64,000 nucleotides of DNA from positions 33,945 to 97,944 of the forward strand of contig JAJEDN010000118.1 in the NCBI GenBank assembly GCA_022821495.1. The letters run 5' to 3'. Every line of letters begins with the position of its first letter. Position 1 is the first letter of the stretch. Source of the DNA: Candidatus Poribacteria bacterium (GTDB lineage: Bacteria; Poribacteria; WGA-4E; WGA-3G). A model generated the notes under the pieces. That model saw nothing but the letters and a program-made list of their open reading frames with translations. It had not been told where the DNA came from and searched no databases. Shown here piece after piece: positions 1-64,000 of the stretch. The position numbers and the translations under genes are program-made.

Positions 1-597
1 TCCGGAGAAACTTCCCACCTCAGCGGCGACAGTCAGCGCGGTGCCACCGAACCAGTTAATCAGGTCGGATTTGTGGATACCGTTTTCCAAGAGTCCACCG
101 ACAGTGCCGTACCAACTCTCGGGTCTGCTGCGCGGGGCGTTATAGGGACCCGAGTAGTCAGTTTCAATGTAGGTGATGTCACCGATATCGCCGTTGTCCA
201 CCATCTGCCGACCGAGTTCATGGACAGGATAGAAACGCAGCACCTGCCCGACCATCAGATGCGTCCCTGCCTTATCCGATGCTTCAATCATCGCATCTGC
301 GTCAGCGAGGGTCAAGGAGAGCGGTTTTTCGCAGAAGGCATGCACGCCCGCCTCCGCTGCATCAACGACGACCTGTGTATGTGCAACAGGGGGTGTCGCG
401 ACGACGACAGCGTCCACAACAGCAAATAATTCCTGATAGTCTTGGAAGGCGCGAATCTGAAGCCGCTCTGCAACGGCTTCCGCCGCTTCCAAGCGAAGAT
501 CTGCGACACCTACAAATTCACAATTTTCAACATTCGGGAGGGCGTTGCAATGGCCGTTGCCCATGCCGCCGACTCCAACTACACCGATACGAACCAT
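1..597 (-). CDS. Gfo/Idh/MocA family oxidoreductase (3' end outside window)
   Basis: Not in the ORF track. Manual translation from ATG at 597 gives MVRIGVVGVGGMGNGH...VVATPP...AFCEKPLS...ENGIH, with the Rossmann GxGxxG and EKP motifs. AGGAG RBS lies upstream. Confidence 0.9.
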   Translation of the reverse strand, partial: MVRIGVVGVGGMGNGHCNALPNVENCEFVGVADLRLEAAEAVAERLQIRAFQDYQELFAVVDAVVVATPPVAHTQVVVDAAEAGVHAFCEKPLSLTLADADAMIEASDKAGTHLMVGQVLRFYPVHELGRQMVDNGDIGDITYIETDYSGPYNAPRSRPESWYGTVGGLLENGIHKSDLINWFGGTALTVAAEVGSFSG

Positions 598-610
598 TTT
601 GAATTCTCCT

Positions 611-1381
611 TTATTCCAACGAGGGGTCTGAAAACTGATACACACCCTGCCGATTTACAGAGATCTTCGGCAGTTTCCGAGACTTTTCAAACCAATTATA
701 TCCGATTTTCAGATTTTTCCAAAAGTTTATCAGAGCGTCGTCATTTGGAAAAGTGTTTTGTAAGCGTCCCATTGTCCGATCATCCAATTCTGTTGGAAAA
801 ATGTGCACAGGGATTTTTGCGTGTCCGTTTGATTTCGCTTGAACTGCTAACCAATAGACCTCCTTAATATATTCATTAGTGATTGGCACACAGCCGATCG
901 TAGTACATCCGCCGTGTATAAATATATCCCCTCCAAGTTCGCCTTTTTTGCCCAAAATCTTATCCGCCTGGTTTGGATAATTAATCCCAAGTGATAGGTA
1001 AAATTTGCTTTCGGGATTAAATCTATCGATATAATAAAAACCCTCTGGAATTTGCAAGTCGCCCTCGCGTTTTTTGGGTCCCAAATTTCCTGACGTGCGG
1101 CAGATCGGATAGTGTTTCACGAGTTTGAAAACAGCATCGGATGTTGAAAATGCCCAGACTTCCAAAATCTTTTCTTGTTTGAAGACTCGGATAAAGAGTT
1201 TCTGTGGTGGATAGGGGATACCCTGGTCAACAAACAGACTACGAAGTGGACCGTCTTTTTCTTCAAACGCTGCCTGGGTGCGAGGGTGCCTTCGCTGTTT
1301 GTCCGCGAAATTTTGTGGGTCCGTTGGCTGACAAGCACAGATCATCGTAAAAGTGAAGGAAAGGACAATGTGTAGTTTCAT
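611..1381 (-). CDS. L,D-transpeptidase family protein (YafK/DpaA-like), probable lipoprotein
   Basis: GPKKREGDLQIPEGFY, SLGINYPN, and the catalytic IFIHGGCTTIGC (HxxxxxxGC). N-terminal hydrophobic stretch ends in Cys. Confidence 0.85.
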   Translation of the reverse strand: MKLHIVLSFTFTMICACQPTDPQNFADKQRRHPRTQAAFEEKDGPLRSLFVDQGIPYPPQKLFIRVFKQEKILEVWAFSTSDAVFKLVKHYPICRTSGNLGPKKREGDLQIPEGFYYIDRFNPESKFYLSLGINYPNQADKILGKKGELGGDIFIHGGCTTIGCVPITNEYIKEVYWLAVQAKSNGHAKIPVHIFPTELDDRTMGRLQNTFPNDDALINFWKNLKIGYNWFEKSRKLPKISVNRQGVYQFSDPSLE

Positions 1382-1390
1382 AATTAGTTG

Positions 1391-2101
1391 TCAGTTTTCA
1401 GTACGGTTTTTTCGAGTTTTGACGAGCCATATTATAATTGATAATGAAATTAAAATACAGAAACTCCACAATATCAGTTTGGTGTGTGCAGAAATTCTGT
1501 CCCCAAGGTAAGAATAAACCAAGGTGGCTGGCATTTGACCGATGCCAGTGGCAATCCAAAAACCGAGAAACCGCATCCGAGTCGCCCCTGCAAAATAGCT
1601 GACGACATCAAAAGAGATAACCGGAATCAAGCGAGCAATGAGGATGGCGTAAGTGCCATACTTTTCAACGAAATCGTTTGTTTTGTCTACTGCCGGTTGG
1701 CTAACCAGTCGTGTGATCCGTTGAATGCCGAGGTAGCGGGCAATATAGAAGCAGAATGCCGCACCGATCATTGAGCTGCTCCAAGATAGGAGCGATCCCC
1801 ACCAGAAACCAAAAAGTGTGCCGTTTGCAAAGGTAATCAGGAACGCCGGCAGCGGTGCGATCACGCTCTGAAAGATCATGAGAACCGCTGATATAACAGG
1901 CGCGAGTGCACCATAACTTTTGATGTACGCACGTGCCGTTTCAATGCTCTGAAAAGCAGCGGTGAGTTCAAGGAGATACTCCCAAACCCGCTTGTGATAG
2001 ACTCCCAGCAGGATTAAACCCATTAGTATCACAAACAGTAATATAATGTGACGCTTGGTCTGGACGATAGAACGGAGTCTGTCTAATATCTTAGCCTGCA
2101 T
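1391..2101 (-). CDS. TVP38/TMEM64 (VTT/DedA-like) membrane protein
   Basis: APLPAFLITFANGTLFG and RLIPVISFDVVSYFAG motifs; several TM segments. Confidence 0.88.
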   Translation of the reverse strand: MQAKILDRLRSIVQTKRHIILLFVILMGLILLGVYHKRVWEYLLELTAAFQSIETARAYIKSYGALAPVISAVLMIFQSVIAPLPAFLITFANGTLFGFWWGSLLSWSSSMIGAAFCFYIARYLGIQRITRLVSQPAVDKTNDFVEKYGTYAILIARLIPVISFDVVSYFAGATRMRFLGFWIATGIGQMPATLVYSYLGDRISAHTKLILWSFCILISLSIIIWLVKTRKNRTEN

Positions 2102-2134
2102 GTGTGGACGGCAGAACGGAGTCTGTCTACTACT

Positions 2135-3073
2135 TTATATCTCTTTTGCTTGCTGTATCAATGCGCGGTTCATTCGATCTCGAAGTTCCTGTATCTTGTC
2201 ATCTGTCCAACTATAGAAACCTTCTTTAGACTTTACACCGAGTTTTCCGGATTCAACCATTTGTCGGAGGAGCGGATTGATGTCAGCCGAGCTGTTAAGG
2301 TCTTTATAGAGTTCTTCAAAGGCGGCAAGCACGAGGTCCCACCCTGCGAGTTCAAAGACTTCAAAGGGACCGGCGACGCTGAGTCTGCGTCCGAAACTGT
2401 TCCGGACGACGAGATCAACGGTTTCTGCACTGGCGATGCCTTGCTCCACGATAGCGAATGCTTCTCGGATTAAGGCGGCTTGTAACCTCGGTCCGACGAA
2501 ACCGAGTGCCTCTTTCTCAATAACCGCAGGCGTTTTTCCGATTGCTGTTAAGAGTTCAAAAGTCACCGCGACCGTTTCATCGGAGGTATCAGGACTGCGA
2601 ATGAGTTCGACCAAGGGGATCAAGTAGGGCGGATTAAAATAGTGGGTGTTGAGTATCTGATCCTTGCGTTTCGCATTCATACCGATCTGGCTTGGCATCA
2701 ATGCGGTTGTATTGCTCGCTAAGATTGTGTGTGGTGGACAGATCGCATCCAATTCCTCAAATATCTGCTGTTTTAATGCCAAATTCTCGGTGACGGCTTC
2801 GACGACAAAATCGGCGTTTTTGGCGACAGTGGAGAGTTCGGTAGCGGTTTGAACCCGCTGTAGCGTTGGCGCGATATTCTCTTTTTCAATAACAGCATTT
2901 TCAGCGAGTACATTGAGGTTTTTCTCAATCTGGACACGCGCCGTTTCGAGGTGTTCGTCGGTAACATCGTGCATCAGGACGCGGTAGCCTGCACATGCGA
3001 ACTCTTGTGCGATGCCGTGTCCCATCAATCCTGCACCGATAACCGCTATTTGCCTGATTTCGTCAACTGTCAT
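2135..3073 (-). CDS. 3-hydroxyacyl-CoA dehydrogenase family protein
   Basis: IGAGLMGHGIA, VEAVTENL, LASNT, HYFNPP, GFVGPRL. Confidence 0.92.
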   Translation of the reverse strand: MTVDEIRQIAVIGAGLMGHGIAQEFACAGYRVLMHDVTDEHLETARVQIEKNLNVLAENAVIEKENIAPTLQRVQTATELSTVAKNADFVVEAVTENLALKQQIFEELDAICPPHTILASNTTALMPSQIGMNAKRKDQILNTHYFNPPYLIPLVELIRSPDTSDETVAVTFELLTAIGKTPAVIEKEALGFVGPRLQAALIREAFAIVEQGIASAETVDLVVRNSFGRRLSVAGPFEVFELAGWDLVLAAFEELYKDLNSSADINPLLRQMVESGKLGVKSKEGFYSWTDDKIQELRDRMNRALIQQAKEI

Positions 3074-3088
3074 TTTTGCTCCTTTCCA

Positions 3089-3119
3089 GTCCCCCTGATA
3101 AGGGGGATTTAGGGGGTTT
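3089..3119. repeat. CCCCCTAAATCCCCCTTATCAGGGGGAC dispersed hairpin repeat (reverse orientation), overlapping the rsmI stop
   Basis: The same motif occurs at 22061-22177, 53760-53792, 62804-62834 and 63911-64000. Confidence 0.85.
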
Positions 3120-3819
3120 TCGTGTCATCTTTCCTCCTTTTGCCAGCAATAAGAATCGTAAATTCGCCGCGTGGCTCAGTATCTCGGAACCTCTCCAAGG
3201 CTTCAGTGACATTTCCGCGGAATATCTCTTCAAATTTTTTGGTCAACTCTCGTGTTACGACGATGTCGCGCTCACCGATCACTTCACGAACATCTTCAAG
3301 GAAACGGCAGAGCCGGTGCGGTGATTCAAAAAAGATTAACGTTCTCGCCTCATCAGCGAGCGCGCTTAGTTGACGCTTTCTTTTTCCAGATTTTGGTGAG
3401 AGAAACCCTTCAAAGGTAAAGTTATGCAGCGGTAACCCAGACACGGAGGCGGCTGTGATAACGGCTGATGTGCCGGGAATTGGAACAATAGAGATTTCCG
3501 CGTCGATGCACCCACGCAGCAGTGGATACCCTGGATCTGAAATAATAGGCGTGCCAGCATCCGAGACGAGTGCAATTGTTTCACCTGCTTTCATGCGTTC
3601 AATCAGTTTGTCCGCCTTCACTTGCTGGTTACCTTCAAAGTAGCTTGTCAGGGGTGTCTGAATGTTGTAGTGTGTTAGGAGACGGCGTGTTTGACGTGTG
3701 TCTTCAGCGGCGATGAGGTCTACCTCTTTGAGGGTACGGAGGGCGCGCAGGGTAATGTCCTCTAAATTTCCGATCGGTGTACTAACGAGGTAAAGCGTGC
3801 CAGATGGCGTATTTTGCAT
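3109..3819 (-). CDS. rsmI: 16S rRNA C1402 2'-O-methyltransferase
   Basis: GTLYLVSTPIGNLEDITLRAL, AAEDTR, VSDAGTPIISDPG, FESPHR, RELTKKFEE. Start moved to ATG 3819. Confidence 0.96.
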   Translation of the reverse strand: MQNTPSGTLYLVSTPIGNLEDITLRALRTLKEVDLIAAEDTRQTRRLLTHYNIQTPLTSYFEGNQQVKADKLIERMKAGETIALVSDAGTPIISDPGYPLLRGCIDAEISIVPIPGTSAVITAASVSGLPLHNFTFEGFLSPKSGKRKRQLSALADEARTLIFFESPHRLCRFLEDVREVIGERDIVVTRELTKKFEEIFRGNVTEALERFRDTEPRGEFTILIAGKRRKDDTKTP

Positions 3820-3986
3820 TCTTCTAATTTGCCTTGCGGTTCGTTCAGAAAAGCTATAGCAAAAGCGACCTCTTCCGTATATCCAGCCCGCCCGTTGGTT
3901 GGGCTTATACGAATTTTTAACCGACAGCCGGCTCACAGACAACCATTCCCTTGCTATATTGGATGTTTCATGCTAAATTACGGGCA

Positions 3987-4793
3987 ATGAAAGTTACCTA
4001 CACTATCATAAGTCTTCTGTGGTTGATAACACCTATATATGCGCAGACAGAATACCCATTTGAATCGGCGCGTCCGCTCTATGTCGGTGCGCGTGCATTA
4101 GGGATGGGTAATGCCTTCACCGCCGTAGCAGATGATGCCACTGCCGGTTTCTGGAATCCTGCGGGACTCATCCAGTGGCAAGGTGTGAAACTTTTCGGTG
4201 TCAATAAGTTTTATAACCGAGAGGATTATCGGTTCGACCCGAAAGGTGTCGGCTATAGCTACCGGGGTTATAGTCTCTTCTGGGGCAACAAAATCGCTAT
4301 CGGCGTTGACAGTGGTGTTCCCGACTTCAACTACTATGGCATCGCCCGCCAGTTCGGTCCGTATCTCGCTGCAGGATTGAGTCTCAAGTTTAAGCGCAGA
4401 CACCCGTCCGCTATCTACCAATTTTTCGGGTATCAGACGAACTATGATCTCGGTTTGCTTTTCAAGCCGCGCCCAGATCTCAAATTCGGATGCCTTGTAC
4501 AAAACCTTGAAGGTTACAGTATCCAATGGTTGACGCTCGGCACCGCTTACCGCTACACTGACTATCAATTCTCAGTAGATATTGCGTTCCCTACTGACCG
4601 AACAACGCCAGAGTTGTTCATCGGTGCTGAGTGGGATCCGTTTCCTGTTATCCCACTCCGACTCGGCTTCTCAAACGGGTCACTTACAGCGGGGATGGGG
4701 ATCATCTGGAAAAGCATACATATTAGTTACGCGCACATCTTTGAGAAGCACTTCGCATCCGATTTCATTGAATTAGCTATCAGTTTTCAGTAA
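3987..4793 (+). CDS. PorV/FadL-like outer-membrane beta-barrel protein
   Basis: Signal peptide, then GARALGMGNAFTAVADDATAGFWNPAGL, amphipathic strands and a near-terminal Phe. Start ATG 3987. Confidence 0.7.
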   Translation: MKVTYTIISLLWLITPIYAQTEYPFESARPLYVGARALGMGNAFTAVADDATAGFWNPAGLIQWQGVKLFGVNKFYNREDYRFDPKGVGYSYRGYSLFWGNKIAIGVDSGVPDFNYYGIARQFGPYLAAGLSLKFKRRHPSAIYQFFGYQTNYDLGLLFKPRPDLKFGCLVQNLEGYSIQWLTLGTAYRYTDYQFSVDIAFPTDRTTPELFIGAEWDPFPVIPLRLGFSNGSLTAGMGIIWKSIHISYAHIFEKHFASDFIELAISFQ

Positions 4794-4794
4794 A

Positions 4795-6222
4795 CTACTC
4801 ACTCCCCACCTCTTTCCAGTCCAACGCCTCTTGACTCCATTCAAACTGTTGTAATGGACCGAATTTAAGGTTGACTGTTAAACTTTTGGGGGTTGGTGAA
4901 CTGTCAAACAGATTGAAATCCCGGACCACAACGTATGTGTGCTGTCCATCTGTAATCGATTTGCACGCCTCAATGAAGTCATCAAGGTTGCGGATCTGTT
5001 TTCCGTTTATATCGAGGATGACAATCTTAGAGTTGCCGTTTCGTTCTTGGACACCGACCCGTGAAAAACTACTGCCTGCAACGGCATGTGGTAGATAGAC
5101 ACCATCGGCTTCAAGGAAAAGGATACGGCGCAGTTGCGGCGTAATATCGTGAAAGATTGCACCACCAAACCTGACGAAACGACGCACTTTCTTCGCCTCC
5201 AAGTCCTCTACAGGGACATTAATACTCAAATTTTCTCCGTTCCGAAAGATGTCCAAATTGACGCTTTTCCCAACATTCTGATTCAGGAGCGCGTCGAAGG
5301 TGTAGAGGTCATCCTTGATAAGTTCGTTATTGATACGATAGATAATATCGGATGCGCGAAGGTCGGTTTCACCGGTAGTCCTCGGTACAATGGATTCGAT
5401 TTGGATAACCTTGGGTGTCCCGGCTTTGGAGGGGCCAATCTCTTTTCGCAATTCAGCGGGGAAGTTAAAGTGCTTGATAGCTTCACCGATAGAGACGAGT
5501 TCCAAGTCTACACCGATCTCTCCGCGTTGGATGGGGATACTGTTCCGAATCAATTCAAGGGCATCGTAGAGGTAATCGATTGGCAGTTCAAAACTGGAGG
5601 TATCTGTGCCGCGTGCGTGAATCCCGATCACTTGACCAGCAGTATTCCAGACAGGGCTTCCGCTGGAGCCGCCTGTCCGGTCAAACGTGGTGTGAATGTA
5701 ACTGGAGTGCCGATCCCCTTTGTTAACATTAAGGTTCGTAATTCTTCCGAATTTGATCGTATATTCCTCTTTCTCGTTGTTACCGATAAGCAAGAGTTCA
5801 TCCCCAAGCGCGAGCGAGTCCCATTCGCCGAGTTCAACGGCTTGGAGTTCAAATTCGACCTCGGCAGGATCAATCTGATAAAACCCGAAGTCGTGCGTAG
5901 GATCGTAGTAAAGAATCTGTGCTTCCGTGAAACTACCGTCGTGGAAGTTAATTTTGACGTAAGAAGGGCTGCTGCCGGTGACGTGACGGTTCGTAGCGAT
6001 AATACCACGTTCTGCATCAACAACGAAACCGGTGGCAAAATTTGTGCCTTTCACTTCAGTTTCAAAGACGACTTCCGAGGAGGTTTCAACATTGACCACC
6101 ATCGGTTTGTAAGCGGCAATCTGTTCTGTCCAGTCATGTTCGGCATTGGCGTTTGCGAGGAAAATAAAAACGGCAAGAACCGTGAAAACTATACTATTTG
6201 TGCGTTCAAAACTCTGTTTCAT
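4795..6222 (-). CDS. Trypsin-like serine protease with PDZ domain(s), HtrA superfamily, Nma111/DEG7-like
   Basis: Triad motifs TNRHV, DPTHDFGF and GGSSGSPV; signal peptide; PDZ-like C-terminal half. Confidence 0.88.
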   Translation of the reverse strand: MKQSFERTNSIVFTVLAVFIFLANANAEHDWTEQIAAYKPMVVNVETSSEVVFETEVKGTNFATGFVVDAERGIIATNRHVTGSSPSYVKINFHDGSFTEAQILYYDPTHDFGFYQIDPAEVEFELQAVELGEWDSLALGDELLLIGNNEKEEYTIKFGRITNLNVNKGDRHSSYIHTTFDRTGGSSGSPVWNTAGQVIGIHARGTDTSSFELPIDYLYDALELIRNSIPIQRGEIGVDLELVSIGEAIKHFNFPAELRKEIGPSKAGTPKVIQIESIVPRTTGETDLRASDIIYRINNELIKDDLYTFDALLNQNVGKSVNLDIFRNGENLSINVPVEDLEAKKVRRFVRFGGAIFHDITPQLRRILFLEADGVYLPHAVAGSSFSRVGVQERNGNSKIVILDINGKQIRNLDDFIEACKSITDGQHTYVVVRDFNLFDSSPTPKSLTVNLKFGPLQQFEWSQEALDWKEVGSE

Positions 6223-6261
6223 AATGTATCCTTTTTGATTGGATTTTTTAAATTTTTTAAG

Positions 6262-6290
6262 AGTTTAGCACAGCGATTTCAGGATGTCAA
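6262..6290 (-). promoter_or_regulatory. sigma70-type promoter for the protease gene
   Basis: Minus strand TTGACA-N17-TAAACT with TG extended -10. Confidence 0.6.
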
Positions 6291-6324
6291 ATGTTTTTTG
6301 GAAACCCAAAATCAAATGCTTACC

Positions 6325-6353
6325 TTGACGAGACCGCTCAAACGTGGTATATT
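6325..6353 (+). promoter_or_regulatory. sigma70-type promoter for the acetamidase gene (divergent)
   Basis: TTGACG-N17-TATATT. Confidence 0.55.
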
Positions 6354-6403
6354 GTTCACAAAACTGCCCAGTCACCTTGAAACGCAGGAGAGGAATTTTA
6401 AAA

Positions 6404-7330
6404 ATGGCGACACATCACTTTGAACCGACAGTCTATTATACAGCAATCGGGGCACACGAACCGGTGCTGCATATTGAGAGTGGCGACACTGTTTTTACGA
6501 CCACTGTGGATAATGCAGGATACGATGCCAATGATGTACAGGTAACCGAGAGGGGGAACCCACAGACGGGTCCCTTTTATATCGAATCGGCGGAACCGGG
6601 AGATACGCTATCCGTTCATTTTGATCGGATCGTTCCGAATCGCTCTATTGGCCGGACGGCTATGACTGTTGCCGCCAATGTTCTTGATCCGAACTATGTC
6701 GCGTCCGAGATGCCGGAAGGTGATCGTGGTCTCGCTGAGTGGCATGTGGATGTGGAGCAGTGGACAGCGACGTTGATGACCCCTGAGACGCAGTTGGGTA
6801 AACTCACGCTCCCGCTTGAACCGATGGTCGGATGTTTCGGTGTTGCACCACCCCGTGGGCAAGCGATCTCGACAGCGACCTCCTCTACACACGGCGGTAA
6901 TATGGACTATCGCGGTTTTAAGGAAGGTGTTACCGTCTACTTTCCTGTCTTTGTTCCCGGCGCGCTCTTTTTTCTCGGTGATGGGCACGCCGTACAGGGT
7001 GATGGCGAAATCGTCGGCACTGGCATTGAAATCTCTTTTGATGTGCAGTTTACAGTTGAAGTGCTGAAAGGCAAGAGCATCAACTGGCCCCGTGCGGAAA
7101 ACAATGACTATATCCTGACCGCAGGCAATGCGCGCCCGTTAGATCAGGCGGTGCAACACGCAACGACGGAGCTGCTTCGATGGTTGGATGAACTCGGTTT
7201 GGAGAAACGCGCAGCGCATACCTTGTTAGGACAAGCCGTAGAGTATGACATGGGTAACGTGTTCGATCCGGCGTATACGATGGTCTGTAAAATCAAAAAG
7301 TCGATACTGCGCGATATTGGGATTATGTAA
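6404..7330 (+). CDS. Acetamidase/formamidase family protein
   Basis: NPQTGPFYIESAEPGD, HGGNMD, GDGHAVQGDGE. Start ATG 6404 follows a GAGG RBS. Confidence 0.92.
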   Translation: MATHHFEPTVYYTAIGAHEPVLHIESGDTVFTTTVDNAGYDANDVQVTERGNPQTGPFYIESAEPGDTLSVHFDRIVPNRSIGRTAMTVAANVLDPNYVASEMPEGDRGLAEWHVDVEQWTATLMTPETQLGKLTLPLEPMVGCFGVAPPRGQAISTATSSTHGGNMDYRGFKEGVTVYFPVFVPGALFFLGDGHAVQGDGEIVGTGIEISFDVQFTVEVLKGKSINWPRAENNDYILTAGNARPLDQAVQHATTELLRWLDELGLEKRAAHTLLGQAVEYDMGNVFDPAYTMVCKIKKSILRDIGIM

Positions 7331-7355
7331 TGTGTTTGGCGGGATGTTTATCTGA

Positions 7356-7898
7356 CTAAAGAAGCTTAGCGTTCGCAGTGAGAATAGGTATTTCCTGAGT
7401 CTTGAAATCGCCATCGTTTGTTATTAGCGTGAATCCGTTGTTTTTGCAGATTTCTGTTATGACTTGATCATTGAAGTCGAAATCTCCGGTGGCGTAATCA
7501 TTGAGCAGATTGTCCATACCAAGCGTTGCAAAGCCGCTTTCAATCCGCGTGCAATGGTTCAAAACAAGCTTAACATCAGCGGCAATATTTTCAGCGACTG
7601 TCTTAAAATCTGAACTGCTGCGAAAAGTTTTGAAGGTATTCGGATAGGACGAGGCATCTCTCCATTTCAACCTGGCGTAAGCATTAATAAATTCTGAAAC
7701 AACAAGCACATCAATATAAATTCGGCTTTTTGCTCTCACCATACGGTTAAAGACGCTTGCGTAGATAGGTCTCCAATAAGATCTCGGTTTCGGTGGACCG
7801 TACAGATATAACCAGATATTAGCATCCAGAAACAGTTTGTCTTGTGCGGTGAAGTTATAATGACGGATCTCGCCTGTTTTATACCTCATCGTCGTCAT
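7356..7898 (-). CDS. PIN domain ribonuclease
   Basis: LFLDANIW...VVSEF...DFNDQVI...LITNDGDF acidic PIN motifs. Confidence 0.85.
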   Translation of the reverse strand: MTTMRYKTGEIRHYNFTAQDKLFLDANIWLYLYGPPKPRSYWRPIYASVFNRMVRAKSRIYIDVLVVSEFINAYARLKWRDASSYPNTFKTFRSSSDFKTVAENIAADVKLVLNHCTRIESGFATLGMDNLLNDYATGDFDFNDQVITEICKNNGFTLITNDGDFKTQEIPILTANAKLL

Positions 7899-8244
7899 CC
7901 CCTAAGACCTCTTGAAATATTTGATTGTATCTTTGGGGGTTTTTAAAATATAGTTTGACATCGCGAACGACGCGTTCCAGAAAAGCAAGGTGGTCTGGTG
8001 CTATATCTTCCACTTTCAATAGAGACCGAATTTCTTCTTCACTGAATGTTCCGTACAATTCACCGATCGCGGCGGTGAGGAAAGGCGTTGTTAATGCCGT
8101 AATATTGTGAAATGAGAGGACGACCTCTTGATTCGCTCTCAGCGCAGCGTCAAGGTGTTTATGAACTTTTTGCCCATCATCGGTAGCGACACAAAAAGGG
8201 CTGCCCACGACTTCAAACATGGATATTTGAATGTTTTTTGACAT
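7879..8244 (-). CDS. STAS-like domain protein (DUF4325-like)
   Basis: CVATDDGQKV...VVLSFHNITALTTPFLTAAIGELY pattern; overlaps the PIN gene. Confidence 0.75.
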   Translation of the reverse strand: MSKNIQISMFEVVGSPFCVATDDGQKVHKHLDAALRANQEVVLSFHNITALTTPFLTAAIGELYGTFSEEEIRSLLKVEDIAPDHLAFLERVVRDVKLYFKNPQRYNQIFQEVLGDDDDEV

Positions 8245-8294
8245 GAGTATCTCCTTAAAAAAATGACGCTGAGTGCGAGATTAACTGCTCTGAT

Positions 8295-8323
8295 ATTATA
8301 AGACAGAAATCCCTTAAATTCAA
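8295..8323 (-). promoter_or_regulatory. sigma70-type promoter for the STAS-PIN pair
   Basis: Minus strand TTGAAT-N17-TATAAT. Confidence 0.55.
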
Positions 8324-8386
8324 GTGCGCAAACGATGTTCAGTCAATCTCTTAACATCAAGTCCGCCTGCAGGAAGATAGCCTATC

Positions 8387-9229
8387 CTACTTCTCTTTAT
8401 TCATATCCAATTCCGCCATAGACCTCAGATTCAATAACGGGGTCATCACACCACCGGCAGCGGGGAGAACTACGCCGGTATCGTATAGCTTCATCGCAGA
8501 AATGGTGGCGTGTGCGACATCTTCAGGGGCACCCGCACGGACCATAAAGATATAGCCTTTCTCTGCTGCCTCTTCATAATCGGGAATACGGACGCGTGAG
8601 AGATCTGTATCAATCACACCGGCAGCGATGCCGTTCACTTTGATGCCGTGCTGCGCCAAGCGTCCGGCGTAGGCGCGCATGCTCATCTCTAACCCTGCTT
8701 TCGAGATACAGTAGGCGGTGCGGTTGTCGGATGCCACTGTATCGGAAATCGAGAGGGTGTAGATGATGCATCCTCTGACCTCGTTGGCTACCATGTAGTT
8801 TGCGACGCGTTGCGTGAGGAAGTGGGTCGCCTTGAGGTTGGTATTGACAATCAGATCGAACTGTTCGGGGGTTTCCTCAAGAATATCAGCAATACGGGTG
8901 ATACCGGCGTTGTTGATGAGGATGTCCACCTTCCCAAAGGCATCGTGTGCGGTGTCGAGCAGTCTTTCGTGTGAATCGAGGTCGCTGATGTCGGCTTGGA
9001 TGATAACCGCTTTTCTACCAAGTGCCTCCACCGCTTGCTGCACGGATTCGGCAGCACCTCGGTTTTGGTTGTAGTTGATAAGCACGTCAGCACCTTGGCG
9101 CGCTAATTCAATAGCAATTGCGCGTCCAATGCCGCGACTCGAACCGGTTACAATTGCGGATTTGTCTGTGAATGAAACGTCTGTTGCGAAAAATCCAATA
9201 TCCATATCTGTTGGCATGTTTTTCTCCAT
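8387..9229 (-). CDS. Short-chain dehydrogenase/reductase (SDR)
   Basis: TGSSRGIG, NNAG and YCISK motifs. Confidence 0.93.
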   Translation of the reverse strand: MEKNMPTDMDIGFFATDVSFTDKSAIVTGSSRGIGRAIAIELARQGADVLINYNQNRGAAESVQQAVEALGRKAVIIQADISDLDSHERLLDTAHDAFGKVDILINNAGITRIADILEETPEQFDLIVNTNLKATHFLTQRVANYMVANEVRGCIIYTLSISDTVASDNRTAYCISKAGLEMSMRAYAGRLAQHGIKVNGIAAGVIDTDLSRVRIPDYEEAAEKGYIFMVRAGAPEDVAHATISAMKLYDTGVVLPAAGGVMTPLLNLRSMAELDMNKEK

Positions 9230-9235
9230 TTTTAT

Positions 9236-9380
9236 TTGTTGTTAGTTGTTAGTTCTCGGTTTTCGGTTAACAACTTGTGGCTGGAATGTTGGCTAACACT
9301 GCCACACCCCTCTTTAACTCTCACTGCGAGGCAAACCGAAAGGTTTTTCGGAGAAAAACCGGACTGATAACTGACAACCA
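9236..9380. repeat. Heptamer-flanked intergenic element with GGTTTTTC-NNN-GAAAAACC hairpin
   Basis: GTTGTTA and ACTGAYA heptamers; related copies at 11630-11836 and 23229-23336. Confidence 0.7.
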
Positions 9381-9383
9381 TTT

Positions 9384-10478
9384 TTAATCTGAATATGGGT
9401 CTGCGGCATCGCGGAGGGCATCTCCTAAGAAGTTAAAGGCGATGACAACAACAAGCACCGGCAAAGCTGGGAAGATGAGCCACGGGTAGTGGAGCAGAAC
9501 GGTGACACGCTGCGCCTCTTCTAACAACACTCCCCAACTCGTCATCGGCGGACGGATACCCAATCCTAAGAAGCTGAGTGCGGTCTCCCCCAAAATCATA
9601 CCCGGGATCGCGAGTGTAGCGATAACGATGATATGGCTGTAACATCCGGGTAGCAGATGCTTTGTGATGATGTGCCAATGCCCGGCACCAGCGGCACGCG
9701 CCGCCATAACGAAATCACTTTCCCGATATGCCAAGACCTTTCCACGTACCTGCCGTGCCAATCCACCCCAACGGATAATCGACAAAATGATCGTAATGCC
9801 GAAGTAGATTTGGATGCTCGACCAGCCGGGTGGTAGCGCTGCACCGAGTGCCATCCACAAGGGGATGTCAGGGAACGCTGAAAGGATCTCAATAATACGT
9901 TGGATCAAGTTATCTACCCATCCGCCCCAATATCCAGATATAGTGCCGAGGATAGAACCGAGAACGATGCTTAACAAGACACCGACTAAGCCGAGCGTCA
10001 TCGAGACGCGCGCGCCGTACATAATTCGTGAAAGTAGGTCGCGTCCCATCCGATCGGTACCTAACAGGAACATGGGACCAGCGGAACTAAAGAGATGCCT
10101 TCTGCCCTTCGCATCCTTGAAAAAGAATTCAACAGGGTGGCGTTGCATCAGATCTTTAGTGAATTCCAACTCAAGGCTTTCTGAGTTGCGGACAGATTTC
10201 AAACCGTGAACATAGAATCCATCTGAGAATGAAAAATGGAGACGTTGCGGTGGGACGTGCCGCAGCCGCATGTTGATCTCGTTGTAGTGATACGGAGCGA
10301 AGAAGTCTGCGCCAATAGCGAGGATATAAAAAAGCAGCAAAAGGGCACCCGCGATAACACCCATCCGATTCTTACGGAACCGCCGCCATATCAGTTGACG
10401 GTAACTCAGTTGTCCGCCATCTGCCCAAGGGTCGCCTGCACCCTCAACTTCTTCTGTTATCTCAATTGTAGGTTTCAT
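9384..10478 (-). CDS. Peptide/nickel-type ABC transporter permease (DppC/OppC-like)
   Basis: LGTDRMGRDLLSR, EAA-loop FVMAARAAGA, ETALSFLGLG, NFLGDALRDAADP. Confidence 0.95.
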   Translation of the reverse strand: MKPTIEITEEVEGAGDPWADGGQLSYRQLIWRRFRKNRMGVIAGALLLLFYILAIGADFFAPYHYNEINMRLRHVPPQRLHFSFSDGFYVHGLKSVRNSESLELEFTKDLMQRHPVEFFFKDAKGRRHLFSSAGPMFLLGTDRMGRDLLSRIMYGARVSMTLGLVGVLLSIVLGSILGTISGYWGGWVDNLIQRIIEILSAFPDIPLWMALGAALPPGWSSIQIYFGITIILSIIRWGGLARQVRGKVLAYRESDFVMAARAAGAGHWHIITKHLLPGCYSHIIVIATLAIPGMILGETALSFLGLGIRPPMTSWGVLLEEAQRVTVLLHYPWLIFPALPVLVVVIAFNFLGDALRDAADPYSD

Positions 10479-10621
10479 ATTTTTAACTATTGGGTTTCCG
10501 CTCCGATTTTTCCGTTGTCAAAATCGGGTTTCTGATAAAAAACAGTGAGCAACTGTAGCCTGAACGAAGACGCACTTCAAGGGTCAAATCCACCTAACCG
10601 AACCGCAAGGAAATCTAAAAA

Positions 10622-11608
10622 TCATTCATAGCGAATCCTCGGATCTACCCAAGCAAGGGCTATATCTGCGATCAGGTTCCCGATAACCAAAAGGAGACTC
10701 AACATCATAATCAGCGTACCGGCAAGGTAGATGTCCTCGTTCAACAAACTGTTTAAGAGAATGGGTCCGACCGTCGGCAACCCCAATACAATAGAGACAA
10801 TCGCTGAACCGGAGAGGATACCGGGCAGGCTCATTCCTAAAATACTGATGAGTGGATTAATCGCAATTCGCACCGCGTGCTTACTCACGACGACGATTTC
10901 TTTAAGCCCCTTTGCACGTGCTGTCTGAACAAACGGCTGCCCTAATACATCAAGCAGATTGCCGCGCATGATACGCATTAAACTCGCCGTGCCGTTAATA
11001 CCGACAACAATCACTGGAATCCAGAGGTGTTTAAAAAGATCACCGAGTTTGCCCCATGTCCAGGGCGCGCCCTCATAGTAAGCCGAGAATAATCCGAATA
11101 ACGGAACGTCAAAGATTTCAAACGCAAACACCATCAACGAGAGTGCCAAGAGAAACGCCGGTATTGACATTCCGACAAAACTGAGGAAAGTGAGGAAGTG
11201 GTCTGACCATTTGTATTGGTGCGTGGCGGAATAAATTCCGAGCGGGATAGCGACAATATAGGTGAAAATAAGCGATCCGACAGAAATAATAAGCGTAAAA
11301 GCGATCCGATCCCATATCAGTTCATCGACTTCGCGTTTATATTCAAACGACTCGCCGAAGTTACCGCGAACAAAACCGCTGATCCAGATGAGATAGCGTT
11401 TCCATAAGGGCGCGTTCAATCCGTAGCGTTCACGCAATTCCTCGACTTGTGCCAGCGAGCTGCTATCGCCGAATTCCTCTTCTAACCGTTGGATTTCGCG
11501 GTCGAGGTAATCGCCTTGTGGTAGTTGGATGATAATAAAAGAGATGATAGAAATCGCCAAAAGTGTCGGAACAGCGATGAGACATCGGCGAATGATATAG
11601 GTAATTAT
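10622..11608 (-). CDS. Peptide/nickel-type ABC transporter permease (DppB/OppB-like)
   Basis: GNFGESF, TARAKGL, DPRIRY. The family-typical N-terminus (M)ITYIIRR extends to an ATA codon at 11608 that has an AAGGAG RBS. Confidence 0.93.
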   Translation of the reverse strand: MITYIIRRCLIAVPTLLAISIISFIIIQLPQGDYLDREIQRLEEEFGDSSSLAQVEELRERYGLNAPLWKRYLIWISGFVRGNFGESFEYKREVDELIWDRIAFTLIISVGSLIFTYIVAIPLGIYSATHQYKWSDHFLTFLSFVGMSIPAFLLALSLMVFAFEIFDVPLFGLFSAYYEGAPWTWGKLGDLFKHLWIPVIVVGINGTASLMRIMRGNLLDVLGQPFVQTARAKGLKEIVVVSKHAVRIAINPLISILGMSLPGILSGSAIVSIVLGLPTVGPILLNSLLNEDIYLAGTLIMMLSLLLVIGNLIADIALAWVDPRIRYE

Positions 11609-11629
11609 GGGTGCGTCTCCTTTTTTTAA

Positions 11630-11836
11630 AGTTATCAGTTGTCGGTTGTCGGTTGTCAGAAGAATGGTTGTTAGTTGTTGGTTGTTAGTTGTTGGTTAAG
11701 AGGGGTGTTGTGGCAGTCAGAGGAAAAGTTCCCGACACAAGAGATTAACTTATAACTTATAACCAATAACCATTAACTTCTTTAACTGACAACTGAAAGA
11801 TTTTTTCGCAGAAAAAATCGTACTGACAACTGATAA
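11630..11836. repeat. Heptamer-flanked intergenic element
   Basis: GTTGTCG/GTTGTTA runs on the left, ACTGACA/ACTGATA on the right; hairpin GATTTTTTC-GCA-GAAAAAATC at 11799-11819. Confidence 0.7.
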
Positions 11837-13795
11837 CTATTTCTTAGATATCCAACACTGTTCGGGATAATGGGTTGCGGGTGTTACAATTGCCCAAGGT
11901 CCCAAAATGCCGTCGTTTGGGACATTGTGAAAATGGTTCGCAACGACCAAGAGCGACGGCGAACGCGCTGCAGAACCGAGATGAAAGGGTCCCTCGTCAA
12001 TGTGAATCCTGACTGCATCCCGAACATATTGATGTCGCTGTTTTTCATCGGGTTCGCGCTTAATCGCATCGTATAAGTCAAGCAGCTTCTTCAGCGGACC
12101 CGTAGCAGGCTCACCCTTTTCACCGCCGGTTTCATACCACTTTCCGACTTTGGGATGCCAGTACTTCGGGAGTGTCGGGAACACCCAATCCGGATAAGTA
12201 AAGAGATCCATTTCCGCTTCACCGTGCATGCTGATCGTGAATTTGCCGAGCGTGCGACGTAGACTTAATTCGGCACCCGGCGGTGTATAAAGCAACGTCT
12301 CTAAACCGAGCTGCTCCCACCCCTCCTGAATAATCAACCCGATGTCGTTCTCTTGGCTGTTAAGGTTAGAACTCGGTACATCCATGAGTATCTCAATCCG
12401 TTCGCCATCCGGGCGCAGTCTATAACCGTCCTTATCACGTTCTGTAAGTCCCATTTCATCTAAGAGTCGGTTTCCGGCATCGATATCAAAATCTGCGTCG
12501 GCGCGCTTCCACTCTTCAAAGAGCGTCTGACCATCTTCATCGGCGAAGTGCCATCCCTCTTGGCTGACAGTCGCTGCCTGTGGTTCCAGCAACCCGCGCC
12601 ATGCGATTTCATTACATTTCACGCGGTCGATACCATAAGCGAGTGCCTTGCGGAACCGCTGGTCGCGGATAATTTTTCTTAACACCGGGTCGGGCGCCGT
12701 CCAGTTAATCAGAATAGCGGGTTGTGCACCGGCAGTGCTTTTCCAGCGTCGGACCTTATAGTTTCCCTTCTTTTGTCCTTTCAGATAGAGCGCGAGATCT
12801 CGGAGTTCCATCCCGCGATATTGGCAATCAATCTCACCTGCGAGGATTTTAAGCACACGAACTTGGGGTTCAGGGACTAAGGAGGTTTTGACCTTGTCGA
12901 TGTAAGGGAGTTGTCTGCCGAGTGTATCGACGACGTAGTAATACGGATTTCGTTCAAGTTCGACCCGGAAGCCACCCTTTTCATATTTTGTCACCCGCCA
13001 GGGCCACAACGTCGGACGCTCTGGGTTCTGGTGTGGGATATTTTCTTTCTCAAATCGGATGAAATCGTCATATTTGGGGTTGTGGTCAGGATGGAACTGC
13101 TGCATGTGGTGCGCTGGGATGTTATATTGATTGCACCACCAAAAACCTGTCGCCAACCAAAGGGGCACGAGCCAGTTGGGACCCGCGAATTTCATTACAA
13201 TTGTATAGTCATCGGGCGTTTCGACTTCCATAGGGATGCCGTTGACCTTACACCAGACAGGTGCGCCGTACTTGTGTCGCTCATCAAGACAGAGATCGTA
13301 ATAGTAAGCGAACGAGGCAGAAGTATAAGGATGTCCATCCGACCACTTGACCCCCTTGCGGAGATGCAGTGTTAACATACTGCCGTCTTCGTTAAATTCC
13401 CATGACTCCGCAAGACCGGGTTCCAAACCGGAGGCATCAAACTTCCATCGGATGAGGGGTGCATAGCCTGCCGTCATCTTCCATGTCCCTAAATCTGGAT
13501 GTGTGTGGAACCGGTGCCACGTTCCACCATAGGGACCGGGCGCTTCATACCCGTCGAAATCGGTTTTGGCGACGAGCGGATTTTCGGGGAGCCGTTCCGT
13601 AAGCGGCGGCAGTTTGCCTGCTGCGACCCGTTTTGCCCACATCGGTGCCTCTTTCGCCTCAATCCCGCGTGGAAAATCGGAGAGATCTTCTAACGGGTTC
13701 CCTGAACATCCAACGATGAAAATCAGCGAGATCAACAAGGCTTTATTAATGAGATGCCAGATTGTAATCTGAGATGTTTTTTTCGTTGACATCAC
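11837..13795 (-). CDS. ABC transporter substrate-binding lipoprotein (family 5)
   Basis: Lipobox IVGC, LPPLTERLPENP, LAESWE, LRKGVKWSDGHP, LERNPYY. Confidence 0.93.
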   Translation of the reverse strand: MMSTKKTSQITIWHLINKALLISLIFIVGCSGNPLEDLSDFPRGIEAKEAPMWAKRVAAGKLPPLTERLPENPLVAKTDFDGYEAPGPYGGTWHRFHTHPDLGTWKMTAGYAPLIRWKFDASGLEPGLAESWEFNEDGSMLTLHLRKGVKWSDGHPYTSASFAYYYDLCLDERHKYGAPVWCKVNGIPMEVETPDDYTIVMKFAGPNWLVPLWLATGFWWCNQYNIPAHHMQQFHPDHNPKYDDFIRFEKENIPHQNPERPTLWPWRVTKYEKGGFRVELERNPYYYVVDTLGRQLPYIDKVKTSLVPEPQVRVLKILAGEIDCQYRGMELRDLALYLKGQKKGNYKVRRWKSTAGAQPAILINWTAPDPVLRKIIRDQRFRKALAYGIDRVKCNEIAWRGLLEPQAATVSQEGWHFADEDGQTLFEEWKRADADFDIDAGNRLLDEMGLTERDKDGYRLRPDGERIEILMDVPSSNLNSQENDIGLIIQEGWEQLGLETLLYTPPGAELSLRRTLGKFTISMHGEAEMDLFTYPDWVFPTLPKYWHPKVGKWYETGGEKGEPATGPLKKLLDLYDAIKREPDEKQRHQYVRDAVRIHIDEGPFHLGSAARSPSLLVVANHFHNVPNDGILGPWAIVTPATHYPEQCWISKK

Positions 13796-14790
13796 TAAAC
13801 TCCCTGTAACTCCAATGTATCACTGTGGTGACATGCTACCTGAACCCCCGGGGCAACCGCTCGGAGTTCAGGGGTTTCCTGCTTGCATATATCGGTTGCG
13901 TAACGACATCTCGGATGAAAATAGCACCCCGTCGGCGGTTGCGATGGATCCGGCACATCTCCCTCAAGGCGGATATGTTCACGTTTCCGCTGCGCATTGG
14001 GGTCTGGGAGCGGCACAGCGGATATTAACGCTTCTGTGTAAGGATGCTTCGGCGATTCGTAGAGCGTTTCAGCATCGCTAATCTCAACAATTTTGCCGAG
14101 ATACATAACTGCAACACGGTCACTAATGTGTTCAACGACGCTGAGATCGTGTGCGATAAAGATATAAGAGAGATTGAATTCTTCTCGGAGTTCTGACAAA
14201 AGATTAAGGATTTGCGCTTGGACAGAGACATCTAATGCGGAGACGGGTTCATCGGCGACGATGAGTTCGGGTTGGAGTGCTAACGCGCGCGCGATACCGA
14301 TGCGTTGACGCTGCCCGCCACTAAAGGCGTGTGGGTAGCGACGCATATCTTGGGATCTTAAACCGACAGACTCCAACAGTTCTACAATCCGATCTTGGAG
14401 TGCTGCCCCTTTTTCGATGCGATTGACACGCATCGGCTCCCCAACGATATCTGCCACCGTCATCCGTGGGTTGAGTGAGGCGTGTGGGTCTTGGAAGATC
14501 ATCTGGATGCGTCTACGAAAAGGACGCATCTCTTGATGCGTTAATTTCGCCAGATCTACCTGTTCTTCACCGAAAATGAAACTGCCGCTCGTCGGCGGTA
14601 TTAATCGGAGTAGACAACGCCCGGCAGTCGTCTTTCCACAACCGCTTTCACCGACGAGGCCGAGTGTTTCGCCAGGATTCACGTCGAAACTGATCCCGTC
14701 TACTGCTTTTACATGGCCGACGGTGCGTTGGAAGATCCCTTTCTGTATAGGGAAATACTTTCTAAGATCGTTCACCTGAAGCAATTTCAT
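13795..14790 (-). CDS. Oligopeptide-type ABC ATP-binding protein (OppF/DppF-like)
   Basis: [25 protein letters not shown] and the C-terminal Cys cluster. Confidence 0.96.
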
Positions 14791-15130
14791 TTTTTAATTA
14801 TACCTTGCGGTTCGGTTAGGCAAATTAGTGAATTTTAATTATACCTTGCGGTTCGGTTAGGCAAATTAGTGAATAATGTCAATCGGCGTATATCCGCCTG
14901 CGCCGTTGTTGCAGGCTACCACTTTGGTTTAATGATTCAAAAAAATATCAAAAAATATACCTTGCGGTTCGGTTAGACAAGTTAGTGAATTTTAATTATA
15001 CCTTGCGGTTCGGTTAGGCGAGTTAATGAATAATGTTAATCGGCGTATATCTGAAGAAACACCCAAGCAAAAACCCTGCGCCGTTGTTGCAGGCTACCGT
15101 TTCGGTTTAATAATTCAAAAAACATCAAAA
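14791..15130. repeat. Nested tandem repeat of the CCTTGCGGTTCGGTTAG element
   Basis: Core at 14803, 14844, 14960 and 15001: a 41-bp unit doubled inside a larger unit that repeats 157 bp later. Confidence 0.85.
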
Positions 15131-15201
15131 TTCCCAAACCCAGCACAAACCCATCGAAAACCTATGCGTAATAGAATAGCGCGCAGTCCAAGCGCAATAA
15201 A

Positions 15202-16236
15202 TCAAAAATCTGTGTGGAGCCAGCATCGTACAGCGTGTGTGTCGTTGTTCGCTTTCTCATCAATTATCTCAAGTTCGGGCATCTGTTCACATTTTGGCAT
15301 CCGTTCGGGACATCGCGGTTGAAAAGAACACCCTGTCGGCAGTGCCAATGGATGCGGCACTGTCCCCGGTATAGAGGGTAAGGTTTTCTGAACCGTTCTA
15401 CCGAGAACCGGGATGGATTTGAGCAATCCCTGTGTGTAGGGATGTAGCGGGTTATAGAAGATGTCATCAACGCTCCCTCTTTCAACGACGCGCCCTGCGT
15501 ACATGACAACAACCTCATCCGCGAGATCGGCGATAACACCGAGGTCGTGCGTGATGAGCATAATTGCCATCCCCATTTCGGCTTGGAGTTCCTGCATGAG
15601 GCCGAGTACCTGTGCTTGGATCGTTACATCAAGTGCGGTTGTGGGTTCGTCCGCGATGAGTAGTGCGGGTGCGCAACAGAGTGCCATTGCGATCATGACG
15701 CGTTGGCGCATACCCCCGGAGAGTTGGTGTGGATATTCATCAACGCGTTGCGTTGGGGCGGGGATACCGACGCGCGTGAGCATCTCAATCGCACGTTCAC
15801 GGGCAATTTTTTTATCAACCTGTTCATGTAGGGCAACCGCTTCGGCAATCTGGTTTCCAACGGTATACACAGGATTGAGCGAGGTCATGGGTTCTTGGAA
15901 AATGATGGCAATTTCGTTGCCGCGGATCTGGCGTATCAACTCACTTTTCGGTGGCACCTGTGTGATGTCCAAGGGTTCACCATCGCCATTGCGATAGAAC
16001 AAAATCTCACCGGCTTCAATCCTGCCCGGTGATGGCACGAGTTGAAGAAGCGAGAGTCCGGTGATACTTTTTCCACAACCGCTTTCACCGACGACGCCTA
16101 CGGTCTGTCCACGTGCAATAGAGAAACTGACATCGTTCACGGCGTTTACAATGCCATCGTCTGTTGGGAAGACTGTCTTTAATCCTGAAATTTCCAGAAG
16201 CGGTTCTTGGTAAGATGTTTCTTGTGATGCGGTCAT
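15202..16236 (-). CDS. Oligopeptide-type ABC ATP-binding protein (OppD/DppD-like)
   Basis: GESGCGKS, LSGGMRQR, IADEPTTALD, HPYT. Confidence 0.96.
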   Translation of the reverse strand: MTASQETSYQEPLLEISGLKTVFPTDDGIVNAVNDVSFSIARGQTVGVVGESGCGKSITGLSLLQLVPSPGRIEAGEILFYRNGDGEPLDITQVPPKSELIRQIRGNEIAIIFQEPMTSLNPVYTVGNQIAEAVALHEQVDKKIARERAIEMLTRVGIPAPTQRVDEYPHQLSGGMRQRVMIAMALCCAPALLIADEPTTALDVTIQAQVLGLMQELQAEMGMAIMLITHDLGVIADLADEVVVMYAGRVVERGSVDDIFYNPLHPYTQGLLKSIPVLGRTVQKTLPSIPGTVPHPLALPTGCSFQPRCPERMPKCEQMPELEIIDEKANNDTHAVRCWLHTDF

Positions 16237-16275
16237 TCTTTTTTGTCACTTTGCGGGTATGCCAGATTTTAGGGT

Positions 16276-16304
16276 ATTATACACAAAAGAGGGATATGTG
16301 TCAA
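16276..16304 (-). promoter_or_regulatory. Consensus sigma70 promoter of the ABC transporter operon
   Basis: Minus strand TTGACA-N17-TATAAT with TG extension, about 40 nt upstream of ATG 16236. Confidence 0.8.
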
Positions 16305-16444
16305 TTTTTTTTGATAGTGATTGTCAGTAATGCGGAGGCGAGGTTTCAAATCCGGGCAGTGGTAGAAAGGATGATGGGACATTTAAATGATGAGGGGCGA
16401 GACACAAAACCTCGCCCCACACATTTACATTTATGAGATATGCA

Positions 16445-17164
16445 CTACAATTCCGTTTTAATGTGATTCCAAAATACAGTCAACTTTTCGCTCGCCGTGT
16501 CTTGCAGGTAATTCGCAACGTTTGTTTCACCCGTTTGTCCGTTGGCATCTACAGTATCCGTGTGCCACATCTTCGATGAATTTCGCGTTGGATTAAAGAA
16601 ATGATTACGCTCACCCTGAACAGCAATTATCGACTGCTGTGACATGCGATGCATCTCCGTTTCTGTTTCGGTATCTTTAATCACCGCCCACGGAGATGTA
16701 GAAATTTTGATGTTATGGAGCATTGTCTTTTTCATTGCCATCAAGCCGGATTCTGGTTCCGGTGGGTTCGTGAAAAATGCGAATTTCATGACAAAACCGG
16801 AAGCGGCGAGGAAAACGAGCAGTGCTGTGGCGTTGACAACCCTTGGAGAGAAATCCAACTTCAATCGTTCGAGACACCACGCCAATGGATTCGCAAAGAA
16901 TGCCAACTGCTGGCGTTGATGGAGTGCTCGGACGCGTTGCTGAATGTTCCCTACCAATTCCGGCGGTGCAGTCGGTTGGTCTGTACTTTCCAGGACACTT
17001 GCAGTGTGCCATAATGCTTCGTACTCGCGCTGACATTCTGGACAGGTTCGGAGATGCTCCAAAACCGCACGCCGCGACGTTCCTGCTGAAACGCGATGCG
17101 TTGTTTCTGTATTTTCTTCCATTACCAAGTGAGGCAAATTGTTAAGCGTTTGTTCGCAATTCAT
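16445..17164 (-). CDS. Zinc-binding (zf-HC2/ZAS) membrane anti-sigma factor
   Basis: N-terminal MNC...HLRTCPECQ (HxxxCxxC), one TM segment; lies downstream of an ECF sigma gene. Confidence 0.82.
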   Translation of the reverse strand: MNCEQTLNNLPHLVMEENTETTHRVSAGTSRRAVLEHLRTCPECQREYEALWHTASVLESTDQPTAPPELVGNIQQRVRALHQRQQLAFFANPLAWCLERLKLDFSPRVVNATALLVFLAASGFVMKFAFFTNPPEPESGLMAMKKTMLHNIKISTSPWAVIKDTETETEMHRMSQQSIIAVQGERNHFFNPTRNSSKMWHTDTVDANGQTGETNVANYLQDTASEKLTVFWNHIKTEL

Positions 17165-17168
17165 TTAA

Positions 17169-17583
17169 TCTTCGGGCAGGAGACCCCATGCTTTAGCTTG
17201 CGGAGGAATGCCCGCTCCTTTTTTTGTTGACAAATGTTCCTAAATCTGCTAAACTCCTAATAGGAAAGTTCGATCACACGAAGTCGTGTGTGAGGTTGTC
17301 CGCAGTCTACGGTGTTAGATACTTTGCGGCGCATAAAACTGAAAAAGTATTTACGCTTTCACCACCATAGACGACAGGAGAGTGCAGGAAAACCTGCACA
17401 TGATGTAATGAACTGCCACAGGTAAAAGCGTGGGTTCGCAAACGCACTCTCAAAAACAAATAGTCAACTTTCGGTTGAGAGGGCTGCTTGGGGCCCTCTG
17501 TGGAGATGGTGTAAGACGCTTCTTCGGAAACGCTACTGTCTACGAAGCACAAGCCCCTGCCTTTAGGCAGTGGGCACCTTGAC
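17169..17583 (+). mobile_element. Non-autonomous IS200/IS605-family derivative (tnpA/tnpB deleted) with omegaRNA-like right end
   Basis: Left hairpin CCCCATGCTTTAGCTTGCGG and right hairpin CCCCTGCCTTTAGGCAGTGGG, ending TTGAC. Preceded by TTTAA; no target duplication. Decayed KTCT*C Zn-finger remnant near 17389. The 3' segment CTGTGGAGATGGTGTAAGAC...CGAAGCACAAGCCCC resembles tnpB 3' ends. Confidence 0.75.
17227..17255 (+). promoter_or_regulatory. sigma70 promoter inside the IS605-derived element, antisense to the sigma operon
   Basis: TTGACA-N17-TAAACT with TG extension. Confidence 0.65.
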
Positions 17584-17595
17584 TGAGACACCTCC

Positions 17596-18153
17596 TTAGA
17601 GATAATATTTGCTCAACTTCCGCTTAAGATTCTTCAGCGCCTGATTCAAGCGCGAGGCGACTGTGCCTTCCGAACACACCAAGATCTCCGCAATTTCCCG
17701 ATACTTGAGGTGTTGCATGTAATATAGCGTGACCACCTCTCGTTGCTTTGGTGGTAACTGATCAATGGCATTTTGAACCATCTCACTCTGCTCAGCTTTA
17801 ATCATTACACGCTCGGGCGAGTCGTGCTCAGCGGGACGCCCTTGGATTTCCGCCTCTTTGGTGTAAGCGGTAAGCTTGCGCTCATTCGATTGCGATTTAC
17901 GAATGTATTGCTGGCATGTATTAATGCCGATACGATATAGCCATGTTCCGAATTGGGATTGAAATTGGAACGTTTTAACGGACTTATATGCCTCCAAAAA
18001 CGTTTCTTGTGTCGCATCAGCGGCATCTTCAGCGTTGCCGAGCATCCTGTATGCAAGCCCATAAATTTTTGAATGATGCCGATTGACGAGCTCGTTAAAT
18101 GCCTCGGCATCGCCCTCTACTGTCTGGTGTACGTACACATCATCAGGAATCAT
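17596..18153 (-). CDS. ECF RNA polymerase sigma factor
   Basis: GDAEAFNELV, DAADATQETF, FGTWLYRI, LPPKQREV, EIAEIL..SEGTVASRL. Confidence 0.95.
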   Translation of the reverse strand: MIPDDVYVHQTVEGDAEAFNELVNRHHSKIYGLAYRMLGNAEDAADATQETFLEAYKSVKTFQFQSQFGTWLYRIGINTCQQYIRKSQSNERKLTAYTKEAEIQGRPAEHDSPERVMIKAEQSEMVQNAIDQLPPKQREVVTLYYMQHLKYREIAEILVCSEGTVASRLNQALKNLKRKLSKYYL

Positions 18154-18273
18154 ATTTTTAATTTACCTTGCGGTTCGGTGAGATTGGTGTGTTATTTGTT
18201 TTGTTGCATCAGAATCAATTTTTCTTCATTTTTTTTATTAAGGGTAAAAAAAAGCAAATGCGTACTGATTTTT

Positions 18274-18747
18274 TCACGATTGATTCTGCGGCGACCGCCA
18301 CGCTTGACAATGTCCGGCAAAGCGTTTTAACGCCCCACTTTTAATGATAATTGCTTCTGGACGTAGGACTGTAGCGTAGGACGTAAGCAGCGCAATTGTG
18401 TCAAGCAGAGAGTTATAGCCTGATATGCCTGACATATCAATGTAAATTTTGCTGAACGGTTCGCCGAGATCCAGTGCTGCTTTAACATCAAAGCCGTCAA
18501 GCACCTCAAAATCGAGTTCGGGGTGCCTCTCTTTCGCCCGTTCAATACATTTGGGACTGATGTCCGTGCCAATAACTTTTTTGCAGTAAGGCGCAATCAG
18601 GGTTGTCGTTGTTCCCCATTCACAGCCGATTTCTAACACGACATCGTCGGCGTTTACCCAGACGGGAATCGTTTCTCGATATTCTTTTACGCCGCGGGTC
18701 GCGACGAAATCGGTATATCCTTCAAATAACTGATTTTGAATCGCCAT
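18274..18747 (-). CDS. Class I SAM-dependent methyltransferase
   Basis: VLEIGCEWG motif I and VIGTDIS motif II. Confidence 0.75.
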   Translation of the reverse strand: MAIQNQLFEGYTDFVATRGVKEYRETIPVWVNADDVVLEIGCEWGTTTTLIAPYCKKVIGTDISPKCIERAKERHPELDFEVLDGFDVKAALDLGEPFSKIYIDMSGISGYNSLLDTIALLTSYATVLRPEAIIIKSGALKRFAGHCQAWRSPQNQS

Positions 18748-18805
18748 AAAAGTTTTTTACAAACATTATTTCATAAATATCAGACGAAATCCAACTACCA
18801 AAGGT

Positions 18806-19372
18806 TTACACGGTCTCACACGCCTCACAGACCAGAGCGAATCGTTTGGTGCCGTTCGTCTCAAATTCTGTTTCGTAATCGTGGCTGACAGGGACGTTTG
18901 ACGCGCCGCACCAATCGCATCGCCCAGAAAAGGTGTGCGCTTTCTGTCCCAACAGCATCTCCTTCTGTTCTTCGACTTTTCGGGTGGCAGCGATGAGGTC
19001 AAGTGCGCGTTGACGTAACTTCGGATCGATCTCCTCTTTAGCGATTTTTTCGAGGAGCGGTTGGAGCCTCGGATCGTTCGGGTTTCCGCCGTCATCGAGT
19101 GTGTGCCACGCGGCTTTGCGGACACGCACGTCTGGATCGACCATGCCTTTGTAGAGTGCCACCCAAACTTTGTCGATGCTTTTGCGAACATGACACGGGC
19201 AGAGATTGTCCATCGCCTCAACGCGATCATCCGCGTTAGCAGAGTAGGCAAGTTCAAGATAGTATTCAACTTCGTTGCCACGCAAGCGATCTTCACCGCG
19301 ACGATGCGCATTCTTCTGGTGCTTGTTCATACCTCTCATTTTTTTTTGCTTCGGAATTCCATGTTTTGGCAT
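18806..19372 (-). CDS. HEAT-repeat protein with C-terminal Zn-ribbon
   Basis: DPDVRVRKAAWHTL and DPKLRQRALDLI HEAT-like repeats; CDWC...CEAC; GGAGG RBS. Confidence 0.7.
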   Translation of the reverse strand: MPKHGIPKQKKMRGMNKHQKNAHRRGEDRLRGNEVEYYLELAYSANADDRVEAMDNLCPCHVRKSIDKVWVALYKGMVDPDVRVRKAAWHTLDDGGNPNDPRLQPLLEKIAKEEIDPKLRQRALDLIAATRKVEEQKEMLLGQKAHTFSGRCDWCGASNVPVSHDYETEFETNGTKRFALVCEACETV

Positions 19373-19464
19373 CTGTTTCCTCCCATATTAACTTTAACCT
19401 AATCTACGCTGCTTTTCTTCAAAAAATACGAAGTTTACAGAAATCGCCAACCGAATATCTCTTC

Positions 19465-19662
19465 TTAATCAAATCTAAGCTGCTCCGTAACTTGTCGAAG
19501 CACTTCGTTTACTTTTTGTAACACCTCTTTTGATGGAGGTTCGCCCTCGGCGGTGATTGTGATGCGAAACTGGAAGTCAAGTTCAGGCGCAATATCCGCC
19601 AAATCAGCGACCGCTTCAGCCAAATCTTGAATTTCAATTAAGTTGCCCGTCCGTAATTTCAT
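19465..19662 (-). pseudogene. Short ORF, possibly the orphan C-terminus of a DUF499-type ATPase
   Basis: EIQDLAEAVADL...FRITITAEGEPP..EV...VNEVL resembles, from memory, DUF499 protein C-termini. No N-terminal part is present. Confidence 0.35.
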
Positions 19663-20033
19663 AGTTGTTTGAAATGCTGTGTGATAAATCTCAACAGTCC
19701 GTAACCTTTGAGTTCATCTGCCAGGATTTTAAATCCGAGTTCATAAATTTCAATATCGGTGAGTTCTACTAACCCTTTACGCCATGCTGTGATCCGTTCA
19801 GCTTTGATATGTTCCGCCTCTTTCCGCGATGCTTCACCCTGTTGAATCCGTTTTGCGAGCGTATAGATATCTGGGTCGTTAGCCATGTATTTATGTCGCT
19901 CAGCAGTATAATCGTACTTGCGCGGTTTGCAGTGCTGGAGGAATTGTGTCGCATACGCGGGCCCCAGTTGTTCTGTTAGTTCCTTAATGCCAAGTTCATA
20001 AATCTCAAGATCTGTCATCTGTAAAACGTCCAT
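19659..20033 (-). CDS. Putative antitoxin with an internally duplicated motif
   Basis: TDLEIYELGIKEL and TDIEIYELGFKIL repeats; overlaps the PIN gene. Confidence 0.55.
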   Translation of the reverse strand: MDVLQMTDLEIYELGIKELTEQLGPAYATQFLQHCKPRKYDYTAERHKYMANDPDIYTLAKRIQQGEASRKEAEHIKAERITAWRKGLVELTDIEIYELGFKILADELKGYGLLRFITQHFKQL

Positions 20034-20496
20034 TTTCTGTCACCTCCCGTAACCACGTTTCTGGGTTTTTGACATGGATGTGAAGCCGGGTCTGGTACCG
20101 TTGTGCTCTCCGAAGCAGTCTATCATCTGTTGTTAGGAAAACGTCAGCCTCGCCACTTTCAGCACAGGCAAGATGTAAGGCATCTTTTTCCTTAAAACCC
20201 AACGATTCAAGTTGTAAGCCTCTTGATATTTCCCTTGCTCCGACAGAAATGATCTGATGTGCAAGCATTAGCAAGGTTTTGATTTGGGTGCGCTCTTCCA
20301 AATCCGGTGTTTGATCAACTTCGTCTATTATGACGTTACTGGCAATCCAATGCCAATACCCGCGAAAACAGTAAGTGAGAATTTGATTAGTAGCTTCGGC
20401 TTCCTCTACAACACGTGCTTGAGTAGGCGGATCAAAAAGGCGGCTCAAACAACATGTATCAAGATAAATTTTCCAGAATGGCAAAAAAGTTTGCAC
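20005..20496 (-). CDS. PIN domain (VapC-like) ribonuclease
   Basis: IYLDTCCL, KDALHLACA, FLTTDDRL. Confidence 0.88.
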   Translation of the reverse strand: MQTFLPFWKIYLDTCCLSRLFDPPTQARVVEEAEATNQILTYCFRGYWHWIASNVIIDEVDQTPDLEERTQIKTLLMLAHQIISVGAREISRGLQLESLGFKEKDALHLACAESGEADVFLTTDDRLLRRAQRYQTRLHIHVKNPETWLREVTENGRFTDDRS

Positions 20497-20504
20497 GCGT
20501 CTAT

Positions 20505-20717
20505 CTAAACCTCATCGAAATCTACTAAGAGATCCAGATCGCTGTCTGCGTGGAAATCGCTGCGGGTGTATGAACCGAAAATCCCCTTAATCTCGGCTTT
20601 ATATCTCTGGCGGATGACGTCCTGCATCTCTACTATTAGTCTTCTTAAGTTTTCAATCACGATGTGCTCCTTCAAGTTGAGAATTAGGGTGGACACCATA
20701 CGGAATATGCCTACCAC
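20505..20717 (-). pseudogene. Truncated minimal nucleotidyltransferase (MNT)
   Basis: IFGSYTRSDFHADSDLDLLVDFD (GS...DxD), then an immediate stop. The C-terminal half and a HEPN partner are absent. Confidence 0.7.
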
Positions 20718-22018
20718 TTTGTGCTACGGACAAGTGCTTCGATTTCATCAATCTCTTTCGGGACACCCTCTGTTAGCACCTCGCAACCGTCCTCAGTGAC
20801 GAGAATGTCGTCCTCTATGCGGATACCGATCCCCAGATAGTCTGGTGATACATTTTTTGTATCGTCGGCGACGTAGAGTCCAGGTTCAATCGTCATCACC
20901 ATCCCCGGCTGGAAGGTTTTAAATTCGCCATTCGGTTCGCGGACACAGTTGACATCGTGTACATCTAAGCCGAGCATGTGTCCGATACGGTACATGTAAA
21001 ACTGCCTGTATTTTTCTTTTTCTATCAATTTCTCCGCTTTTCCCTTTAGAAGACCGAGGCTGAGCATGCTTTCTGTTAACAACTCAATCGACTTTTGGTG
21101 CGGTTCGTCGATGGAAACACCCGGACGGATACCGTCAATAATAGCACAGTGCGCCTCAAGGACGCGCTGATAGATTTCTCTTTGTGCGTCAGTGAAGGTG
21201 CCGTTTGCCGGAAAGGTACGGGTCACGTCGCCGCAGTACCGACCGTATTCCGCGCCTGCGTCAATGAGGACGAGTGTTTCGTCTTCAATTTGACGATCAT
21301 TTGTCGTATAGTGGAGTATCGTCGCGTTGCTACCGCTCGCCACGATAGTAGGAAAAGCAGGACTGCCAGCACCATTCATACGGAACGTCGATTCGACGAG
21401 GGCTTCTAAATCGTATTCATACATCCCCGGACGCACTGCCTTCATCGCCGCGACATGCCCGGCTACTGTAATCTCTGTTGCCATCTGGAGGCGCTGCAAT
21501 TCGGTCTCGTTTTTGATGAGTCGCAGTTCGCTGAGAATCGGGCTTGGATCGACAAGCGTATCAAACCCTTTGCCGGATCGGATCCGTGACTTCACAGACT
21601 GCGAAAAACGGGCAAGAATTTCGGCATCAACATCTTCATTAGAGCCGAGCGTATAGTAAAGCCTTTCAGCACCTTGCAGGTATTTCCCGATTTTTTCACT
21701 GAATTCTTCTATCGGATAGGCTTTATCCGCGCCGTAATATTGACGTGCATCTTTAACGCCGACGCGCTTACCGTTCCAAATTTCTGCCTGCTTGTCTTTC
21801 GGACGAACAAACAGGATATATTGGTGCTTCGAATGTTCAGGTGCGATGACACAAATCGACTCCGGTTCTTCAAACCCTGTCAGGTAATAAAAGTTCGGAT
21901 CCGGACGGTAAAGATATTCAGTGTCGTGGTTCCACCTTGCGGGTGGCGTACTGGCGAAGATAGCGACACCGCCACTTCCCATTTTTTCGATAAAGGCTTT
22001 ACGATTCTGTTTGTGCAA
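20711..22018 (-). CDS. pepP: Xaa-Pro aminopeptidase
   Basis: FYYLTGFEEP, LRLIK, LHY, IDAG..Y.GDVTRT, GHMLGLDVHD, TIEPG, GIRIEDD. Confidence 0.93.
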   Translation of the reverse strand: MHKQNRKAFIEKMGSGGVAIFASTPPARWNHDTEYLYRPDPNFYYLTGFEEPESICVIAPEHSKHQYILFVRPKDKQAEIWNGKRVGVKDARQYYGADKAYPIEEFSEKIGKYLQGAERLYYTLGSNEDVDAEILARFSQSVKSRIRSGKGFDTLVDPSPILSELRLIKNETELQRLQMATEITVAGHVAAMKAVRPGMYEYDLEALVESTFRMNGAGSPAFPTIVASGSNATILHYTTNDRQIEDETLVLIDAGAEYGRYCGDVTRTFPANGTFTDAQREIYQRVLEAHCAIIDGIRPGVSIDEPHQKSIELLTESMLSLGLLKGKAEKLIEKEKYRQFYMYRIGHMLGLDVHDVNCVREPNGEFKTFQPGMVMTIEPGLYVADDTKNVSPDYLGIGIRIEDDILVTEDGCEVLTEGVPKEIDEIEALVRSTKW

Positions 22019-22060
22019 GCTGTGTCCTCCTTCAAAATAAATTAGGGCTCCGGTATTTTA

Positions 22061-22177
22061 AACCCCCTAAATCCCCCTTATCAGGGGGACTTTTAGATTC
22101 AACCCCCTAAATCCCCCTTATCAGGGGGACTTTCAGATTCAACCCCCTAAATCCCCCTTATCAGGGGGACTTTCAGA
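22061..22177. repeat. Three tandem 40-bp copies of the CCCCCTAAATCCCCCTTATCAGGGGGAC repeat
   Basis: Units start at 22061, 22101 and 22141. TGCGTAAGTCCTA follows at 22183-22195. Confidence 0.92.
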
Positions 22178-22201
22178 GGAAATGCGTAAGTCCTATAAAT
22201 A

Positions 22202-23188
22202 TTAGAGATACCCAATCGGTGTGCCGATTTTACCGACGAAACCGCCACTCGCAACCATTGGATAAATAGGTTTTGCCCAGAAAATACCGTCAACTGGCGA
22301 AGATATGGATTCCTGAACATTGCCAAAGACATCGCAAATATCAGCAACGGGTTGAGACGCTGTTAGGTGTTCATATAATTCGGCTCTATAATAGATAAAA
22401 CCGCCTTCATTGCTAATAAGCGACACAAATTGTTTAACAACAACCTGCTGTTCAGGAATCTCTGGCGTTCCAGGAATAAAATCATAGTATTGTAGCACAT
22501 TGCGCACACCGCGCACGCCTTTTTCGATGCTCGTTGCATCCCAGCCGTGGGTTCCACCCAATTCTGGATCAATGGTTGGGATGCCGATCTCCGGTGCTGC
22601 CTGTGCGAGTTGCCCCTTCGGTCCTTTCTGATTGAGAATATGTCCGATACCGAAGACGCGTGCGAGTTCAAGACACGCACCATGTAGCGTATGTTTTTCG
22701 CTGACGCGAACACGCACCTCGTCTATCATTGGAGATACGCCGCCTTGGTGCAGATCAAGGCAGTAGTCGGCTTGCTGTACGGCGTGTTGAAAAAGATGAT
22801 AGGCGATCCGTTCACTTGACGTGCCATCACGTTTGCCCGGAAAACAGCGGTTCATTTTACGGTTGTCTACAGGACTGAATGCTTGTTTTGCATGAAACGC
22901 GTGGAAGTTAACGAGCGGGACAGCGATAATTTTACCGTGCAATTGCTCTGGCGTGACCGTTCCGAGAATTTTATGAATAACGGCGATTCCGTTGAGTTCA
23001 TCTCCGTCGCTAATCGCTTGGATGTAGAGTGTTTTACCCGGGTACCTCCCGTTGATCAGGACGACAGGCAGTCGAACAGCGGTTCCGTCAGGCATTGTGC
23101 CAACTTTGAGGTGACCTTCCATCCGAGTTGCAGGTTCAGCAACCAATTGTCCAACCACCAAATTGCTATGGCGAATATTGTTCCTCAT
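22202..23188 (-). CDS. Succinylglutamate desuccinylase/aspartoacylase (M14-like) family protein
   Basis: DGDELNG, MNRCFPG, LDLHQG, PELGG and a C-terminal biotinyl-like region. Start ATG 23188 is likely. Confidence 0.88.
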   Translation of the reverse strand: MRNNIRHSNLVVGQLVAEPATRMEGHLKVGTMPDGTAVRLPVVLINGRYPGKTLYIQAISDGDELNGIAVIHKILGTVTPEQLHGKIIAVPLVNFHAFHAKQAFSPVDNRKMNRCFPGKRDGTSSERIAYHLFQHAVQQADYCLDLHQGGVSPMIDEVRVRVSEKHTLHGACLELARVFGIGHILNQKGPKGQLAQAAPEIGIPTIDPELGGTHGWDATSIEKGVRGVRNVLQYYDFIPGTPEIPEQQVVVKQFVSLISNEGGFIYYRAELYEHLTASQPVADICDVFGNVQESISSPVDGIFWAKPIYPMVASGGFVGKIGTPIGYL

Positions 23189-23228
23189 GACGGTTATTTT
23201 AGCACAACCGGCAAAAAGAATCAAATGT

Positions 23229-23336
23229 TTTGTTGGTTATCAGTCGTCAGTTTCCAGTTTTTATGGTCGTCAGTTAAGAGGTTTCTTATAACTGATAACT
23301 GAAAGGTTTTTCGCAGAAAAACCGAACTGATAGCTA
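23229..23336. repeat. Heptamer-flanked intergenic element
   Basis: GTTATCAGTCGTCAGTT...AACTGATAACTG with hairpin GGTTTTTC-GCA-GAAAAACC at 23305-23323. Confidence 0.7.
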
Positions 23337-23412
23337 CATAAAAACTTGATTTTCAGGAGATTGTTTGATAAACTTATAGGGATAATATAAATCACATCCG
23401 TGGAGGCAAAGC

Positions 23413-23982
23413 ATGTCATCTGCAGCAGCCGAGGCTTACATTACCCCCGAAGCATACCTCGCTTCGGAACGCAGGGCAAAATACAAAAGCGAATACATTA
23501 ATGGCGAAGTCCTGGCAATGTCCGGGGCAAGTAACGCACATAATATAATCACGGTCGAAATAACCACTGAACTGAACATCCAATTAAGGCCACGGGGTTG
23601 CTTCATTTACAGCGGCGATATGCGCGTTAGAACTACTCCAACGGGCTCGTACTTCTACCCAGACGTCGCCGTTGTTTGCGATAAACCGCGTTTTGAGGAT
23701 AATGTTTTTGATACGCTTCTCAATCCGATCCTTGTCGTAGAGGTACTTTCACCCTCAACTGAAACTTATGATAGAGGTGAAAAATTCGCACACTATCAAG
23801 AACTTGCGTCCTTGCAAGAATATATCCTTGTTTCACAGGACAGGATTCAGGTTGACCATTATCGCCTTATGGAAACGCAGTGGGTGCGGAAAGCGTTTCA
23901 CACGCTTGAAGATGTGCTGCTCCTGAACTCTATTGAATGCAAATTGCCGTTGCAAGATATCTATGCACGCGTCACAATATAG
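23413..23982 (+). CDS. Uma2 family (DUF820) putative endonuclease
   Basis: EYINGE..AMSGAS..H, YPDVAVVC, VEVLSPSTETYDRGEK, EYILVSQ. Confidence 0.93.
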   Translation: MSSAAAEAYITPEAYLASERRAKYKSEYINGEVLAMSGASNAHNIITVEITTELNIQLRPRGCFIYSGDMRVRTTPTGSYFYPDVAVVCDKPRFEDNVFDTLLNPILVVEVLSPSTETYDRGEKFAHYQELASLQEYILVSQDRIQVDHYRLMETQWVRKAFHTLEDVLLLNSIECKLPLQDIYARVTI

Positions 23983-24082
23983 TGTAAACTGAACGTGCTA
24001 CGAAGAAAATAAAGTTTGTGATACAACAACGTCTATCTTTGACGCGCGATATAATCAAAACCCCCCATTTTGGACGAAAGTA

Positions 24083-24775
24083 TTGATGAACACTGAAAAC
24101 CAGAAAAAAATAGCTGCAGAAAAAGCGACAGAAAGTGTCCAATCCGGTATGATCGTAGGATTAGGGACAGGTTCCACCGTCTATTACGCACTCTTGAAAC
24201 TCGGCGCGATGGTATGTGAAGGACTTGATATTATCGGTATACCCACCTCCGAGGGTACCGAAAAGATTGCCTTAGAAGAAAAGATACCCCTGACAACGCT
24301 CGCCACACATCCGACCATTGACTTGACGATTGACGGTGCTGATGAGGTAGACGCACATCTCAATCTGATTAAAGGTGGCGGTGCTGCGCTCGTTAGAGAG
24401 AAGATTATCGCTAACGCATCGAAAGAGATACTGATTGTTGTTGATGAAAGCAAAGTATCACGCGTTCTCGGCACTAACTTTCCGCTCCCTGTGGAAATTG
24501 TGCGATTCGGATGGGAAGCGACCCAAACTGCTGTCAATCGGATTTGCGGAAAATCAACACTACGGCAGAACACTTCAGAAGACGATAATCCGTCCCCACT
24601 CATTACCGACAACGGCAACTATATCCTGGACTGCCACTTTGACGGCATCCCAGCCCCGGAAAAAGTTGAAACGCAGCTAAACAACATTCCCGGTGTGGTC
24701 GAGAACGGAATTTTCGTGAATCGGGCTGACAAAATCATCATCGGCACACCTTCGGGTATCCAGTATATGGAGTAG
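24083..24775 (+). CDS. rpiA: Ribose-5-phosphate isomerase A
   Basis: GLGTGST, DGADEVD, IKGGGAALVREK, TDNGN, PGVVENG. Confidence 0.97.
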   Translation: MMNTENQKKIAAEKATESVQSGMIVGLGTGSTVYYALLKLGAMVCEGLDIIGIPTSEGTEKIALEEKIPLTTLATHPTIDLTIDGADEVDAHLNLIKGGGAALVREKIIANASKEILIVVDESKVSRVLGTNFPLPVEIVRFGWEATQTAVNRICGKSTLRQNTSEDDNPSPLITDNGNYILDCHFDGIPAPEKVETQLNNIPGVVENGIFVNRADKIIIGTPSGIQYME

Positions 24776-24780
24776 CACCA

Positions 24781-25659
24781 ATGGTTCGTTTCCTGTTTAC
24801 GCTCTTTCTGATCGTTTCTGTATTCATCTGGGTCTCTAACCCGGTCAGGGGTGAAGTGTTTACAGAAACTGGATTGGTAAATATGCCAACCGGTAGGGTG
24901 TTGAAACACGGGATATTTGAGGCAGGTACTTACCTCGGTTTCCAACAACAATCGATGCCTCACACGACTGCGAATTTTGGTGATGCGGTCGCAATTCGGC
25001 TGAACTTCGGGCTGTTCGACCGAGTTGAATTCGGACTGACGCACCTATGGAACGAACACGGCATTGAACCTTCTGCTGACCGTACAGCACACCTGAAATT
25101 ACAATTCTTAAAAGAACAAGAAACCGGCGCGCGCCCGAATATAGCGATAGGTATAGAGCGACTTGGTAAAAATATTGCTTTGTGGGATTCGGAACAGGAG
25201 GAAGATGAAATCCCCTCGGCGTTTCTTGCTATCAGTAAAACTTTCAACCTGCCGCGGATACATCGATTTTCTGGACATATCGGGGTTGGCACGCAGCGGT
25301 TTGCGTTTGAAGAAGGGCCTATCGGCGTGTTTGTGGGGCTGAGCAAAGAATTCCAGCCAGCTTTTGCGCGCGGTGACATCACGACGAGTCTTGAATTCGA
25401 CGGTGTCGGTGTGAACGTGGGTTTGCGCTATTCGGCATCCAATGGACTTCAGGTTGCCCTCGGTGCTGAAACCCTGAACGATCCAGATGCATTGCGCTAT
25501 CTTGTTTCCGTTTCGTGGACAAACGCGCAGATATTGGAACAGATTGACGAAACGCAACGGTTGATCAAGCGCGCGACAGAACTTGCGGTAGAAGCGAAAC
25601 GCGCGGTTTCAAAGAAAAAAGCGGAGGCGGAAACTACTGAGCCACCTTCGTCTCAATAG
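24781..25659 (+). CDS. Exported beta-strand-rich protein (YjbH-like outer-membrane barrel) with C-terminal helix
   Basis: Signal peptide, TGLVNMPTGRVL, alternating strands. Confidence 0.5.
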   Translation: MVRFLFTLFLIVSVFIWVSNPVRGEVFTETGLVNMPTGRVLKHGIFEAGTYLGFQQQSMPHTTANFGDAVAIRLNFGLFDRVEFGLTHLWNEHGIEPSADRTAHLKLQFLKEQETGARPNIAIGIERLGKNIALWDSEQEEDEIPSAFLAISKTFNLPRIHRFSGHIGVGTQRFAFEEGPIGVFVGLSKEFQPAFARGDITTSLEFDGVGVNVGLRYSASNGLQVALGAETLNDPDALRYLVSVSWTNAQILEQIDETQRLIKRATELAVEAKRAVSKKKAEAETTEPPSSQ

Positions 25660-26536
25660 ATGTCATCACATTTTGGAGCGATGTTAGGAGTTCAGCCAAA
25701 AAATCTTGCGGTGGCACGAGTATAATTTCGATCCTCCGATTTTTGGCTTTTGCCTCTGGTGTTTCAGCGGTATCTATGGGTTGATAGAAGGCGTAGCCAG
25801 TGGCTGCGAGACGTTCCGCACTCACGTCAGCATGTTCCTGCAAGTATTTCACCGCTGCGATTGCGCGCTCGGTTGAGAGGTTCCAGTTCCGCAGCGCGTC
25901 GCCGCCGATAGGCGTATTGTCTGTATGTCCCTCAATTCGTATCGCGTAATCCGAATAGGCTGCGTTTAGCAACACTTCTTCTGAAATTGCGTCCAGAAGT
26001 TCTTTTCCCTCTGTGCTTAGAATCGCGCTGCCTGTTTCAAACAGGATTTTTCCCTTGACATCAAGTGTCAATCGTCCTGCCTCATCCAACACAGCACCTA
26101 CCGTATCTTTAAACCGCTCTTGGATAGCCGCAATTGAACGTTGCGATTGCTCCCGAATCCGCTGTAATTCGGATTCAATCTCGGTGAGTTTCGCGCGGAG
26201 ATTCTCTTTTTCGCGTTCCAACGCCCTTTTATCCTTTTGAAGTGTACTCCGTTCAGCGGCGATTTTTCGGGCGGCTTCGCTGGCATTTTGTAATATTTCT
26301 TGGGTCTGGCTGAGGTCCAAACGCGTTTTCTCCAGCGTACTTTGCGTTTCGGTTAACTTCTTTTCCAGATTAGCTTTGGCGGTTTCAGTTTCTTGCAAGG
26401 CAATGTTGGTGATAGCCAATTCTGCTTGCGTCTGTTCGAGATCCGTTGAGGTTGAATGGAGCAATACCGCCAAAATGATGGCGGCAATCGCGAGAACACA
26501 GATGGATACAATTGCAAGTATGCCTTTTTTATTCAC
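25634..26536 (-). CDS. OmpA/MotB-domain membrane protein with coiled-coil stalk
   Basis: N-terminal TM, heptad coiled coil, ILFETGSA, IEGHTDN, NWNLSTERA, NRRIEI. Confidence 0.9.
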   Translation of the reverse strand: MNKKGILAIVSICVLAIAAIILAVLLHSTSTDLEQTQAELAITNIALQETETAKANLEKKLTETQSTLEKTRLDLSQTQEILQNASEAARKIAAERSTLQKDKRALEREKENLRAKLTEIESELQRIREQSQRSIAAIQERFKDTVGAVLDEAGRLTLDVKGKILFETGSAILSTEGKELLDAISEEVLLNAAYSDYAIRIEGHTDNTPIGGDALRNWNLSTERAIAAVKYLQEHADVSAERLAATGYAFYQPIDTAETPEAKAKNRRIEIILVPPQDFLAELLTSLQNVMTSIETKVAQ

Positions 26537-26835
26537 AGGATGTCTCCTTGTAGACTGAGGATAGTCGCAAAACTATCGTTTTTTGCTGTTTTGTTCTTTT
26601 TTTCGATGCCACATGTGGTGCAGCGGTGTGTCAGGATATAATTGCCGTGCTTTACGGTAAACCCCACCGGTTCCATCATGCCTTGACAAAATGCAGCTCG
26701 GTCGCCGGGGTTGATATCGACGTGTCGGCTCCAGAGACATTCTGGACAGTGGTTGGTGTAGCCATCTCCCGTGACGGCGGCACCACACTGTGTGCAGGTG
26801 AAATCTTCAATGTGGCGTTGGAATTTTTTGTTCAC
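26533..26835 (-). CDS. RNHCP domain protein
   Basis: FTCTQCG...TNHCPECLWSRHVD..PGDRA..C.G.MEP...HRCTTCG. Confidence 0.85.
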   Translation of the reverse strand: MNKKFQRHIEDFTCTQCGAAVTGDGYTNHCPECLWSRHVDINPGDRAAFCQGMMEPVGFTVKHGNYILTHRCTTCGIEKKNKTAKNDSFATILSLQGDIL

Positions 26836-27443
26836 TGGTCAGTTCCCGCGTTTTTCTCTTGAGCAAGCCGGTCTAATGTGCGTTTTAGACTTAGAGAGGC
26901 GGTCGCAGCGCGTTCCAAATCCCAATGGTTTTGGACGAATTCGCTTAAAAGCGTGTTATATTGATTCCCGATACTGAGTGTTGAATCTCGTGTGGGCACT
27001 AATGCTTCACGGACAATTTTCCTTTTACTTCTTCGGGCAAGCGATATAAGGAACTCTTTGGGATTCAAAATGTCGTCTGTTGACGATGGAATTCGATGCA
27101 ATGGAATTGATAGAAAAGCTGCAAATCCTATCCTATCTGCTATTATCCAAGATTCAACCTCCATAACCGCCACACGAAAGAAAAATTTTGGATTGAGAGA
27201 ACCTTTAATCCATGAGCGGATAAGTCCTGGTGGACACTCCCGGGACGAATCCAAATCTGTCAACATAAACACGGTTATACCCCTGGCTGCTCGGTTGAGT
27301 TCAGGAGCTTTTCGTTCAAGGTCCGATTTTCCTTGAAATCCGATTCTTTCTACGATTTCAACATCAAACTTCTCAAGAATTTTGGTCGCCACTGCATCGC
27401 TGAGCCTATCCTCAATTGCGAGAATTACGTTATTCAGGTTCAT
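26832..27443 (-). CDS. DUF4276-like (TOPRIM-like) protein, partner of the ATPase
   Basis: IED..S, LTDLD...CPP, VMEVESWIIAD, PKE motifs; 4-bp overlap with the ATPase gene. Confidence 0.65.
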   Translation of the reverse strand: MNLNNVILAIEDRLSDAVATKILEKFDVEIVERIGFQGKSDLERKAPELNRAARGITVFMLTDLDSSRECPPGLIRSWIKGSLNPKFFFRVAVMEVESWIIADRIGFAAFLSIPLHRIPSSTDDILNPKEFLISLARRSKRKIVREALVPTRDSTLSIGNQYNTLLSEFVQNHWDLERAATASLSLKRTLDRLAQEKNAGTDQ

Positions 27444-28579
27444 TTTACTAGGCTCGATTGTTTCGGATATCTGGTTAGCACAACTTCACCGGCTGTGAGG
27501 CCCGCCTTAAGGAGTGTCCGGATATAGTCAACATCAGACGCGATTTTGATGACTGTTCCTTCTTTTTCGGGTATAAGCAGAAGCACTTCTCTCCCATCAA
27601 TGCCGGGTTCTATAAGTAGTACATTGCTTTGTGTACTAACCAATACCTGAGATCCTCGGCTTCTTTGTAGGCGAGAAATGGAAGGTGCGAGCTGAGAGAC
27701 GATGCCTATATTTAAAGAGAGTTCAGGTTCCTCTAATAACACGATTGAGTCGCTTTCAAGAAGGGACCACAAGAGTCCAATGAGCCGAAGTACCCCATCC
27801 GAAAATTGGTCTTCGTGCTGGCCTTCTTGATTTGAACACCAGTGGGAATAATATGCCTGTAAATGTGGTCGACCCCCGTTGTCACGAATAAATTCCAGTT
27901 TTTCAAATTGCGGGACTGCAATTTTGAGGGTGTGTTCAATCTTTTTCAGGCGGGACCGGCGAGTGCTTGGGTGTGCAGTCGCGACTCTTTCAAGGAACGC
28001 CTGACCGAAAGGGTCGTCTTCAATAATTTTGCCTTGTATTGAATCCGCGAAACGAATAAGTTGTGGGACCAGATGGAGATAAGTAACACTCCGGAGAAAT
28101 CCTCCAATCTCTCGGAACTTCGCATTGGTAGCGATCTGCTCAAGCGCGGTCTGCGTAAGACGATCTGGGTCCCTGTTGTCGTTTGCATCGGGTCTGTCGA
28201 GAAGTAATTCACCGTCTCTCCAAACGCGTTCATGCGTGAGATAAGTTTGGTGGTGTCCGTGATCTTCATGGTGAAACCCAATACCATATCGCCATGTGGC
28301 GGGAGCATCTGGCGTGTCGGCGATGTGAATTTCGATGGCAACCTCTGGGTCTTGTTCCGCTGACAGACATCGAATTTTGGAAGTGCCGCCTCGGTCACTG
28401 ATTGCTTTTTGGAGTCCACCGCCTTCGGCTTTAGCGATATCGCGGAGAAAGCGAAAGATGTCCAGCAAGTTAGATTTGCCAGAAGCATTTGGGCCGACGA
28501 TAAACTGCCGTTCTCTAAGCGGAACATTAATCTGCTGAAAATTCCGCCAGTTCTTTACGATAAGCCGATTGATAATCAT
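27440..28579 (-). CDS. ABC/SMC-like ATPase (AAA_21-type)
   Basis: KNWRNF, GPNASGKS, FSDG signature, LLEEPE Walker B. Start ATG 28579 is likely. Confidence 0.88.
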   Translation of the reverse strand: MIINRLIVKNWRNFQQINVPLRERQFIVGPNASGKSNLLDIFRFLRDIAKAEGGGLQKAISDRGGTSKIRCLSAEQDPEVAIEIHIADTPDAPATWRYGIGFHHEDHGHHQTYLTHERVWRDGELLLDRPDANDNRDPDRLTQTALEQIATNAKFREIGGFLRSVTYLHLVPQLIRFADSIQGKIIEDDPFGQAFLERVATAHPSTRRSRLKKIEHTLKIAVPQFEKLEFIRDNGGRPHLQAYYSHWCSNQEGQHEDQFSDGVLRLIGLLWSLLESDSIVLLEEPELSLNIGIVSQLAPSISRLQRSRGSQVLVSTQSNVLLIEPGIDGREVLLLIPEKEGTVIKIASDVDYIRTLLKAGLTAGEVVLTRYPKQSSLVK

Positions 28580-28715
28580 AATAGCAAGTTTCCCCACAAT
28601 AGATAGTTCTGCAAATGTGATATGAAAATGATAACACATCTAAGGCAGGGAATCAAACCAAAATGGGCAGTCATATCCACTCTTTGCAAAGAGGCGAGAT
28701 ACTGTTAGTAAGGTT

Positions 28716-30827
28716 TTAAGCGTCTATGAAGGGTTTTAGATCCCACAACAGGATTGTGCAATCGTGACTCCCACTTGCGAGAAGCGTGTTGTCTGGCGAA
28801 AAGGCGAGTGACTGTACGTCCGTTGGATGTCCCCAAAAGGTCGTGATCTCTTCACCGGTAGCAACGTCCCATAAACGGATTGCCATTTTCTCCATTCCTT
28901 CCTCCCTCCGCCACCAAGTCCCGGATGCGAGATACTTACCACACGGTGAAAACGCGAGGGCGTACGGTTTCTGTGTCTGTGGCTGCGGTATCTCCAAAAG
29001 GGTTGTCAGCGTTTCGGCACACCATAAATGGAGTCCGCCGAACATGGCTGTAGCAATTATGCTGCCACACGGTGAAAATGCTACCCCCATAAGCGTCCGA
29101 GAATCATCTAAGGGAAATGTTCCAATTTGCTCACCCGACGCAGTATCCCACAATTTGGAGGTTTTATCGCTTGAACTACTGACCAGTCGCTTGCCATCCG
29201 GTGAAAAAGACACCGACCAGATGAAATCTGTATGCCCTATGAGCGGTTTCAACCTCTCCTGACAATTGAAATCGTATAGATAGATTGTACCTTCTCTACT
29301 TCCGACTGCAAGTCGATCACCTGTCGGTGCAAATGCGGTTTTCCATATCAAATGGGCCTGTTCGGCTTCAGTAAATTCAGCAATCGGTTCACCAGATTTC
29401 TCAGCATCCCACACCGTGACATTTTCGTCCTGTATACTTGCAGCCAACATGTTTCCGCAAGGCAAAACAGTAAAAGAGGAGATACGCTTATCCGCCAGTA
29501 ATGTTTTCTGTGCCTGCTTACGTTCAACATCCCATAACACAACTCCCATGCGATAGCCCTTTGTAGCAAGGGTTGCGCCATCTGGTAAAAACAGTACCGG
29601 ATCTGGATAACAAACAAACTCACGAAGCGTTAAAGATGTATGTCCATCGCCGATCTCAGTTTTTTTGTCGGCAATAGCCCGTTGCGGAAATTTTTTAAAC
29701 CAATTAGCATACACACTCAGCGGGTGCGATTCGAGCGTGTGTAGTTTTTCGCGGTGCTCCATATTCCAAATCTCAATCGTATCTTCCCGATCAACAGCAG
29801 CAAGTAGCACACCTTCTGGCGAGTAGAATGGCTCTTTCGAGAATTTACCTGAGTCTGTATAAACCATCTTTTCTACCCCGTTTCGGAGTTCCCATACACG
29901 CAGTATTTTTTCTTCACCATCTTCACCGCTTGATGCAGACGATGCTAAGAATAGACCACATGGTGAGAAAACAATACGATGTCCCCATTTGCTATGTTCT
30001 GTGAGGTAAGCGAAGCGTTCCCCGGTCGCGATTTCCCATACAGAGATAAAATTGTAAACACTATCGGCAGCCTCAGTTTTGCTTAAGGTTTCATCAGGAC
30101 ACGCACCCGCTATCAGACGACTGTCCGGAGAAAAGATAAAATTCCTACCGGCAAACTTGACGATTGCCTCACCTGTCTCTGGATGCCATACGTACGTTTG
30201 TGTTCCTTCTGTATTAGGATTAATGAGTTTACGTTCACCATCGCGGAACGAATAAACTTTAGGGTTGTTCACTGTAGCAGCGAGGAGCTTGCTGTCCGGC
30301 GAAAACTCAAGATGGGCAACATCGTTCGATTCTGTATCACGTTTCCCTCGATCCATTCGTGCGATGCACACGCCTTGATGAACATCCAATACTTCAACAT
30401 TGCCATCCCGATTCGCTATAGCGATCCATTTGTGATCTGGAGAAAAGACAACATGCGCATAGATATTTTGCGCTTCCGTCCGATCCATCCGTGCGATGCA
30501 CTCACCACTCTGAACATCCATTACCTTGAGAACACCATCCCAATTGGCGATAGCGATCCACTCACCGTCGGGTGAAAAATCAGCACTGGCGATCAACCCT
30601 CGCTCCGTTTCCCATAACGCAATAGGAAGCTTTGACGACATCTCATACCACCAGAGTCCTATACGGGTTTGAGCGGCGAAATACACACCGCCGGGTGGAA
30701 GTGCCAGTTTCGGACCCCGGGCAATTCCTTTCCCCAGTCGGGCAATCGCGCCTTCTGGTAGTGCCCATGTGGTTCCTTCGAGGTCTCCTGATACTACATT
30801 GAACGGTGCTGGCCTACGACTTTGCAT
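28716..30827 (-). CDS. WD40-repeat protein
   Basis: Repeats such as GH...V.SLAFSPD...LASGS.D.TI.LWD; N-terminal WALPEGAIARLGKG. Confidence 0.93.
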   Translation of the reverse strand: MQSRRPAPFNVVSGDLEGTTWALPEGAIARLGKGIARGPKLALPPGGVYFAAQTRIGLWWYEMSSKLPIALWETERGLIASADFSPDGEWIAIANWDGVLKVMDVQSGECIARMDRTEAQNIYAHVVFSPDHKWIAIANRDGNVEVLDVHQGVCIARMDRGKRDTESNDVAHLEFSPDSKLLAATVNNPKVYSFRDGERKLINPNTEGTQTYVWHPETGEAIVKFAGRNFIFSPDSRLIAGACPDETLSKTEAADSVYNFISVWEIATGERFAYLTEHSKWGHRIVFSPCGLFLASSASSGEDGEEKILRVWELRNGVEKMVYTDSGKFSKEPFYSPEGVLLAAVDREDTIEIWNMEHREKLHTLESHPLSVYANWFKKFPQRAIADKKTEIGDGHTSLTLREFVCYPDPVLFLPDGATLATKGYRMGVVLWDVERKQAQKTLLADKRISSFTVLPCGNMLAASIQDENVTVWDAEKSGEPIAEFTEAEQAHLIWKTAFAPTGDRLAVGSREGTIYLYDFNCQERLKPLIGHTDFIWSVSFSPDGKRLVSSSSDKTSKLWDTASGEQIGTFPLDDSRTLMGVAFSPCGSIIATAMFGGLHLWCAETLTTLLEIPQPQTQKPYALAFSPCGKYLASGTWWRREEGMEKMAIRLWDVATGEEITTFWGHPTDVQSLAFSPDNTLLASGSHDCTILLWDLKPFIDA

Positions 30828-30870
30828 GATATTCACTCCTTAACGGGTTTGGCATTCAATGTTCCACGTT

Positions 30871-32937
30871 TTAAGAACCGATAAATGATTTGACCTCCCA
30901 CAGCAGGATAGTGCCGTCAAAACTACCACTCGCCAGCAGTGTACCATCCGGTGAAAACGCGAGTGATTGCACGTCCGTTGTATGCCCCCAGAAGGTATGG
31001 ATATTCTCGCCGGTGGCAACGTCCCATAAACGGATTGCCATCTTCTCCATCCCTTTCTGCCACCATGTGCCGGAGGCGAGATATTTTCCACAAGGCGAAA
31101 AAGCAAGTGCGTACGGATCCTCTGTCTGTGACTGTGGTATTACAAAAAGCGTTGTCAGCGTTTCAGCATGCCACAACCGGAGCTCGCCGATCATTCCTGT
31201 AGCAATAACGCTGCCACACGGAGAAAACGCTACCCCCGTAAGTGTTCGAGGTTCATCTAATGGAAATGTCCCAATTTGTTCACCCGATTCAACATTCCAG
31301 AGCCGAACAGTTTTATCGCTTGCCCCACTCGCAACACTCGCAAGTCGTTTGCCATCCGGTGAAAACGCCAACGACCAGACGTGTTCCGTATGTCCCATAA
31401 GTGATTTCGGTTTTTGGTTGCGCTCAAGGTCCCATAGATAAAGTATGCCACCTTTACCGCCAAAGGCAACCTGATAATCTGAAACTGTAAAAACATGTCG
31501 TCCTAACTCCACGGGAGACGTGAACTCAGCAATTGAGACCGTTTCTGTTTCACTAATGCGCCACATTTTGAAGGCATTGCGATTTCTGCTGACAGCTAAT
31601 ATATCTCCACAAGGTAAAAAATCCAAAGCATCAAAAACAGTAAAAAGTTTATCATGGATTAATATGTCACGCGCCTGCTTACGTTCAACATCCCATAGCA
31701 CAAGACCTTTTAGGGCCCTCCCACTGGCAAGTATCTCTCCATTAGGAGAAAATACTGCCGGATATAAATAACACAGAGGCTCATGAAGCGTTGGGAAGGT
31801 GTGTTTTTCGTCAATCGTCTTCGGTTCACCAGACCGGAAATGGGCAATAGGCAGCTTCGGGCATTCTGAAAACCATTGATCACCCATACTTTCAGGTTGT
31901 CGTTCATAAGCCCATAGTTTTCGACGCTGTTGGACGTTCCATACCTCAATAGTCTCACTCATAAACACAGTTGCAAGTAGCGTCCCGTCTGGCAAATAAA
32001 AAGGTTCTACCCGAGCCCAGTCATAATCTGCATAAATTTCTTTCACTAAACTCTCTGTGAGATCCCATACGTGTAGTTTACTGTTTCTATCACTTGAGGC
32101 AAGGAACTGACCGCACGGTGAAAATGTGATAGTCCTGAGTATATTGCTATGCCCCGTGAAATGAGCGATGTGCTCGCCTGTCGTTATATCCCACACTGAC
32201 ATGTTGCTGGCAGCGCGAGGCGGAGTCGTATGAGGAATTGTATACGGATTCTCACACGCCAGCAGGCGGCTGTCTGGAGAAAATGCAAAATTTATGCCTA
32301 TAAATTTGGCGATTGACCCACCCGTCCTCGAATCCCAGATGTAAGTTTGCTTTCCTATTGTAGCAGCGACATACCGCGCATCAGGCGAAAATCTGAGTTG
32401 GGGAATATAGTTTGATTGTCCTTCATGCGATTCCGGTTCCAGCCGCGCGATGCACACACCGTTTTGAACATCCAATACCTCAATAGTACCCACCTGACTC
32501 GCAGTAGCAATCCTCGCGGTGGCAATCCATTTACTGTCAGGAGAAAAAGCAACGTGTTTATAGATACTATGCTCCTCTGACGGCTTCATCTGAGCGACAC
32601 ACGCACCGCTTTGAATATCCAGCATCTTAATAACGCCATCCCAATTCGCGGTGGCAATCCACTTATCATCCGGCGAAAAATCGACAGCCGAGATCATCCC
32701 TCGCTCTGTTTCCCACAAAGCGATGAGAGACATGGAGGATACATCATACCACCAGAGCCCTACACACGTTCCAACAACAAAATACGCACCATCGGAAGAA
32801 AGTGCTATATCGCTATCGTTTCGATAAGATTGAAATCCTTTCCCCAATCGGGCGATTGCGCCTTCTGGTAGTGCCCATGTTGTTCCTATGGTGTCTTTTG
32901 GAACTACATTCAGTGATGCTGGTCTTCGGTTTTGCAT
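30871..32937 (-). CDS. WD40-repeat protein (paralog of the adjacent gene)
   Basis: Same architecture, with shared blocks such as LASGTWW..GMEKMAIRLWDVATGE. Confidence 0.93.
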   Translation of the reverse strand: MQNRRPASLNVVPKDTIGTTWALPEGAIARLGKGFQSYRNDSDIALSSDGAYFVVGTCVGLWWYDVSSMSLIALWETERGMISAVDFSPDDKWIATANWDGVIKMLDIQSGACVAQMKPSEEHSIYKHVAFSPDSKWIATARIATASQVGTIEVLDVQNGVCIARLEPESHEGQSNYIPQLRFSPDARYVAATIGKQTYIWDSRTGGSIAKFIGINFAFSPDSRLLACENPYTIPHTTPPRAASNMSVWDITTGEHIAHFTGHSNILRTITFSPCGQFLASSDRNSKLHVWDLTESLVKEIYADYDWARVEPFYLPDGTLLATVFMSETIEVWNVQQRRKLWAYERQPESMGDQWFSECPKLPIAHFRSGEPKTIDEKHTFPTLHEPLCYLYPAVFSPNGEILASGRALKGLVLWDVERKQARDILIHDKLFTVFDALDFLPCGDILAVSRNRNAFKMWRISETETVSIAEFTSPVELGRHVFTVSDYQVAFGGKGGILYLWDLERNQKPKSLMGHTEHVWSLAFSPDGKRLASVASGASDKTVRLWNVESGEQIGTFPLDEPRTLTGVAFSPCGSVIATGMIGELRLWHAETLTTLFVIPQSQTEDPYALAFSPCGKYLASGTWWQKGMEKMAIRLWDVATGENIHTFWGHTTDVQSLAFSPDGTLLASGSFDGTILLWEVKSFIGS

Positions 32938-33004
32938 TGTATTAACCTCTTTTATGTTTTATGGGATGCGCTGAGGCATGGAGACCTCGCGCTCCAGTGT
33001 ATTT

Positions 33005-33262
33005 TAACCCGACTTGCTACGTATCAGGACTTACGCACTTTTCTATGATAACCTCTATATTACGTACTGCTGGCGGGGTTTCAAACCCCGCCAGCAAGTG
33101 GGGATGCGTAAGTCCTACCTATGTAATTTTAGACGCACGAATACCGTTTTTCAGTGAAAAGCGGTCATTTTTGCGAAAAACTTGGCGTGTTTCCTGTCAT
33201 TTTCGGAGAACCCGAAGATGCACAGGCTAACAGCCTATGCTACAAAGTGGCAACTTGGGTTA
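33005..33262. mobile_element. Nested MITE-like elements
   Basis: Outer imperfect IRs at 33005-33020 and 33247-33262. Inner IRs AGGACTTACGCA/TGCGTAAGTCCT span 33026-33116. Innermost palindrome CTGGCGGGGTTTCAAACCCCGCCAG. Confidence 0.65.
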
Positions 33263-33274
33263 TTTTAGTGTATT

Positions 33275-34513
33275 TTAAAGTGCTGCGCGGGTTATGAAGG
33301 TTGCGTAGATAGCGGAGGTTCTGACGAGATCGGGAATATTGACGCGTTCATTGATGGCATGTCCACCTTCACCACTGGGTCCATATCCGATGCCGGGTAA
33401 GCCTGAATTGACGAAATAGTGTAAGTCTGTAAAACCGGTGGTGCCTTTAAATCGGGGTTGATTGAAACGGACGACACGCACCGCATCGGCGAACGCCTGT
33501 GCTATCGGTGAAGCGGTATCTGTTAAACACGGTTCAATCCGCAAGATCGCGCGGGCTTCTGCCACCAGATCGGGATAGTATTGGCACGCCCCAGAGATCG
33601 CTTCACGCAATTCCAATTCAGCGAACTCAAGCTCCTCGTTCGGTGTAATCCGTCGGTCAATTGAGAACGTCACGCTTGCTGGAACAGTGTTGACTTTGTC
33701 GCCGTCGGTGCCTCGGAACGTTCCGCCGATGTTCAATGTCGGATAGCGATCGCTGCCATCGGGGAGTTTAAATGCGCGTTCGGGTGATTTCAAATTTCGT
33801 TTAACCCGTTGGAGTGCGGTTACGAGTTCAGCGGTTTTTTCAAATGCGTTTATTCCCTTATCCGGCTGTGCCCCGTGTGCTGCTTTACCTTTAACCTCAA
33901 TGTCCAACCAGAGTACGCCGTTATGTCCGTTGCCGATGTTCATCTCCGCGCCACCTTCACAGTTGACGACGTAGTCCGCATTAACCAAACCTTTCTCGAC
34001 AATATACCCTGCGCCCAACTCGCCACCGGTCTCTTCGTCGCAAGTGAATGAGCATTCAACGTTGAACTTCGGTTCGATGCCGGTTTCTTGGACAGCCTCG
34101 ATTGCAAATAGGAGCGCAGCGATGGCATCCTTCATGTCGTCGGCACCGCGTCCATAAAGCCACTCCCCCTCAATCTCACCACTGAATGGATTGCCGAACC
34201 GCCACTCCCCTGCAACGGGTACGACATCGTAGTGTGCATTGAAATGCACCGTCTTCTCTGCGCCGACATCCCAACGCGCGATGAGGTTTAGCCGTGGATG
34301 GCTATCCGCATTTGAGATAATCTGCTCAGCACGCCGTTTTGGGACTTTGGCAATCCGTGTCCGCATGCCCAACGCCTTGCACTTCGCCGCAAGTAGTCCA
34401 ACAATCTCGGCATAATTCTCACCCGGTGGATTGACCGTAGGAATCCTGACGAGTTCCTGTAGCAAGGCACAAAGTGCGGTTTGATTGTCCTTGATATAGG
34501 CTTGAACGGACAT
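33275..34513 (-). CDS. M20 family metallopeptidase (ArgE/DapE-like deacylase)
   Basis: NAHYDVVP, YGRGADDMK, DEETGG, GKAAHG, GYGP...H..NE. Confidence 0.92.
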   Translation of the reverse strand: MSVQAYIKDNQTALCALLQELVRIPTVNPPGENYAEIVGLLAAKCKALGMRTRIAKVPKRRAEQIISNADSHPRLNLIARWDVGAEKTVHFNAHYDVVPVAGEWRFGNPFSGEIEGEWLYGRGADDMKDAIAALLFAIEAVQETGIEPKFNVECSFTCDEETGGELGAGYIVEKGLVNADYVVNCEGGAEMNIGNGHNGVLWLDIEVKGKAAHGAQPDKGINAFEKTAELVTALQRVKRNLKSPERAFKLPDGSDRYPTLNIGGTFRGTDGDKVNTVPASVTFSIDRRITPNEELEFAELELREAISGACQYYPDLVAEARAILRIEPCLTDTASPIAQAFADAVRVVRFNQPRFKGTTGFTDLHYFVNSGLPGIGYGPSGEGGHAINERVNIPDLVRTSAIYATFITRAAL

Positions 34514-34533
34514 TTTAGGCTCCTCAGTCGTTG

Positions 34534-34947
34534 TTAGGTAACGACTGCCTGATCTCCAGCGGACAAATGTCCGACTGTTTCACCGGTTTCCGTGAAGGTG
34601 CGAGTCACGGAGACAGAGGCATACGTCCACAAGATTTTCATGGGCGCATTGCTATCATTCCAAAACCTGTGTGGGATGCCAGCAGGGACGAATGTCGTAT
34701 CGTAGGCTTTCATGGTAAAGACTTCGCCATCAACCTCACAGGAGGCTTCGCCTTCAAGAATTGTAACGGATTCATCACAGTTGTGATAGTGGCGCGCGAT
34801 CGCTGCACCGGGTTCAAACATCGTCACCCCGTTGGTGAGCGAAGTAGAGTCGATCCATTTACCGGCTAACGGGACAGTTTTTACACCGGTGCCTCGGTCG
34901 ATAGGGTCTTGTTTTCCAAAATTGATTACGTGTGCTTTCTCACTCAT
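34534..34947 (-). CDS. Cupin domain protein
   Basis: HYHNCDESVTILEG...FVPAGIPHRFWN. Start ATG 34947. Confidence 0.9.
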   Translation of the reverse strand: MSEKAHVINFGKQDPIDRGTGVKTVPLAGKWIDSTSLTNGVTMFEPGAAIARHYHNCDESVTILEGEASCEVDGEVFTMKAYDTTFVPAGIPHRFWNDSNAPMKILWTYASVSVTRTFTETGETVGHLSAGDQAVVT

Positions 34948-35006
34948 GTCTAATTCGTCGCCTTTCGTTAAGATTTGACGCAGTATAGCACGAAAATGGA
35001 AAAAAA

Positions 35007-36167
35007 TCAAAGAATAACTGCTGCGAATCCAGCGATCGCCTGTTGTATCTCTGCCTCGGTGTGTGTTGCCATGACAGTAAGCCTTAAACGACTCGTGTCT
35101 GGCGGCACTGCGGGTGGACGGATCGCTGGTGCGAACACGCCTTCAGCGAACAATGCATCCGCAATATTTGTTGCCCGTTGTGGACTGCCTAATACGACTG
35201 GCAAAATCTGTGTTTCACTGGGTAATAAGGTATACCCTAAATTGATCAACGCTGTTTTGAGCTGCGCCGCGTGCGAGAATAGGCGTTGCCGTAATTCAGG
35301 TGAAGAACGTATCACATCAAGGGCAGTATTCGCTGCTGCTAAGGTCGCAGGTGGTAATCCTGTTGTAAAGATAAAACCGCGCGCCTTGTTAATGAGCAGT
35401 TCAACCAAGGCGCGACTTCCGGCAATATACCCGCCGAGTGCCCCAACAGCCTTGCTGAGCGTCCCCATCTGAATGATATTTGTCCCTTCCAGTCCGAAAT
35501 GTGCGACAGTACCGCTCCCGTCTTTTCCTAATACGCCAAACCCGTGTGCGTCATCTACGAGTAACATCGCTTCGTAGTGTGTAGCGACCTCGTAGATATC
35601 GGGTAGCGGTGCGATATCGCCGTCCATGCTGAAAACGCCGTCCGTCACGATGAGTCGCCGCCGAAACGCTGTGGATTCTGAAAGTAAAGATGCCAGGTGT
35701 TCTACATCACAGTGCCGATAGACTTTCTTGGTGGCGCGACTGAGGCGGCATCCGTCTATGATGCTGGCGTGGTTGAGCGCATCGCTTAAAATGAGATCCC
35801 CCTCACTTGCGAGGATCGGAATAATGCTCGTATTGGCAGCATACCCTGAACTGAAGACGAGCGCGGCTTCGGTGTGCTTCGTTTTTGCGAGGTTGGCTTC
35901 TAATGTTGTATAGAGTTCGCTGTTTCCAGAGATAAGACGTGAGCCGCTCGCGCCTGTACCAAAATTCAGCGTCGCCTCAACAGCAGCGGCGATTACCTGC
36001 GGATGCGTGCTTAAGCCCAAATAGTTGTTTGAACCGAGCAGCACAACGTCGCGCCCATCAAGATTGACTGTTCCTATTGGCGCGCTCATGACGGTTCGGA
36101 GGTGGCGGCGTAAGCCTGCTTGTTGCAATGCTGCAAACTCCGCGTCTAACCAGTCGTGGTTATCCAT
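35007..36167 (-). CDS. bioF: 8-amino-7-oxononanoate synthase
   Basis: [42 protein letters not shown] (PLP Lys), IRPPAVP. Confidence 0.9.
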
Positions 36168-36187
36168 CAAAAAACGTTCACTCCCTC

Positions 36188-37102
36188 TCACCCCATGAAC
36201 TGTCTCAGGAAAATATGGCTCTGTCGCAAAGCGCGTTGCCGCAGCGCTAATGTCTCTTCATAAGCCCGATCCTCCACCTCAACACAAACCGCGCCTTGGT
36301 AGCCGGTATCGCTCAAGACAGAGAAGAAACTTCCCCAATCGACATCGCCAAGTCCCGGCAGTTTCGGTGTATGATACGCCAACGGTGTTGCGAGGATACC
36401 GACTTCATCAAGTTTTGCTCTGTCTAACCGGACATCCTTTGCATGCACATGAAAGATTCGATCGGCGAAAGTAACAAGCGGTTTCAGGTAATCCATCTGA
36501 AGCCATATAAAGTGGGACGGGTCGAAGTTGAGTCCGAAATTCGGGGACGGGATCTCTTCAAACATCCGTTCCCAAACTGCGGGACAATAGGCGAGGTTTT
36601 GACCAGCGGGCCATTCGTCTTCAGTGAAAAACATCGGGCAATTCTCAATACCAATACGGATGCCGTGATCGGCGGCGAATTGAATGAGCGGCTTCCATAC
36701 CTGCTTAAAACGGTGCCAATTCTCGTCTATCGTTCGCGTCTGATCTCTACCGATGAACGTGTTCACGATGCCCACCGACAGACGTTCTGCTGCCAGAACC
36801 AGTTTCTTAAGGTGTTCACTATAGATAGCCGCTTCGGTTTCGTCAGGTGTCAGTGGGTTCGGGTAGTAACCTAAGCCGCTGATTGTGATCCCTGCATCCG
36901 AGACACATTGTAGGATTTTATCTGCTTCCGTTTCGGAAAGCGTCGCGACATCAACATGTGTGACACCGGCATAACGCCGTTCCGCTTTCCCTTTGGGCCA
37001 GCACATCAATTCGACGCAATCGAAGCCTGTATCAGCAGCGAATTCGACGACTTCTGTTAAGGACTGTTCCGGTAAAATTGCGCTCACAAATCCGAGTTTC
37101 AT
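36188..37102 (-). CDS. Sugar phosphate isomerase/epimerase (xylose isomerase-like TIM barrel)
   Basis: [31 protein letters not shown]. Confidence 0.9.
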
Positions 37103-37163
37103 TATCCAACCTCTGTTTCGTTTTTAGATATTTTATGATAGAATCCAAGTGTATCTGATGCAG

Positions 37164-37192
37164 TTGACAAAAAAACACCTTTATTTTATACT
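37164..37192 (+). promoter_or_regulatory. sigma70-type promoter (rightward)
   Basis: TTGACA-N17-TATACT. Confidence 0.65.
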
Positions 37193-37249
37193 TTAGTTGC
37201 CATTTAAGCAACATACAGATAATCACACGTATATTCAACTCAACAGCCA

Positions 37250-37278
37250 AATATACGATATTTCAAGGTACCTGTCAA
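37250..37278 (-). promoter_or_regulatory. sigma70-type promoter (leftward)
   Basis: Minus strand TTGACA-N17-TATATT. Confidence 0.65.
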
Positions 37279-37376
37279 GTATTTTTGGTTAATCACACTC
37301 GATAGCAGAGGTTTGAAACTGCTTTTACTCGGTCTGGCGAAACCGGATGAAAATATTGACAAGATCTCGTATTCTT

Positions 37377-37533
37377 TAGGACTTACGCAGACAGGCGATA
37401 AATCGCCTCACTACAAACGGATGGACCTTGGAAATACGCGTGTTCCTCAAAAGCAAACTGGTTCGTAGTAGCGCAATTCTGCGGCGTACTCGCCCAAATG
37501 CGAAGTGCATTATTGCGCTTTGCGTAAGTCCTA
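37377..37533. mobile_element. MITE-like element with 13-bp terminal inverted repeats
   Basis: TAGGACTTACGCA...TGCGTAAGTCCTA, a perfect IR with TA termini. Confidence 0.7.
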
Positions 37534-37626
37534 TTCTTATCACTTGGGTGGGGTTTCAAATCCCATCAACAAAGACGAAAAAAGGCAAAACTGATTCACA
37601 ACCAGAATATAGGAGGAGGCATAACA

Positions 37627-38319
37627 ATGCTTCAGAAATGTCAATTAACGCTCAGCTTAGCCCTCTGTCTGCTGCTGATGCAGCCGTTTACAGGCTTTGC
37701 CGTGGAAGAGTTTAAAGTCTCTGAATACGGAGATGGCGAACAGATTTGGTTCGAGGCGGAAGCCTTTGATGATAGGGATTCCGAGGATGTCTATAAATTA
37801 GGTAAAGGTGAAGGTGCTGTAGATCCTGCCGACGGTGCCTTTGGAGATATTGTCACGAATGCCGGTGGTCAAGGCTGGATACTTTATAGGTTCGACATCA
37901 GTCGTGCGGGCGGAAAAGCCGGTGAATGGCGTTTTATCGGACGGCTCATTAATCCGAGCAACCACTCAGACTGGTTGTGGGTTCTCGGGGACGATGGCAA
38001 TAAGATCCCAGATGTGGCACCTGCCTTTGTGCGTCCTGACGATATTATCTTTGAGGAAAACGTCCCCGAATGGGCATGGATGCGGACCGGTGATTTTGGA
38101 CAGGATGGTGGCACGGTTAATGAATTGCAAGACGGTGAAAACGTTATGATGATTTGGACGCGGCAGAGCTCACTTCAGGTTCAATACGATGTTTTCTGCT
38201 GGTCAAGTGATCTGGAATATGAACCGACAGATGAAGACTACGAAAAAGCAGAAGAGAAAACGTTGCCGGTAGAACCTGATGGGTTACTCACAACGACATG
38301 GGGTCGGCTCAAGCGGTAG
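37627..38319 (+). CDS. Secreted protein with Poribacteria-type C-terminal TTWG motif
   Basis: Signal peptide; IWFEAE carbohydrate-binding-like start; C-terminus PVEPDGLLTTTWGRLKR; AGGAGG RBS. Confidence 0.75.
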   Translation: MLQKCQLTLSLALCLLLMQPFTGFAVEEFKVSEYGDGEQIWFEAEAFDDRDSEDVYKLGKGEGAVDPADGAFGDIVTNAGGQGWILYRFDISRAGGKAGEWRFIGRLINPSNHSDWLWVLGDDGNKIPDVAPAFVRPDDIIFEENVPEWAWMRTGDFGQDGGTVNELQDGENVMMIWTRQSSLQVQYDVFCWSSDLEYEPTDEDYEKAEEKTLPVEPDGLLTTTWGRLKR

Positions 38320-38478
38320 TTTTGTCGTCTGTATCAGGCATTTTCGGTTCTATCTCTGTTTGGCATTCAGTACGATAACCGATACGCCCATTATGGAAAC
38401 GCGAGGCTTTAAAGCTGTGCGTTTCATACAGCCTGTTGTAAAAATCAATTTTCTGAAATTACAGATGGAGATGGGTAC

Positions 38479-39294
38479 ATGACACCCAAACAACGGTACC
38501 TTTTTGATTTAACGGGGTATATCCACCTCAAAAACGTTCTGAGTGATAAGGAATTGAAAAATGCCCAAGATGCCGTTGAGCGCTGTGTCCAAACACCGGA
38601 GGCTGAGCTTCCGCCGGGTATCAGTTATGGCGGTGGCGGCTATTCTAACGGCTTTTCATTCGATAAATCGCTTGAGGCACTTACACTTCATCCGAAAACA
38701 TGGCCAATCGTAAAAGAACTTACGAATAATAAACCGATTTTTAATCGAGGCAGCCTCGTTGCTAAGCGTCCAGAACACGATCAGGTTATTGGTAAGTTGC
38801 ACTGTGCGCGTGAAGATTGCGGCTGGCAGACGCGTCGCTATACTGTCAAGGATGGGCAGATTCACTGTAACGACTTCGTCGTCTTTTTCTATTTTGCTGA
38901 TGTCTATCCGGGTGATGGCGGCTTAGTTGTGCTACCGGGTTCCCACAAAGCGAACTTTGAACGTCCAGAGGGGCTATTCTTCCCAGACCCAGCGGATCCA
39001 CCCGACGAACTCCATCCAGCGTTAGTTAATGTAACGGCACGCGCGGGTGACGCAATTGTTCTGTCCGAACTGCTGACGCACGGGGTACTTATCTGGAAAC
39101 CGAAGGATCGGTATCGACGGTTCCTGATCTTGCGTTACAAAACACAGTTTTTCCAAGATTCCAGAGGACACAGGGATCCATTTCCACCTGAGGTGATGGA
39201 GCGACTTTCGCCTGAGACCCGTGAACTTGCGCAACCCGCATTTTATACGCATACCAAAGACATCGTTAAAAGTGAACATGTCCAGTTAACTTAA
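38479..39294 (+). CDS. Phytanoyl-CoA dioxygenase (PhyH)-like Fe(II)/2OG oxygenase
   Basis: YLFDLTGYIHL, GDGGLVVLPGSHK, AGDAI..SELLTHG, RRFL. Confidence 0.88.
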   Translation: MTPKQRYLFDLTGYIHLKNVLSDKELKNAQDAVERCVQTPEAELPPGISYGGGGYSNGFSFDKSLEALTLHPKTWPIVKELTNNKPIFNRGSLVAKRPEHDQVIGKLHCAREDCGWQTRRYTVKDGQIHCNDFVVFFYFADVYPGDGGLVVLPGSHKANFERPEGLFFPDPADPPDELHPALVNVTARAGDAIVLSELLTHGVLIWKPKDRYRRFLILRYKTQFFQDSRGHRDPFPPEVMERLSPETRELAQPAFYTHTKDIVKSEHVQLT

Positions 39295-39307
39295 TAAGGA
39301 GCGAAAA

Positions 39308-40147
39308 ATGACCCCAGAACAACGTTACCTATTTGACGTTACCGGCTATTTGCACATCGAGGGTGCAGTTACGGGGGATGCCCTCAAAGCGGCACAGGCG
39401 GCTGTGGATCGGTATATTCATACACCGCTCGATGAACGTCCAGAAGAATTCACGACGCGTCCTCGCGACTTAGAACCCGGTAAAGGGGGTAGATATGAAC
39501 ACGGATTCGCTTTTGACAGGTCGCTTGAGGCGATGACGGTGCATCCGGCTATCTGGCCCCTTGTCAAAGAATTTACCTTCGATAAACCGCGGTTTGTCAC
39601 TGGCACACTCACGCTTGAACAGCACAACCCAGACAGGCAACCGATGGGGACAAATCCGGCAGGCTTGCACTGTGCGCGTGAGGGACGGCAATGGCTCACG
39701 CGCTACGAAGTCCAGAATAACCAGATTTACTGCAACGATTTCGTGGCGTTCTTCTACTTGACCGATGTGCAGCCCGGTGACGGTGGACTTATCGTTATCC
39801 CCGGTTCGCATAAGAGCAAATTCGAGAGACCTGAGGACCTGTTAACACCGGGTCCCGACGGTATTGATCCTGAACCGGACGACGTTTTTACGAATCTTAC
39901 GCCAAAAGCGGGCGATTTTCTTGTCATCTCTGAACTCTTGACACACGGTGTTTTGCGATGGAAACCGAAAGATCGGGATAGACGTTTCCTTATTCTGCGC
40001 TATCGTCCGCAATACGATGGTAAGCAAAGTTTACCCGAGAAAATCGTCAACCGTTTAACGCCTGAAGTTCAGGAACTCGTGCAAACTGCGTCTTATGGAC
40101 ATACAAAAGAGATCGTCAAACAAGACGTTGTGAAATTGACAGTTTAG
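39308..40147 (+). CDS. Phytanoyl-CoA dioxygenase (PhyH)-like Fe(II)/2OG oxygenase
   Basis: YLFDVTGYLHI, GDGGLIVIPGSHK, AGDFL..SELLTHG, RRFL. Confidence 0.88.
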   Translation: MTPEQRYLFDVTGYLHIEGAVTGDALKAAQAAVDRYIHTPLDERPEEFTTRPRDLEPGKGGRYEHGFAFDRSLEAMTVHPAIWPLVKEFTFDKPRFVTGTLTLEQHNPDRQPMGTNPAGLHCAREGRQWLTRYEVQNNQIYCNDFVAFFYLTDVQPGDGGLIVIPGSHKSKFERPEDLLTPGPDGIDPEPDDVFTNLTPKAGDFLVISELLTHGVLRWKPKDRDRRFLILRYRPQYDGKQSLPEKIVNRLTPEVQELVQTASYGHTKEIVKQDVVKLTV

Positions 40148-40196
40148 CAGGAACCTTTTACAGCACCTCAACAGCGAAATGCAATGGAGGAATCCA

Positions 40197-41237
40197 ATGG
40201 GAACAGAATACCGTGTCTGTATTGTTGGTTGTGGCAGAATGGGGGGTACAATTGATGAGGAAGTCCGTGCGACACCCCACGGTGCGTTACCCTATTCGCA
40301 TGCTGCGGGATATACGGCTTTCGAGCGGACAGCACTTGTCGCTGCTGCGGATGTGGTCGAAGAGAAGGCACAATACGTTTGCGACAAATGGGATATTCCG
40401 AAGTACTATTTAGACTATCGTGAGATGATTGTCGCAGAGAAACCCGATATTGTCAGTATCGCCACGCGTCCTGGTAACCATGCCGACATCACACAATTTG
40501 CTGCGGAAAATGGCGTGAAAGGCATCTATTGCGATAAACCGCTTTGTGCGTCTATGGAAGAGGCGGATGCCATGGTAGCGGTGTGCGAAAAATATAACAT
40601 CAAATTCAACCTCGGCACGCAGCGACGTTTTACGCCCGGATACATCAAAATGCGGGAACTCCTCGAAAGCGGTGAACTTGGCGAGCGACGCGCTGTTATC
40701 GCCTATAGCGGTGGTGCTGCGCTTTGGGGATATACGCACGCAGCAGATATGCTCCTTTTCTTGGCAAGTGATGCGCCAATAGCATATGTGCAAGGGAACG
40801 TTGGCGTTGATGACGCTGATTTTGAAGATAACCGCACGGAATCTGATCCCGGTATCGTAATGGGATTCATCCGTTTTGAGAACGGTATTAACGGCATTAG
40901 CATTCCCGGCACGGCTTATGAATTTGAGGTGCATTGTAGTGAGGGTATAATTCGTGCCCTCAATAATGGACTCGGTTTTCACCTCCGTAAACGGCAAGGG
41001 GAGTTTAACGAGATTTTGGAAGCACCGTTCCCGCCTTATGAACGGAAAAGCGGCACCGTCGGCTGTATTGAAGACATTGTTGATGCAATTGAAACTGATA
41101 CCGAGACGCAAGGTAACATTCATCTTGCACACCGAAGCACTGAGATGGTTTTCGCCATTGTCGATTCACAACGGCAGCAAGGTAAGCGGGTGACGATGCC
41201 GATGGCAAACCGAGGTCTCTATCTCGGAAGGTGGTAA
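40197..41237 (+). CDS. Gfo/Idh/MocA family oxidoreductase
   Basis: IVGCGRMG, DIVSIAT, YCDKP. Start ATG 40197 follows GGAGG. Confidence 0.9.
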   Translation: MGTEYRVCIVGCGRMGGTIDEEVRATPHGALPYSHAAGYTAFERTALVAAADVVEEKAQYVCDKWDIPKYYLDYREMIVAEKPDIVSIATRPGNHADITQFAAENGVKGIYCDKPLCASMEEADAMVAVCEKYNIKFNLGTQRRFTPGYIKMRELLESGELGERRAVIAYSGGAALWGYTHAADMLLFLASDAPIAYVQGNVGVDDADFEDNRTESDPGIVMGFIRFENGINGISIPGTAYEFEVHCSEGIIRALNNGLGFHLRKRQGEFNEILEAPFPPYERKSGTVGCIEDIVDAIETDTETQGNIHLAHRSTEMVFAIVDSQRQQGKRVTMPMANRGLYLGRW

Positions 41238-41290
41238 CTTATTGTCTGAATCAGGATTGACAGGATTTTAGGATTGGCAGGATAAAACCG

Positions 41291-42049
41291 ATGTTCAGGA
41301 AACTTTATATTTTTCTATGCATGATGGGTGTGGTTTTTCTATTGACGGACACGCCCAGTGGTGATTTACAATCGGAAACCGCGCCGACACGTCCAGCGAG
41401 TACAATGTATGAACATAAGACCTCCAGTCGAGATGGGATCGGCAAAATTTACATGGGTCGCGAAATCTCTCGCGTGATGGGGCATCAAGGTGCGGAATGG
41501 TTGGAACGCCCTGAACGTGAACGAGAAGAGATGCCGAACCGACTTGTTGAGCTGCTGAAACTCAAAGCGGGTGACGTTGTGGCGGATATCGGTATCGGGA
41601 CGGGCTATATCGCGCGACGCATTTCACCCAAAATTGGTGAGACAGGGGTCATCTACGGCGTTGAAATCCAGCAGGAGATGCTTGATATCCTTGCTGAGAA
41701 AATGGCGGAAGCCGGTATTACCAATATCAAAGGTGTATTAGGAACGATCACCGATCCGAAATTGCCGCCGAACTCGGTGGATCTGGCGATTATGGTGGAT
41801 GTCTACCACGAATTTTCACATCCGTATGAGATGATGCAGAACATCTGCCGTGGTCTCAAAATAGGGGGAAGGGTTGCCTTTGTGGAATACCGCTTGGAAG
41901 ACGACAATGTGCCGATCAAACGCTTGCACAAGATGAGTGAGTTGCAGGTGATTAAGGAAGCAACACCGCACCCACTTTCTTGGGTAGAGACGCTCGACGA
42001 CTTACCCTGGCAACATGTTATTATTTTTGAGAAGGTCGCAACACAATAG
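41291..42049 (+). CDS. Exported class I SAM-dependent methyltransferase
   Basis: N-terminal hydrophobic signal; YMGREISRVMGH.GA.WLER; VADIGIGTG; VDVYHEF. Confidence 0.88.
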   Translation: MFRKLYIFLCMMGVVFLLTDTPSGDLQSETAPTRPASTMYEHKTSSRDGIGKIYMGREISRVMGHQGAEWLERPEREREEMPNRLVELLKLKAGDVVADIGIGTGYIARRISPKIGETGVIYGVEIQQEMLDILAEKMAEAGITNIKGVLGTITDPKLPPNSVDLAIMVDVYHEFSHPYEMMQNICRGLKIGGRVAFVEYRLEDDNVPIKRLHKMSELQVIKEATPHPLSWVETLDDLPWQHVIIFEKVATQ

Positions 42050-42100
42050 GTTTTCTATCCGATTGAGTATCAGCAAAACGCCACAATCAGAGAGGAATAT

Positions 42101-42129
42101 TTGACAAAAGCACAACCCTATCGTAAAAT
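42101..42129 (+). promoter_or_regulatory. sigma70 promoter heading the DUF1553-LRR-DUF1501 cluster
   Basis: TTGACA-N17-TAAAAT. Confidence 0.7.
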
Positions 42130-42247
42130 ATAACAATGTTGCTAAACTTTTTGACTGCCTAAGCGTCACAATTGCTAATTCTGTTATAGCAAATAGCAGT
42201 TTGCGCTGCCTAAGCGAGCTGCGTTTTAAACAAAGGGGAGACTTCCA

Positions 42248-45200
42248 GTGAAGACGGCTAACAATACGATTCCACTAACCGGAACCATATTATTGGTGTA
42301 TTTCTGCCTCGCCGTGTTCGGACTACCCACGGCATCTGCGGAACATCACGAGACACCACCAGCCACTTTGAATTATAACCTCGACATCCGTCCGATTCTT
42401 TCGGACAATTGCTACGCGTGTCACGGACCGGATGCCAAGACTCGACAAGGCAACCTACGCCTTGATACGAAAGAGGGTGCGTTTTCTGAACCGAGCGGAT
42501 ACCCCGTCATCGTCCCCGGCAAGCCCGACGAGAGCGAGCTCCATCTTCGCATCGTATCCGATGACGACACCTATCGCATGCCACCCGCGGACTTCAATAA
42601 GACGCTAACACCAGAACAGATTGAAGCCATTACACAGTGGATCCGTGAAGGTGCGAATTGGGAAGAACACTGGGCGTTCACCACACCCGTCCGTCCAACG
42701 CCACCGACTGTCGAGAACAAAGACTGGGTGCGAAACCCGATTGACGCGTTCATCCTCTCACGGCTTGAAAAAGAGGGACTTACACCCGCAAGTGAAGCGG
42801 ATAAACGGACGCTTATTAGACGTTTAAGCTTCGATCTCACCGGCTTACCGCCGACACGCGAAGAGATACATCAATTCCTTGCAGACGATTCACCAGACGC
42901 TTACGAAAAACTGATTGATACGTTTATGGCGAAACCGGAATACGGCGAGCATCTCGGTCGCTTCTGGTTAGATGTCGCGCGGTACGGTGATACGCACGGA
43001 CTCCATTTAGATAATTACCGTGAGATGTGGCCTTACCGTGATTGGGTTATCAATGCGTTCAACAAAAATATGCCGTTCGATCAGTTTACGACTGAGCAGT
43101 TGGCAGGTGACCTTCTACCGGAACCGACACTTGACCAGCAGGTCGCTACCGGTTTCAACCGATGCCACGTCACGACAAGTGAAGGCGGTTCGATTGATGC
43201 GGAATACTATGTTCGATACGCGATCGACAGAGCGAATACCACCTCGACTGTCTGGATGGGATTAACCGTCGGGTGCGCGCAGTGCCACGACCACAAATAC
43301 GATCCGATTACACAGAAAGAATTCTATCAACTCTACGCCTATTTCAACAATATCACTGAAAATGCGATGGACGGCAATCGTAAGGATTCTCCCCCGGTTG
43401 TGAAGCTGCCGACCCCAGAGCAGGAAGCAGAACTCGCCGCGTTTGATGACCAGATCGCCGAGTTAGATGCCCAAACCAAAGCACCTATCCCGGAACTCGA
43501 TGCGACCCAAATCGCATGGGAAAATCGGATGCCGCGCTGGACAACGCTGAAACCGACATCGCTTTATTCAAAAGGTGGGGCGACGCTCGAAGTTTTAGAG
43601 GATAACTCCATATTAGCCAGCGGCACCAATCCCGAACAGGAGACCTACGAGGTAATTGTAGACCTGCCACCGGGCAAATGGAGTGCTGTGCGATTAGAAG
43701 GTATCAAGCACGAATCCTTGCCGAAAGGTGGGATCGGTAGAAGTAGTAACGGCAACGTTGTTTTGACCGACTTCGCGCTTTTCATCGGACCGCCTGCAGC
43801 AGAGAGCGAGGAATCGCCTGTTGTGGAAACAGAAAACGCGGAGAGCGATGCCGAGGCTGAAACACAGACGCAAACTGAAGGGACCGACGCAGAAGCCGGA
43901 AGCACGCCTGTTGATAATACCGACACCCAAGCGCGAGCAGCGGATACGCCTGATGCCGATGTGGAAACACCCGTAGAAGATACACCTACTGCTGATGCCG
44001 ATGCTGAGGCACAAGCCGAAGGCACGCCGACAGATGATGCGAGCGCGGAAAATGAAACTGAAGAGACCGAAGCCGCCGATCCGTGGACGCCTGTCCAAAT
44101 CGTGCAAGCGTGGGCAGACCACGAACAGACTATGGGTGAAGACAACCTCGGTGGTGTCATCGCAAACGCGATTGACGATAAACCGGAAACCGGATGGGCA
44201 CTCGACAGAAGAAACGAAAACCGACAAGCGATCTTTCTTGTTGCGGCACCCTTTGGGACGGAAGGCGGCAGATTGAAGATCCGCCTTAAACATGAGTTCG
44301 ATCTGCGTCAGAAGCAATTAGGTCGCTTCCGACTCGCGCTCACTGATGCGACAACGGTTTATCCGATCGGATCCAAGATAGGATTAGGCACTTGGCACGC
44401 CGTGGGTCCGTTCACCGCTGAACACGGTAACCTCGCCTTCTATCAGGTTTATGAACCTGAAACGAAAGCGGTCAACGCAGGCAACACGTTTAAGGTGGGC
44501 GACAAGACCATCAAATGGGAACAGCAGACCCACTGGGTTGATGAACAGGTACATAACGACATCGTTGGCGAAAACAGTGCCACCTATCTCTTCAGGAACA
44601 TCTCCTCTGTTACCCAACAGAAAGCACTCCTGTATATTGGGAGCAACGATGCGCTGAAGGTTTGGATGAACGGTACCGAGCTCCTTGCCAAAAATGTCCA
44701 GCGAGATGCCGCTGCGGACCAAGAACAGATACAGGTCGAGCTCAAACCTGGTAACAACACGTTACTCCTGAAAGTTGTCAACTACTCAGGTCCGTCTGGT
44801 TTCTATTTCCGTATGGAAAGCGCGCCGCCGATGCTACCTGCTAACATCGTAGATATTGCTGGCACGCCGCGCGGCGAACGCGAAATCGCACAGACGGATC
44901 AAATCCGCGATTACTATCGGGCTAACATCAGGCTTGACAAGAGTGTCAACGAAAATGCGCAACGTGCATTCGCTGACTTGAAAGAACTTTTTGCGGACTT
45001 AGCAGAGACACGACAGCAGCGGAGTACATTGGACGGTTCACTAACGACCACACTTGTGATGCAAGAGCGTACTGAACCGAGAGGGGCTTACGTCTTAGCA
45101 CGTGGTGAATATCAGCATCCGGGTGAACAGGTCTATCCGCAAACCCCTGGCGTGCTTCCTGCGATGCCAGAAGATGCGGATCCAAATCGTCTCGGTCTTG

Positions 45201-46138
45201 CCAAATGGCTGCTTTCACCGGAACACCCACTTACGGCCCGTGTTGCGATCAATCGTTTCTGGCAAGATATCTTCGGTGCCGGAATTGTCCTGACAGCGGA
45301 AGATTTCGGTACACAAGGCACACCGCCGGTGCATCCCGAACTCCTCGACTGGCTTGCAACCGAATTCATTGCCTCCGATTGGGATATTCAAGCGATGCTG
45401 AAATTGATGCTTACGTCAGCAACCTATCGTCAGAGTGCGAAGGTTACGCCCGAAAAACTGGAACGCGATGCGGATAACGCCCTGTTTTCTCGTGCACCAA
45501 GGTACCGACTTGATGCCGAAACCGTGCGCGATAACGCGCTTGCTGTGAGCGGCTTGTTGCATACCAAAGTTGGGGGACCGAGTGTGAAACCGCCGCAACC
45601 GGATGGACTCTGGAAAGCCGTCGGGTTTACCGGATCCAATACCGACACGTTTGTTAAAGATGCGGGTGCTGATAAAGTATATCGCCGGAGCCTCTATACA
45701 TTCTGGAAGCGTACGGCACCACCGCCACAGATGAACATTTTGGACGCGCCATCGCGTGAAGCCTGCACCATCCGTCGTGAACGGACGAACACACCGATGC
45801 AGGCGTTAATGCTGATGAACGATCCGCAGTTCTTTGAAGCGGCGCGCGCTTTTGCAGAACGCACGGTTAAAGAGGGCGGTGAGACGACGGAAGAACGGAT
45901 CGCCTATCTCTTTGAGGCAGCGACTGCCCGACTTCCGAAAGCAAAAGAGGCGGCACTGCTACTGGAGACATTCCAAGCACATCATCAAGAATTGATGGCA
46001 AATCCAGAAGCAGCTGAAGAACTGATCGCTGTCGGTGAATCGCAACCTGATGAAACTTTAGATGCAGTCGAAGTCGCTGCATGGACGATGATTGCGAATC
46101 TAATCCTGAATCTGGACGAAGTCCTGAACAAGGGATGA
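42248..46138 (+). CDS. Planctomycete-type cytochrome c protein (PSCyt1 + DUF1549 + DUF1553)
   Basis: Signal peptide; IRPILSDNCYACHGPD; NPIDAFI; RRLSFDLTGLPP; CAQCHDHKYDP; RLGLAKWL; HPELLDWLA; TNTPMQAL; NLDE. Confidence 0.93.
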   Translation: MKTANNTIPLTGTILLVYFCLAVFGLPTASAEHHETPPATLNYNLDIRPILSDNCYACHGPDAKTRQGNLRLDTKEGAFSEPSGYPVIVPGKPDESELHLRIVSDDDTYRMPPADFNKTLTPEQIEAITQWIREGANWEEHWAFTTPVRPTPPTVENKDWVRNPIDAFILSRLEKEGLTPASEADKRTLIRRLSFDLTGLPPTREEIHQFLADDSPDAYEKLIDTFMAKPEYGEHLGRFWLDVARYGDTHGLHLDNYREMWPYRDWVINAFNKNMPFDQFTTEQLAGDLLPEPTLDQQVATGFNRCHVTTSEGGSIDAEYYVRYAIDRANTTSTVWMGLTVGCAQCHDHKYDPITQKEFYQLYAYFNNITENAMDGNRKDSPPVVKLPTPEQEAELAAFDDQIAELDAQTKAPIPELDATQIAWENRMPRWTTLKPTSLYSKGGATLEVLEDNSILASGTNPEQETYEVIVDLPPGKWSAVRLEGIKHESLPKGGIGRSSNGNVVLTDFALFIGPPAAESEESPVVETENAESDAEAETQTQTEGTDAEAGSTPVDNTDTQARAADTPDADVETPVEDTPTADADAEAQAEGTPTDDASAENETEETEAADPWTPVQIVQAWADHEQTMGEDNLGGVIANAIDDKPETGWALDRRNENRQAIFLVAAPFGTEGGRLKIRLKHEFDLRQKQLGRFRLALTDATTVYPIGSKIGLGTWHAVGPFTAEHGNLAFYQVYEPETKAVNAGNTFKVGDKTIKWEQQTHWVDEQVHNDIVGENSATYLFRNISSVTQQKALLYIGSNDALKVWMNGTELLAKNVQRDAAADQEQIQVELKPGNNTLLLKVVNYSGPSGFYFRMESAPPMLPANIVDIAGTPRGEREIAQTDQIRDYYRANIRLDKSVNENAQRAFADLKELFADLAETRQQRSTLDGSLTTTLVMQERTEPRGAYVLARGEYQHPGEQVYPQTPGVLPAMPEDADPNRLGLAKWLLSPEHPLTARVAINRFWQDIFGAGIVLTAEDFGTQGTPPVHPELLDWLATEFIASDWDIQAMLKLMLTSATYRQSAKVTPEKLERDADNALFSRAPRYRLDAETVRDNALAVSGLLHTKVGGPSVKPPQPDGLWKAVGFTGSNTDTFVKDAGADKVYRRSLYTFWKRTAPPPQMNILDAPSREACTIRRERTNTPMQALMLMNDPQFFEAARAFAERTVKEGGETTEERIAYLFEAATARLPKAKEAALLLETFQAHHQELMANPEAAEELIAVGESQPDETLDAVEVAAWTMIANLILNLDEVLNKG

Positions 46139-46186
46139 TTAAATTCGGTGGGCACTACTTTTCAGTGGTGCCCATCTCATAAGACT

Positions 46187-47527
46187 ATGAAATCTCTTTG
46201 TACGTTCTTGGCAATACCTATAGTTTTTTTCGGTTGTTCATCTAATCAAGATGTCGTAATACCAGATGCTAATTTAGCCGCTGCTGTGCGTGAGGCACTC
46301 GGTTTAGCCCCAAGTGCCCCGATCCCCCAAAAGAAACTGGAAGCATTAGAAAAACTTTCTGTCAGTCGAAAAGACATCAAAGACTTAACAGGACTCGAGA
46401 AGGCAATTGGCTTATCGTGGTTACGACTTAGCGGAAATCAAATTGAAGACATCACACCGCTTCGGGGATTAACACAACTCACCCGTTTATGGCTTGATGA
46501 GAATCAAGTTAGCGATATTAAACTGATCGCTAACTTGAGGCAACTTATAGTATTAGGACTTGATGATAACCAAATCAGCGATATCACACCGCTTCAGGAA
46601 TTAACACAACTTAGCCTTTTGGATCTAACGAGAAACCAAATCAGCGATATCAAACCACTCATGGGTCTATCACGACTTAGCGCATTAGAAATTAGTGGTA
46701 ATCAAATCAGCGATATCACACCGCTCACGAAGTTGGGACAACTAAAAAGGTTAGAACTCTGGGACAACCAAATCAGCGACATTACACCACTCGCTGAACT
46801 CACACAATTGACAAGGTTAAGGCTCAACATAAACAAGATCAGCGACATAAACCCTATCGCTAATTTAACACAACTGGAGCACTTGGACCTTTACGAAAAT
46901 CAAATTAAGGACATCACAGTTCTCACTGAACTCACAAAACTTAAAAATTTGGTGCTCTCCGATAATCAAATCAGTGACATCACACCGCTCGTTCCATCAC
47001 TCACTGGATTGTCGCAAATTGAGCACTTAGACCTTGATAGCAACCGAATTAAGGACATTACACCGCTTGCTGACTTGACGCAGCTAAAAAGCCTATATCT
47101 TGCGTTCAATAAGATTAACGACATCAAATCCGTTTCTAATCTGACGCAACTGAAGAAGTTAGATCTCAGACATAATCCAATAGAGGACATTACACCGCTC
47201 ACAGGATTGACACAGATAGAGGTGTTACGGCTCACTCATAACCACCTCAGCGACATCACCCCCATTACGAAGTTGACGCAATTAACGGAATTATGGCTAA
47301 ACAGTAATCAGATTAGGGACATTACGCCACTGGCTAACTTGACCCAACTGACGATATTAGAACTTAGAGAGAATCAACTCAGCAACATCAGCCTTGTTGA
47401 AAACTTTACAAATTTAAAGCGTTTGCATGTCAAGAAGAATCCGATTCAAGATAAGGAACCCCTTCAAAGACTCCTGAAAGAGTTTCCGAATTTGGAACTG
47501 GATATATCAATGCCTCTTGAAAATTAA
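46187..47527 (+). CDS. Internalin-like leucine-rich repeat lipoprotein
   Basis: Lipobox VFFGC; cap IPDANLAAAVREALG; 22-aa repeats LxxLxLxxNQISDITPL. Confidence 0.92.
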   Translation: MKSLCTFLAIPIVFFGCSSNQDVVIPDANLAAAVREALGLAPSAPIPQKKLEALEKLSVSRKDIKDLTGLEKAIGLSWLRLSGNQIEDITPLRGLTQLTRLWLDENQVSDIKLIANLRQLIVLGLDDNQISDITPLQELTQLSLLDLTRNQISDIKPLMGLSRLSALEISGNQISDITPLTKLGQLKRLELWDNQISDITPLAELTQLTRLRLNINKISDINPIANLTQLEHLDLYENQIKDITVLTELTKLKNLVLSDNQISDITPLVPSLTGLSQIEHLDLDSNRIKDITPLADLTQLKSLYLAFNKINDIKSVSNLTQLKKLDLRHNPIEDITPLTGLTQIEVLRLTHNHLSDITPITKLTQLTELWLNSNQIRDITPLANLTQLTILELRENQLSNISLVENFTNLKRLHVKKNPIQDKEPLQRLLKEFPNLELDISMPLEN

Positions 47528-47593
47528 AGTGTATACGATTTAGATTTTAGCACTAAAGATTGTCTGTCCATATCTAAGGATTGAATTCAGATT

Positions 47594-50500
47594 ATGAAAA
47601 GGTTGTTTATGATCCTTACTATTCTCATAGCGTCCCTTACTTGTTCGGCAAGCCATGCCGTGACAATACCGGATGGCAATTTAGCCGCTGCTGTGCGCGA
47701 GGCTCTCGGTTTAGGCGCGACCGATCTTATTCCACAAACGGCGTTGGAAGAATTAGAGCATTTAGATGCGAAAGAAAAAAATATAAAAGACCTAACCGGA
47801 CTGGAGCAGGCAACAGGCTTAAAAATTTTAGAACTGCAAAAGAATCAAATTCAGGACATCACACCCCTCGCTAACCTGACACAACTCACAGAATTATCAA
47901 TCCATGGCAACCAAATCGGGGACATCACACCGGTCGCTAACTTGGCACAACTCACAGAATTGTCGTGTAGCGGAAATCAAATTCGAGATATAAAACCAGT
48001 TGCAAACTTGACGCAACTGACGCGTTTATATCTTGGGAATAATCCAATCGACGACCTTACGCCGCTCGCGGAATTGACGCAGCTTACAAAATTATCCATC
48101 ATGAAAAAACCAGTTAGGGACATCACACCCCTCGCGGAATTGACACAACTGGAACAGTTATACCTCATAGAAACTCAGATTAGCGACATCACACCCCTCG
48201 CCGGATTGACGAAACTGACAACATTGTGGCTTGACAACAACCCAATCAGGGACATCACGCCACTTACAGGATTGACGCAGCTTACAGAACTAACCCTTAT
48301 GGATAACGAAGTGAGCGACATAAAACCTATCGCTAACTTGACGCGGTTAGGGTGGTTGCGGCTCTGGGGCAATCAGATAGATGACATCACACCCCTCGCT
48401 GAGTTAGCACAGTTAAAGTCATTAAATGTTAGACAGAATCAAATCACGGACCTTATACCGCTTGCGGGATTGGCACAATTGACAGAACTCTACCTCGGTT
48501 CTAATCAAATCAGCGACATCACACCGCTCGCAGAATTGACACAATTAACAAGATTATCCCTTGACGATAATAAAATCAGCGACATAGCACCATTTGCGGG
48601 ATTAACACAGTTAACATCCTTATCCCTTGACGATAATAAAATCAGCGATATAAAACCGATCGCAGGACTTGCACAACTCCGGAACTTATTGCTCGCAAGA
48701 AACCAAATCACTGACATAAAACCGATTGCTGGGTTGACAGAGCTCACACAGTTATGGCTTTCAGAAAATCGAATCAGCGACATAAAACCACTTGAGAACT
48801 TGACACAACTCACAGAATTATTGATGTATAGCAATCAAATCAGTGACATTACACCGCTTGCTGGACTGACGGAGCTCAGCAGCCAGTTATGGCTTCAGAA
48901 CAACCAAATCAGTGACATAAAACCGCTTGCTGGATTAACGAAGTTGCAAGAGTTATTTCTCTGGAACAATCAGATCAGCGATATAAAACCGATTGTAGGA
49001 CTCGTGCAGCTTCGTAACTTATTTCTCAACGGAAACCAAATCACTGACATAGAACCAATGAGTGGGTTGACAGAGCTCAGACGGTTATGGCTTTCGGACA
49101 ATCAGATCACCGATATAGAACCTATCACTAACTTGACACAACTGACCGAATTATCGATGCATGATAATCCAATCAGCGACATAAAACCTATCAGTAACTT
49201 GACCGAGTTGACAAAATTAGAACTGGGTGAGCACCCAATCAGCAATCTCACGCCGCTCGCCAATTTGACACAACTCACTGAGTTAATGCTTCAAAAAATT
49301 CAGATTAGCGACATCACACCACTTACTGGATTGACACAACTGACGAAACTAACCCTTTCGGGCAATCAGATTAGTGACCTAACACCCCTGACCAGATTGA
49401 CGCAATTAACACAACTCAACCTCTCGAGTAATCGGGTTAGGGACATCAGACCCCTCGCTGATCTGCTTCAATTGATAGACTTAACCCTCGTGAGGAATCA
49501 GATCAGAAACCTCACACCGCTTACCAACTTGACACAACTCACAGAATTATGGCTCCAATATAATGAAATCAGCGACATCACACCGCTTGCCAATTTGACA
49601 CAACTCACAGAATTATGGATCCAAGACAATCAGATCGAGGATATCAGTCCTGTTGAAAATCTGACGAATTTAACGCTTTTAAATGTCAAAGGGAATCCGA
49701 TTCAGGATACGAGTCCACTCGAACGGTTGCTGAACCAACTCCCGAATTTGGCATCGGACATCCAAGCAGAACTTCCAAATACCTTCGTCCCAGATTCGAC
49801 AATATTGGACCCCAATTTAGCCAACGCAGTGCGAAAGGCACTCGATTTAGGGCGCAGCGACACCATCCCCCCAAAAAGATTGCAAGAATTAGAGCATCTT
49901 GATGCCGATAACAGCGGGATAACCGACTTAACAGGACTTGAGAAAGCTACAGGATTAAAAACTTTAGAACTTCGTGGGAATCAAATCAGCGATATTACAC
50001 CACTGACTGGATTGACAGCGTTGACGGGGTTATACCTCAATGAGAACCAAATCAGCGATCTCACGCCACTTGCTAATTTGACCCAGTTAAACGAGCTATC
50101 TCTCGTTGGAAACCAGATCAGTGACATAAAACCTATCGCTAACTTAAAACAGTTGACAGTGTTATGGCTATGGGATAATCAGATCAGTGACATCACGCCA
50201 CTCGCTAATTTGACACAATTGAGAGCGTTATGGCTTCAAGATAATCAAATCAGCAATATCAAACCACTCGGTCCGCTAACGCAGTTGACAAAGTTAAGAC
50301 TTCATAGAAACCAGATACACGACATCACACCGCTAACTGAATTGGTCTCGTTAGTAGAACTAAATCTCGGCGGAAATCTAATTAACGACATAAAACCGAT
50401 TGCTGGTTTGACGCAGTTGACAAAATTGTGGGCTTGGCGGAATCAAATTAGTGATATTACGCCACTCACCGAGTTGACCCTGTTGAGGACGTTATTGATC

Positions 50501-50818
50501 TGGGGGAATCAAATTAGTAATATCTCACCACTTGCTAAACTAACACATTTGACTGAATTGGGACTTGGGAAGAATCAAATCCAAGACATTTCACCAATCG
50601 CTGAATCCACACAGTTAAGTGTTTTGCACGTTGACCGCAACCGGATCAACGATATCAGCCAAATTGAACAGTTTACAAGCTTAACAAGTCTAAAAGTTAG
50701 CTATAATCCAATTCAGGATATGGAACCGCTCCGCAAACTTCTTCAACAGATTCCAGATTTGGAGTTGGATATACCAGCACCAGAGGAACTGAACATTTCA
50801 CTACCTACCAATAGGTGA
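47594..50818 (+). CDS. Large secreted internalin-like LRR protein with two capped LRR arrays
   Basis: Signal peptide; caps IPDGNLAAAVREAL and ILDPNLANAVRKAL; dozens of 22-aa repeats. Confidence 0.93.
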   Translation: MKRLFMILTILIASLTCSASHAVTIPDGNLAAAVREALGLGATDLIPQTALEELEHLDAKEKNIKDLTGLEQATGLKILELQKNQIQDITPLANLTQLTELSIHGNQIGDITPVANLAQLTELSCSGNQIRDIKPVANLTQLTRLYLGNNPIDDLTPLAELTQLTKLSIMKKPVRDITPLAELTQLEQLYLIETQISDITPLAGLTKLTTLWLDNNPIRDITPLTGLTQLTELTLMDNEVSDIKPIANLTRLGWLRLWGNQIDDITPLAELAQLKSLNVRQNQITDLIPLAGLAQLTELYLGSNQISDITPLAELTQLTRLSLDDNKISDIAPFAGLTQLTSLSLDDNKISDIKPIAGLAQLRNLLLARNQITDIKPIAGLTELTQLWLSENRISDIKPLENLTQLTELLMYSNQISDITPLAGLTELSSQLWLQNNQISDIKPLAGLTKLQELFLWNNQISDIKPIVGLVQLRNLFLNGNQITDIEPMSGLTELRRLWLSDNQITDIEPITNLTQLTELSMHDNPISDIKPISNLTELTKLELGEHPISNLTPLANLTQLTELMLQKIQISDITPLTGLTQLTKLTLSGNQISDLTPLTRLTQLTQLNLSSNRVRDIRPLADLLQLIDLTLVRNQIRNLTPLTNLTQLTELWLQYNEISDITPLANLTQLTELWIQDNQIEDISPVENLTNLTLLNVKGNPIQDTSPLERLLNQLPNLASDIQAELPNTFVPDSTILDPNLANAVRKALDLGRSDTIPPKRLQELEHLDADNSGITDLTGLEKATGLKTLELRGNQISDITPLTGLTALTGLYLNENQISDLTPLANLTQLNELSLVGNQISDIKPIANLKQLTVLWLWDNQISDITPLANLTQLRALWLQDNQISNIKPLGPLTQLTKLRLHRNQIHDITPLTELVSLVELNLGGNLINDIKPIAGLTQLTKLWAWRNQISDITPLTELTLLRTLLIWGNQISNISPLAKLTHLTELGLGKNQIQDISPIAESTQLSVLHVDRNRINDISQIEQFTSLTSLKVSYNPIQDMEPLRKLLQQIPDLELDIPAPEELNISLPTNR

Positions 50819-50856
50819 AACACATTAGGAATAGGTATTGCAAAAGGAGATAAGCA

Positions 50857-52335
50857 ATGGACCCAATTAAGGAATATCTGAAACTTGAGACGCGTCGCCA
50901 ATTTTTTGGGAAGTGTGCGTCAGGTCTTGGTGGTGCAGCACTCGCCACCCTGCTGCCGAACGCGATTGCTAACGCACTCGAAGGGCAAGCAGCACCGAGA
51001 TTTGGGGGTCTACCAGAGCTTCCACACTTCGCACCGAAAGCAAAACGTGCGATCTACTTGTTCATGTCCGGCGCGCCATCGCAATTGGATCTGTACGACT
51101 ACAAACCGAATATGGGGGAATGGTTCGATACGGATCTCCCAGAATCCGTCCGGATGGGGCAACGTCTCACAACGATGACCTCAGGACAGGATAAGTTCCC
51201 GATTGCGCCGTCTATCTTTGAATTCAAGAAGTACGATAACGGCGGTGATGGTGTATGGATTAGCGAACTGCTCCCACACACCGGATCGGTCGCGGAAGAT
51301 CTCGCGATTATCAAGTCGGTACACACCGAAGCGATTAACCACGATCCAGCGATTACCTTCTTCTGTACGGGTGATGAAAATCCAGGTAAACCGAGCCTTG
51401 GTGCGTGGTTAAGTTATGGACTCGGTAGTGAAAACGAAAACTTGCCTGCGTTTATCGTAATGAACGCGACTTGGAGTGGTCCAAAGGGTGCGCAGGCACT
51501 CTACAATCGCCTCTGGGGTGCGGGGTTCCTCCCATCAGAACATCAAGGTGTGCTACTTCGCAGCCAAGGCGATCCTGTCTTATTTCTTTCAAACCCGGAA
51601 GGGGTCAACGAGAAAACGCGGAAACGGATGTTAGACACCCTCGTCGAACTCAACCAGGAACTCTACGAAGAAGTCGGCGATCCAGAAACGCATGCCCGTA
51701 TCTCACAATACGAAATGGCATTCCGTATGCAGACGAGCGTCCCAGAACTCGCGGATTTATCACAGGAACCCGAACATGTCTTAGAATTGTATGGTCCCGA
51801 AGTCAAAACGCCGGGTACGTTCGCCAACTGCTGTATCCTTGCGCGTCGGATGATGGAGCGCGATGTGCGTCTGGCACAAATTTTCCATCGGGGTTGGGAT
51901 CAGCACGGACAACTGCCGACAAATATCCGCAACCAAGCACGCGATATCGATCAACCCTCAGCAGGACTTATTAAAGACTTGAAACAACGCGGCATGCTCG
52001 ATGAAACCTTAGTTGTCTGGGGCGGCGAATTTGGACGAACTGTCTACTGTCAAGGCACTCTCACGCCGGATAACTATGGGCGTGACCATCATCCGAAATG
52101 CTTTACGCGTTGGATGGCTGGCGGTGGTATCAAAGGCGGTGTAGTCCACGGCGAAACCGATGACTTTAGTTATAACATCGTCAAAGACCCCGTACACGTT
52201 CGCGATATAAACGCCACGATCCTCAAGCAACTCGGCATCGATCACGAACGGTTAACTTTCAAGTTCCAAGGGCTGGATCACCGATTAACTGGCGTTGAAG
52301 AGAAAGCCCGGATCGTCAACGAGATATTAGCCTAA
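50857..52335 (+). CDS. DUF1501 domain protein (sulfatase-like), Tat-exported
   Basis: TRRQFF; [21 protein letters not shown]; INHDPA; GWDQH; [22 protein letters not shown]; GRDHH. Confidence 0.93.
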
Positions 52336-52525
52336 TACCGGTGCTATTTGGATAGTAGTCCGAACGCGTATTATTCAACTGTTTCACCGAGGTTCCTATG
52401 CTTCAATGAAACCGATAATATTAAAAAGCGTGCTTCACAGACGCGTATCTTCATAAAACGCTCAATTGTAGCCGTCTATACGTGAAACTTTCACGTCTAC
52501 AGTTTTCGAGCCGCATGGGACTAAT

Positions 52526-53686
52526 ATGCAGATTTATCATGGTACTGAACAGACGCTTGAGGCGGGCACATTCCTTTCGCTTTTGCAATCGGATTACGAA
52601 AGCGTATTTCTGACAGATTGTATAATTGACGGGCCAATCGTCTTTTCACCTGAATCCGAAGTGAATGTTGAAGGCAACTTCGCGGTTGATAAGGAAGTTG
52701 TTTGTATCCGGTGTACGTTTAAAAACCTCATCAAATTCGAGAATACCCTTTTCAAAAAAGAGGTATTTTTCGGAAATTCTGTTTTCCAAGATGCCGTTCA
52801 TCTCCGAAAGAATGTATTTCAAAGTGCTTGTGACTTCGGAGAGTCAGTGTTTGAAGGTTCAGTCCTTTTCCGTGGAACAATCTTTCAGGGAATGGCGCGG
52901 TTTTCAAAAACGCATTTTCAGCAGGCCGCAGATTTCAATGAGACCCAATTTTTGGAAAATGGGGTTTTCAGAAATGCGATTTTTCAAGACACTGTGCATT
53001 TCAAAAAGGCATCTTTTTCTAATGAATTGGACTTCGTAGAAGCCCAATTCTTAGAATCGGTGATCTTTAATGAAGCAACGTTTCTCGGGAAAACGGACTT
53101 CACTGCTGCTCGGTTCGCTGTTGCGGTATCCTATCGTCAGGTAAATTTTATCTCGGATACGATATGGCAATCATTGCTCAACAAGTTGCGCCATCAATCT
53201 GAGCAGCCAACAGAGTTCTATTTGAATAATGAAGATATTAACGGGGTCTTGAATCCTTTTTTCAAACGTTACGTGGCAGATCAGCAGTTCATCCGTGCCT
53301 TTAAAGAGAAAAACCCGTTTTGGGCATTCGTTTGGAAATGGAGTTCAGATTATGGTCGGAGTCTCGCGCTTTGGGCGTTATGGTCACTACTCATCGCGCT
53401 CTTGTTTTCATTTGTGTATATGCCGGCACCCACATGGTACGCCGAATGGCTACAAGAGACAACGCCTCAATTTCACCAGGCCATTGATACCGAAGCCGAT
53501 GAACATTTAACCTTTTGGAAATCTTTTTACTTTAGCATCGTAACCTTTACGACCCTTGGATTCGGGGATGTCGTTGCCGCCAATACCTCTGCACGTATCC
53601 TCGTTACCCTTGAAGTCATGTTCGGATATATAATGCTCGGCGGATTAATCAGTATTTTTGCTAACAAACTTGCGAGCAGGAGTTAA
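52526..53686 (+). CDS. Pentapeptide-repeat protein fused to a two-TM K+ channel pore
   Basis: Repeats of the (A/V)xFxx type; SDYGRS; FYFSIVTFTTLGFGD pore and filter; flanking TM helices. Confidence 0.88.
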   Translation: MQIYHGTEQTLEAGTFLSLLQSDYESVFLTDCIIDGPIVFSPESEVNVEGNFAVDKEVVCIRCTFKNLIKFENTLFKKEVFFGNSVFQDAVHLRKNVFQSACDFGESVFEGSVLFRGTIFQGMARFSKTHFQQAADFNETQFLENGVFRNAIFQDTVHFKKASFSNELDFVEAQFLESVIFNEATFLGKTDFTAARFAVAVSYRQVNFISDTIWQSLLNKLRHQSEQPTEFYLNNEDINGVLNPFFKRYVADQQFIRAFKEKNPFWAFVWKWSSDYGRSLALWALWSLLIALLFSFVYMPAPTWYAEWLQETTPQFHQAIDTEADEHLTFWKSFYFSIVTFTTLGFGDVVAANTSARILVTLEVMFGYIMLGGLISIFANKLASRS

Positions 53687-53692
53687 AATTCA

Positions 53693-53814
53693 TAGGATTT
53701 ACGCAAATTGCACAAATATCCAACATTCGGGCGCGAAAAGCGATAAATTCCGTTCTTTAAACCCCCTAAATCCCCCTTATCAGGGGGACTTTAAGATGGG
53801 GTGCGTAAATCCTA
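53693..53814. mobile_element. MITE-like element carrying a CCCCCTAAATCCCCC repeat
   Basis: TAGGATTTACGCA...TGCGTAAATCCTA perfect IR; internal repeat at 53760-53792. Confidence 0.7.
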
Positions 53815-53903
53815 AATTCAGTTCTATTGAACAACTTCCTAATTTGAAACTTTAGTGAACACTGCGATGCCTGGATTAATGAGCAACATCGTAAAGGAGA
53901 TCA

Positions 53904-55385
53904 ATGGTGGATCCAATCAAAGAATACCTGAAACTTGAAACGCGCCGCCAATTTTTCGGTAAATGTGCGATGGGTCTCGGTAGTGCAGCCCTCGCCTCAT
54001 TACTGCCGAACACGCTTGTAGATGCGCTTGAGCAGCAAGCGATGCCACGGACGGGTGGGTTGCCTGAACTCCCGCATTTCGCGCCGAAAGCGAAACGCGC
54101 GATCTATCTCTTCATGTCGGGCGCGCCCTCGCAGATGGATCTGTACGACTATAAACCGAAGATGGGAGAATGGTTTGATAAAGAGTTGCCTGAAACCGTG
54201 CGGATGGGGCAACGTCTCACGACGATGACTTCCGGTCAGAACCGTTTTCCAATCGCGCCTTCTATCTTTGAGTTCAAGCAGCACGATAACGGCAGCGATG
54301 GTGCCTGGCTCAGCGAGTTGCTACCGCATACGGCGACGATGGTCAAAGACATCTCGATTATTAAATCGTTACACACTGAGGCGATTAACCACGATCCGGC
54401 GATCACTTATGTTTGTACCGGCAATGAGACGCCCGGTAAACCGAGCCTCGGCGCATGGCTGAGTTATGGGTTGGGTACCGAAAACAATAACCTCCCCTCT
54501 TTTATTGTGATGAATGCTACGTGGACAGGTAGAAAGTCCGCACAAGCACTCTATAATCGGCTGTGGGGTGCGGGGTTCCTGCCGTCGGAACACCAAGGTG
54601 TGCTACTCCGTAGCCAAGGCGATCCGGTGTTATTCCTCTCCAACCCGAAAGGTATGAGTGAAAAAGCGCGGAAACAGATGTTAGATTCGCTGGTTAAACT
54701 CAACGAAGAACTCTACGAAGAAGTCGGTGATCCAGAGACACATGCCCGTATTTCACAATACGAGATGGCATTTCGGATGCAGTCCTCTGTTCCTGAACTG
54801 ACAGACTTGAAGCAGGAACCTGCTAATATTCTTGAAATGTATGGGCCTGATGTTCACACACCGGGTACATTCGCGAACTGTTGTATCCTTGCGCGTCGGA
54901 TGATGGAGCGCGATGTCCGCCTCGTCCAAATCTTCCACCGCGGTTGGGATCAGCACGGAAACCTACCCAACGACATCCGAAACCAAGCCCGGGACATTGA
55001 TCAACCTTCAACCGCGCTCGTTCAAGACCTGAAGCAACGCGGTATGCTGGACGAGACCCTTGTTATCTGGGGTGGTGAATTTGGACGTACCGTTTATTGC
55101 CAAGGTGCGCTGAAGAAAGACAACTACGGACGTGATCATCACCCGAAATGCTTCACAATGTGGATGGCTGGTGGCGGTATTAAAGGTGGCGTTGTTCATG
55201 GCGAAACCGATGACTTCAGTTACAATATCATCAAAGATCCTGTCTCTGTTCGCGATCTAAACGCTACGATCCTCAATCAACTCGGCATTGACCACGAACG
55301 GTTAACTTTTAAGTTCCAAGGACTTGATCATCGGTTAACTGGGGTTGAAGAGAAAGCACGGATCGTCAACGAGATATTGGCATAG
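53904..55385 (+). CDS. DUF1501 domain protein (close paralog of 50857-52335)
   Basis: Same motifs; near-identical termini [16 protein letters not shown] and [12 protein letters not shown]. Confidence 0.93.
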
Positions 55386-55433
55386 TGAACAGTAGACGCG
55401 CTTTGGTGAAGGTTAAAGTCTCATAAGGATCAG

Positions 55434-56603
55434 ATGAAAAAATTAAAAGCAGTTGTTATCGGTGCGGGTTGGTCGGCAGAAGGACACACAAAGGCGTTTC
55501 AACATTACGGCGTTGAAGTGTTGGCTATCTGTGCCAGAAAACCTGATATAGTGCAGAAAGTTGCATCAGGATTAGGTGTACCTGACGCTTCAACGGATTG
55601 GCGAAAGAGTCTGCTGAAACATAAACCGGATATTGTCGCTGTTACAACGCCGGCAATCTTGCGAACAGAAGTCATCGAATTGGCGGTGGAACTCAGTTGC
55701 CATATCATCAGTGAAAAACCGTTAGCACTCACTGCCTCGGAAGCCGAACATATCTACAATCTCATCAAAGACACCGAGTTAAAACACGGCTTCGCCGCAA
55801 CGCACCTATACGATCCAAGCGTCGCTTACGTGAAAGAACTATTGACGCAGCAGCACGTCATCGGTGCGTTGACAGCAGTCGATGTCGGGTACAGTCGCCG
55901 GATTTCAAGCGATACACCTTCAACAACAGTGAAGCCGTGGAATTGGATGAGTTCGTTGGCGCACGGCGGCGGTGCGTTGAACAACGGACTTACACATCGG
56001 CTCGGCATGTTAGAGCGTATGACGGGGATGAAAGTCGTCTCGGCTGTTGGTGAAGCGAAAACAACTGTCAGGGAAGCACCAGTTGTGCCAGAGATCCGGG
56101 ATTTTCGGGTATGGCGGAGCAAAGAGATTACAAGGGAAGAAGCATCGCAACTCGAATGGCGGGTGTGTGATGCAGAATGGGATTATTCGGCGTTCTTCAA
56201 ATTGAGCCTCCCAGAAATGGTTGATACTCAAAACGATATCCTTGTAACGATGCGTACGCACCCGGGTGTACCGACGCACGCGCCAACGGGCGGTTGGTAT
56301 TTCTATGGAACGCAGGGAACACTTGTCGGAAAGGGCGGACATATTTTGTCGCCACTTACAAAACACGTTGGTGAAACGTCTGAGGTGCTGCCTGTTCCGC
56401 AAAATTTAACAGATAATCTACCGCGCATCGGGGACGACATCCAAAACAAATGGGTCGCGCTCGTCCGAGATTTCCTCGCCGATATCGAAGACCGCCCCCA
56501 CGAACCCTATTTAACATTTCAAGACGGTTGGCGTTACCAAATTGCTATCGACGCGATTCGGGCAAGCGAAGGGTGGACCCAGATTCCCGGTAAAACCAAA
56601 TAG
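55434..56603 (+). CDS. Gfo/Idh/MocA family oxidoreductase
   Basis: VIGAGWS, DIVAVTTP, ISEKPL. Confidence 0.88.
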   Translation: MKKLKAVVIGAGWSAEGHTKAFQHYGVEVLAICARKPDIVQKVASGLGVPDASTDWRKSLLKHKPDIVAVTTPAILRTEVIELAVELSCHIISEKPLALTASEAEHIYNLIKDTELKHGFAATHLYDPSVAYVKELLTQQHVIGALTAVDVGYSRRISSDTPSTTVKPWNWMSSLAHGGGALNNGLTHRLGMLERMTGMKVVSAVGEAKTTVREAPVVPEIRDFRVWRSKEITREEASQLEWRVCDAEWDYSAFFKLSLPEMVDTQNDILVTMRTHPGVPTHAPTGGWYFYGTQGTLVGKGGHILSPLTKHVGETSEVLPVPQNLTDNLPRIGDDIQNKWVALVRDFLADIEDRPHEPYLTFQDGWRYQIAIDAIRASEGWTQIPGKTK

Positions 56604-56706
56604 GAAGCGCGACCGAAGATCGCTCCTACAAAAAACAGCTACCTGATTAAACCGTTGCCTCGCAAAAGTTTAGTCTCAACACCGACTTCTCACCTCATGG
56701 AACCTT

Positions 56707-58140
56707 ATGCCTAAACTGATTGTCAAAAATTTCATCAATATCCGTGAAGCGGAAATTAACATGGATAAGACTTTAGTGGTCTTTATCGGTGCAACAGCCA
56801 GTGGCAAAAGCGTTCTTGCGAAGCTGCTCTATTTCTTTCACGAATTAATTCGCGACTTTCGTCAATACATCAAACAGATTAATACTTACCCACCAGAAAA
56901 TCTGAACCCCATGTCACAAGGTCTTTCAACAGTATTCCGTGTACAAATCGCGCATAAATTTCGGGAGTTTTTTGGCAGTGTTAGCGAGCTAACACGAACC
57001 GTTGAAGATGACACCGCTACAAAGCCGTTTGAAATCACGTATCACTATAGCGCAAAAAGCGCGATCAAGTTGACATTAGATGATGAAAAGAGGCTCAATA
57101 TTGAGCTGCCCACCGTTATGGATGAAGTCGAAGAGCTCTGCCATACCTTACAAAAAAAGTTGAAAAATATTGACAAAAAACAACTATTTAGTGATGGACA
57201 GGACGTTGATCGCGCCTCAGAAACAGAAGCCGCTTCAGAGGATAAAAAGGAAATCTCTAAAACAAATGATCGGTTTTTCTTCATATTAAAGATGGCAATC
57301 GGGATAGGTGATATCACTGAGAAGTTAGCCGGTAAGTATCGCGACAGTCTTTTTATTCCAGCGGATCGGAACATCGCTGTCAACTACCCTGATGCCCTTA
57401 AAAGAATCTTTTACGGTGGCATAAAAAGCGATCTCCAAACGCGTGCCGCCACTCGTCCGCGAGCGAACCTCCATCTCGTTGCGCGCTTTTTGGAAAAGAA
57501 TGAGGAATTCCTTGATACCTTTAGCACAAAGAATTTTCATAATGTTTTCGACGAAAAGGCGGAATCGGAATCGGATAGCGTTGATAAACCGATGATGGAA
57601 TTTTTACTCAAAGAAATCTCGTGCATTTTAGATGCCGAATATGGCGTTGTAGACCAGATTTCCAAATCACGACTTTTTTTGCATCCGACAGGTGAAAACG
57701 CGGCTGCCTTGGAGAAGGCATCAACGGGACAGCAAAACATCATACGGATCCTACAAGATATGTTTATGAATATACTTTACAATGAAGTTATCTTCCGCGT
57801 GATCGAAGAACCGGAAGCGCACTTACATCCGACAGCCCAAAAACACCTCATGCATATTATCGCCCTGATGCGGAACCACATTGATAGCCAGATTGTTATA
57901 ACGACGCATAGTCCATATTTTTTGGCGGTTCTTAAAAACCTATTAACCGCTGGACAGCTGTCGAGAAAGAAAACGAAGGCTGCTGCAAAGAAAGCATCAC
58001 TCAGCCCGCAATTATGTTGGTTAAATCCTGATGAGGTGGAAGTCTACCACTTTAAAGCGGGTAGGAGTCATGCTATCGTGCAGCCGGAAGCGGAACCTGT
58101 TCTTGAAAATCCGCTTGCCGATCTTTTGGCAGAATTTTAA
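56707..58140 (+). CDS. ABC-type ATPase (AAA_15/AAA_21-like)
   Basis: VKNF, GATASGKS, ASTGQQ, IEEPEAHLHP, ITTHSP. Confidence 0.88.
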   Translation: MPKLIVKNFINIREAEINMDKTLVVFIGATASGKSVLAKLLYFFHELIRDFRQYIKQINTYPPENLNPMSQGLSTVFRVQIAHKFREFFGSVSELTRTVEDDTATKPFEITYHYSAKSAIKLTLDDEKRLNIELPTVMDEVEELCHTLQKKLKNIDKKQLFSDGQDVDRASETEAASEDKKEISKTNDRFFFILKMAIGIGDITEKLAGKYRDSLFIPADRNIAVNYPDALKRIFYGGIKSDLQTRAATRPRANLHLVARFLEKNEEFLDTFSTKNFHNVFDEKAESESDSVDKPMMEFLLKEISCILDAEYGVVDQISKSRLFLHPTGENAAALEKASTGQQNIIRILQDMFMNILYNEVIFRVIEEPEAHLHPTAQKHLMHIIALMRNHIDSQIVITTHSPYFLAVLKNLLTAGQLSRKKTKAAAKKASLSPQLCWLNPDEVEVYHFKAGRSHAIVQPEAEPVLENPLADLLAEF

Positions 58141-58202
58141 GTCGGCACCACGCGCGAAAAGGGCATCGCGCGTTAAAACAGATATCAAGGTATAAGGCAG
58201 AG

Positions 58203-59360
58203 ATGTACGAAAAACACGGCGAAACAATTAGAGCAAAAGATTTTCTTGAAGTACTCCAAAGCGATGCGGCATCCATTACGTTCACGAACTGTATCATTGA
58301 AGCGGTTGTTGACATTTTTTCCATTGAAATGGAACGCGACGAATACGATCGCATTCTTTTCAACAAAAGCCTCTCTTGCATCGGGTGTACATTCAAAAAC
58401 ATCGTCAATTTCCGAACGGTTGTCTTCCAAAGAGAAGTAGATTTCCGGCGCACGCTCTTTGAGGCTGACCTTGATCTTGATAGTGCCATCTTACTGGGTT
58501 CTTGTGCATTTCGTGAAACTATCTTTCAGAGACGCGCGGATTTTCACAGTGCGATCTTTCACAAAAGCACGAGTTTTTGGCGAGCGAGGTTTTACAACGT
58601 CGCTGATTTCCATAGAGTCCAATTCCGTGAAAATGTCGTGTTCCACGATACCAACTTCCACAATGAAGTCAATTTTCGGCGAGCCTTGTTTGAACGCATA
58701 CTTGACTGTACAGGCGCGTTGTTTCCTGAAACAACAACGTTCAATAACGCCACATTTCTGGGTACCGCTAACTTTACGACTGCGCAGTTTTTTTCTGTCG
58801 CCTCCTTTCGCGATGTTCAGTATGTCCCCGACACACTTTTCCGGCTAATCAAAGCGAAACTTAGGAACGAACCGCATCGTGCAACCGAATTCTATTTGGA
58901 TAGCCAACATGTGGATGAAGTTGCGAACCCATTTTTTAAACGTTATGTGGCGGACCAACAGTTCACCCGTGCTTTCAACCAAGCGAACCCAGTGCTGGCG
59001 CACTTATGGCGATGGAGTTCGGATTATGGACGGAGTTTAGGACTTTGGGCATTCTGGTCTCTTTTGTTTGCTTTTCTGTTCGCATTCGCGTATATGCCGC
59101 TGCCGACGTGGATGCCGACATGGTTAAAAGACTTCGCGCCCCAATTTCACCAAACCACAGGTACGTATAGCGGAGAGCCATTAACTTTCTGGAGCTGTTT
59201 CTATTTTAGTGTCGTCACCTTTACAACACTCGGTTTCGGAGATGTTGTCGCGAACAATGCTTGTGCGCGTTTTTTCGTCACGCTGGAAGTCATTTTCGGG
59301 TATGTGATGTTAGGCGGGTTAATCAGTATCTTTTCAAATAAATTAGCGAGCCGAAGTTAA
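58203..59360 (+). CDS. Pentapeptide-repeat protein fused to a two-TM K+ channel pore (paralog)
   Basis: ADF/ATF repeats; NPFFKRYVADQQF; FYFSVVTFTTLGFGD. Confidence 0.88.
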   Translation: MYEKHGETIRAKDFLEVLQSDAASITFTNCIIEAVVDIFSIEMERDEYDRILFNKSLSCIGCTFKNIVNFRTVVFQREVDFRRTLFEADLDLDSAILLGSCAFRETIFQRRADFHSAIFHKSTSFWRARFYNVADFHRVQFRENVVFHDTNFHNEVNFRRALFERILDCTGALFPETTTFNNATFLGTANFTTAQFFSVASFRDVQYVPDTLFRLIKAKLRNEPHRATEFYLDSQHVDEVANPFFKRYVADQQFTRAFNQANPVLAHLWRWSSDYGRSLGLWAFWSLLFAFLFAFAYMPLPTWMPTWLKDFAPQFHQTTGTYSGEPLTFWSCFYFSVVTFTTLGFGDVVANNACARFFVTLEVIFGYVMLGGLISIFSNKLASRS

Positions 59361-59389
59361 GTGGAGACACCAAAGCAGAAGGATTTTCT

Positions 59390-61756
59390 ATGTCAACGAG
59401 AACTTTACAGATTTTTTTCAGTGTTACTTTTATAGCACTCGTCTTTATAATATACGCGCCGGCAGCGGATGTCTTAGATAGCGTGGCGTATCCATCGCCA
59501 CCTACCGATTACTTTGACCACATCACGCTCTTTTCTCAGGGCAGGATCACCCGTTTCACGCGGATGCCGATTCAGGTGTACATCTCGCCTGTTCTCAAAG
59601 AGACAGCCTATCTCCCTGAAATCCGATACGCGATGCAAGAATGGCACACTGCCAGCGATGGGGTCATCCGCTTTGAAGAGACCGAGACCCCTCAGAACGC
59701 AGATATCCGCGTCAGTTGGGGACACAGCGGTTTCCTTACCGATTTTCAGGACATGAGACTCGGTAGTGCGGAACTTACACGCCTTATAGATACCAAACAG
59801 ACGGTTGCCCAAGATCTGGCTGCTGCGGATGCTGCACCCCCTTTCACGGTCGAGGTTATCCTCATGTTGGAAGGTGACGGTACGATCGGCGAACTCTCAG
59901 AAGAAGAGATGCGGACGGTGTGTCTCCACGAGTTTGGACACGCCATCGGGTTATGGGGTCACAGTCCACACCCCGGCGATATCAGCTATGCGACAGCAAC
60001 GGCACAGTACCCATCTACACGTGATATAACTACGTTGCGTAAGCTTTATAATACGCCGCTGAATACGTCGCAACACGAGACTGCGACGAAGGTCTTGAAA
60101 GCCGAGATTCAAGAGAAACCTCACGCGGACCCGAAAAAACACCTCCGATTGCACTATCTACTTGGCACGGTCTACTTCGATAAAGACGATACAGCCTCCG
60201 CAATCGCGAGTTTCCTGACCTGTAGGCATTTAGATGCCAAGTTTCAACCGGCAATAGAAAAACTGATACAAGCCTACCACGAAACAGGAAGAACGCCTGA
60301 AGCGATCGCACTTCTTGAGAAACGGATCACGCAAAAACCGTCGCCGGCGGACTACAATACGCTCGGTATATTCTACTTTGATAAAAAAGAGGTCGAAAAA
60401 GCGATACAAGCGTTTGAAAAGGCACTTCACATCGCGCCGTATCATAAGGCTGCACGGCGAAATTTACATCAACTCCTGCGGGCAAAAGGATTCAAAGCGT
60501 TAGCAGCAAAAGACTTTGAGACTGCCACTGCCGTTTTTGAAAGGGTGCTTCGGATGGACCCCCTCGACGCGCCTACCTATCAACTCATGGGAAATGGATA
60601 CGCGGAAGCCGGGCGATTTGAAACGGCGATCGGTTATTATCAGAAAGCGATGGATATTAATCCTGTCGATACACTTACGAAACACCAACTCGCGCAATGC
60701 TACAATAACTACGGCGTAACTTTGCGAAATAGCGGAAAGTGGGACGCGGCAATCGAGGCATATCGCAACGCGTTGCGGTTAATGCCGACGCTTGCTGTCG
60801 CTCGCACAAATCTGGGTGACGCCTTCACGCGAAAGGCGGACGCACATAACGAGGCAGGTGAATTAGACGAAGCCATAGCGGCATACCTCGAATTACAGAA
60901 ACTCCACCCGAACGAAATGCAGATCCGCAATTTACTCGGAGAACTACATCTGAAGAAAGGCAACTACGCTGAGGCACTCTCTGCGTTTCAACATGTTTAC
61001 AATACCGATCCGAACGCCGAGCATGCCCTACATAATCTTATCGCTGCCTATCATCACTATGCTCGAAGTCTTAGCGATAAAGATGAATATACTACAGCGA
61101 TTCGGCTGCTTCAGGAGGCACTTCGACTTGAACCTACGGATCTGAATTTGCGTTTGAGTTTGGCAAACGCCTATCAGGGAGCGGGGAACTACGAGCGCGC
61201 CGCCATCGAGGTGTCCCGCGTCTTAGCAGAAGAGCCGGAAAACTTACAAGCGAAAGAGGAGCAGTTAAACTTGCGGATCCGGCGTGGGAACGCACTCATG
61301 GGGAAACGGGAGTATGTTGCTGCGATTGCTGAATTTGAGTCGATCCCCAAATCTAAGCGAAATATCGAGATTTATAACACCCTCGGCTATCTCTATCTTA
61401 TGCAAGGGGCACATGAGAAAGCACTCGCAGATTTTGAAATAGTGCTTCAGAAGGATCCGATCAATATGCCGGCGTTCAGGAATTTGTTGTCGTTAGAATC
61501 ACAACTCATCCGGCGGCGGAGAAGTGATACCCTCACGAAGGTTCAATGCGCGCTTGCCATTACTTTAATCAAACGTAAACAGACGGATGCAGCAGTGGCA
61601 AAATATCAACTCGCGTTGAAATCTAAATCAAAAGAGATGGACGCACGCCTCATTGCAATCGGCAAGCAACTTGCTGACGCGTTCCAACAATACGGTGACA
61701 TCGAAAGCCGTGAGATGATTCTTCGATGGGTCGAAGCACGTAGTAACCGTAGATGA
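59390..61756 (+). CDS. Secreted matrixin-like Zn metalloprotease with TPR array
   Basis: Signal peptide; ADIRVSW; LHEFGHAIGLWGHS; numerous TPRs (YNTLG, YNNYG, ARTNLG). Confidence 0.88.
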   Translation: MSTRTLQIFFSVTFIALVFIIYAPAADVLDSVAYPSPPTDYFDHITLFSQGRITRFTRMPIQVYISPVLKETAYLPEIRYAMQEWHTASDGVIRFEETETPQNADIRVSWGHSGFLTDFQDMRLGSAELTRLIDTKQTVAQDLAAADAAPPFTVEVILMLEGDGTIGELSEEEMRTVCLHEFGHAIGLWGHSPHPGDISYATATAQYPSTRDITTLRKLYNTPLNTSQHETATKVLKAEIQEKPHADPKKHLRLHYLLGTVYFDKDDTASAIASFLTCRHLDAKFQPAIEKLIQAYHETGRTPEAIALLEKRITQKPSPADYNTLGIFYFDKKEVEKAIQAFEKALHIAPYHKAARRNLHQLLRAKGFKALAAKDFETATAVFERVLRMDPLDAPTYQLMGNGYAEAGRFETAIGYYQKAMDINPVDTLTKHQLAQCYNNYGVTLRNSGKWDAAIEAYRNALRLMPTLAVARTNLGDAFTRKADAHNEAGELDEAIAAYLELQKLHPNEMQIRNLLGELHLKKGNYAEALSAFQHVYNTDPNAEHALHNLIAAYHHYARSLSDKDEYTTAIRLLQEALRLEPTDLNLRLSLANAYQGAGNYERAAIEVSRVLAEEPENLQAKEEQLNLRIRRGNALMGKREYVAAIAEFESIPKSKRNIEIYNTLGYLYLMQGAHEKALADFEIVLQKDPINMPAFRNLLSLESQLIRRRRSDTLTKVQCALAITLIKRKQTDAAVAKYQLALKSKSKEMDARLIAIGKQLADAFQQYGDIESREMILRWVEARSNRR

Positions 61757-61822
61757 TTCTTGCGATGCGCTGGGGATCATTTGAACGTTCAATTCAACTT
61801 ATCTACCGCTTTAAATAGAAAA

Positions 61823-61846
61823 GGGTCAGGCAAACATACCTGACCC
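61823..61846 (-). terminator. Rho-independent terminator between convergent genes
   Basis: GGGTCAGG-N8-CCTGACCC stem followed on the minus strand by TTTTCTATTT. Confidence 0.65.
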
Positions 61847-61891
61847 AAGGATTAGGTGCATGAATGAGGTGCGGTCGCTTTGAAACGGGAC

Positions 61892-62410
61892 CTACTGATT
61901 ACCGCCACCACCAGGACGACCGCGTTCACCACCGCGGAAACGATTCATCCGTTGCGACATTTCTGTGACTCGATTCTTCGTCAATTCGTTGAGTTTTGCC
62001 ATCTGCTCTTCAGTCAAAACCTCTTTGAGATCCATGTTAAGTTGTTTGAGAATCCCTTGAATTTCCTGTGTCGCGGTTTCACGCATGTCGGGTTGACGTA
62101 GCGTTTCCATTTTCGATGCAACATTGTCGCGACCGGTCTGATAGAAAGGACGTGCCTTGGCGAGTGTCTCATCGTCAACTTTGACGTTGAACGTCAAATC
62201 GATCCAAGAGTTATCAACAAGAGACACATAGTTCATCATTCCCATCATTCCGCCTCTGTTGCCTCGATCCCCGCCCTGACGGTTTCCACGTTGATCCTGA
62301 TTGTTCCGGTCTGGGCGTTGTGCGGATGTTGCATGTTCAAAAACAAATACACCGACGATTGCGAGTACTGCGATTGCGCTGATTGCAAAAAATTTCTGTT
62401 TCATTTTCAT
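61892..62410 (-). CDS. Exported helical hypothetical protein (Spy/CpxP-like EVLTEEQ motif)
   Basis: Signal peptide; Gly/Arg-rich ends; KEVLTEEQMAKL; GGAG RBS. Confidence 0.6.
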   Translation of the reverse strand: MKMKQKFFAISAIAVLAIVGVFVFEHATSAQRPDRNNQDQRGNRQGGDRGNRGGMMGMMNYVSLVDNSWIDLTFNVKVDDETLAKARPFYQTGRDNVASKMETLRQPDMRETATQEIQGILKQLNMDLKEVLTEEQMAKLNELTKNRVTEMSQRMNRFRGGERGRPGGGGNQ

Positions 62411-62429
62411 TTCTCCTATAATTTTATAA

Positions 62430-62648
62430 TACTTTGCAGTTCGGTTAGCAGCATTTCAGGTTTTAGCAAAGTTTCCATAGAGCCGCTTTCCATTTCATTA
62501 CAAGCTACATCTCTTTTCTTCTCAAAACTGCAGCCCATCATGTAACGATTCTCACTGCGAAGCAAGTTATTCTTACATTACTTTGCAGTTCGGTTAGCAG
62601 CATTTCAGGTTTTAGCAAAGTTTCCATAGAGCCGCTTTCCATTTCATT
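62430..62648. repeat. 70-bp perfect direct repeat (62430-62499 and 62579-62648)
   Basis: TACTTTGCAGTTCGGTTAG...CCATTTCATT occurs twice; a variant of the CCTTGCGGTTCGG element. Confidence 0.88.
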
Positions 62649-62749
62649 TTTTTAGTCAGATGTGTTCAGAAAAGGTTCGTTTTTATTTTTTTCCAGATCG
62701 CGAGCGACAAGAAACCCCCAGCAAAAACACTCGCGCCTACAAGTAAAAC

Positions 62750-62878
62750 TATGGTGAATTATAGAAATAAGTTGACATTTATCAATAACCCTGTCCTTCT
62801 CAAAGTCCCCCTGACAAGGGGGATTTAGGGGGTTGACTTTGCATGAAGAGCGTCCAAGTAATTCTAAAATCTACCATA
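62750..62878. mobile_element. MITE-like element with imperfect IRs, carrying a CCCCCTAAATCCCCC repeat
   Basis: TATGGTGAATTATAGAAATA...TAATTCTAAAATCTACCATA; internal repeat at 62804-62834. Confidence 0.55.
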
Positions 62879-62907
62879 AATCCCCTTGTTTGTTATGCTC
62901 ATAGACT

Positions 62908-62936
62908 TTGACACTCGCCACAGTATGTGCTATAAT
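62908..62936 (+). promoter_or_regulatory. Consensus sigma70 promoter of murB
   Basis: TTGACA-N17-TATAAT with TG extension; GGAGG RBS follows. Confidence 0.82.
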
Positions 62937-62954
62937 AAAGAGAGGGAGGGATGA

Positions 62955-63863
62955 ATGGATTGGAAAGATGTACTGCCGGAAATCGTAACGCAACCGGGTT
63001 CACGGCTCCGATTTAGAGAACCGCTTGCGAAACATACCCACTTCGGTATCGGTGGTGAAGCGACGGCTTATATCGAAGTTAGCACCGTATCCGAACTCGC
63101 AGCCTTGGCACGTTTCCATACGGAGTGGGACGTTCCGGTTGCGGTTATCGGTCGCGGGTCTAATCTACTGGTGAGCGATAGCGGTTTCAAAGGTATCAGC
63201 ATCCGATTAGTCGGCGAGTTAGCGACATTGGAAGTGGACGGGAACATCGTTTCGGTCGGGGCAGGGTTAGCACTGCCAGCACTGTCAAAAACAATGTCGC
63301 AACGTGGGTTGAGTGGTGTGGAATTTGCGCTCGGTATACCGGGTTCCGTCGGCGGCGCGCTGATTATGAATGCAGGTGCATGGGGGAGCAGTTTTGGAGA
63401 TGTCGTCACAGATGTCACAACTATGACTGACACCGGTGAACTTGTCACCTTAACGCATGCCGAAGCACGCTTTGAATACCGACACAGCGGTTTGGATGCC
63501 TTTTTTTGTGTTACAGGTGCGACGCTGGCACTTGCGCCCGGGGATGTTGACGAAATCACCGAGCGGATGCAAACATTCTACAAGCAGAAAGTGGCGACGC
63601 AGCCCTTCGCCGAAGAGAATGCGGGGTGTATGTTCAAAAACCCACCGGGCGATTCCGCAGGACGGCTGATCGACATCAGCGGATTGAAAGGGTACCGTAT
63701 CGGCGGTGCTGAGGTATCCACGGTGCACGGGAACTTTATTCTTAACCTTGACAATGCGACAGCAGAAGATGTCCTGAAGCTAGTCGCACATATCCAACAG
63801 CAGGTCCGCGAAAAGACCGGCATCTGCCTCCAGCCAGAAGTAAAGCGGCTGGGGTTTGATTAG
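62955..63863 (+). CDS. murB: UDP-N-acetylenolpyruvoylglucosamine reductase
   Basis: HTHFGIGG, GRGSNLLVSD, GIPGSVGGALIMNAGA, YRHS, AGCMFKNP, HGNFI, LQPEV. Confidence 0.97.
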   Translation: MDWKDVLPEIVTQPGSRLRFREPLAKHTHFGIGGEATAYIEVSTVSELAALARFHTEWDVPVAVIGRGSNLLVSDSGFKGISIRLVGELATLEVDGNIVSVGAGLALPALSKTMSQRGLSGVEFALGIPGSVGGALIMNAGAWGSSFGDVVTDVTTMTDTGELVTLTHAEARFEYRHSGLDAFFCVTGATLALAPGDVDEITERMQTFYKQKVATQPFAEENAGCMFKNPPGDSAGRLIDISGLKGYRIGGAEVSTVHGNFILNLDNATAEDVLKLVAHIQQQVREKTGICLQPEVKRLGFD

Positions 63864-63910
63864 ACGAACAAGGTCGGAAACCGTCCTTGAAGTGTCAACA
63901 TATTTTACCT

Positions 63911-64000
63911 AACCCCCTAAATCCCCCTTATCAGGGGGACTTTGAGAGACAATGTAAAAAACCCCCTAAATCCCCCTTATCAGGGGGACTTTGAGAGACA
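63911..64000. repeat. Tandem 49-bp copies of the CCCCCTAAATCCCCCTTATCAGGGGGAC repeat (runs off the window)
   Basis: Units start at 63911 and 63960. Confidence 0.88.

Follow-up and report, generated by a model that had tools for sequence, protein, structure and literature searches.

A protein-less IS605-family element between an anti-sigma start codon and its Shine-Dalgarno sequence looks like a tolerated insertion rather than a purpose-built switch

Results

The window, the whole 64,000-nt stretch of a Candidatus Poribacteria genome that we analysed, carries on its minus strand a gene for an ECF-type sigma factor of 185 aa (17596..18153, with its TAA stop at 17598-17596), assigned from its open reading frame and from Pfam matches to Sigma70_r2 (1.1e-19), Sigma70_r4_2 (8.4e-19) and Sigma70_ECF (1.6e-8). 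It is followed on the same strand by an intact anti-sigma gene of 239 aa (16445..17164, MNCEQ...), called as an ORF with its ATG at 17164, which cannot be extended upstream because an in-frame TAA lies directly 5' of that ATG. The sigma factor has Sigma70 regions 2 and 4 only and is adjoined by a co-directional anti-sigma gene, the arrangement by which an ECF sigma/anti-sigma pair is recognised. The anti-sigma protein has an N-terminal H-x3-C-x2-C motif (HLRTCPEC) and a single hydrophobic segment; it matches zf-HC2 weakly (E 0.0022; 18.5 bits against a cut-off of 22.2). As the initial annotation had it, the sigma stop codon is followed by a strong ribosome-binding site, the native Shine-Dalgarno (SD) sequence GGAGGTG of the anti-sigma gene (17589..17595, minus strand), and the anti-sigma ATG lies more than 400 nt away: the measured distance from stop to ATG is 431 nt, and the orphaned SD is now 424 nt from the ATG. 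SD use is common in this genome, with a maximum motif frequency of 0.155 at -11, compared to a background of ~0.008.

Of 24 genomes of the genus, 23 have a full-length anti-sigma orthologue beside the sigma gene, and the adjacency of the pair is kept at all 19 genus loci examined. In each of the 19 relatives, stop and start either overlap or are separated by a spacer of 15-23 nt that holds a GGAGG-like SD, and a GGAGG-like motif sits 5-10 nt upstream of the anti-sigma start (19/19). The dN/dS of the anti-sigma gene against its closest relative is 0.15, a value from a short branch and thus of little power, and the same value is obtained in more distant comparisons within the genus.

The sequence that separates the SD from the start codon is a protein-less, PATE-like element of 419 bp that bears an omega-RNA-like region (17165..17583, plus strand), antisense to the sigma/anti-sigma operon, which we delimited from empty sites and from repeat copies. 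Alignment with relatives, which had been suggested as a check, yielded an empty allele in the closest one (locus L037; amino acid identity 98.9% for sigma and 95.8% for anti-sigma), with the sequence TAAGGAGGTGTCTCA|ATGAATTGC, the second half of which opens with the ATG. The insert lies exactly between the anti-sigma SD and its ATG, with a 1-nt A ambiguity in the boundaries, and the limits first proposed for it, 17169-17583, are corrected by this empty site and by the metagenome contigs described below. Removal of the insert does rebuild a coupled junction, as had been predicted and as is found in relatives, but the predicted junction sequence, ...TCTCATTAAATG, was wrong, being 4 nt off. The empty site is flank joined to flank, in agreement with the earlier observation that there is no target-site duplication. 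Based on flank alignment, the transposon-adjacent target motif is TTCAT (17160..17164, plus strand), the complement of the ATGAA with which the anti-sigma gene begins, its CAT being the complement of the start codon itself. The TTTAA previously taken for a flank motif is not the conserved one, and TTAA is the first four bases of the element.

Contigs from two other sponge metagenomes (runs X4 and X5) skip exactly 17165-17583 (419 nt), with one side of the X5 joint just 27 nt long at 90% likeness. Contigs from run X1 bridge both junctions of the insert with 0 differences (16700-17196 and 17540-18100), and contigs from run X2 do so with 5 and 3 differences (16700-17311 and 17540-18100; 30 of 30 bins covered), such that the insert is common to two slightly differing strain variants. 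X1 is possibly the source sample, and X2 differs by SNPs. The empty joint that excision would leave is present in metagenomes, but X4 and X5 hold diverged strains (6-14 differences per ~290 nt), and no empty allele was seen among contigs of X1 or X2, the runs holding this strain, where rare excision products lie beyond the reach of contigs. Filled and empty alleles within one strain, the mark of a reversible IS switch, were thus not found at contig level, which is a weak negative. Among the relatives examined, the 419-bp insertion arose in this lineage only.

The whole insert is repeated across its own genome, where it has 41 matches, and, judged by its sequence, is a non-autonomous derivative of the IS200/IS605 family. 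This derivation, proposed from the start, is upheld by the end hairpins, the conserved 5' flank motif, the lack of a duplication and the presence of TnpB in full-length copies. The ends carry subterminal imperfect hairpins on both sides and no terminal inverted repeats. The left end (LE; 17165..17226, plus strand) consists of 8 nt, a compound hairpin (17173-17214), CTCC (17215-18) and a T-run; in local folds the hairpin is predicted to have an outer stem of CGGGCA/TGCCCG and an inner stem-loop of CCCCATGC-TTTAG-GCTTGCGG. The paired C-rich..TTTAG..G-rich hairpins that had been noted are indeed there, at 17184-17203 in the LE and at 17554-17574 in the right end (RE), as similar CCC..TTTAG..GGG stem-loops. 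The CTCC of the LE may have a function for the element rather than in the translation of host genes.

Both the LE and the RE are common to copies of ~1.4 kb (contigs C64 and C67) that encode a protein of 385 aa. This protein is a TnpB, based on Pfam matches to OrfB_IS605 (6.8e-24) and Cas12f1-like_TNB (4e-22), and it matches the solved ISDra2 TnpB over residues 29-377 (E 2.4e-39). Its alignment with the AI-designed nuclease 9yyg includes GIDFG, ATETLN and HDRDVNAA, which we take to be the RuvC D-E-D motifs. An IsrB-like RRXRR ORF of 341 aa adjoins the same LE type as that of the window element, and a search of the 419-bp copy with TnpB (tblastn) found no TnpB-like coding remnant. TCAY, mostly TTCAT, abuts 36 of the 38 LE matches in the genome. 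There is also a second LE type, with a TTTAT flank, at four contig ends (C2, C33, C80 and C81); it is of the tnpA type and is cut before the gene.

The search of the genome for a tnpA with matching ends gave no intact IS605-type gene in the assembly, which is 94.7% complete and has many contig ends within IS ends, and its five matches to PF01797 comprise two IS605-type fragments (C95 and C102) and three of another type. Relatives carry intact elements that encode a 139-aa TnpA together with TnpB; their RE is nearly identical to that of the window element, and they share its inner LE hairpin. Because the assembly is 94.7% complete and four of its contig ends carry a tnpA-type LE, an intact TnpA may exist and excision may still be possible.

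The 3' part of the element is a structured region resembling an omega-RNA scaffold (17407..17583, plus strand), which includes the RE hairpin and the RE terminus TTGAC (17579-17583). It is 85-94% identical to other mini copies, and its last ~105 nt are shared with the TnpB-bearing copies. In an alignment of 17454-17583 with 23 copies (24 sequences), compensatory changes occur in 5 of 15 consensus pairs, among them 56:96 (12/24), 57:95 (9) and 49:106 (6), and many G-U pairs are specific to the plus strand. As in a PATE that bears an omega RNA, this conserved structured segment stops where the RE does and has the orientation of tnpB; no Rfam family was found over 16300-18400 at E<=1. The flank immediately 3' of the RE end (17584..17603, plus strand) is the predicted guide-encoding segment, a role inferred from the TnpB mechanism, and TTCAT together with this flank would equal the empty-site target of the predicted guide.

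A promoter-like TTGACA-17-TAAACT, with a TG before the second hexamer (17227..17255, plus strand; 10 of 12 positions in a consensus scan), reads inward to the RE and then antisense into the sigma gene, and an equivalent TTGACA..TATACT is present in other mini copies. A hybrid site, TTGACT-16-GATAAT, spans the junction of RE and flank (17579-17606, plus strand) as a consensus match. Five promoter-like sites were found, compared to 1.6 +/- 1.4 in shuffles, all of them consensus matches only. In a simple terminator scan, no terminator-like site was found between the plus-strand promoter-like sites and the sigma gene, nor on the operon strand within the insert; we therefore do not argue for transcriptional polarity. 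The inward promoter-like site, both hairpins and the omega-RNA-like region are all antisense to the operon.

Read on the minus strand, the LE has the form AGGAG-hairpin-AAGAUUAA-AUG. The initial annotation had assigned the displaced anti-sigma ATG no ribosome-binding site of its own, which holds for -4 to -18 but not beyond the hairpin: AGGAG (17219-17215) lies directly 5' of the LE hairpin, the 3' foot of which is 8 nt from the ATG. This arrangement recurs in the family, in that AGGAG (GGAAG in one copy) stands beside the LE hairpin in 34 of 36 LE copies, based on a motif search that counted CTCC or CTTCC at 48-53 nt. Inspection of the LE sequences by eye puts AGGAG at 0-1 nt from the hairpin, with 7-9 nt between the hairpin and the start codon. 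An automatic parse of this geometry from MFE folds scored just 14 of 36 copies, extra outer pairs having confused the parse. When the complete minus-strand RNA (461 nt) is folded in silico, AGGAG pairs with sequence upstream of it, so that in the window copy this SD from the LE may be masked.

Most left ends in this genome abut an ATGAN or GTGAN start codon on the opposite strand, and in 25 of 36 cases (genome G000) that codon opens an ORF of at least 110 aa, compared to a null expectation, built on crude ORF calls, of 28% for ATGAA (binomial p 3e-7) or 43% for ATGAAAA (p 1e-3). In five relatives, the same is true of 14 of 29 left ends. Besides the anti-sigma gene, 24 ORFs of at least 110 aa in this genome, including that for PEPCK, have a family member directly in front of them. 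In five of the six abutted ORFs that were scanned (PEPCK, an epimerase, RimK, M81 and the Sigma70_ECF domain of a sigma-WD40 protein) the Pfam domain begins at residues 1-9; in the sixth, ribosomal protein L15, the domain is at 79-146. The PEPCK copy is ~230 bp long, and the site is empty in all four relatives that have the PEPCK gene; both insertions checked, at anti-sigma and PEPCK, are thus lineage-specific. A regex for right ends, used to look for solo left ends, missed genuine right ends, that of the PEPCK copy for example. In one relative (G008), the sole leader of rplO is, by eye, an LE remnant; the native GGAG, which 29 of 30 genus genomes have before rplO, has been lost from it by deletion. 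That the family abuts 24 other ORFs, and rplO in the relative, speaks against silencing as well as against a switch dedicated to the ECF regulon. We found no statement of a start-codon-abutting pattern of IS605 elements in the portions of PMC10055086 that were available; a literature search on IS605 and start codons gave an Acidianus genome paper, whose title and opening lines pointed to another subject, and one on IS200 transposases in Poribacteria gave nothing specific. Tolerance of such insertions could also mean that they are not yet purged, in a symbiont under weak selection.

Discussion

We consider the 419-bp insert to be a selfish, tolerated insertion of an IS605-family element, with the anti-sigma gene still translated and with no programmed excisable switch, and we put the probability of this reading at roughly 0.7. 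The insertion would break the translational coupling of sigma and anti-sigma and take away the native SD. Anti-sigma initiation would then proceed from the outward-facing AGGAG of the element, brought to ~8 nt from the ATG by the LE hairpin, or without an SD, and the level of anti-sigma and its ratio to sigma would be changed. Thus, anti-sigma translation is probably altered and not abolished, and it may be reduced. Excision would require TnpA, of which no intact gene is found in the assembly. TnpB acting in trans with the omega RNA of the element would be expected to cleave the vacant target, TTCAT with its flank, and to favour retention. Placement at start codons seems to be habitual for the element rather than a sign of a purpose-built switch.

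The initial annotation had proposed that the insert lowers anti-sigma translation and derepresses the sigma factor, and that TnpA supplied in trans excises it scarlessly, which would make a reversible switch of the regulon. Precise loss of 17165-17583 would restore the ancestral SD-5 nt-ATG junction as in the closest relative, scarless excision is known for IS200/IS605 (PMC10055086, in the sections available), empty alleles occur in other metagenomes, relatives hold intact tnpA+tnpB elements whose RE is almost the same and whose inner LE hairpin is shared, and four contig ends of this genome carry a tnpA-type LE. Yet the empty alleles belong to diverged strains, X1 and X2 have the filled form only at contig level, the same type of insertion at 24 other start codons has nothing regulon-specific about it, and the LE-borne AGGAG may sustain translation. 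The excisable-switch reading is further weakened because no intact IS605-type tnpA was found in the assembly and because an intact TnpB with a matching omega-RNA module is expected to cut the empty site, a homing mechanism that would oppose permanent loss of the element (same source, same sections). We consider such a switch quite unlikely. An irreversible counterpart, in which anti-sigma synthesis is strongly reduced for good and constitutive sigma activity carries a benefit or no cost in the sponge host, seems doubtful to us. Conservation of the native SD and coupling in 19 of 19 relatives implies that they are important, initiation led by an SD is frequent in this genome, the strain variants of X1 and X2 both carry the insert, and AGGAG is paired in the whole-insert fold; against these points, the anti-sigma ORF is intact with a dN/dS of 0.15 as elsewhere in the genus, and the family member before PEPCK and the LE remnant leading rplO in G008 imply that downstream genes stay expressed.

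An effect mainly through RNA can also be envisaged, in which antisense transcription from the candidate inward and hybrid promoters crosses the 3' end of the sigma gene and lowers the expression of sigma and of anti-sigma read-through. The plus-strand promoter-like sites at 17227-17255 and 17579-17606 and the lack of a terminator-like site before the sigma gene fit such a model, but the sites are consensus matches only and omega RNAs are normally processed into short guides, and we regard it as improbable. That the repeat was misjoined into the sigma/anti-sigma junction of a metagenome-assembled genome would be in keeping with the repetition of the element and the many contigs that break in it, but the independently built contigs of X1 and X2 bridge both junctions, and an artefact of this kind is extremely improbable.

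To the reading as a tolerated insertion we add a tentative proposal, which we hold with less than even confidence, that the TTCAT-targeting elements of this symbiont genus are "start-codon capturers" equipped with a portable ribosome-binding module (AGGAG, the hairpin recognised by TnpA, 7-9 nt and the AUG) that keeps the captured gene translated. A target that is the complement of ATGAA would lead to landing between a ribosome-binding site and its start codon, and such start-codon sites would be the least harmful places to land. The module could even replace a native leader, as for rplO of G008, and at the locus studied here the translation of anti-sigma would be rewired from coupling with sigma to initiation supplied by the element. 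If the LE does supply initiation, it would be a mobile ribosome-binding site; this would account for the little damage done by a transposon with a 5-nt target as it spreads through a gene-dense genome, and it would be a natural route for rewiring translational coupling, as at the sigma/anti-sigma pair. The ratio of sigma to anti-sigma may differ between filled and empty strains, both of which occur in sponge metagenomes.

The closest known counterparts are the PATEs of IS200/IS605, including those of Geobacillus stearothermophilus (Meers et al., PMC10055086, in the parts available), which, like the window element, have no protein gene, share hairpins with TnpB copies, are presumed to be mobilised in trans and 'often encode omega RNAs' used by TnpB from other copies. 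Unlike what is described for them there, the window copy has landed precisely between an SD and its start codon, and start codons adjoin most members of its family. In the same excerpted source, ISGst5 (IscB) of G. stearothermophilus has the TAM TTCAT and ISGst2 (TnpB2) has TTTAT; the same two flank motifs occur here, TTCAT with the window family, including the IsrB-like RRXRR copies, and TTTAT with the second LE type. The differences are that our elements come from another phylum, in a sponge symbiont, that the TTCAT elements carry TnpB, IsrB-like genes or nothing, and that their nuclease activity and TAM use are predicted from sequence. In itself, the element belongs to a described class, being an IS605-family PATE that carries an omega-RNA-like module. 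Two features seem to be undescribed: the preference of an entire family for start codons, where it lies antisense to the gene captured, and a conserved outward-facing SD-plus-hairpin on the left end.

Among better-known systems, ISDra2 TnpB with its right-end guide RNA (8h1j, 8bf8 and 8exa) is matched by the 385-aa protein of the full-length copies; the window copy, in contrast, lacks tnpB, and its TAM differs from that of ISDra2. The ISDra2 TAM is TTGAT. Reversible insertion and excision of an IS can act as a phase-variation switch, as for IS492 in Pseudoalteromonas eps. Here, likewise, precise removal could restore the original sequence, but we saw neither a clone with both alleles nor a cognate transposase, and TnpB homing would oppose such a cycle. 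In phage T4 genes 38 and 25 the ribosome-binding site is split, and a hairpin draws the remote SD close to the AUG. The host-gene strand of the LE is laid out likewise, as AGGAG-[stable hairpin]-7 to 9 nt-AUG; in contrast to the phage genes, the candidate module here would ride on a transposon end and be delivered to captured start codons.

A coupled sigma/anti-sigma junction interrupted by an insert

The ECF-type sigma gene (17596-18153, minus strand; Pfam matches to Sigma70_r2, r4_2 and ECF) ends in TAA, directly followed on the minus strand by GGAGGTG, and the anti-sigma gene (16445-17164, minus strand) begins with an ATG at 17164, 431 nt from the sigma stop, much as the initial annotation had described it (a strong RBS at the sigma stop and an anti-sigma start more than 400 nt off). 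The anti-sigma protein starts MNCEQ and carries an HxxxCxxC motif, with a zf-HC2 match under the Pfam cut-off; because an in-frame TAA lies directly 5' of the ATG, the ORF cannot extend further. It is intact, and an orthologue was identified in 23 of the 24 genus genomes, the sole exception being G020 (84% complete). Its dN/dS is 0.15 against the closest relative, G021, and 0.13-0.15 in more distant comparisons, in what is a low-power test. Upstream of the sigma ATG (~18150-18185, minus strand) lies the 14-mer ACCGAACCGCAAGG, which occurs 93 times in the assembly, usually as ...CACCTCACCGAACCGCAAGGAAAnTTAAAAAnATG immediately 5' of start codons and often ~40 nt downstream of CGGATATACGGA; the repeat looks like a common leader or promoter cassette, of which the sigma gene carries the 3' part.

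In all 19 loci returned from relatives, the two genes are 15-23 nt apart or overlap stop to start, with a GGAGG-like motif 5-10 nt 5' of the anti-sigma start; the coupled Shine-Dalgarno (SD) junction predicted for the empty allele was found, but its letters differ from the prediction. G021 (amino acid identity 98.9% for sigma, 95.8% for anti-sigma) has the empty junction TAAGGAGGTGTCTCA|ATGAATTGC, which defines the insert as 17165-17583 (419 bp, one A ambiguous) without target duplication. The lack of a duplication had been proposed and holds, while the limits 17169-17583 and the predicted junction ...TCTCATTAAATG were each 4 nt off.

Both alleles occur in metagenome runs, and the runs containing this stretch are mostly labelled sponge metagenomes. 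Logan contigs from two other sponge runs of two other studies (X4 and X5) join 17164 directly to 17584; on one side of the X5 joint the contig extends just 27 nt, with 90% likeness. These contigs come from related strains, as shown by 6-14 differences from the window per ~290 nt of flank. Both junctions of the filled allele are bridged in X1, which may be the source sample (0 differences), and in X2 (5 and 3 differences). No empty joint was seen in the X1 and X2 contigs, and contigs cannot reveal rare variants.

The insert belongs to an IS605-derived family

The 431-nt gap matches 41 places in its own assembly (5.37 Mb, 133 contigs), many of them at contig ends. Flank alignments show that a conserved TCAY, mostly TTCAT, adjoins the left end and that the right end stops at ...CCTTGAC, which corrects the TTTAA target motif first suggested. 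In copies of ~1.4 kb that share these ends (C64, C67, C39, C73), the gene product is a 385-aa protein bearing OrfB_IS605 and Cas12f1-like_TNB domains; it matches the solved ISDra2 TnpB (E 2.4e-39). The TCAY flank, the shared ends and these TnpB-encoding copies uphold the IS605-derived identification; no TnpB-like coding remnant was found in the window copy. Further short copies lie on C115, C90, C109 and C36, and the copy before PEPCK (C121, ~24219-24450) is smaller than the window copy, with only ~230 bp, comprising the left and right ends and little between. The same TTCAT-type left end also bounds elements containing 341-aa RRXRR genes of IscB/IsrB type, with no HNH domain match (locus L178, 683-1708, plus strand, on C45; also C90, C15, C106); these point towards the left end and are thus co-directional with the captured host gene.

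IS605-type TnpA is intact in relatives, in elements with similar ends, but in the window's own assembly (94.7% complete) it was found only as fragments on C95 (model positions 2-62) and C102 (55-120); the other three of its five PF01797 matches are of a 115-197-aa type not adjoining these ends. PF01797 matches occur in each of the 30 other genus genomes searched, and several contain elements with an intact 139-aa TnpA plus TnpB, a right end almost like that of the window element and an identical inner left-end hairpin, CCCCATGCTTTAGCTTGCGG. Four contig ends (first ~125 nt of C2, C33, C80, C81) carry an identical second-type IS605 left end (flank TTTAT, promoter-like TTGACT..TATAAT), cut ~100 nt in, before any gene. 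In relatives this type of left end precedes tnpA, so the assembly lacks the inside of that element, and the source genome may have an intact TnpA.

Most left ends abut start codons and carry an outward AGGAG

An nhmmer search with a left-end profile gave 38 matches in the assembly, 36 with TCAY. At 25 of these 36, an ORF of at least 110 aa on the other strand begins with the codon complementary to CAT/CAC (for example C121:24219, C5:99935, C74 and C69:9466; loci L022, L010, L027). As a crude null, we counted how often ATGAA-type sites preceded by non-coding sequence open such an ORF: 28% for ATGAA (644/2304; binomial p 3e-7), 36.5% for ATGAAA and 43% for ATGAAAA (p 1e-3). Of the remaining 11 copies, nine lack a long open frame at the junction, and the other two meet frames of 101 and 268 aa. 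Among the 30 best loci of five relatives, 14 of 29 left ends likewise abut the start of such an ORF. In five of six captured ORFs scanned (PEPCK, NAD-epimerase, RimK, M81 peptidase and an ECF sigma-WD40 protein), the Pfam domain starts at residues 1-9, which marks these five starts as true N-termini; for ribosomal protein L15, the sixth, the domain spans 79-146. The WD40 fusion is a second ECF sigma. The PEPCK insertion is absent from the four relatives in which the PEPCK gene was detected, and given such absences at least the anti-sigma and PEPCK events are recent and lineage-specific.

Use of SD sequences is common in this genome: GGAG/GAGG/AGGA peaks at 0.155 at -11 against a background of ~0.008, and 48% of 3,627 crude starts have an SD-like motif at -18 to -4. 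In 34 of 36 left ends, across sub-families with differing outer stems, CTCC (CTTCC in one copy) is placed 48-53 nt from the target; the eight TTTAT-type left ends inspected, from two lineages only, lack it at that position. Read on the host-gene strand, the order is AGGAG, 0-1 nt, hairpin, 7-9 nt, AUG (spacings read by eye from the sequences). We found no description of this family-wide arrangement in the literature searched, and regard it as the more interesting result.

Consequences for the captured genes

At the level of sequence, the loss of the native SD and of translational coupling at the anti-sigma gene is evident, and we infer that it would change the anti-sigma level. In local folds the hairpin is predicted and AGGAG is left unpaired, and in G008, another genome of the genus, a ~70-nt solo left-end remnant between rpsE and rplO (L095, 1472-1563) is the sole leader of rplO (L15); the native GGAG, which 29 of 30 genomes of the genus have 9-14 nt before the rplO ATG, is deleted there, so that translation of rplO must rely on the left-end leader. 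For the window copy, folding of the entire insert pairs AGGAG with an upstream segment, which counts against continued translation of the captured gene. We put the chance of a substantial anti-sigma drop with sigma derepression between about one in four and one in three, and consider a programmed reversible switch distinctly improbable.

An omega-RNA-like region and comparison with protein-less IS605 elements

The short copies on C115, C90, C109 and C36, like the window copy, all retain a promoter-like site immediately inward of the left end (in the window copy 17227-17255, plus strand, TTGACA-17-TAAACT, a consensus match only) and a conserved 3' region of ~180 nt. By a consensus scan only, the terminal TTGAC of the right end and its flank also form a promoter-like TTGACT-16-GATAAT (17579-17606, plus strand), antisense into the sigma gene. 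An alignment of the last 130 nt (17454-17583) with 23 copies from the own genome and four of five relatives searched has compensatory changes in 5 of 15 consensus pairs (pair 56:96, for example, is CG in 12, AU in 10 and UA in 2), and many G-U pairs are possible on the plus strand only. Because of these compensatory changes and strand-specific pairs, the region fits an omega-RNA scaffold reading out of the right end; an Rfam scan matched no family.

Passages of Meers et al. (PMC10055086) state that protein-less, PATE-like (palindrome-associated) IS605 elements 'often encode omega RNAs', that donor joints are scarless, that TTCAT and TTTAT are transposon-adjacent motifs (TAMs), and that TnpB cuts the donor joint, which favours retention. 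By analogy with what those passages describe, the guide of the window element would start at 17584, and its target, TTCAT joined to the 17584 flank, would be the empty site itself.
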